Below, piece after piece: positions 1 to 30,396 of a DNA stretch of 30,396 nucleotides (position 1 is its first letter; each line of letters starts with the position of its first letter). The DNA is from a virus (lineage: Duplodnaviria; Caudoviricetes): positions 1-30,396 of IMG/VR virus record IMGVR_UViG_3300032219_000225; one strand, written 5' to 3'. The position numbers and the translations under genes are program-made. Under the pieces are notes generated by a model. It did not search any database. It had not been told where the DNA came from and worked only from the letters and a program-made list of their open reading frames with translations.

Positions 1-122
1 AAGTGACAGAAACAGAACTCAAGCGAGTAAAGTGCCGCAACTACAGCATTGAGCAAAAAGATGAGTTCCTTGCTGACTGTGGTGCGGATGGTCAGAAATA
101 TGTTGATATGGCTGGTTGGTAA
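1..122 (+). CDS. 3' end of a hypothetical protein (tail-fibre-associated region), truncated by the window edge
   Basis: Hand translation from position 3 gives VTETELKRVKCRNYSIEQKDEFLADCGADGQKYVDMAGW, with TAA at 120-122, directly before the next ATG at 125. Confidence 0.6.
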   Translation, partial: VTETELKRVKCRNYSIEQKDEFLADCGADGQKYVDMAGW

Positions 123-124
123 TT

Positions 125-412
125 ATGACAACCACTTGGAAAATTGCACAACTTGACCGCCAAACCTCTGATGGCTTGGTAACCACTGCTCATTACACAG
201 TTAACGCTGTTGATGGTGAATATTCTGCTGGCTCTTACGGCACAGTAGGTTTTGAGCGTGGCGACACATTCACTGCCTATGACTCGCTGACCGAGGCTCA
301 AGTCATTGCTTGGGTAAAAGACAAGCTAGATGTTGAGGCTATTGAAGCAAGTCTTTCCGCACAGATTGAAGCCAAGAAGAATCCAACTACTGCAACAGGA
401 GTGCCTTGGTAA
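125..412 (+). CDS. Small conserved phage protein, probably a tail-fibre accessory/assembly protein
   Basis: ATG at 125 is preferred over the track start at 116. Pattern W.I..L.R...DG.V...HY, F..Y..LTE..V..WV and C-terminal G.PW is typical of small genes next to tail fibres. Confidence 0.75.
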   Translation: MTTTWKIAQLDRQTSDGLVTTAHYTVNAVDGEYSAGSYGTVGFERGDTFTAYDSLTEAQVIAWVKDKLDVEAIEASLSAQIEAKKNPTTATGVPW

Positions 413-558
413 TGAACGACATCAAACTCTCAACCAACTTGGTAAACGCCATCCTGCAATACCTCGGGAAGCAGCCATATGTTGACGTATTTCAATTGGT
501 AGAGGCTATCCAAAAAGAAGCCAAAGAGCAAACTCCTCCTACACCGACTGAGACATGA
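412..558 (+). CDS. 48-aa hypothetical protein (not in the ORF track)
   Basis: MNDIKLSTNLVNAILQYLGKQPYVDVFQLVEAIQKEAKEQTPPTPTET. It has a TAATG overlap with the upstream gene and an ATGA overlap with the downstream gene. The N.IL..LG..PY..V..L pattern is common in phage tail regions. Confidence 0.8.
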   Translation: MNDIKLSTNLVNAILQYLGKQPYVDVFQLVEAIQKEAKEQTPPTPTET

Positions 559-1181
559 TCTTTGGAGCATCAGCTTTTGCGCAAGACCCGTTTGCTGCGG
601 CAGCGGGGAACTTCTTTTCATCTGAAGTATCTGAAACCGCAACAGCCACTGACTCCACATCCACCTTCCAAACCTTTGCCGTAGCCACAGCCGAAACTGC
701 AACAGCCACGGACGAAACAGCTTCCATATTTATCTTCTTGATTGACATTGCAGAGACCAGCACCAGTACAGATGCGCCGTCTTCAAGTACCACACTACCT
801 GCTGCGATCAGCGAAGCCGCGTCCGTTGCCGATACTACCTCCAGCCTACCCAACTACGCCTGCTCAGTTCCTGAGTCCGTAACTGCCGCCGACTCCGTGG
901 TTACAGCCGCCAGCGTTATTGCGCAGATACAGGAGAACGTGACCGCAACAGATACAATTCTGCGTAGGTTGCTGTGGGAGTTGATTGATGACGACCAAGC
1001 TCCGGGCTGGACAGACATTACCATCCCAACGACAATCAATGATGTCTCCACATTTGGCGGGATGCACTTCGGGGATGTGTCATTTGCTGGGCAGTTTAAC
1101 CAATCGTGGATACCTGACACCGAGAGCTGGACGCAGATCAACGATACACAAACACCCAACTGGACTGAAATTGTTCAATAA
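555..1181 (+). CDS. Putative virion structural protein, Ala/Thr/Ser-rich with periodic repeats
   Basis: 208 aa; N-terminal FG..AF...PFA motif, repeated E-x-A/V-T-A-x-D units, and two W..I.D.Q.P.W..I motifs at the C-terminus. Confidence 0.75.
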   Translation: MIFGASAFAQDPFAAAAGNFFSSEVSETATATDSTSTFQTFAVATAETATATDETASIFIFLIDIAETSTSTDAPSSSTTLPAAISEAASVADTTSSLPNYACSVPESVTAADSVVTAASVIAQIQENVTATDTILRRLLWELIDDDQAPGWTDITIPTTINDVSTFGGMHFGDVSFAGQFNQSWIPDTESWTQINDTQTPNWTEIVQ

Positions 1182-1190
1182 GGAAAAACC

Positions 1191-2354
1191 ATGACAACGT
1201 ACTCAACAAGCCTTAGAGCAGAACTACCCACAGGCGGTACACAAGCCGGTGTCTGGGGCGACACAACCAACAGCAACTTAAACTATATTTTTGATTCTGC
1301 TATTGCTGGGTATATCACCGTAAGCGTCACTGCCGCAGCCCAAGCACTTACTTTCACCAACGGGCCGACATCCACCTCAAATTTGAATCAAGCCATTTAC
1401 GCTATTCTGAGGTTTACCGGTGCTTCTGCGGCAACGGCTATCTATGCCCCACCAGCATCAAAGACATACATTATTTGGAACAACAGCGGTTACACCATAA
1501 CTATTTACAACTCTACGGTCATTGGTAATACAACGGCTGCTGGTACAGGCATCTCTATTCTCAACAACAATAAAGTCATGGTTTGGTCTGACGGGACAAA
1601 CTTCTACGATATTCAAGCCCAAAACTTAACCGGCACTTTAGCTATTGCCAACGGCGGTACAGGTCAGGTCACAGCAAATGCCGCATTCAATGCCTTGGCT
1701 CCTGCTCAGACAGCCAACCGATTGCTTAAATCAGATGGCACGAATACCTCGTTTGCTCAGGCGGTACTAACTACAGACGTTACAGGAACTTTACCTGTTG
1801 CCAACGGGGGCACTGGGGTTACAACTTCCACCGGATCTGGTAATAATGTACTGTCTACAAATGCGGCGCTTACTACGCCAACAATTACATCGGCAACGAT
1901 GATAACTCCAGCACTTGGCACGCCGTCCTCTGGCAACTTAGCTAACTGCACATTCCCAACTCTTAACCAAAACACAACTGGTAGTGCTGGAAGTTTAGCT
2001 TCAACTTTAGGAATTGCTGCTGGCGGTACAGGTCAGACTACCGCTGCTAATGCGGGTTCTGCTTTAGGCGCTATTGGGGTGGGACAAACAACACAAAACG
2101 TAGCTTCCAGTCGAGCGGCAGGTACTACGTATACAAACAGTACTGGCAGACCCATTATGGTTTACATATCTACGGTGAACAGCGGCCCTAGTGCAACTAC
2201 TAGTCAAGAAATTATCGTAGACGGAATATCAATATTGTACGGAGGCACACAGTCAAATAGACGCGCAGCGTACACATTTATTGTTCCTGCTAGCTCTACA
2301 TATTCTCTTACTACCGGAGACACTATACAAAATTGGTGTGAGTTGCGCGTATAA
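1191..2354 (+). CDS. Tail fibre / receptor-binding protein
   Basis: RBS AAGGA at about 1180. Conserved N-terminal anchor (TG.Q.G.WG.TTN.N), three L.(I/V)A.GGTG repeats, and a C-terminal tip domain (GVGQT.QNV..SR..GTTYTNSTGRPI...FIVP..STY). Confidence 0.8.
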   Translation: MTTYSTSLRAELPTGGTQAGVWGDTTNSNLNYIFDSAIAGYITVSVTAAAQALTFTNGPTSTSNLNQAIYAILRFTGASAATAIYAPPASKTYIIWNNSGYTITIYNSTVIGNTTAAGTGISILNNNKVMVWSDGTNFYDIQAQNLTGTLAIANGGTGQVTANAAFNALAPAQTANRLLKSDGTNTSFAQAVLTTDVTGTLPVANGGTGVTTSTGSGNNVLSTNAALTTPTITSATMITPALGTPSSGNLANCTFPTLNQNTTGSAGSLASTLGIAAGGTGQTTAANAGSALGAIGVGQTTQNVASSRAAGTTYTNSTGRPIMVYISTVNSGPSATTSQEIIVDGISILYGGTQSNRRAAYTFIVPASSTYSLTTGDTIQNWCELRV

Positions 2355-2366
2355 CGGTGAAATGAA

Positions 2367-3044
2367 ATTGATCCGCTATCCATTCTCTTTGCTGCAAATG
2401 CCTGTGTCGCTGCTATTAAGCAGGGGTGTAAGCTATACAAAGACGCTAAAACGTCTTTTATGGAGGTCAAAAAGACTGTTAATGAGGTCGCTGAGATATA
2501 TAAGGAAGTTACTGGGTTTTGGAGTAACTTTAGTAACTTTTTCAAGTCCAGTGAAAAACCCGCCCCGACCAAGCCTGTGGCGAAAAAGGAAGCCTATGTC
2601 GCCGTTGACGAAACCCAAGTCATGGCAGACATCGTCACCCAGCTCTCCAACTTCTTTAGACTGCAAGAACAGCTTGCTGATCACATAAGGGAAGAGGAAG
2701 AGAAAAGCAAAAACGTCTACAACCCTGATGCCAACTTGATGGAAGCCGCCCTAAAGCGGGTCATGGCACAAGACCAGATGGCGTTGCTGGAGACGGAGAT
2801 CAGAGAGGCAATGGTGTACGGCGCTCCTAAAGAAATGGGGGCTTTGTATAGCAAAGTGTTTGAAATGCGGGATGTCATCAAGGTAGAGCAGGACAAAGCA
2901 AGGAAGAAACGGGATGATGAATCATGGCAACGCAAGGAAAGGCAACGTCTTTTAAACGAAAGGCAAGCGTACCTGCTGGCGACTATCCTATTCCTCCTGT
3001 ACATATGGCTCCTCCTCGGCCTCTTAAACAGGACTGGGAGTTAG
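2367..3044 (+). CDS. Coiled-coil protein with a C-terminal transmembrane helix, in the lysis block; probable ATT start
   Basis: The frame of track ORF 2460..3044 stays open upstream to 2361 and reads (I)DPLSILFAANACVAAIKQGCKLYK. The C-terminus is hydrophobic (YLLATILFLLYIWLLLGLL). The start position is uncertain (2367 ATT or 2460 ATG). Confidence 0.7.
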   Translation: MDPLSILFAANACVAAIKQGCKLYKDAKTSFMEVKKTVNEVAEIYKEVTGFWSNFSNFFKSSEKPAPTKPVAKKEAYVAVDETQVMADIVTQLSNFFRLQEQLADHIREEEEKSKNVYNPDANLMEAALKRVMAQDQMALLETEIREAMVYGAPKEMGALYSKVFEMRDVIKVEQDKARKKRDDESWQRKERQRLLNERQAYLLATILFLLYIWLLLGLLNRTGS

Positions 3045-3229
3045 TGATGGGCTGGATTGCTGCTTGTGTGCTTGTGGGTATGCTCCTACCCTTATTGGGT
3101 ATGGTGTACTTGGACGTGCTTCAAATGAAGCAAGAAGCAAAACAGCAGATTGAGAAGATGGAAAAAGTACGCAAAGAAGTTGAAAAGGAAAAACGAGATG
3201 ATCCCAATAGTCGCATCCCTCCTCGGTAG
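2924..3229 (+). CDS. Single-TM protein with a C-terminal coiled coil (lysis accessory, possibly inner-membrane spanin-like)
   Basis: TM segment WIAACVLVGMLLPLLGMVYL followed by a charged heptad-like tail. It fills the gap between the flanking genes. The start may be 2924 or 3047. Confidence 0.7.
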   Translation: MATQGKATSFKRKASVPAGDYPIPPVHMAPPRPLKQDWELVMGWIAACVLVGMLLPLLGMVYLDVLQMKQEAKQQIEKMEKVRKEVEKEKRDDPNSRIPPR

Positions 3230-3710
3230 TCTGGCCCAAAACGGCCTTGGGCTGCTCTCCAGTGCCATCCAAGCCAAAGGCAAAGAGGTGGTTGAGAAAA
3301 CGCTTGGCGTGAAGATTCCTGACAATCCAACCGCAGAAGATGTCAGCAATCTGCGCCAGCTTCAATACGAACACGAAGAGCGCTTGCTTGAGTTGGGCAT
3401 TGAAAAAGCCAAGATGGAGTTGGCTGAATTGCAGATGTTTGCTGATGCCGCCAAGAACGAAGACGACAACGTCACAGACCGCTGGAAATCGGATATGAAC
3501 AGCGATTCTTGGCTATCCAAGAACATCCGCCCCATGAGTTTGATTGCTATATTTTCAGGTTACTTCCTGTTTGCCATGATGTCTGCCTTTGGCTATAACG
3601 CTAACGAGTCTTATGTATCCTTGCTTGGGCAGTGGGGTATGCTCATCATGGGCGCATACTTTGGCGGCAGAACCATTGAGAAACTAGCCGAAATGAAAGG
3701 CAGAAAATGA
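3198..3710 (+). CDS. Holin, 3TM / gene-transfer-agent holin type
   Basis: ATG at 3198 after AAGGA. Has D..SDSWLSKNIRP, two C-terminal hydrophobic helices and a GAYFGGRT.EK ending, and lies next to the endolysin. Confidence 0.8.
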   Translation: MIPIVASLLGSLAQNGLGLLSSAIQAKGKEVVEKTLGVKIPDNPTAEDVSNLRQLQYEHEERLLELGIEKAKMELAELQMFADAAKNEDDNVTDRWKSDMNSDSWLSKNIRPMSLIAIFSGYFLFAMMSAFGYNANESYVSLLGQWGMLIMGAYFGGRTIEKLAEMKGRK

Positions 3711-4048
3711 GTTTAAACACTGAACAAGCTGCGTTTTTGCTGGACATGTGTAAGCTAATCCAGTACGCTACAGACCAAGGATTCGTGGTGACCGGCGGGG
3801 AACTTGCCCGTACGCCCGAACAGCAAGCCATTTATTTCAAGACGGGGCGTTCCAAGACTATGAATTCCATCCATCTAAAGCGCTGCGCCATAGACTTGAA
3901 CTTCTTCAAGGACGGAAAAATCATTTGGGATAAAGCAATCCTTGCGCCTTTGGGCGCTTACTGGGAGACCTTGCATCCGAAGAACCGCTGGGGTGGCAAC
4001 TTTAAGTCGTTGGTGGACTGCCCCCATTTTGAACGCAACGTGGGTTAA
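3707..4048 (+). CDS. Endolysin, M15-family Zn peptidase
   Basis: Motifs RTPEQQ, NSIH....AIDL and WGG.F...D.PHFE. ATGA overlap with the holin. Confidence 0.9.
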   Translation: MSLNTEQAAFLLDMCKLIQYATDQGFVVTGGELARTPEQQAIYFKTGRSKTMNSIHLKRCAIDLNFFKDGKIIWDKAILAPLGAYWETLHPKNRWGGNFKSLVDCPHFERNVG

Positions 4049-4050
4049 AC

Positions 4051-6696
4051 ATGCCCTTACAGAAAATCCAGCTTCGCCCCGGTGTAAACAGAGAGAGCAC
4101 TTCTTACGCCAATGAGGGTGGGTATTACGCATCCAACAAGATTCGGTTTCGTTCAGGTATGCCGGAGAAGATTGGCGGCTGGACAAAAGACACTGGCCCA
4201 AATGTATCAACGCTACAGCCACCTTCATCTTTTACAGCAACAGGCGCTATATCAGGGACAAATCTTACGATTGGTAGCTTAACGAGCGGCACAATTTCAG
4301 TTGGGCAAACCATATCGGGCACTGGTGTTACAAGCAACACAACGATTACTGCGGGGGCCGGCTCTTCTTGGACGGTTTCTATTTCTCAAACAGTAGCCTC
4401 TACAACTATTACAGGTTCTGGTTCTACAGGAACAATTTGGGGCGTATGCCGTGCGCTATGGAACTGGCTGAACTTAGCAAACTATAACTTGCTGGCGCTG
4501 GGAACAAACCTTAAATACTACATACAAAATGGCTCAGGGGGTGGGTTCTACGATATAACCCCCATTCGAGAGTCTGGTGCGCCTGTTACGTTTTCTGCTG
4601 TTACTATTGCGCCATTTAGCACAACCATAACCGTTACAGATGCTGGACATGGAGCGCAGGTTGGGGACTTTGTAACTTTCAGCGGTGCGGTCAGTCTTGG
4701 CGGCAACATAACCGCCTTGATACTAAACAAAGAATATGAAGTAGCCACCTATATAAACAGCAGTCAGTACACAGTCGTGGCCTCTGTTTCTTCTAACGCA
4801 AGTGACACGGGCACAGGTGGCGGTTCAGCAGTGGCTGCGTATCAGATTTCTACTGGCTCAGATATATTTACCATAGGTGTCGGCTGGGGCGCTGGCGGTT
4901 GGGGTGGGTCGCTTGGCCCTGCGGCTACAACTACGTTAAACGGAGCCTTGGCGACTGTGGGCAATACTATTCTGTCAGCGCAAATTGCCGCTGCCGATAC
5001 AACAATTGGAGTTGCCTCTACCGCTACGCTTGCTGCTTCTGGCACTGTTTTGATTGAGAGCGAGATAATTACCTACTCGGGTAAAACAGCCACAACACTT
5101 ACAGGATGCACACGAGGGACAAGTTCTACAACAGCCGCTATACACATTGCGGCAACAGGTGTTATCCAGTATGCCACCTCAACAATCAACGTAGCTGATT
5201 CCACAACATTTGCAGCAGCTTCGCCTACAGGAACTTTCAGCGTTGGCGGAGAAACAATTTCTTACACAGGCAAGGGTTCTGGCACATTTACTGGTTGTGT
5301 TCGCGGCACATCTGGTTATGTAACCGCTCATGCAAGCGGCGCTCTCGTGTCTCAATACGCCTCTACTGCTACTGGGTGGGGTCAAGCGGCCCCCGAAAGT
5401 CAGGGTATTGGTCAACAACTGCGTTTATGGAGTCAGGCAAATTTTGGCGAAGACTTGATATTTAACCCCCGTGGCGGCGGATTGTATTACTGGGCGGTTA
5501 ACGCTAATCCAACGATTTTTGATAGGGGTACTCTGCTTACTGCCGGAGATACTCCAGATATTTGTAACTTTGTCATAGTTTCGGACGCTTCACGTTTTGT
5601 CATTTGCTTTGGCGTAAACGACTACGGCTCCGCACTACAAGATCCCATGTTGGTGCGTTGGTCAGATCAAGAAGACTACACGCAGTGGACACCATCTATT
5701 ACCAACCAAGCAGGCAGCTATACACTTAGCCACGGTTCACAAATTATTACCGCCATACAGACTCGCCAAGAAATTTTGGTGTTGACTGACTCTGCTATCT
5801 ACTCTATGCAGTACCTTGGCCCACCTTATGTTTGGAGCTTCCAGATTATGGGCGACAACATATCTATTGTTGGGCCAAATGCAATAGCAACCGCTAACAA
5901 CATCTCGTACTGGATGGGTACAGACAAGTTCTATATGTACTCAGGTCGTGTTCAAACGCTTCCATGTACTTTGCGTCAGTATGTCTACAACAACATTAAC
6001 CTTGAGCAGTCTTTTCAGTTTGTGGCTGGTACTAACGAAGGTTATAACGAGGTGTGGTGGCAGTATTGTTCTGCGGGTTCTAACGTAATTGACCGGTATG
6101 TTATTTACAACCATCTGGATAACGTCTGGTACTACGGTGACTGGAGCAACTACACAGGCACTGCATTCCAAGGGCGTACAGCTTGGCTTGACAGCGCTTT
6201 ACGCGCACAACCAATGGCAGCTACATACGGAGTGGCTGGCGGCAATGCAAACGCATTACTTGTGTACCACGAATCAGGAGTAGACGACGGCACAGTAAAT
6301 CCAGCAACCCCTATTGTTTCTCAGGTGACCTCATCCGACTTTGACATTGGGGACGGACACAACTTTGGTTTTGTGTGGCGCTTGATTCCTGACTTGAGCT
6401 TTGATGGGTCGGATGTAAATGCACCGACTGTTATGTTCACGGTACTCCCCCGAGCTAACCCCGGGGCAAACTACGGCTCATCAAACAACCCCGACGTTGT
6501 CAGTGCGCAAAATTATGCGGGGCAACGCACCTATGAGGTGCAGCAATTTACTCAGCAGGTGTATGTACGGATTCGTGGTCGCCAGATGGCATTCCAGATA
6601 AGTTCAGGTACGGTGGGTTCCGCCACCTCTGGGCTTGGTGTCCAGTGGCAATTAGGTGTTCCCCGTATAGATATTCGTCCTGACGGTAGGAGATAA
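4051..6696 (+). CDS. Tail hub/nozzle protein (P22 gp10 stabilisation-protein-like) with inserted small beta modules
   Basis: 881 aa; N-terminal PG.NRE.T.Y..EG.....K.RFRSG.PEKIGGW, a propeller-like region (RWSDQED...W.P...NQAGS..L..GS.I), and C-terminal RIDIRPDGRR. It precedes the ejection-protein genes. Confidence 0.75.
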   Translation: MPLQKIQLRPGVNRESTSYANEGGYYASNKIRFRSGMPEKIGGWTKDTGPNVSTLQPPSSFTATGAISGTNLTIGSLTSGTISVGQTISGTGVTSNTTITAGAGSSWTVSISQTVASTTITGSGSTGTIWGVCRALWNWLNLANYNLLALGTNLKYYIQNGSGGGFYDITPIRESGAPVTFSAVTIAPFSTTITVTDAGHGAQVGDFVTFSGAVSLGGNITALILNKEYEVATYINSSQYTVVASVSSNASDTGTGGGSAVAAYQISTGSDIFTIGVGWGAGGWGGSLGPAATTTLNGALATVGNTILSAQIAAADTTIGVASTATLAASGTVLIESEIITYSGKTATTLTGCTRGTSSTTAAIHIAATGVIQYATSTINVADSTTFAAASPTGTFSVGGETISYTGKGSGTFTGCVRGTSGYVTAHASGALVSQYASTATGWGQAAPESQGIGQQLRLWSQANFGEDLIFNPRGGGLYYWAVNANPTIFDRGTLLTAGDTPDICNFVIVSDASRFVICFGVNDYGSALQDPMLVRWSDQEDYTQWTPSITNQAGSYTLSHGSQIITAIQTRQEILVLTDSAIYSMQYLGPPYVWSFQIMGDNISIVGPNAIATANNISYWMGTDKFYMYSGRVQTLPCTLRQYVYNNINLEQSFQFVAGTNEGYNEVWWQYCSAGSNVIDRYVIYNHLDNVWYYGDWSNYTGTAFQGRTAWLDSALRAQPMAATYGVAGGNANALLVYHESGVDDGTVNPATPIVSQVTSSDFDIGDGHNFGFVWRLIPDLSFDGSDVNAPTVMFTVLPRANPGANYGSSNNPDVVSAQNYAGQRTYEVQQFTQQVYVRIRGRQMAFQISSGTVGSATSGLGVQWQLGVPRIDIRPDGRR

Positions 6697-6698
6697 GC

Positions 6699-7013
6699 AT
6701 GGGATTAAAAAGCGTAGTACAACCTCGATTTCCATCAGCACCCGATCAGTATGACCCTCGGTACATAGAACAGCTTATTAACGTGTTGCGTTTGTACTTT
6801 AACCAACTGGATAACGCTTCCCCCGCCGTGTTTGCTTCTCAGGGTGTGGGTACTACCGATGTTGTTACAGCTTTAACTTGCGCTCAACCTGACTTAAACA
6901 ATCCGGGCCAGTTTGTAGCCAGCTTGCCAACCCAAACCGATCTTGCCAATCTTCGTAAAGGCGATATCTACTACGACACTACGGCTGGCAATGTTCTGAA
7001 GATCAAAGTCTAG
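6699..7013 (+). CDS. Small virion-associated hypothetical protein
   Basis: 104 aa; P..P.QY...Y..QL...LRLYFNQLD motif; tightly packed after the tail hub gene. Confidence 0.75.
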   Translation: MGLKSVVQPRFPSAPDQYDPRYIEQLINVLRLYFNQLDNASPAVFASQGVGTTDVVTALTCAQPDLNNPGQFVASLPTQTDLANLRKGDIYYDTTAGNVLKIKV

Positions 7014-7042
7014 TTGTTCAAAAATGCTCAACATGATACTAT
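7014..7042 (+). promoter_or_regulatory. Candidate sigma70 promoter with extended -10
   Basis: TTGTTC (7014-7019), 17 nt, TACTAT (7037-7042) preceded by TG-n. It sits in the only sizeable AT-rich gap of the + arm, with RBS GAGG at 7061. Confidence 0.5.
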
Positions 7043-7069
7043 CAATAAACCCGTTTAAATGAGGCAAAA

Positions 7070-8743
7070 ATGAGCCTACAACTTGCAGCCCAGCACCTTT
7101 CTTCGCAAGGTCGTGGTAACGATTCCACGCTTGTACATATGTCGCCCCGAGAGGTTAAAAGCCTTAATGACTTGGCGATGGCGCATGGTGGGCAACTGTC
7201 TATCAACCCTAATACAGGTTTACCCGAAGCTGGCTTCCTTGAGTCTCTTTTGCCTATGGCGGCTGGTTTTGCTTTAAATGCCGCAGTTCCCGGACTGGGT
7301 GCTGCGATGGGTGGGTTTGCTGTGCCAGCTTTGGTTGGTGGCGGTATGGCGCTAATGACGGGTAGTTTAGAAAAAGGTTTGATGGCTGGCTTAGGCGCTT
7401 ATGGCGGCGCTAATCTTGGTGCAAGTTTGGCGCAAACCGGCGTAGAGGCCGCAGCAGCAACTGCTCCTGAAATCGCAGCAGCGCAAGCAAACGCCGCTAC
7501 TCAAATGCAAAATTTCTACGATCCAGCAACGCAAGCATTTAAGCCCGGAGGATTAGAGGCTGTTCAAAAAGCCTCTATGGATGCTTCAAATGCCTATGCC
7601 AACGCACAAACCGGCGCACAAGCCGCTTACGACAAGCTTGGTTTTATGGACAAAATGAAATCCAATTTTGGCACTTTAACCTCTCCCGGAGGAGCAAGTG
7701 GTCTGTTTGACAAGATTTCTAGCTCACCCATGAGCTTACTTAAAACCGTAGGCTCTGCCGCTGCGCCAGCTATTGGCGAACTTATGAAGCCGGAGAAAAA
7801 GGAAGAAACAAAAGCCGATTCCGACTTGGGTCAGCGTTACGGATTTTCCATGAATCCTACGGGCGGTCAGCAGCAACAAGTTCAGCCCGGACAAAGCCCA
7901 ATAACTACCCCGCCAAGTCCTACTACTACACCATTCCCAACTCCCGATATTTACGGTAAAGAACAACGATACTTTGCGCCTTCATACTCAAAACTCACAC
8001 CTGAAGACGCTAAAAAAATGTATGGGTATGCTGATGGTGGGGTTGCAACAGACCCAGATCGCCCCACCGAAACCCCAGCATTGCAAGCGTTTAAACAAAT
8101 GCAAGCACAACGTGCGGCTCAACCTCCAGCGCCACAAATTGATGCAAATGCAGAGTTTGCCAAGTACGCCCAACAAACAGTCGGTGCGCCCAATCAAATG
8201 CAAGCGCCTACTGCGCCACCCCCCACATCGACAAGCTTGGGTGAGTACGGTTACGCTTTTAACCCCATTAAACAGCAACTTACCCGAATCCCGGGCTCTG
8301 CGCCAGCCGAGTCAACCGACTCTTCAGCAAATCCTTTTAGCATTGAAAACCGTCCTGTAATTGGCTATTCATCAACAGGCGAAAAAATGTACGGTGAGAA
8401 ACCAGATAATCGCCCTATTGGTATGGGCGGAATACGCATGGCCTCCGGCGGTATTTCTCACCTTGGCGATTACTCTGATGGAGGCCGACTGCTTCGTGGC
8501 CCCGGTGATGGTGTATCCGACTCCATCCCTGCAATGATTGGCAAAAGACAACCTGCACGTTTAGCCGACGGTGAGTTTGTTGTACCTGCACGTATAGTTT
8601 CTGAGTTGGGTAATGGCTCAACCGAGGCTGGCGCACGTAAGCTGTACGCAATGATGGACAGGATTCAAAAAGCTCGCGGCAAGACTGTAGGCAAAGGTAA
8701 AGTGGCAAAGAACAGCCGCTCTGAGAAATACCTTCCTGCGTAA
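7070..8743 (+). CDS. Putative internal virion / DNA-ejection protein
   Basis: 557 aa; N-terminal GR..D..LVHM.P.EV...INP.TGLPEA, a Gly-rich hydrophobic segment, Pro/Gln linkers, and C-terminal GPGDG.SDSIPA....ARLADGEFV. Confidence 0.7.
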   Translation: MSLQLAAQHLSSQGRGNDSTLVHMSPREVKSLNDLAMAHGGQLSINPNTGLPEAGFLESLLPMAAGFALNAAVPGLGAAMGGFAVPALVGGGMALMTGSLEKGLMAGLGAYGGANLGASLAQTGVEAAAATAPEIAAAQANAATQMQNFYDPATQAFKPGGLEAVQKASMDASNAYANAQTGAQAAYDKLGFMDKMKSNFGTLTSPGGASGLFDKISSSPMSLLKTVGSAAAPAIGELMKPEKKEETKADSDLGQRYGFSMNPTGGQQQQVQPGQSPITTPPSPTTTPFPTPDIYGKEQRYFAPSYSKLTPEDAKKMYGYADGGVATDPDRPTETPALQAFKQMQAQRAAQPPAPQIDANAEFAKYAQQTVGAPNQMQAPTAPPPTSTSLGEYGYAFNPIKQQLTRIPGSAPAESTDSSANPFSIENRPVIGYSSTGEKMYGEKPDNRPIGMGGIRMASGGISHLGDYSDGGRLLRGPGDGVSDSIPAMIGKRQPARLADGEFVVPARIVSELGNGSTEAGARKLYAMMDRIQKARGKTVGKGKVAKNSRSEKYLPA

Positions 8744-8745
8744 CC

Positions 8746-9153
8746 ATGCCTTTGCATCACGTTCACCCTAACCACCTCCCAGTTGTATGGCCTGTTGCTC
8801 TACCCCTCCTTAAAAAAGCAATGGACTTAGAGCCGGGTTCACACAGCGAGCAGTTTATTGAATACAGTATCAGAACAGGTAAGACGCATTTGTTGGTATG
8901 GGAAGAACCCGGTGAAGGCATAACCGGTGCTTGCACAATTGAGTTCATTGACTACCCGATGGAGCGCATTGGGCATGTGAACTTGATGGGTGGTAAAGGA
9001 ATTGTCAGAGACTACGTGTTTGATGAAGCCAAAGAATTTATGCGGCTCAACGGTGCAAAAAAAGCCCAATGTTGGGCAAGAGGCTCCCTTGTTGAGATGT
9101 ACAAGAAAATGGGTATGGAAAACACCCACCAAGTAATGAGGATTGAATTATGA
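8746..9153 (+). CDS. GNAT-like virion assembly protein (position and size like P22 gp14 / T7 gp13)
   Basis: 135 aa; V.LMGG, GA....C.AR.S...MYKKMG pattern; located among the ejection genes. Confidence 0.65.
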   Translation: MPLHHVHPNHLPVVWPVALPLLKKAMDLEPGSHSEQFIEYSIRTGKTHLLVWEEPGEGITGACTIEFIDYPMERIGHVNLMGGKGIVRDYVFDEAKEFMRLNGAKKAQCWARGSLVEMYKKMGMENTHQVMRIEL

Positions 9154-11663
9154 AGCGCAGCTACTCTCGTCGTGAGTTATACGCATTGGGCGAACCGCTC
9201 GGTGATTCTGCGACCTATCGCAAAGTTGGTGGCTTAGTCCTTGGTGATGGCGGTGGCGGTGGTGGCAGCGCACCTCCTCCTGACAAACAAACAACCGTAA
9301 CAGAACTGCCTGAATGGGCGCGTCCGTACGCTAAAGATGTCTTAGCCAAAGGCGCTGCTCTTACTGATATTAATCAAAATCCATATCAAACATATGGCGC
9401 AAACCGTATTGCTGGGTTTTCACCCCTTCAACAGATGTCGTTCCAAGGCGCTGCCAATATGCAACCTTCCCAACAATTGGGAACTGGTACAGACCTAGCC
9501 ACAGCCGCAGGTATCGGCGCATTAGGTACAAATTATCAAGCCGGTCGATTTGGCGGAGGTATGTTTGGTCAGGACGCAGCCGACTTCTACATGAACCCCT
9601 ATCAGCAAAATGTCACCGACATTGGTAAACGCGAAGCTGCTCGGCAATCTCAAATTCAAGGTACACAACAACAAGCTCAAGCCACTCAAGCCGGTGCTTT
9701 TGGTGGTAGTCGGGACGCCATTATGCGGGCAGAACGTGAGCGTAATCTTGGTCAGCAGATGTCTGATATTCAAGCTCAAGGCTCAAATGCAGCGTTTACA
9801 AATGCTCAACAACAATTCAATGCCGATCAAGCCCGTCGGATGCAGGCACAACAACTGGGTGAGCAGTCACGCCAATACGGTGCTGGTCTGGGTATGCAGG
9901 GGTTGCAGACTGCTCTACAAAGCGCAGGTCAACTTGGTCAGTTAGGTGGTCAGCAGTTCCAACAAGGCATGGACATTAACAAGTTGCAAAGCGCGTACGG
10001 CGGTCAGATGCAGCAACAAGCCCAGCGTCCTTTGGATCAAGCTTATCAAGATTTCCTGAACCAACAGAACTACCCGTATAAACAGTTGGGCTTCATGTCA
10101 GACATGATCCGTGGCCTGCCGCTGGGTCAGAAATCTACAAGCAGTGTTTACGAGCAAGGCCCGGGCATGGTTCAGACCTTAGCAGGTTTGGGTGGCGCGG
10201 CTTATGGTTTTGGTAAATCAGGACTCTTTGGCAAAGAAGGTGGTCTGATGACCTCCTATGCTGAAGGCGGCGACGTTAAAACATATGCTGGTGACGAAGG
10301 TTCGGTAACAAGCCAACAAAACGTGGAGGGCATCCTCAACAAACTGAGCGATCAGCAGTTGCAGCAGGCTAAAGAATCTGCTTTAAATCGTCGTGATGTT
10401 GAACAAGCTAACATGATTGACGCAGAGATGGCTGAACGTGCCTCGATCCGTGGCGGCTTGGGCGGTGCATTCAATCAAATTCCAGAAGAACGTCAAGAAG
10501 AGATGATGGCTGGCGGCGGTATTGTTGCGTTTGCCCCCGGCGGCACCACATACTTAGATAAAGCAGAAGAAGCACGTAAACAGCAAATGGACTACATTAA
10601 CCAAGCCACTACGCAGCAAACTCCAGAAGAACAAAAAACAAACGTATTGGCGCAACGCGAGGTGATGAAAGACCTGTACGGGCCAAGCATAACGCCAAAA
10701 TATTTGGAAGAAGTAAAAGCAGAACGCACCGCGCTCCCAGAAAAAATGGAAAGCGATAAAGGTCTAGCCTTTGCTATGGCAAGTTTAAAACTGCTAAGCC
10801 GTAAAAAAACAAAGGGTGAAAGCCAAGGCCAACAACTTATCTCTGGATTGGGTGAAGCTGGTGAAGCGTTTGTTGGTGAGGTTGGACGCCTCAAGAAAGA
10901 ACACAAAGAAGCCGACCGCTTACTGCGTCAGTCTGAAATACAACTTGCTACAGCAGATCAGTTGTACAACAACGGCCTGACAGACAAAGCTGTAGCTAAA
11001 GCTGACCAAGCACAGGCATCAAAAGCAAGGGCTGCGGAACTGCACGCTGGTGTTGCAGGCAAAACAGCCGAAATGTACGTTCAACTTGAGAATACAGACC
11101 TCGGTAAAAAAGCCGCTATCAGAGCAGCGGAAATTTCTGCTGGAGCAAGCGAGCGTTCTGCAAGGATATCAGCCGCCAAAGAAACCGATTTACATCGTCA
11201 AACTCGTATCCGCTTCGCTGCGTTGGTTAAACAAGGTAAACCTGCCGACGAACAAACAATGGCGGAAGCCGCTGGAATGGCTGCGGGTGATCTTGGTAAG
11301 TACTCAGGGGTAGACCGAGCAGCAGATGCCAGAGCAGCTTTCTACGACAAAATATCTGACAATGTAGATGCAGGTTTACTTATGGATAGAAAGTACAGGG
11401 AACTGCAAAAAGAAGATAAAAAGACTAATGGTAACGCCGCTCAACAATACCGAGAGCAACGCATTGCAGTGGAAGTGGACAAAGCAAGATCGCAAGGTCA
11501 GCCTACACAAGGACAACCTGCGCCGAATGCACCGGCACAACAGCAAGCAGCCCCCACTGCCGTGCCCACCCTTAACGAATTTTTAGCGGCGGCAAAAAAA
11601 GTAAATCAAGGCGTACCTGATGCGGATTTAATTAAGTACTACAACAACAAATACGGTAGATAA
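9150..11663 (+). CDS. DNA transfer/ejection protein, Gln-rich N-half and helical C-half
   Basis: 837 aa; leader plus poly-Gly, LPEWARPY, YMNPYQQNV, AGAFGGSR and YQDFLNQQNYPYKQL motifs. Confidence 0.75.
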   Translation: MKRSYSRRELYALGEPLGDSATYRKVGGLVLGDGGGGGGSAPPPDKQTTVTELPEWARPYAKDVLAKGAALTDINQNPYQTYGANRIAGFSPLQQMSFQGAANMQPSQQLGTGTDLATAAGIGALGTNYQAGRFGGGMFGQDAADFYMNPYQQNVTDIGKREAARQSQIQGTQQQAQATQAGAFGGSRDAIMRAERERNLGQQMSDIQAQGSNAAFTNAQQQFNADQARRMQAQQLGEQSRQYGAGLGMQGLQTALQSAGQLGQLGGQQFQQGMDINKLQSAYGGQMQQQAQRPLDQAYQDFLNQQNYPYKQLGFMSDMIRGLPLGQKSTSSVYEQGPGMVQTLAGLGGAAYGFGKSGLFGKEGGLMTSYAEGGDVKTYAGDEGSVTSQQNVEGILNKLSDQQLQQAKESALNRRDVEQANMIDAEMAERASIRGGLGGAFNQIPEERQEEMMAGGGIVAFAPGGTTYLDKAEEARKQQMDYINQATTQQTPEEQKTNVLAQREVMKDLYGPSITPKYLEEVKAERTALPEKMESDKGLAFAMASLKLLSRKKTKGESQGQQLISGLGEAGEAFVGEVGRLKKEHKEADRLLRQSEIQLATADQLYNNGLTDKAVAKADQAQASKARAAELHAGVAGKTAEMYVQLENTDLGKKAAIRAAEISAGASERSARISAAKETDLHRQTRIRFAALVKQGKPADEQTMAEAAGMAAGDLGKYSGVDRAADARAAFYDKISDNVDAGLLMDRKYRELQKEDKKTNGNAAQQYREQRIAVEVDKARSQGQPTQGQPAPNAPAQQQAAPTAVPTLNEFLAAAKKVNQGVPDADLIKYYNNKYGR

Positions 11664-11674
11664 AGGGGCTCGGC

Positions 11675-14600
11675 ATGGCGATTATTGACCCGTTTGAAGC
11701 CCAGCAAACGCAACGAAGAGGTATTGTTGATCCCTTTGAGGCGCAGCCTGCCCCGCAAATTGTTGATCCGTTTGCCCCAAAACCTGAGGAAGAAGGGTTC
11801 ATAACTGGGTTAGGTAAATCCATTTACGGCGGCGCAAGAGACACCGGGGGTAGCCTTTACTCTGCTGGTGCTACTGCTGTAGGAGCAAATCAGTCCGTAA
11901 TTGAGTCGGCCCAAGCTGCTGCTGCACGTTCACCAGAGCAAGCCAAGGCACTACAAGCGTACCAAGCTGACATACAAAAACGTAAGCAGGCTGGAGATGA
12001 AGGTCTTTTGGCGGGCATTAAGAACGTGGTGGGGGCTACAGTTGATAACCCCGAAGGCGCTCTACAAATGGTCGTGTCCCAGCTACCTAATACTGCTGTG
12101 GCGTTGGGTGCGGGTGCGGCGGGTGCGGGTACTGGTGCGGCTATAGGTTCTGTAGTTCCCGGTGTAGGCACTGCAATTGGCGGCACAGTTGGGTTCTTGG
12201 TTGGTTTATTTGGCGCAAACACCGCACTTGAGTTAGGCAATAAAGCCCAAGAGAAGGCACGAGACGGTGAGTTTACCGATGCCGAACGCTACGAAGCAAT
12301 GAAAGAGGGCGTCGTCAAAGGGGCGACTATTACTGCTGTTGACGCTGCAACCTTTGGTGCTTCTAAATGGGTTATGGGTACGGCTAACCGAGCGGTAGAA
12401 ACTGCCACGGTGCGTACTATTGAAAGTGCTGGAATTGATGCCGCTAAAGCAACCACTTCTATTAAGGAAGCACAAGCCAAGGCACTGGGAGCAGCCGCTG
12501 GTCAGGGCAAAGAAGCTACTACCGCAGCCGTAGAAAAAGCAACTGTTGAAGCTATGGCTAGAGAGGGACTTACTGACCCCGCACTCGTAGCTTCGATCCG
12601 TCAAGCCCAAGCCAAAGCACTTGAGGGTGTAAATACAGTGGCTAGAAAAGCCGGTCGTGGTGGCGCGGCTCTAGGGTTGGAAAGTACCGGCGAAGGTCTT
12701 GGCGAATACTTAGGTGAGTACGCTGCTACTGGTGAAGCATCGCCAACTGAGGCAGTTCTGGAAGCTTTGGCTGGCCTCTCTATGAGCGTAGCCGAACTGC
12801 ACGGTGCAACAAGGCTTGATAAACCCGGTGCGCTAACAGGCGGCACAAACGCTATTTACTCGCAGTATTCTCGTGCGCTTGATGACCAGTTAAAGGCTGA
12901 AGAAACCAAAGTAACAGAGCAACTGACTGCGCAGTTGGGTAGACCCCCAACAGAGGAGGAACTCAATGCAAAGCTCGACCAACTCTACGGAACACCCGCC
13001 GGTTCTACAGATGTCAGTGGAGGAACTGGAGCTAGCGTTCCAATTCCTAGTGGGGGAGCCCCCGCAGGAGGTACCGCAGGAGCTGGAATACCTGTCGGAG
13101 AAGAACTGGCTACAGATACTGGAGCTGCTGGAGAGGCTGGAGTGGGAAAGAAACCGCAGCTCGGTGCATTAGCTCCCGGTATTACGTTAACGCCCATACC
13201 CTACGAATTCCAATCACAAGCTGGGCAAGGTCAACCTGTTGTAAAAAATGCAGGTGAAAATAACATAATCGACTACAGTGGTAGAAAGATTGTTCTTGCT
13301 GACGTAAACGGCGTTCAAGTGCCGTTCTATTTAAGCACTGGTAGCGGCGGAAAAAAAGATGTGCCTGCCGGTAAGTGGTATCCATTCTTTGGTATCGGCA
13401 GTGACGGCTGGATAAATAAGACCGGCGGCAAAGAGATGGCTGGATACTACGGCAGTGAGGTATTGCGGAACACTGCTTCAATGTTGGACAGCACCATTGG
13501 GGATATTCGTAACGATAGTTCTATACCTAAAGTTGGTAGGACTGGCACGCATATCAACGCAATTAACACTGGTTTTACCCCATCAGAAAACGGAACCGAT
13601 GCTACCGAAACCACGGTGCGTAGCAACATTGCCAATTTGTTAAACCAGATTGACGATAAAGGGCTACTTAACAACGGGTTAGCTGATCTAAAAGCTAAAA
13701 AGGCTGAAGCCAAAAAGATTGCCCGCACTAACTTTGATACTGCACTTGACCAAGTGGGTGAGTATTCTTCTTTGGAGGAAGCATTAGATTCGTACCGTCA
13801 AAATACAATTGATACCCTCATAGACAACGGAGAAAAAAATACCGATGTTCTTGACGCTGCTGGCGATGCGTTTGACAAGATGGTTAGAGAGTATGAAGTA
13901 CCGCAGGAACCTACACCGGCTGCCACCGTCAAAAAGTTTGACCAACTGTCCCCCGCTGAAATAGCGGAGCAAAACAATCTTAAAGCAGAAGTCGCAAAAA
14001 TATCTGATGAGTTAGAGACTCTTGGTGGCGATCCAAACTTTATTAGCGGGATGCGGTTAAATGCACGCAGAGAATCTAAAGTAGTCCTTGATGAAAAAGG
14101 CATGGACTTTTACCGTAGTAAGTTAGAAGAACAACGCCAGTTAAAGGGTAAAGCTCCAGAAAAATTTAGCGAAGAGCGTGGGCTTGGTACGTACTTGCAA
14201 GACAAACCCAAGTCAATTGATAGATACAAAAAGTACGTCACAGGTTCAAGTATTTCTTCTGCATTGGCTAAAGTAAACGCAGCACTCCAAAAATTAACTA
14301 ATTCTCTTAATAATCGCGGGTTTAAAGTTGACGCCATAAACAATGCCACCCCCGATGCCAGCGCAAAAGAAGCCAAGAAACTCCTTTCACAACTTGCTGG
14401 CTCTGCGGAGAGATTGCTTACGAAGCATGAAGCTGTAGCCAAGAACTATAAATCTGCTGACCCAGATGCTGTCAAGGCGGCTGAACGTCAGGTAAACAAC
14501 GACATCAGAGCAATAAATAATTTTCTAGAATCTGAGGAGATGGGTGGGGCGGCGTTTGCTCGCGAAGAGCCCCTGCCGCAGTTGGCGGGTATGCACCCCG

Positions 14601-17600
14601 AGACAGCAACTGCAATCCAAGAGAACGATATCACTGGTGCGTTGCTGGCGATGTCACGTAATACGTCAGGGTTCTTCTCTGATCTTGCCAGACGTTTAGC
14701 AGAACTCAAACTGAAATCTGGTATTAGCTTTGACAACGAGCGCAACTTGGTTCGACGTGCAATTGACCTTAAGACTACACAACAACAAAAGCGTTTATTT
14801 ACATACATACGAGTCACGTACCCAACCTATTACGATAAGTACTTTGAGAACTATGACCGCGAAGAAAACCTTGAAAAAGTTGATGAGGGTTTGCGGGCTA
14901 TTTCTAAATTAAACCTTGGCCCCGTTATCGATGAGTACAACGAGGTACTGGAACAGTACGAAAAGAATATTCCCGGACTCACTGCGCCCGGCGCGTATTT
15001 CCCCCAATTTAATGAAGTCACGTTAAATACCAAGACCCGTACAGGTACGGGTAACCGAGTCATGCTGCATGAGGCTGTGCACGCAGCTACCGTAGCTATG
15101 CTGGCAAAGGACACCACTAAGTTAACGCCAGAACAGCAGCAAGCTGTGCAAGCCTTATGGGACATGTATAGGTACGCCAAAAATGTTTTGCCTCCGGGTC
15201 ATTACGGCATGACAAACATCTACGAATTTGTTTCCGAGGTGTTCACCAATAAAAAATTTCAAGATCAATTAAGAGTCATACCTTACAAGGTAAAAGGTCA
15301 AAAGGGTGGATTTCTTACTGCCTTTATCCAAAAAGTAATGGACTTGTTTGGCATAAACAATCTTGCCTCAAGCGCAATGACTCAAGCGGAAAAACTTTTC
15401 TCTGCGGAAGTACCCAGCACTACTGCTCCATCAGGGCCAAAGTTTGCTAAGGGTAAACGTACTTTAAAACCCAAAGGGCCTGTATCTACTCCAGATACAT
15501 CTCGCACTGCTGAAAGTGTAGCAAGGACTTATATAGACGTAATTAACGACGCCATAAAAGGTCGTACTACTTGGGACGAAGCTCGTAAGGAAATGTCTTC
15601 AACCTTGTGGAGTGCAGAAGGCGGTAACGTCAGGAAGGCCATGCTTGGCTTTTTAAACTTGCGCCAACTTGCCGATTTGACAGCTACAAAGTTCCCGCAA
15701 CTGACCGGTGCAATTAAAGTTATTGAGCAAATGCTTTCATACCGAGGGGCAAAACTTAAACGCGCCGAAAGCACTACAGTTAAATGGATAGCAGCGCAGC
15801 GCAGAGACCCACAGATGTCGGCTTTGATGAGTCGGGTAATGTTGGAAGCAACGATGCGTGGTATCGATCCTGATACTGCTAAAGCAGGCACGCTTAACAA
15901 GCCACTTGAAGATGCATGGAATGCATTAGATAAAGACTTTAAAGAGATCTACCGTGAAGTGCGAGACTTCTACGCCGACTCAGTTAAAGACATGGTGGAC
16001 ACGCTGAAAGAACGTGCAAAGGCACACGGCACACCTACTGAGATTGCACAACGTCTTAAGGATATTGACGCTCAGTTCGGCCCAGATAAATTGGTTAAAC
16101 CCTACTTCCCACTACGTCGTTTTGGCGACCATTGGTTCCAAGTCGGCACAGGTAATTTTAAAGAGTTTTATACATTTGAAAGCCGCTCCACACGCGACTT
16201 GACAATGAATAAGCGCCGTAAAGAACTTATGGCGGGTAATGCGCAGCAGCAAAAAGCAGCAGAAAGTTTATTCGCTGGTAGTGGGACGTCGGATTTGTTT
16301 TCGTCTATGTCTACAACCAAAGTTATTCAAGACGCTCAAAAATTAATAGACAATATCGGTAGCGGATTAAATTTAGCTACTGAGACAGGAGCTTCGGCAG
16401 CAGCAAAGCTCAAAGACGAGATGAAGGATACGCTTAACCAACTGCTGTACATAACACTGCCGCAGACCAGTATGCGTAAGATGTTTATTAATCGTAAGTC
16501 CGTGCAGGGTGCAAGCGAAGACATGTTGCGAGTGTTTGCAACGACCGCCGTACATAGCGCCTATCAGCAATCACGCCTTAAGTATGCAGAAGCATTTTTA
16601 GGTAACTTGGTAAACGCCCGCGAGTACGTTAAGAACTTCCCTTCAGCAAGACAAGCTATATACGACGACTACATAAAAGAAGTAGAAGCACGCACCCAAA
16701 CTATTTTAAGTACTGAAGACACTAGCACCGCAGCAAAGGCGGCGGGTAGGCTATCTGAGGCTACGTTCTATTTCATGTTGTCAGCACCGTTCACCGCAAT
16801 GCTTAACATCATTGGTGCTACCGCCATTGCTATGCCGTACATAGGCGCACGATATGGGTACGCTAAGTCAAACGCTTTGATGCTGAAAAATTTAGGTAAG
16901 TACACAGCTACTGCACCGACTAGAACATTTGCTCCAATGGCAGCGGGTAAATTTCTAGAGGTGCAGTTCCCCTCTATTGTTGAAGGTGGCAAGCTCTCAC
17001 CTATTCTTCAACGTGCGGCGGATTTATTTGTAGCTGACGGTGATATCACTATCTCTCTAACAAACGATATCAACAATTTATCAGAACGCCCATCTGGTTT
17101 GTACACCGGCAATTTTGATAATGTAAAGAAGGTGTTGTCAGGGTTGTTTCACCAATCAGAGCGCTTGAACCGTGAAGTTGTCTTGATGACAACCTTTGAA
17201 CTTGCGTATGAAAAGTTTAGTGATGCAGATAAGACAGATTTACAGGGGGTAATAGAGCGGGATAAAACAACTGGTCAACCTATAAAGTACACCAAAGAAG
17301 AAGCATTTGAAGCGGCTATTGCTGAGTCCCGCGAAATAGCTGGACAAACACTGGGCGACTTTAGCCGACAAATGAAGCCACGGTACTTCACTTCTCCTTT
17401 AATGAGTATTCTGACTAAGTTCAAGCAGTATGCGGTGCTTGCTACATATGTAGTAATGCGTAATCTGTATTTGTCTATTGGTGCGCCATTCTCTAAGAAT
17501 GAACTTAAAGAGTTCCGTGCGCAGTTGGAGAAAGATCTTAAAACTGATCCAGATAAAGATGCAATCGTTAAACAACGTATGGGCGAAATTGAAGGCCAAC

Positions 17601-18523
17601 GCCAAGAGTTGTACAAAGAAGCTCGCCGCCGTATGGCAGGTATCCTAGGCATGACGTTCTTGTATGGCGGTATAGAAGCCATGCCGTTCTTCTCTATGCT
17701 CGGCCCCATAGTAGCTATGTTTGCAGGTGGTGGGGAAGACGAAGAAGACCCAGCTTTATTTGAATGGCATAGCTGGTTCCGTAACTATATGCAAGAAACA
17801 TTTGGTGGTGCTACCGGAGCCATATTAGCTAGAGGTGCTGGTACGGCAGTATCAGGAGGTGCTTTATCAGAGCGCGTAAGCCTTGACCTAAAAGATCTTT
17901 GGTATCGCGATGGCAGGTACTCGCCCGATGTGCGCCAAGGTGTTCTAGAGACTGCAATTGCAAACTCTGGCCCCGTTGTAGGTTTAGGTATGAACTTTAT
18001 AGACGCATATAGTTTGGCAAAAGAAGGTCAACTGGAACGTGCATTTGAAAAGTTTCTTCCTGCGATTGCTGCAAAACCATTGGTCGGTGCTCGTATAGCC
18101 ACTGAAGAGGGGCGAACCCGTAGAGGTATAGAGTTGGCAGGGGACTTCTCTGCGTGGGAGATTGCGATACAGTCGATTGGTTTACAGCCTGAGCGCTTTG
18201 CAATAGCTCAGAAGAATGCCATTGATGCAAAGTTGCACGAACAAAAAGTACTTACTGAAAAGAACGCTCTTCTTAATCGTTTATGGATGGAACGGGACAC
18301 GGATGAATACGACAGCGTCTTGGACAAAATAAGTGACTTTAACGACCGCCACCCAGTCTTGGCAATTACAGGCAAAACTATTCAAGACTCGTTTAAAAAC
18401 CGTGCCAAGAACCAAGCTGTTGCAGAAAACTTAGGAGTGCAGTTGGCAAATCCTAAGATGATTGAGGAAGTAGAACCAAAACTTAGGTACAAACCCTATA
18501 GCGTCTTTGGCAAGAATGAATAA
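11675..18523 (+). CDS. Large polyvalent virion protein (ejection protein with a zincin-like metallopeptidase motif and a PLxRFG domain)
   Basis: 2282 aa; N-terminal DPF repeats, a Gly-zipper hydrophobic segment, HEAVH at 15068-15082 with downstream EFVSE, and PLRRFG at 16109-16126. It is the last gene of the structural arm. Confidence 0.8.
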   Translation: MAIIDPFEAQQTQRRGIVDPFEAQPAPQIVDPFAPKPEEEGFITGLGKSIYGGARDTGGSLYSAGATAVGANQSVIESAQAAAARSPEQAKALQAYQADIQKRKQAGDEGLLAGIKNVVGATVDNPEGALQMVVSQLPNTAVALGAGAAGAGTGAAIGSVVPGVGTAIGGTVGFLVGLFGANTALELGNKAQEKARDGEFTDAERYEAMKEGVVKGATITAVDAATFGASKWVMGTANRAVETATVRTIESAGIDAAKATTSIKEAQAKALGAAAGQGKEATTAAVEKATVEAMAREGLTDPALVASIRQAQAKALEGVNTVARKAGRGGAALGLESTGEGLGEYLGEYAATGEASPTEAVLEALAGLSMSVAELHGATRLDKPGALTGGTNAIYSQYSRALDDQLKAEETKVTEQLTAQLGRPPTEEELNAKLDQLYGTPAGSTDVSGGTGASVPIPSGGAPAGGTAGAGIPVGEELATDTGAAGEAGVGKKPQLGALAPGITLTPIPYEFQSQAGQGQPVVKNAGENNIIDYSGRKIVLADVNGVQVPFYLSTGSGGKKDVPAGKWYPFFGIGSDGWINKTGGKEMAGYYGSEVLRNTASMLDSTIGDIRNDSSIPKVGRTGTHINAINTGFTPSENGTDATETTVRSNIANLLNQIDDKGLLNNGLADLKAKKAEAKKIARTNFDTALDQVGEYSSLEEALDSYRQNTIDTLIDNGEKNTDVLDAAGDAFDKMVREYEVPQEPTPAATVKKFDQLSPAEIAEQNNLKAEVAKISDELETLGGDPNFISGMRLNARRESKVVLDEKGMDFYRSKLEEQRQLKGKAPEKFSEERGLGTYLQDKPKSIDRYKKYVTGSSISSALAKVNAALQKLTNSLNNRGFKVDAINNATPDASAKEAKKLLSQLAGSAERLLTKHEAVAKNYKSADPDAVKAAERQVNNDIRAINNFLESEEMGGAAFAREEPLPQLAGMHPETATAIQENDITGALLAMSRNTSGFFSDLARRLAELKLKSGISFDNERNLVRRAIDLKTTQQQKRLFTYIRVTYPTYYDKYFENYDREENLEKVDEGLRAISKLNLGPVIDEYNEVLEQYEKNIPGLTAPGAYFPQFNEVTLNTKTRTGTGNRVMLHEAVHAATVAMLAKDTTKLTPEQQQAVQALWDMYRYAKNVLPPGHYGMTNIYEFVSEVFTNKKFQDQLRVIPYKVKGQKGGFLTAFIQKVMDLFGINNLASSAMTQAEKLFSAEVPSTTAPSGPKFAKGKRTLKPKGPVSTPDTSRTAESVARTYIDVINDAIKGRTTWDEARKEMSSTLWSAEGGNVRKAMLGFLNLRQLADLTATKFPQLTGAIKVIEQMLSYRGAKLKRAESTTVKWIAAQRRDPQMSALMSRVMLEATMRGIDPDTAKAGTLNKPLEDAWNALDKDFKEIYREVRDFYADSVKDMVDTLKERAKAHGTPTEIAQRLKDIDAQFGPDKLVKPYFPLRRFGDHWFQVGTGNFKEFYTFESRSTRDLTMNKRRKELMAGNAQQQKAAESLFAGSGTSDLFSSMSTTKVIQDAQKLIDNIGSGLNLATETGASAAAKLKDEMKDTLNQLLYITLPQTSMRKMFINRKSVQGASEDMLRVFATTAVHSAYQQSRLKYAEAFLGNLVNAREYVKNFPSARQAIYDDYIKEVEARTQTILSTEDTSTAAKAAGRLSEATFYFMLSAPFTAMLNIIGATAIAMPYIGARYGYAKSNALMLKNLGKYTATAPTRTFAPMAAGKFLEVQFPSIVEGGKLSPILQRAADLFVADGDITISLTNDINNLSERPSGLYTGNFDNVKKVLSGLFHQSERLNREVVLMTTFELAYEKFSDADKTDLQGVIERDKTTGQPIKYTKEEAFEAAIAESREIAGQTLGDFSRQMKPRYFTSPLMSILTKFKQYAVLATYVVMRNLYLSIGAPFSKNELKEFRAQLEKDLKTDPDKDAIVKQRMGEIEGQRQELYKEARRRMAGILGMTFLYGGIEAMPFFSMLGPIVAMFAGGGEDEEDPALFEWHSWFRNYMQETFGGATGAILARGAGTAVSGGALSERVSLDLKDLWYRDGRYSPDVRQGVLETAIANSGPVVGLGMNFIDAYSLAKEGQLERAFEKFLPAIAAKPLVGARIATEEGRTRRGIELAGDFSAWEIAIQSIGLQPERFAIAQKNAIDAKLHEQKVLTEKNALLNRLWMERDTDEYDSVLDKISDFNDRHPVLAITGKTIQDSFKNRAKNQAVAENLGVQLANPKMIEEVEPKLRYKPYSVFGKNE
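12966..13172 (+). CDS. Nested 68-aa acidic helical protein overprinted in the +1 frame of the large virion gene
   Basis: AGGAGG at 12954-12959, 6 nt before the ATG. Glu/Leu-rich product; the host frame is a low-complexity Gly/Ala/Pro linker over the same span. Confidence 0.65.
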   Translation: MQSSTNSTEHPPVLQMSVEELELAFQFLVGEPPQEVPQELEYLSEKNWLQILELLERLEWERNRSSVH

Positions 18524-18549
18524 AAAAACCCCCGCACATAGGCGGGGGT
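18522..18549 (-). terminator. Rho-independent terminator at the convergence of the two arms
   Basis: Stem CCCCCGC (18529-18535) / GCGGGGG (18542-18548) with a 6-nt loop; A7 at 18522-18528 gives a U-tract on the - strand transcript. Confidence 0.8.
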
Positions 18550-18594
18550 AAAGAGGGGTTTTCGGAGAGAGGCAACCACCTGTTGCCAATCATA

Positions 18595-18792
18595 CTACCT
18601 TATTCGCCAAACACGCAAGCCCTTAATACCGTTTTCGATCACGGGCTTTATGGCAATCTTGAATCCTAGACGTTTTGCCACAACACGTATGTCCTTTTTT
18701 CCTTCTTCAATACGAAGACACGGAACAAAGAATGACCAACCTATGTGGAATTTGCGCCATGTTATGTTGTAAGGGATTCCATTAACTTGCAT
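18595..18792 (-). CDS. Small basic putative DNA-binding protein
   Basis: 65 aa; G.SFF.P ... G.RVWR pattern; overlaps the primase stop codon. Confidence 0.75.
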   Translation of the reverse strand: MQVNGIPYNITWRKFHIGWSFFVPCLRIEEGKKDIRVVAKRLGFKIAIKPVIENGIKGLRVWRIR

Positions 18793-21589
18793 CTTCTTGA
18801 GTGTCGTCGGCTTGCACGGCGTTTATGTACGCATCAGGGTCAAGGAAGTCGCCTTTAGAGCAGTCAAACACAAGAGCATCAACGGCTGGGACGCCGCCAA
18901 TCTTCGTGCCTTTTGCCATGCGCTTTTTCACCATGCCGAGATAGACACCTTGAGCAGTCAGGGAGTTGAGAATATCCTTGAGCGTGATCTGATGCTCCGA
19001 ACACCACTTGCGGAACTTTTTAGCCCCGATGAATAGTTTCTGCGTGTCCGGCTCCATGCGGATAATAAGCTCACCAAACGGCTCGGCAATCGGCAACATC
19101 TCGACCCCCGTGCGTTTATCCACCTCGTCGTTGATGACCAGCGTATTGCGGCGATGCTCGTTCCAAAACTCACCAACAACGCTGGAGTGGCTGCTTGCAG
19201 GGGGCTTGATCTCCTGCCGCATCTGCGAGAACTCGGCAAGCATCCATTTGAAGACACGACCAACGTCAATGTCAATCAGCCCAAGGCGTCTTGCAAATAA
19301 AGCACCAGCAATATTGCATGCTGCTACACCCGACCAAAATCGCTCACGGTTGGTAAAGCTGATCTTCTTGTCAATAATTACTTGAAGCTCCTTGATCTCA
19401 CGGATGCGCTCTTCCAAATTCTCAACAAGATCGCGGATGTATATACGCCCTGCATGTCCGTAGTTGGAGTAGAGCTTGGGGAATATCTCGTCGGCTTCTT
19501 GCTTTGACAGCAGCTTAGTTTCGGGCACTTCATACTCAATAACCCGCATCAACTCACCGTCAGGGGTGGACTTCAAGGTCTTGAGCTTGTCCACTATCGA
19601 AGCGTTAGAGCTACACAAGAGGATGGTTTGCCACTTCGCTTTATTAATGCGCTCGGCGTTCTCATTCGATTTCATACGCCCACGGCCTCGCCCCTGCGAA
19701 ACAGCATAGGCAAAGTCGCTAACATCATCTGCGCTCATTTTGGTTATCTCATCGCACCCCAAGCCAAGGTTGTTCATAACCCCAAGCCTGTGCAACCGCA
19801 CGTTCATAGTGTCACGCTGAATCAACATCACTTCCTCAGGATGCCCGTAGACGCTGTGCATGGCTTTGATTGCTGTGGTCTTACCTGTGCCGGACTCGTT
19901 GTTAATCATGTTGATGATTGCACCTTTGAGGTGTAGGTGCTTCATCAGCGGTGCGCCAAATGCAGTGAAAAACCCAAACGCCATAGGCTCAAAGCCGGGG
20001 CGGTCGTACACATTGACTACGGACTTCCACTCTTCCAGCGACCCCATCGGTATAAACCAATCTGACAACTCCTCTGTATAGCTAGAGGGCGGACTGTAGC
20101 TGTCGCTTGTGACTCCGATCTCGGTGTCGCCGACCACAAATGCTTTGTTGTCGATTGTCCAGCCAAACTGTGACCTCATAATTTCTGCTCCTTCTCTGCA
20201 TTGAAGTTCTTTTACTGATCTGACGATGTAGCCCATAATGGCATCCATCTGCTTCTTCATGCCGATAACACCGAACCACGCCAATTTTTCCCGTAGCTTG
20301 TCCGCAGTCAACAGGTCAACTGCCGGTAGCGCAAACTCTTTTATGCCGTCCCTTGGAGTATGGAGTCGCATCCATATTACTTCGCCTTTCTGCGGGTCTT
20401 TGAGGCGCTTGACCACATACAGATCATGCTCGTACACCAGCACGGCGTCATCTTCATCCTTGGCCTTAAAATAGACCCCGCCGTTCTTACCCCTAAAGTA
20501 TGGAAACGGATACTCAGGAATCTTATATACGACTGGAGCTGCTGCCTCAGTTATATATTCGACGGTATTGTCTTCTTCGGTTGCCTCGGCGATCTCTGCG
20601 CCCAGCACGATGGGGGAAGTAATTTTACCCTTGTGGGGGCAGTGGTCGCAGCCTCCCGGTATCAACTCTTCAAACTTAGCGCAGGTGTATGGCCCCCTGA
20701 TCTTCTGTACCTTTTCTTCCACCCCCTCAGGCGTGTAGCTAGGATGTTTCTCCGATACTGCATGTATAGCAGTTGCCGAGTCTACGCAGAACGCTGGTAT
20801 GGATAAGGTCGCCCTCCACTTGGGCTCGTCCGCAGTCTCTTGCTCACCAATAAGCTTTGCCAACTGCAAACAACCTGTGCCCTTGGCGTTCTTTGCCGTG
20901 ATAACACTGAACCTGTGTTGCTTGTTACCCATCAGAGCGCGTGTTAGATCGTTGATCTGAGAGGGTATGTGCGCAGGTGCGTTATCAGATATTGCGCCAA
21001 GACATGCTTTAAACGCTTTAAAATCAATTGGCTTTGAAAGACAAATGACCGTTACATCTAAAGGCGGCTCGCCCTTGAAGTTAAGCGTGTCCGGCATGCG
21101 CAGTATGGACGCTGCATCTGATGTACGGCTCGGGTCGGCCTCCAGCTTATGCTCATGGCACAGCGCCTTCAACCGCTTGGCTACAGGAGTCCACTCTTGT
21201 CTGGTTACCTCAGTAGTCAAAGGCCAGTACACATGTAGTCCGCGACCGGAGTTAACCATCGTCGGCTTTGGAAGGCCGAGTGTTTTGCAGAAAGACTGGA
21301 GCGCGGCTACGCCATCTGCTTGAGTTGCATAGGGCTTGTTTTCCCCGCAGTCAATATCCAGCCAAAATGCTTTGATCGCCAGCACATTGTCAGTCGATCG
21401 CGTCTTGTTAGTCTCATACTTTGCACAACCAAAATATACATCGTAGTTTTTAGCCAGTAAGTCAGCGACTTCTTTTTCAACTTCTTCAAGTTCCCGAACA
21501 AATATCTGTTTGGGCAACCCAGTCTTTTTCAGACCTACAACGCAGTACCATCCCTGTGGGGAAAGCACTGCTGATAACAATTCTGTCAT
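18782..21589 (-). CDS. Primase-helicase (AEP/RepB-type primase, Cys cluster, DUF927-type helicase)
   Basis: WLDIDCG and SGRGLHVYW primase motifs, ILRMP.T.NFK, C..C..CPH cluster, Walker A SGTGKTT and Walker B CDEIT. ATG at 21589 after AGGGG is preferred over 21631. Confidence 0.88.
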   Translation of the reverse strand: MTELLSAVLSPQGWYCVVGLKKTGLPKQIFVRELEEVEKEVADLLAKNYDVYFGCAKYETNKTRSTDNVLAIKAFWLDIDCGENKPYATQADGVAALQSFCKTLGLPKPTMVNSGRGLHVYWPLTTEVTRQEWTPVAKRLKALCHEHKLEADPSRTSDAASILRMPDTLNFKGEPPLDVTVICLSKPIDFKAFKACLGAISDNAPAHIPSQINDLTRALMGNKQHRFSVITAKNAKGTGCLQLAKLIGEQETADEPKWRATLSIPAFCVDSATAIHAVSEKHPSYTPEGVEEKVQKIRGPYTCAKFEELIPGGCDHCPHKGKITSPIVLGAEIAEATEEDNTVEYITEAAAPVVYKIPEYPFPYFRGKNGGVYFKAKDEDDAVLVYEHDLYVVKRLKDPQKGEVIWMRLHTPRDGIKEFALPAVDLLTADKLREKLAWFGVIGMKKQMDAIMGYIVRSVKELQCREGAEIMRSQFGWTIDNKAFVVGDTEIGVTSDSYSPPSSYTEELSDWFIPMGSLEEWKSVVNVYDRPGFEPMAFGFFTAFGAPLMKHLHLKGAIINMINNESGTGKTTAIKAMHSVYGHPEEVMLIQRDTMNVRLHRLGVMNNLGLGCDEITKMSADDVSDFAYAVSQGRGRGRMKSNENAERINKAKWQTILLCSSNASIVDKLKTLKSTPDGELMRVIEYEVPETKLLSKQEADEIFPKLYSNYGHAGRIYIRDLVENLEERIREIKELQVIIDKKISFTNRERFWSGVAACNIAGALFARRLGLIDIDVGRVFKWMLAEFSQMRQEIKPPASSHSSVVGEFWNEHRRNTLVINDEVDKRTGVEMLPIAEPFGELIIRMEPDTQKLFIGAKKFRKWCSEHQITLKDILNSLTAQGVYLGMVKKRMAKGTKIGGVPAVDALVFDCSKGDFLDPDAYINAVQADDTQEDAS

Positions 21590-21604
21590 TGCCGCCCCTG
21601 CATT

Positions 21605-21656
21605 GCGAAAAGATGGGCATCCTAGAGGCATAACAACGCCCCGTATTAGGATGCCC
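21605..21656 (-). terminator. Hairpin plus short U-tract between the HTH gene and the primase gene (terminator/attenuator candidate)
   Basis: Perfect 10-bp inverted repeat GGGCATCCTA (21615-21624) / TAGGATGCCC (21647-21656), followed on the - strand by ATCTTTT. Confidence 0.5.
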
Positions 21657-21663
21657 CGCTCGA

Positions 21664-21906
21664 TTACAAACTGAAATTAGCCCGCTCAAGAGTTTCTTCG
21701 ATCTTCAAAGCATGGTGCTTGCGGGGTATCCACTCACCAACAAACCATTTGTATATGGTCATTCTGCTTACTTTGAAGAACTCAGAAACATCTTTCACCG
21801 GAATCTCTTTGGCAATGCAGAATCTACCCAACACAACGCCGGGGCTGTCCGTGCTTGCCTCTAAGTTAGCTCGGATGATTCTTGACATGTAGCCACGGTT
21901 GTTCAT
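21664..21906 (-). CDS. HTH (Cro/XRE-like) DNA-binding protein
   Basis: VKDVSEFFKVSRMTIYKWF.G...P helix-turn-helix pattern. Start is 21906 or 21912. Confidence 0.8.
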   Translation of the reverse strand: MNNRGYMSRIIRANLEASTDSPGVVLGRFCIAKEIPVKDVSEFFKVSRMTIYKWFVGEWIPRKHHALKIEETLERANFSL

Positions 21907-21908
21907 AG

Positions 21909-22766
21909 TCACTCGTCGTCAGTCCAGCTACTAATCACATCCTTGAAGTCCTTCTTAGGGATGGGCTCGACATTCTTCTTGGATGTACGCTTTACAGGCT
22001 CAGGTACTTCTTCAACTTCAACCCTCTCAACCTTTACAACAGGTCTTGCTTTTACTTCGTCAGTAGCAGCGGCGGTTTGCATTATTGCGGAGCGAGCGGC
22101 AGGGCTATCGCCTTTCTCTTTTGCTATTTCCCACTCTTGCTCGGACAAGTATTTAACAGGCTTAAAGGTCAGCTTGGGCGTATCACTGTCGCTATCGAGG
22201 CGAAGCTCAGTCACCAAGGTATTGATGCTCTTGCCTTGAGCGCCGACATACTTGGCGTACTGTTGGAAAGGCATCTTGTCTAAATCGCCACGACCAAAGA
22301 TTGACTTGGCAGGCAATACCAGTTGAAATACATCGCCGTCAATATCGTCGGCTAATAAAACTGCCAGCCGTTGTTTGAATGTACAAGCACGGGAATCGTT
22401 TTGGCCTGAACCCTTGATGTTTTGGGGGCAGCCCTCGCAGGTCTTGGCTTGAGGTTCCTCGACTGACGCATCGGGTGCAGTGCCATCGTTAGACCAGCAA
22501 TCAGGTGCAGACGACTCGCCAGCTACATACTTGCCAGCATAAAACTGACGGGCAATGTTTCTGCCGCCGTTGACGATCACAACATTCATTGCGCGACCTT
22601 CGTTCTTGGCGATCTCTTCACCGTTGACCATCATGCGGAACACGCCGCCACGGATAGAGATACGCTTGAGGCCGGTATTACCAGCCAGTGACTTGGTTAA
22701 GTCATCAAGTCCTGCACGTTTGAGGTATGCGGGGACTTCTTGTTGGAACAAAGCTATTTCGCTCAT
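21909..22766 (-). CDS. Putative single-stranded DNA-binding/annealing protein with a Cys4 motif
   Basis: RBS AGGAG before ATG 22766. RISI.GG.F, C.S.DG..P...C..CPQN..GS....RAC, and an acidic/aromatic C-terminus (WTDDE); replication-module context. Confidence 0.65.
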   Translation of the reverse strand: MSEIALFQQEVPAYLKRAGLDDLTKSLAGNTGLKRISIRGGVFRMMVNGEEIAKNEGRAMNVVIVNGGRNIARQFYAGKYVAGESSAPDCWSNDGTAPDASVEEPQAKTCEGCPQNIKGSGQNDSRACTFKQRLAVLLADDIDGDVFQLVLPAKSIFGRGDLDKMPFQQYAKYVGAQGKSINTLVTELRLDSDSDTPKLTFKPVKYLSEQEWEIAKEKGDSPAARSAIMQTAAATDEVKARPVVKVERVEVEEVPEPVKRTSKKNVEPIPKKDFKDVISSWTDDE

Positions 22767-22788
22767 GGTTACTCCTGTGGTTAAAAAA

Positions 22789-23178
22789 TTACTTACGACG
22801 AACTGTGATTTCGTATTCACTATCTACATGCAATCCGGGTGGATGTGCTTCGGGGTTTTCATCCAAAAACTCTTTCATACTAGTTTGGTGGATGCGTTTC
22901 TCCAATAGCCCCATCGCTCCATGCTCTTGCATAAATTGATAAAGACTAGCCCAGTCATTAGTCCAGTAACGGTTTTTGACTGTGCGGTAGGCGACGCCTG
23001 ATGGAGAAGAAAAGCTAGTTGCTCCAGTCTCTTTGGAGATTTCCAATAGCTTATGTTTGAGGGTCTGCATGTCCTCTTCTAGTTGCGCGGTTTTTTCTTT
23101 GAACTCTTGGTACATCATGTCACGCTTATCACGTAACTTAATATACGTAGAGACTATCTGCTCTATGGGTATATCCAT
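22789..23178 (-). CDS. Conserved phage replication-module protein (coiled coil plus beta region; Gam/gp33-like)
   Basis: 129 aa; YIKLRD coiled coil, DW...Y.F...LLEKRI, PPGL. Strong RBS AAGGAG. Confidence 0.7.
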   Translation of the reverse strand: MDIPIEQIVSTYIKLRDKRDMMYQEFKEKTAQLEEDMQTLKHKLLEISKETGATSFSSPSGVAYRTVKNRYWTNDWASLYQFMQEHGAMGLLEKRIHQTSMKEFLDENPEAHPPGLHVDSEYEITVRRK

Positions 23179-23217
23179 ATCTCTCTCCTTCTATGTTTTT
23201 ACTGCCTCGGGGTATTT

Positions 23218-23245
23218 ATTATACCCTCTTTGTTGACTTTGTCAA
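23218..23245 (-). promoter_or_regulatory. Consensus sigma70 promoter for the Gam-like/SSB/HTH/primase operon
   Basis: TTGACA (23245-23240), 16 nt, TATAAT (23223-23218), upstream of the RBS and ATG 23178. Confidence 0.85.
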
Positions 23246-24795
23246 GAATTAATTTCGTTCTTGTACAAATCAATTATTTTTGCGTGGGATTCCAGTTTGT
23301 TTTGAAGCATCTCATATAACTTAGCTTCGACGGGGCTACCCTCGATGTGCACTACTGTTACTGGATTCTTCTGTCCTTGGCGGTGTACCCGTGCGTTAGC
23401 TTGCAGGTAGGTTTCGCTGGACGTAACTGGAGCGTACCATATCACCACATTAGCCGCAGTTAGGGTTACCCCGTGTGCCGCCGCTTGTGGTTGGATTAGC
23501 AGTACTTTCGGTTCCGTGTTTTCTTGGAAGCGTTTGAAAATATCAGTACGTTTGTTGACGTTTACACTACCATTTATTATCTCCGCAGTGATGTTGTTCT
23601 TATCCATAAACTCTTTGACAAGGTTTATGGCGTGGGTGTAGGGGATGAAGATCAGTACTTTATTTGCTGACTCCTCAATCACTTCCTGCAATACATTGAG
23701 GCGGGCCGACACATCAAATTCAATGACGTTCTTTGTATCAGTGTAGACAGCCCCACATGCAATCTGTAGTAACTTATTTAAGTTAGCCGCCGCATTAACC
23801 GCAGACACTTCTTCACCCACTGCTTCAATCAGAAAGTCCTTCTTGAGTTGCTTGTAGTATTTCAACTGTTGTGCGCTCAAGGGGGCAAAGCGAGATGTGT
23901 GCGTTACCTCGGGTAGGTCAAGACATTCTTTCTTGGTAAAGCGTATTGCTGGTTGCAGTAAATCATGCACGATTTCCGCCGCATTCGGTTTGGGTATCCA
24001 TTTGAATCGGGTGAGTTGATACATCACAGAATCTCTGTACATGCTATATATGCTTGGCGCTCTTGCGGGGACGCAGGCTTTTGCTAGCCCATACGCATCC
24101 AGTGGGGACTGCGCCGCAGGTGTGCCAGTCATCATCCATAGCCAAGTGGTCGGCGACATGATGTGCTTCAATGTCTTGAATCGCTCGGTGCGGGAGTTCT
24201 TGTATGCGTTTGCTTCGTCTATGATGATGAGGTCAAAGCCGCCATTCTTAATCTCGTCTCTTACGATACCGACGCCATCGTAGTTAATGATGATAAATTC
24301 AGAAATGCCATTGATGATCTGCTTGCGCTTGGCTCGGTCGCCGTAAGCTACATTCACACTGCGGTGTACAGCAAACTTAAACAAGTCGGCTTGCCATGCG
24401 GACTGCATGATGGATAGGGGGCATATGACCAACACGCGATTTATAACGCCCTGCTCCAGTAGGTAGTCTGCCGCCCATATCGCTGACGCTGTCTTGCCTG
24501 TACCTTGCTCGTTAAAACAAAAGCCACGCTGGTGCAGAGTCAGAAACGATGCGGTTTCTTTCTGATGGCTCATGGGCTTATACAGTCCGGGCCACCCGTA
24601 GTCGCGCACGATGGGCGATGGTGCAGACTTGATACCAAGTTTGCGTAGAGCTTGTGCCTCCTTCAACCCCCAGTTGACTGCAACCTCAGTTACATCGTCT
24701 TCCTGACCGATTGCGGTGCTCTTCTCGATTGCCTCAATGATGCGGCTCGGGTTCTTGGTGCGAACCACCAAGATTTTGTTGTCAATGATGTGCAT
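23242..24795 (-). CDS. SNF2-family (SF2) helicase
   Basis: EQGTGKT, IIIDEA, MMTGTP, HGVTLTAA and QANARVHRQGQ motifs. Confidence 0.92.
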   Translation of the reverse strand: MHIIDNKILVVRTKNPSRIIEAIEKSTAIGQEDDVTEVAVNWGLKEAQALRKLGIKSAPSPIVRDYGWPGLYKPMSHQKETASFLTLHQRGFCFNEQGTGKTASAIWAADYLLEQGVINRVLVICPLSIMQSAWQADLFKFAVHRSVNVAYGDRAKRKQIINGISEFIIINYDGVGIVRDEIKNGGFDLIIIDEANAYKNSRTERFKTLKHIMSPTTWLWMMTGTPAAQSPLDAYGLAKACVPARAPSIYSMYRDSVMYQLTRFKWIPKPNAAEIVHDLLQPAIRFTKKECLDLPEVTHTSRFAPLSAQQLKYYKQLKKDFLIEAVGEEVSAVNAAANLNKLLQIACGAVYTDTKNVIEFDVSARLNVLQEVIEESANKVLIFIPYTHAINLVKEFMDKNNITAEIINGSVNVNKRTDIFKRFQENTEPKVLLIQPQAAAHGVTLTAANVVIWYAPVTSSETYLQANARVHRQGQKNPVTVVHIEGSPVEAKLYEMLQNKLESHAKIIDLYKNEINS

Positions 24796-25061
24796 TACTT
24801 TACCGAACGGTCGCTGTTACGTGCATAAGAACGATTTGCGGATGCGGGTTTAGCTTTTAGGTTAGACCGCACAGTCTTGCCACCCTTGCTGAGAGGCGTC
24901 TTGTGGTCAACATCTTTGCCGTCACCCTTGTGTACAACACCTTCACGCTCCAACATGGCGCGGGCTTTGTTTCGTGCGGCTCGTTTCTTTTTGACGGCGG
25001 GTGTGCCGTCATACTGCTCGTACTCTTTTTTGTATGGGCGGGGTTTATTAACGTACGGCAT
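24795..25061 (-). CDS. Small HNH-type endonuclease-like protein
   Basis: DVDHKTPLSKGG....NL......NRS (H-N-N variant) with a basic N-terminus. Confidence 0.75.
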   Translation of the reverse strand: MPYVNKPRPYKKEYEQYDGTPAVKKKRAARNKARAMLEREGVVHKGDGKDVDHKTPLSKGGKTVRSNLKAKPASANRSYARNSDRSVK

Positions 25062-25063
25062 GA

Positions 25064-25726
25064 TTACTTCCTTCCATTGTGTTCGCAGTCAATGACTGCA
25101 CAAAACTTGCGGCATGTGAAGTTGGGTTTGGGATTCCACATGTCGGTCTCAAACGATTTCTCCAGTCGCTCTATCTCAGGCAACCACCTCTGCCAAGCCT
25201 CAGGTTGCTGTTCAGTGGTGAACTCGGCACGGACTAAGTCTTGGGCGACAAGAAACATCAGCCCACACTTGATCGATTTGACCTGTGGGAAGTGCTTGAA
25301 CACCAGCAACGACAACAACTCCAACTGCTTGGTGTCGGCATACTGACTGCTCCTGCCTGTTTTGTAATCAATGATACGTGCTTTGTCGCCGTTAATGATA
25401 AGTAAGTCAGCGATACCACGGAACCACGCATTCTTAGCGTTGAACTCGCATGGCTCAAAATCCTTGGTCAGCGCCATCTCGTACTCACAATACTTCTCTC
25501 CGGGCATCTCCTTTAAGGGGTCAAGGTGCTGTTGTATGAAAGCGTATTGTGGTGGAATCGGCGTTCCGGCCCCGATGTAATCTTCAGCGACTTTGTGTAC
25601 CACCTTACCGTAATCTAGATGCGCTTGGGGTGGTTCGACAATATCTTTTGCCACACGCATGTGGTAATACTTGCGGGGGCATTGCTGAAACAGCGAGATG
25701 CTGGAGTACGACCATGTATAACTCAT
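25064..25726 (-). CDS. PD-(D/E)xK exonuclease (RecB/Cas4-like, probable Fe-S cluster)
   Basis: WSYSS...CPR.Y, GK.VH, RGIADL, IIDYKTG, QL.L, and C-terminal C...C....C. Confidence 0.88.
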   Translation of the reverse strand: MSYTWSYSSISLFQQCPRKYYHMRVAKDIVEPPQAHLDYGKVVHKVAEDYIGAGTPIPPQYAFIQQHLDPLKEMPGEKYCEYEMALTKDFEPCEFNAKNAWFRGIADLLIINGDKARIIDYKTGRSSQYADTKQLELLSLLVFKHFPQVKSIKCGLMFLVAQDLVRAEFTTEQQPEAWQRWLPEIERLEKSFETDMWNPKPNFTCRKFCAVIDCEHNGRK

Positions 25727-25729
25727 TGA

Positions 25730-27589
25730 CTAGCCTTTGAATTTTGTTGTAGTTCCATAGCTATCTCCGTATTTAACTTCGCAATCAAGTGGCAGGTTTT
25801 GCGCCCATTTCGGCCTCCATCGCATGCACTCTTGTACATATCGTGCGGCTTCTTCCTTCTCTTCTTCTCTAGCTATGCAAGCCACAGCATCATGGACAGT
25901 CAGCACAACTTGGTAGCGTTCAGCAACTCTAAGCATCTGCTCCCCGATCACGCACCGCGCCAACGCCTGACAGATATTCTCAACAACCTTACCGCCATAG
26001 ATACGCACAGTGCCACGGCGGGTGGAGTAAATGTATTGCTTACGCCCACGTTCGTCAACCGCATCGGGTCTCAAGTCCATGTACTTCAGTGGCAAGCCAC
26101 TGGGCATATCAAACCCTATTCCCGGGAGCACGTTTACCGCTTGAGGTTGCTTTCCAAATACAGAAGTCTTGAGCTTCTCATCTGCCAAAGCATCCAAGCA
26201 TACATGCGCTTCTTCCCATAGAGCGGGTATATGAGAGTACTCATCCCGATAGGTTCTCAATACCTTCTTACACCACTCTTCCGACAGGTCTACCCCAAAT
26301 GCTCGCAACTGCGCACGGAACTTAACGTGACCCATGCCATAGCCGCAACCCAAGATGGTTGTCTTACCAACGAATCGTTCTTCCTCAGTTACATTTTCAA
26401 TATACTGACGGCGGTAAATCTTTGCCGCCATGATGCGGTACACATCCTCGCCGTTAGCAAAAGCGTCTACCAAATCATTCTGACCCGCCAGCCATGCCAG
26501 CACACGGGCTTCAATCTGCGATGAGTCTGAGTCGATCAATACATACCCCTCAGGCGGCACAATGGCGCACTTGAGCTTCGGTGGGGGCGCACCTTTCTTA
26601 CCCCTTGGCAGGTTCTGAAGGTTAAGCTTGTCGTCTCCACCCCATCTGCCTGTGTGAGCAGCGTAGTACCGTAGTGGGACTGGGAGGCTACCGCGCTTGG
26701 ATATGTCGATAAACCTCTGAGTCCGTGTCTCTTCCAAGGTGCTTTTGTTACCCAATCGGGCGGCAACTAACGCTTGCACTTGCAGGTCAGGGTGATCTGC
26801 CAACGCCTTAAACCCATCGTCGTTCTTTGCAAAGGCAAATGTGAGCTTGCCTGTGGTCGGGCTTATCTTCGTCGGTGGCTCAACGCCCAAGTCCACAAGC
26901 ATTTCAGCAAACTTGGGGTTCGACATCAGCGAGTCTTTGTCGGCACTCGCGGCGGCAATCAGTGCTTTCTTCTTGTCTACCACTTCAATCAGGTGTTGCT
27001 CAAGCAGTGGCAGGTTCAGTTGTAGGGCTGGCTTGGTGAACATTCGTAGGGTCAAATCGATAAGGCGCAACTCCTTGTTCTTGAAGCTGGCGCGGAGAAT
27101 CTCAAAGAGCTGATACGTAATCTCTACGTCGTTCTTGCAGTACTCACCATACTGTTGCAGGTCATCAGCACTGAAATCGCGTCGGCGCTTACCCATTGCC
27201 GCTACAACCTCAGTGCCTTTCTTCCCTACGCCGTACCGCTCGGCGGCTTTTGCCAAGCTGTTGCCAACCTCAGTGCCATCAACCGCACGAAGCATAGCCA
27301 GTGTGTCCATCAGCGCAAACGGATGAATACCGAAGTACCACGCCAATATCGCACCGTCAAACATCATGTTGTGGGCGACAACAAAGTACTTCTCCATTTC
27401 AAACTGGTCAAGCCAGTCTTTGGTCTCGCTCTTTGTGCCGCTGAACCATTGTGCTGGCTCGTCCCCAACCTTGACGGATACGCCAATGACTTCAAAGCGA
27501 TCGTCACGGACGTACTCCTCTGTGGTCAGCTTACTCAGACTGAAGTCCTTGTCGTAGTAAGTCTCAAAGTCGATCGTTAGGAAGTTCAT
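25730..27589 (-). CDS. Family A DNA polymerase with 3'-5' exonuclease domain
   Basis: Exo motifs DFET, HN..FD and YC.ND; motif A DSSQIEARVLA, motif B R..GKTTILGCGYG, motif C TVHDA. Confidence 0.95.
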   Translation of the reverse strand: MNFLTIDFETYYDKDFSLSKLTTEEYVRDDRFEVIGVSVKVGDEPAQWFSGTKSETKDWLDQFEMEKYFVVAHNMMFDGAILAWYFGIHPFALMDTLAMLRAVDGTEVGNSLAKAAERYGVGKKGTEVVAAMGKRRRDFSADDLQQYGEYCKNDVEITYQLFEILRASFKNKELRLIDLTLRMFTKPALQLNLPLLEQHLIEVVDKKKALIAAASADKDSLMSNPKFAEMLVDLGVEPPTKISPTTGKLTFAFAKNDDGFKALADHPDLQVQALVAARLGNKSTLEETRTQRFIDISKRGSLPVPLRYYAAHTGRWGGDDKLNLQNLPRGKKGAPPPKLKCAIVPPEGYVLIDSDSSQIEARVLAWLAGQNDLVDAFANGEDVYRIMAAKIYRRQYIENVTEEERFVGKTTILGCGYGMGHVKFRAQLRAFGVDLSEEWCKKVLRTYRDEYSHIPALWEEAHVCLDALADEKLKTSVFGKQPQAVNVLPGIGFDMPSGLPLKYMDLRPDAVDERGRKQYIYSTRRGTVRIYGGKVVENICQALARCVIGEQMLRVAERYQVVLTVHDAVACIAREEEKEEAARYVQECMRWRPKWAQNLPLDCEVKYGDSYGTTTKFKG

Positions 27590-28077
27590 GCTTTAGCGAG
27601 TTCACGGTTGAGATACCAAATAGCTTTCTCAAGGTCTTGCTTCTTGTCGCCTTTGTGCTCGGCTCGGCTGATGTACTTCACGGCGTTACCCATGTTGTAG
27701 TTAAATTCCTTGGCTTCGATGAAGTCGATGGTCTCAATGCCGCCTACCTTGTAATGAGCAGGGTGATCCACTGGATCAGATACTGGTTCTTCCATTGTGA
27801 TCGGCGTGTTGCTTGTAAACATTGCAATGCGCGTCATCTTGGGTTCTCTAAGTATTTTGACTTTCTGTTTTGCGTACTCCGCAGTGGTTACGCCAGTTTT
27901 ATTGGCTAGCATTGCTTCGGTTGCGGTTAGTATGACCTTCTTGGGCATGTTCTTCCTAACCATGTACACAACCTGATATGTTGTATCAAAGCGGGCCGCA
28001 ACATCTTTCAATGCCATGTCGGGGTTTGCTGTAAGGTAACGACGAATTTTTTCTGCTCGGCTTAGTTTCTTTGCCAT
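27586..28077 (-). CDS. DUF3310-type protein with an N-terminal HTH-like segment
   Basis: DPVDHPAHY..GGIETIDFIE, GNAVKYISRA.HK, DLEKAIWYL; the N-terminus has LKDVAARFDTTYQVVY. Confidence 0.85.
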   Translation of the reverse strand: MAKKLSRAEKIRRYLTANPDMALKDVAARFDTTYQVVYMVRKNMPKKVILTATEAMLANKTGVTTAEYAKQKVKILREPKMTRIAMFTSNTPITMEEPVSDPVDHPAHYKVGGIETIDFIEAKEFNYNMGNAVKYISRAEHKGDKKQDLEKAIWYLNRELAKA

Positions 28078-28092
28078 GTTTCTCTCCTGTTG

Positions 28093-28263
28093 TTAAAAAG
28101 GTGCTTGCTCTACTTGCTCAACGACCTGCTTTTTGTGCAAGTTCTCTAACGATTTGCCATTTACTCTGTGGAAAGGCCACCACTTCGTCAGTTCCTCCTG
28201 ACTCAAGATTTTTGGCGTGGTATCTAAGGTTTTGCTTGATGGTTTCTTTGGTTTTGGGGTCAT
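28093..28263 (-). CDS. Hypothetical protein
   Basis: WWPF.RV.G..L ... EQAPF pattern; ends just before the RBS of the next gene. Start uncertain (ATG 28263 or TTG 28278). Confidence 0.55.
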   Translation of the reverse strand: MTPKPKKPSSKTLDTTPKILSQEELTKWWPFHRVNGKSLENLHKKQVVEQVEQAPF

Positions 28264-28417
28264 AACTTTCAAGCTCAAGATGCCTTTGCATTTCTACGCT
28301 TTGTTGTAGAAACTTGCGTATCCACTTTATCCCGCCCAGCCTCATGTACTCCGTGTACTCGGTCGATGTCAACCGCATGTTGACCGCTCTTCCTGTCGCC
28401 GTCTTTTCTTTTCGCAT
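28118..28417 (-). CDS. Ribbon-helix-helix-like DNA-binding protein
   Basis: RBS GAGG before ATG 28417. VNMRLT..EY.....LGG.KWIR..L pattern. Confidence 0.65.
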   Translation of the reverse strand: MRKEKTATGRAVNMRLTSTEYTEYMRLGGIKWIRKFLQQSVEMQRHLELESYDPKTKETIKQNLRYHAKNLESGGTDEVVAFPQSKWQIVRELAQKAGR

Positions 28418-28838
28418 CTGCTTTTTCCTCTGCTATACGTTCTTCTTCTACCCACGCCGCCTCATCTGCAACGTCCTCTTCAAGGGTAGGGTGCGGGGGG
28501 ACATCAGCACTGCACCGCCAACGCAATCTTGCTCGCATAGCTCGAACATCAGCTTCAGACATCTGTTTTGCAGAAATTTTTCCATGTATGGCACGGTTTA
28601 AAAACTCTCTACCGTCCATGCCTATTAATGATGCGTAGTGTAAGAAAAGTGCGCTCTTAAAGAAACGAACACTGCGAATAGCATTAGGGTCAATGTTCAT
28701 TCGGTTCTTACGCTCTTGTGCAATTGGCTTTTGCGTTAAATCTTTCAATGCTTGCGCAATAACAGCGGCTACCAACTGTGCACAACGTTGAGACTGAACA
28801 TCAATTCCGTTTCTTGTAGATAAAAAATCAATACTCAT
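28275..28838 (-). CDS. Hypothetical protein
   Basis: 187 aa; L.AAVIAQAL.D motif; ATGA-coupled to the upstream gene. Confidence 0.7.
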   Translation of the reverse strand: MSIDFLSTRNGIDVQSQRCAQLVAAVIAQALKDLTQKPIAQERKNRMNIDPNAIRSVRFFKSALFLHYASLIGMDGREFLNRAIHGKISAKQMSEADVRAMRARLRWRCSADVPPHPTLEEDVADEAAWVEEERIAEEKADAKRKDGDRKSGQHAVDIDRVHGVHEAGRDKVDTQVSTTKRRNAKAS

Positions 28839-29014
28839 GGCGTCTCTTTCTTGGCATCTATAGTCCCTTGATGGAATGGTGCGTGTTCGTCTAAGTAGTC
28901 TTTGAGTAGCTTCAAAAACCCAACCTCAACACAAGCACGTATCTCTGCCGGTTCAAAGTCACAAATGACAGTCATTGTGCCGTTCTCGTTTTCAACAATT
29001 TCTTTCACTACCAT
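28835..29014 (-). CDS. 59-aa hypothetical protein (not in the ORF track)
   Basis: MVVKEIVENENGTMTVICDFEPAEIRACVEVGFLKLLKDYLDEHAPFHQGTIDAKKETP; RBS AAGGAG; ATGA overlap downstream. Confidence 0.75.
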   Translation of the reverse strand: MVVKEIVENENGTMTVICDFEPAEIRACVEVGFLKLLKDYLDEHAPFHQGTIDAKKETP

Positions 29015-29153
29015 GCTTCTCTCCTTCTCTTTTGTTTAAAAAAATTAAGCCACACTTGGTGCATTTCCAAAGTAACCCCTGCTCTACTATCACTTTGCGT
29101 TGCCCATGCAAGCCACGCAACTTCCCAAAAAATGTTTTGATCTGTTCAATCAT
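28992..29153 (-). CDS. 53-aa zinc-finger-like protein (not in the ORF track)
   Basis: MIEQIKTFFGKLRGLHGQRKVIVEQGLLWKCTKCGLIFLNKREGEKHGSERNC; ATGA-coupled to the upstream gene. Confidence 0.7.
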   Translation of the reverse strand: MIEQIKTFFGKLRGLHGQRKVIVEQGLLWKCTKCGLIFLNKREGEKHGSERNC

Positions 29154-29305
29154 TCTTTCCCCCGCCAAATCCTTATTGCCCTCTTAATTGCGTACCACAA
29201 GCTCCTACGCATAAGCCGTTTCTTTAGCTCTTCGTTCTCCAACAATAGCTCGCTGTTGTGCATGGACATTAGATTCCATGCTTTTTGAATTGCTTCTTTA
29301 TCCAT
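29150..29305 (-). CDS. 51-aa hypothetical protein (not in the ORF track)
   Basis: MDKEAIQKAWNLMSMHNSELLLENEELKKRLMRRSLWYAIKRAIRIWRGKE; RBS GGAGG. Confidence 0.75.
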   Translation of the reverse strand: MDKEAIQKAWNLMSMHNSELLLENEELKKRLMRRSLWYAIKRAIRIWRGKE

Positions 29306-29498
29306 TGTGTTTCCTCCATCTTCTACACAAATCTTTTGCTGCTTTGCTCTTTGGCTTTCTGTTGCACATCTCGCTTATGGATTTCTCTTTTGCTTGCACC
29401 TGTAACTGCCAAGGTGTAATGGGTTTTGGCGGGTCGGGGAATAGGCCATTGAACCCCACCAAACCCAACACTGCGCTGAGAATGAGCTTGTCAATCAT
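29298..29498 (-). CDS. Small protein with an N-terminal hydrophobic/signal-like segment and two Cys
   Basis: 66 aa; ATGA-coupled to the upstream gene. Confidence 0.7.
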   Translation of the reverse strand: MIDKLILSAVLGLVGFNGLFPDPPKPITPWQLQVQAKEKSISEMCNRKPKSKAAKDLCRRWRKHNG

Positions 29499-29617
29499 TT
29501 GTAGACCGCCACCACTTCACCGCCAAATTGTTTTTGTATTTCCTTGGCTGACCCTTCAGTCCAAAAAAACTTAGGTTCATGTTTGTCTTTTGTCCAAACA
29601 TATCCGAATAGTTTCAT
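29495..29617 (-). CDS. 40-aa hypothetical protein (not in the ORF track)
   Basis: MKLFGYVWTKDKHEPKFFWTEGSAKEIQKQFGGEVVAVYK; ATGA overlaps at both ends; RBS AGGGG. Confidence 0.7.
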   Translation of the reverse strand: MKLFGYVWTKDKHEPKFFWTEGSAKEIQKQFGGEVVAVYK

Positions 29618-29880
29618 GCTTGTCCCCTTGCTCTGATGGCATCAGCACAATCCATGCAGGTTACATCCCACATTGACATGTCTGTGTTGCTGTATATGTC
29701 GGGTGCTGGCAAATCCTCGCACACCTTTGCACAGGCTTCACGCTCTGCCGCTGCACTGACGGTCACCAACTCCATCAGGCGTTGCATCATGAAATCGTGT
29801 GTCCAAGTCTGAAAACGCTCAGACTTACCGTACTGCACCGCAATCTCTTTCGCCATCTCAATAATTTCATCTTGTGTCAT
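29614..29880 (-). CDS. Conserved small phage protein (EREACAKVC...CA.AIRARG type)
   Basis: MTQDEIIEMA...AAAEREACAKVCE...CADAIRARGQA; RBS AGGGAG. Confidence 0.8.
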   Translation of the reverse strand: MTQDEIIEMAKEIAVQYGKSERFQTWTHDFMMQRLMELVTVSAAAEREACAKVCEDLPAPDIYSNTDMSMWDVTCMDCADAIRARGQA

Positions 29881-29999
29881 ATCTTCTCCCTAAGCGCAGC
29901 ATTCCATCCCGCCGCCGCAAACTGTTTGGCTATAGGCTCAAGCCAGCGTGTACCAAACCTCCATTCAAAACTATTCTTCCACCAATGTTCAAATGTCAT
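29877..29999 (-). CDS. 40-aa Trp-rich hypothetical protein (not in the ORF track)
   Basis: MTFEHWWKNSFEWRFGTRWLEPIAKQFAAAGWNAALREKI; ATGA overlaps at both ends; RBS AAGGAG. Confidence 0.7.
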   Translation of the reverse strand: MTFEHWWKNSFEWRFGTRWLEPIAKQFAAAGWNAALREKI

Positions 30000-30277
30000 A
30001 GCTTCTCCTTCAAATAAAACTCCATTGCAATACGGTATGGGTTAAGCATTGGAAGCAAGCGATTGGGTTGATATTTTGGGTCATCGGAGTAGTAATAGTA
30101 TTTTGGCTTGCTCTCATCTACGCTGGTAACAACTGTCCCATCAACAACGTGGTGACACCTTGTTTCATCAACCCGAATGGCGTAGCCCTCTGCCCTTGCC
30201 ACAGCCAACTTCAATTCAATGCTTCCAATGGGAACATAGTTCTTGATGGTGTCGTCTTTTTCAATCAACTCATTCAT
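29996..30277 (-). CDS. Hypothetical protein
   Basis: ATG at 30277 after AGGGAG is preferred over the track start at 30322; ends KEKL. Confidence 0.7.
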   Translation of the reverse strand: MNELIEKDDTIKNYVPIGSIELKLAVARAEGYAIRVDETRCHHVVDGTVVTSVDESKPKYYYYSDDPKYQPNRLLPMLNPYRIAMEFYLKEKL

Positions 30278-30396
30278 AGCTTCTCCCTTGTCCATGCAAG
30301 GACGGTATAAATCATTGACCAAGGTAAGAACTTGGTGCAGCTACAACACCACACCCATTGTTTGTCTTTGCTCAAACGCCACAGTGCGTGGTTCTC
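30274..30396 (-). CDS. 3' end of a hypothetical protein, truncated by the window edge
   Basis: Open frame ENHALWRLSKDKQWVWCCSCTKFLPWSMIYTVLAWTREKL, with the stop overlapping ATG 30277. Confidence 0.6.
   Translation of the reverse strand, partial: ENHALWRLSKDKQWVWCCSCTKFLPWSMIYTVLAWTREKL

Follow-up and report, generated by a model that had tools for sequence, protein, structure and literature searches.

The stretch of viral DNA analysed here (IMG/VR record IMGVR_UViG_3300032219_000225, positions 1 to 30,396; 30,396 nt in all, hereafter the window) is a phage fragment with lysis and virion genes on the plus strand and genes for primase, helicase, exonuclease and polymerase A on the minus strand. 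A DNA-ejection-protein gene (9150..11663, plus strand; PHROG 4287, E 8e-17) is followed on the same strand by a giant gene (11675..18523), which encodes a large polyvalent virion protein of 2282 aa, annotated as DarB-like and likely ejected. This assignment was based on a match to Pfam LPD39 (E 1e-15, residues 1317-1465), on PHROG 10089 and other PHROG matches, and on the C-terminal half of the protein, which shares 21-25% identity with proteins of cultured podophages labelled DarB-like or structural. The N-terminal, Gly/Ala-rich region of the giant protein (11675..12964, plus strand) is 52% identical to its counterpart in phage L005, which does not carry the small nested gene described below. 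Directly behind that small gene lies a 140-aa cargo domain (13247..13669, plus strand; residues 525-665), which had no Pfam match. This domain contains aromatic and glycine motifs, is well conserved in close relatives and is found in other contexts in run contigs. It is followed on the plus strand by an HExxH metallopeptidase-like domain (14618..15439), of the MPTase type as judged by motif and context, in which H1132, E1133, H1136 and the distal E1184 are invariant in alignments, and by the LPD39 domain identified with Pfam (15623..16069), where a C-terminal core of about 1000 aa begins. The combination of an LPD, a peptidase-like domain and variable domains in one polypeptide encoded in a late-gene block places the giant protein among the large polyvalent proteins. 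The DarB antirestriction protein itself was considered and rejected, as the adenine methylase and SNF2 helicase dyad is absent and LPD39 is the only Pfam match on the 2282-aa protein. The DarB-like PHROG match is limited to the C-terminal 300 aa, and in view of the missing methylase and helicase matches 'DarB-like' is a database label only. Two genome bins disagree on the bacterial host of the phage (Polaromonas versus Ca. Nanopelagicales), and the runs with matching DNA are mostly labelled as freshwater metagenomes.

Within the giant gene, a first-pass annotation of the window had pointed to an AGGAGG sequence followed after 6 nt by an ATG that opens a 68-codon frame, and the window sequence confirmed this arrangement (12954-13172). 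The Shine-Dalgarno (SD) sequence (12954..12959, plus strand) contributes to EEELNAK in the main frame. The nested gene (12966..13172, plus strand) starts at ATG 12966, ends with a TAG stop at 13172 and is in the +1 frame relative to the 2282-aa ORF. It has an open frame, its own start codon and SD, and a position wholly inside another gene, as expected of an embedded gene. AGGAGG occurs three times on the plus strand of the window, and the copy belonging to the nested gene is the only one to be followed by an ATG within 14 nt. At 12300-13600, neither a sigma-70 promoter nor a terminator consensus was found. Across the nested span (12965..13174, plus strand) the main frame of the giant gene reads NAKLDQLYGTPAGSTDVSGG...QLGALA. 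The observation that the main frame turns into a low-complexity linker here agrees with its composition, 1489 of the 2090 main-frame residues over the core being G, A, P, V or T in 41 distinct relatives. An antisense ORF of 70 codons (12985-13197, minus strand) overlaps the nested gene and has a counterpart of 93 codons at the same place in L001; it is probably a shadow.

Three of the 127 stop-to-stop stretches in the +1 frame of the giant gene comprise 68 codons or more, and the length of the nested ORF by itself is not beyond chance. The case for a gene therefore rests on conservation and on the retention of its start signals in relatives. As a control, the window was compared with L003, a locus picked by its main frame. 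In the 12 bins outside the nested ORF, main-frame pS was 0.23-0.49 and pN 0.007-0.071, and the +1 frame contained 3-20 stops per bin. Over the nested ORF, the main frame showed a pS of 0.089 and a pN of 0.198, and the +1 frame a pS of 0.338 and a pN of 0.111. Main-frame pN was thus far below pS in 12 of the 13 bins, and the order was reversed only over the nested ORF. Constraint follows the +1 frame over the nested span and the main frame elsewhere, which bears out the proposal that selection acts on the nested frame. Among 41 distinct cores, 814 of 820 pairs showed stronger conservation of the nested peptide than of the main frame, although these pairs share ancestry and are non-independent, and part of the 41-sequence set had been chosen by the peptide. 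The 19 pairs with at least 90% nucleotide identity gave a pN/pS of 0.11 for the nested frame, against 4.5 for the main frame. In DNA contigs of four runs, relatives diverge more over the nested span, and two listed RNA runs contain 5-6% of the words, as contigs.

Instead of stops or missing signals in the +1 frame, 122 of the 126 distinct hosts have a start codon (ATG or GTG) ahead of the core together with an SD of at least 4 nt, which measures at least 5 nt in 86. The SD background amounted to 10.4% per +1 start codon, a figure that is not like-for-like since the scoring of nested genes accepted any start 54-79 codons before the stop. A chance ORF, the mere shadow of a codon-biased linker, would suit the lengths that the +1 frame reaches by chance, but it is refuted by the comparative data and has practically no probability left: the pN/pS reversal is frame-specific, the family comprises 225 clusters, SD, start and stop are conserved in loci with a GC content from 33% to 60%, and a free-standing copy exists. 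Judged from these substitution patterns, the 68-codon frame is an independent gene under purifying selection inside the giant gene. Because the reversal is frame-specific and the nested peptide is conserved, we read the main-frame linker as a by-product of the nested gene, a passive second reading rich in G, A, P, V and T.

The first loci were chosen by the N-terminus of the giant protein alone, blind to the nested frame, and 15 of the 17 contained a related +1 ORF with an SD; the remaining two represent one GC-rich phage. Profile searches enlarged the family to 160 clusters at 90% identity and to 225 at 50% identity, at least one listed match of the latter set (P0229) being a repeat protein and a non-member. 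The expectation that homologues of the peptide would likewise be nested, with SD and start conserved, held for the members obtained by these profile searches, but tblastn of the peptide or of a central member gave no match among 50,697 phage records. Profile scans of the giant genes of six cultured phages and MinM2 detected no member either (PEp14 nt 2901, E 0.6), the giant genes of KPP25 and RHph_TM27A lying outside the scan. The gene was +1-nested in a giant gene in 58 of 58 matches (59 loci plus the window), in 68 of 68 loci (53 distinct) and in 10 of 10 metagenome loci, and in 126 distinct hosts overall. Its position is constant, between the N-terminal region and the cargo, with a median of 143 codons behind a Gly/Ala-rich N-terminal module in the 90 hosts where that module was detected. 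The placement just before the variable cargo domains, noticed originally in the window, was found in all nested hosts, the gene lying at the front of the cargo region. In L023 the giant gene is interrupted ahead of the nested one by an in-frame stop (957-959), a mutation or an assembly error.

To obtain an unbiased frequency, the best 80 of 527 confirmed loci were taken by their upstream ejection gene, blind to the nested frame, and 22 were left out as incomplete or duplicate. The nested gene was present in 34 of the resulting 58 giants and absent from 24; 34/58 is a lower bound for presence of the gene, as the DNA behind the giant allowed a free-standing copy to be excluded in only 6 of 25 loci without a nested one. 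The presence label changes 9 times on a quick and unfinished tree of the neighbour gene, 8 of the changes being forced by strong branches, which suggests at least 8-9 gains or losses of the nested gene. Near relatives by the upstream ejection gene (L083/L089 and L107/L129) differ in having it.

One member of the family is free-standing. It is located at 7001-7195 of L219, has its own SD (AGGAGGT) and starts 34 nt behind the stop of the giant gene, as the last plus-strand gene before a convergent replication block with a primase-sized ORF. The L219 giant protein has 2044 aa, and its C-terminal 1200 aa are 45% identical to those of L162, where the gene is nested. The first-pass annotation had described an overprinted gene with its own strong RBS. 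The nested gene and its RBS are real, but the small gene has a free-standing form too, so that 'overprinted' probably reverses the direction and an older small gene may have been captured by the giant one. Capture is favoured by the unconstrained host frame over the span and by the free-standing copy, a single case. A further explanation, a programmed +1 frameshift that fuses an N-terminal fragment of the giant protein to the peptide, or a frame that only tunes translation of the giant, is favoured by two database proteins, P0200 and P0230, in which main-frame giant sequence is joined to the nested peptide. These fusions are likely indels in assemblies. The SD and start in 122 of 126 hosts, the free-standing copy and the conservation at the amino acid level speak against it; moreover, the +1 frame is open for at most 62 codons in 26 of 126 hosts, and a stop directly precedes the ATG in L046 and L050. 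We consider frameshifting or translational tuning very unlikely.

The family core comprises 57 residues, arranged as a helix, a proline-rich loop, a long helix and a free C-terminal S-x-[LVI]-[HQ]. L5, E11, A13, L17, P26, L29, L32, W37, L40, L44, L47 and E50 are kept in at least 90% of 102 sequences. Predicted models consist of two main helices with the proline-rich loop and a short turn between them (pLDDT 74 for the window protein and 87 for a central member). The median net charge of the family is −5, and these models together with the charge agree with the acidic, helical product predicted originally; the 68-aa product has no cysteine. Pfam and PHROGs gave no family match for the peptide, one of 120 members having a weak match in each. 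No match was found among solved sequences (best E 0.68), no usable match for a homologue in the Atlas, and none for the predicted model at E ≤0.001 with Foldseek. The best structural match had a Z score of 4.6 (rmsd 2.4-4.3, 50-60 aligned) and was among small helical domains.

Whereas the N-terminus of the family varies in length, the C-terminus is fixed, with a distance of 20 from the tryptophan to the end in 118 of 120 members. The last residue is H in 75 and Q in 51 of the 126 DNA-confirmed genes, with all four CAN codons used, and the penultimate residue is L, V or I in 123. Among 142 distant proteins, 94 end in H, 40 in Q and 4 in N. The window protein ends in SVH, and position −3 in the family is mostly P, R, S or Q. 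A subfamily (L220, L222-L225, L228 and L229) ends in IN instead of [LV][HQ], so Asn is tolerated at the end too. According to PMC11986505, Lon prefers a terminal His, and its substrates end in x-L/I-L/I/V-H, TVH and TLH being among the ends tabulated there. A change of the end from H to Q prolonged the half-life of a reporter from 152 to 402 min with the one Lon tested (PMC11986505, Table S1). The suggestion that the V-H end recalls a Lon degron was therefore weakened, 51 of 126 genes ending in Q, a poor Lon end in the one published test; a terminal His behind a hydrophobic residue is present in the window and in 75 of 126 genes, and His is the last residue of 94 of 142 distant proteins. On sequence, the degron idea would fit the window member and the distant members and not the large Q group. 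The likeness to the C-terminal His Lon degrons of the SulA/Smg type is the free C-terminus with a hydrophobic-His end, and the difference is that about 40% of the DNA-confirmed members end in Q, which is weak in the assay of PMC11986505.

These observations bear on a host-directed role, in which the free C-terminal end of the product would engage a target in the host. The product might then be, for instance, a short-lived substrate of Lon, a decoy or a modulator that protects late proteins, and nesting would provide late timing only. The fixed distance to the end, the H or Q end in all 126 genes, the hydrophobic penultimate residue, the His of most distant members and the substrate ends reported in PMC11986505 are consistent with such a role, and the patchy distribution would suit a host-dependent accessory. 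Against it are the Q ends with their longer half-life in that source, the disagreement of the genome bins on the bacterial host, and the conserved W, E and L of both helices, which require a role beyond the tail. We regard a host target as unlikely, at about one chance in five.

We favour, tentatively and at somewhat less than an even chance, the view that the product, small and predicted to be helical, serves the giant protein as an accessory, a chaperone or loading helper that would act late in infection with any cargo. This view is preferred because the constant feature of the family is its tie to the giant gene, in which it is nested or directly behind which it lies. The nested gene would be translated from its own RBS on the late mRNA, the product may bind the giant protein, and the fixed C-terminal [LVI][HQ] could be a docking end or a turnover signal. 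Occurrence of the gene was independent of cargo and core type in 20 nested hosts scanned with Pfam, in which the core was LPD39 in 13, LPD38 in 5 and neither in 2, and the cargo was ART, HATPase or ddrB-ParB in a few each, or no named cargo. The compact helical models (pLDDT 74 and 87) also argue for an accessory, and P1 Ulx provides a precedent of a small helper for a giant head protein (PMC9024508). Several observations speak against it. No giant-protein domain is common to all hosts, so none stands out as a partner surface; the LPD39-type core, for instance, is present in 67 of 106 nested hosts and in 1 of 22 others. The N-terminal region of the window protein is present in a phage without the gene, in most other hosts the N-terminal module did not align with it, and 24 of 58 giants have no nested copy. 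Nor did a search for one domain co-occurring just upstream single out a partner: it gave several unrelated spacer modules, each present in 2-29 of 120 nested hosts and in 0 of 25 others, and none is universal. Adjacency to the giant gene would be equally expected of any late gene with the same timing requirement. An extended scenario, in which an old, widespread small gene was engulfed by the giant one and became a built-in chaperone, while the surrounding N-terminal region, cargo and C-terminal core were swapped, the [LVI][HQ] tail set its lifetime through a host protease, and the linkers of giant ejection genes came to hold a second gene layer, is compatible with the sequences and is perhaps true, though we think it doubtful.

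Alternatively, the partner may be a late protein other than the giant, such as the upstream ejection protein, the portal or the capsid, and the product a minor component of the virion or of its assembly. The gene is always in the late block, and the lack of a giant domain common to all hosts would be explained. Yet the non-nested copy still adjoins the giant gene (one case, L219), and L083/L089 and L107/L129, close by their ejection gene, differ in having it; a partner of this kind seems rather improbable, slightly more so than a host target. It is more improbable still that the product inhibits the HExxH metallopeptidase of the giant protein until packaging by placing its C-terminal His at the zinc. 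No domain is shared more widely than the peptidase, its profile matching 94 and an HExxH motif being present in 99 of 106 near-complete nested hosts. However, Gln is no usual substitute for a zinc-binding His, the 7 of 106 near-complete hosts without HExxH keep the gene, and HExxH occurs in 17 of 22 hosts without a nested copy. Selection on the nested frame was also seen in pairs without HExxH (pS 0.307 and pN 0.024 for L178/L186; pS 0.505 and pN 0.098 for L118/L122), being weaker in L046/L050 (pS 0.282, pN 0.168).

The first-pass annotation had proposed an embedded antidote for an effector domain encoded just behind the nested gene. The gene's place ahead of the cargo, seen in every nested host, and the ADP-ribosyltransferase domain in 2 of 20 hosts would suit such a role. 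An antidote predicts co-occurrence with one cargo, yet the cargo domain of the window was present in 4 of the 106 near-complete nested hosts and in none of 22 others, and the remaining cargoes are unrelated while the peptide is conserved. The nested peptide of L023, 77% identical to that of the window, is followed by a different sequence. The antidote is therefore not supported, and its probability is small, marginally below that of frameshifting. An effector-immunity or toxin-antitoxin pair was rejected likewise, as co-occurrence with one cognate effector domain was not observed.

Further +1 ORFs of other kinds were noticed in giant genes. Erwinia phage PEp14 (L063) has three that are protein-like, preceded by an SD and unannotated (2901-3131, 5139-5456 and 11094-11318) in its gene for a DarB-like protein of 4914 aa. 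The 105-aa product matched PHROG 938 (E 2e-19) and weakly, below the cut-off, TnpV (E 4e-4); the 76-aa product ends in LTLH. Protein-like +1 ORFs with an SD, absent from the RefSeq feature tables, were also found in the giant genes of Sinorhizobium phage PBC5 (L062, 11756-11959, 67 aa), where the GenBank record lists orf24 and orf25 under the match, and of Pseudomonas phage Skulduggery (L064, 8823-9212, 129 aa). Others with an SD are located in L138 (10527-10760), L140 (12326-12496 and 12506-12694), L144 (16090-16260) and L005 (12777-12974), some of them in hosts without the nested family.

Taken as a whole, the family, which lies inside giant virion genes and has no match in Pfam, PHROGs or among known folds, comprises at least 225 clusters (at least one non-member included); software that predicts genes without allowing overlaps will often miss it. 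It explains G/A/P/V/T linkers of giant proteins as shadows of a second gene, and with nested and free-standing states in related phages it offers a clean natural case of gene nesting. A helper role, if true, would bear on the solubility of polyvalent proteins of 200-300 kDa and on their loading into podophage heads. The protein-like +1 ORFs of the cultured phages PBC5, Skulduggery and PEp14 make the general idea testable.

In phage lambda, Rz1 lies in the +1 frame of Rz. The nested gene shares the arrangement described for embedded spanin genes (PMC9144972, PMC10269572), in which a complete small gene with a start of its own lies within a larger, same-strand late gene. Here, however, the host is a polyvalent virion protein of 1,600-3,100 aa, the product is acidic and helical, and the host frame is a passive linker. 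An embedded spanin of the Rz1 type was rejected, since the host is an LPD39 protein, the product has no cysteine and none of 120 members matched a spanin family. The giant protein shares LPD39, an HExxH peptidase-like domain, variable cargo and a late-gene context with the large polyvalent proteins of Iyer et al. 2017 (PMC5512222), and the word 'overlap' does not occur in the main text of that paper. Titles and the beginnings of abstracts, mostly of the open literature, contained no account of genes embedded in those for polyvalent or ejection proteins, so an earlier mention is possible. Embedded genes and polyvalent proteins are already known; the nested family itself appears to be new from these sequence comparisons. 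For the function proposed here the closest parallel is P1 Ulx, a 17 kDa protein tabulated in PMC9024508 as 'aids DarB localization'. Ulx is encoded by a separate gene, and the nested family has no PHROG or Pfam link to it; the likeness is that the gene for a small protein adjoins the one for a giant protein packaged in the head, and that the small protein is proposed to assist the giant's entry into the virion, which is the role favoured here.
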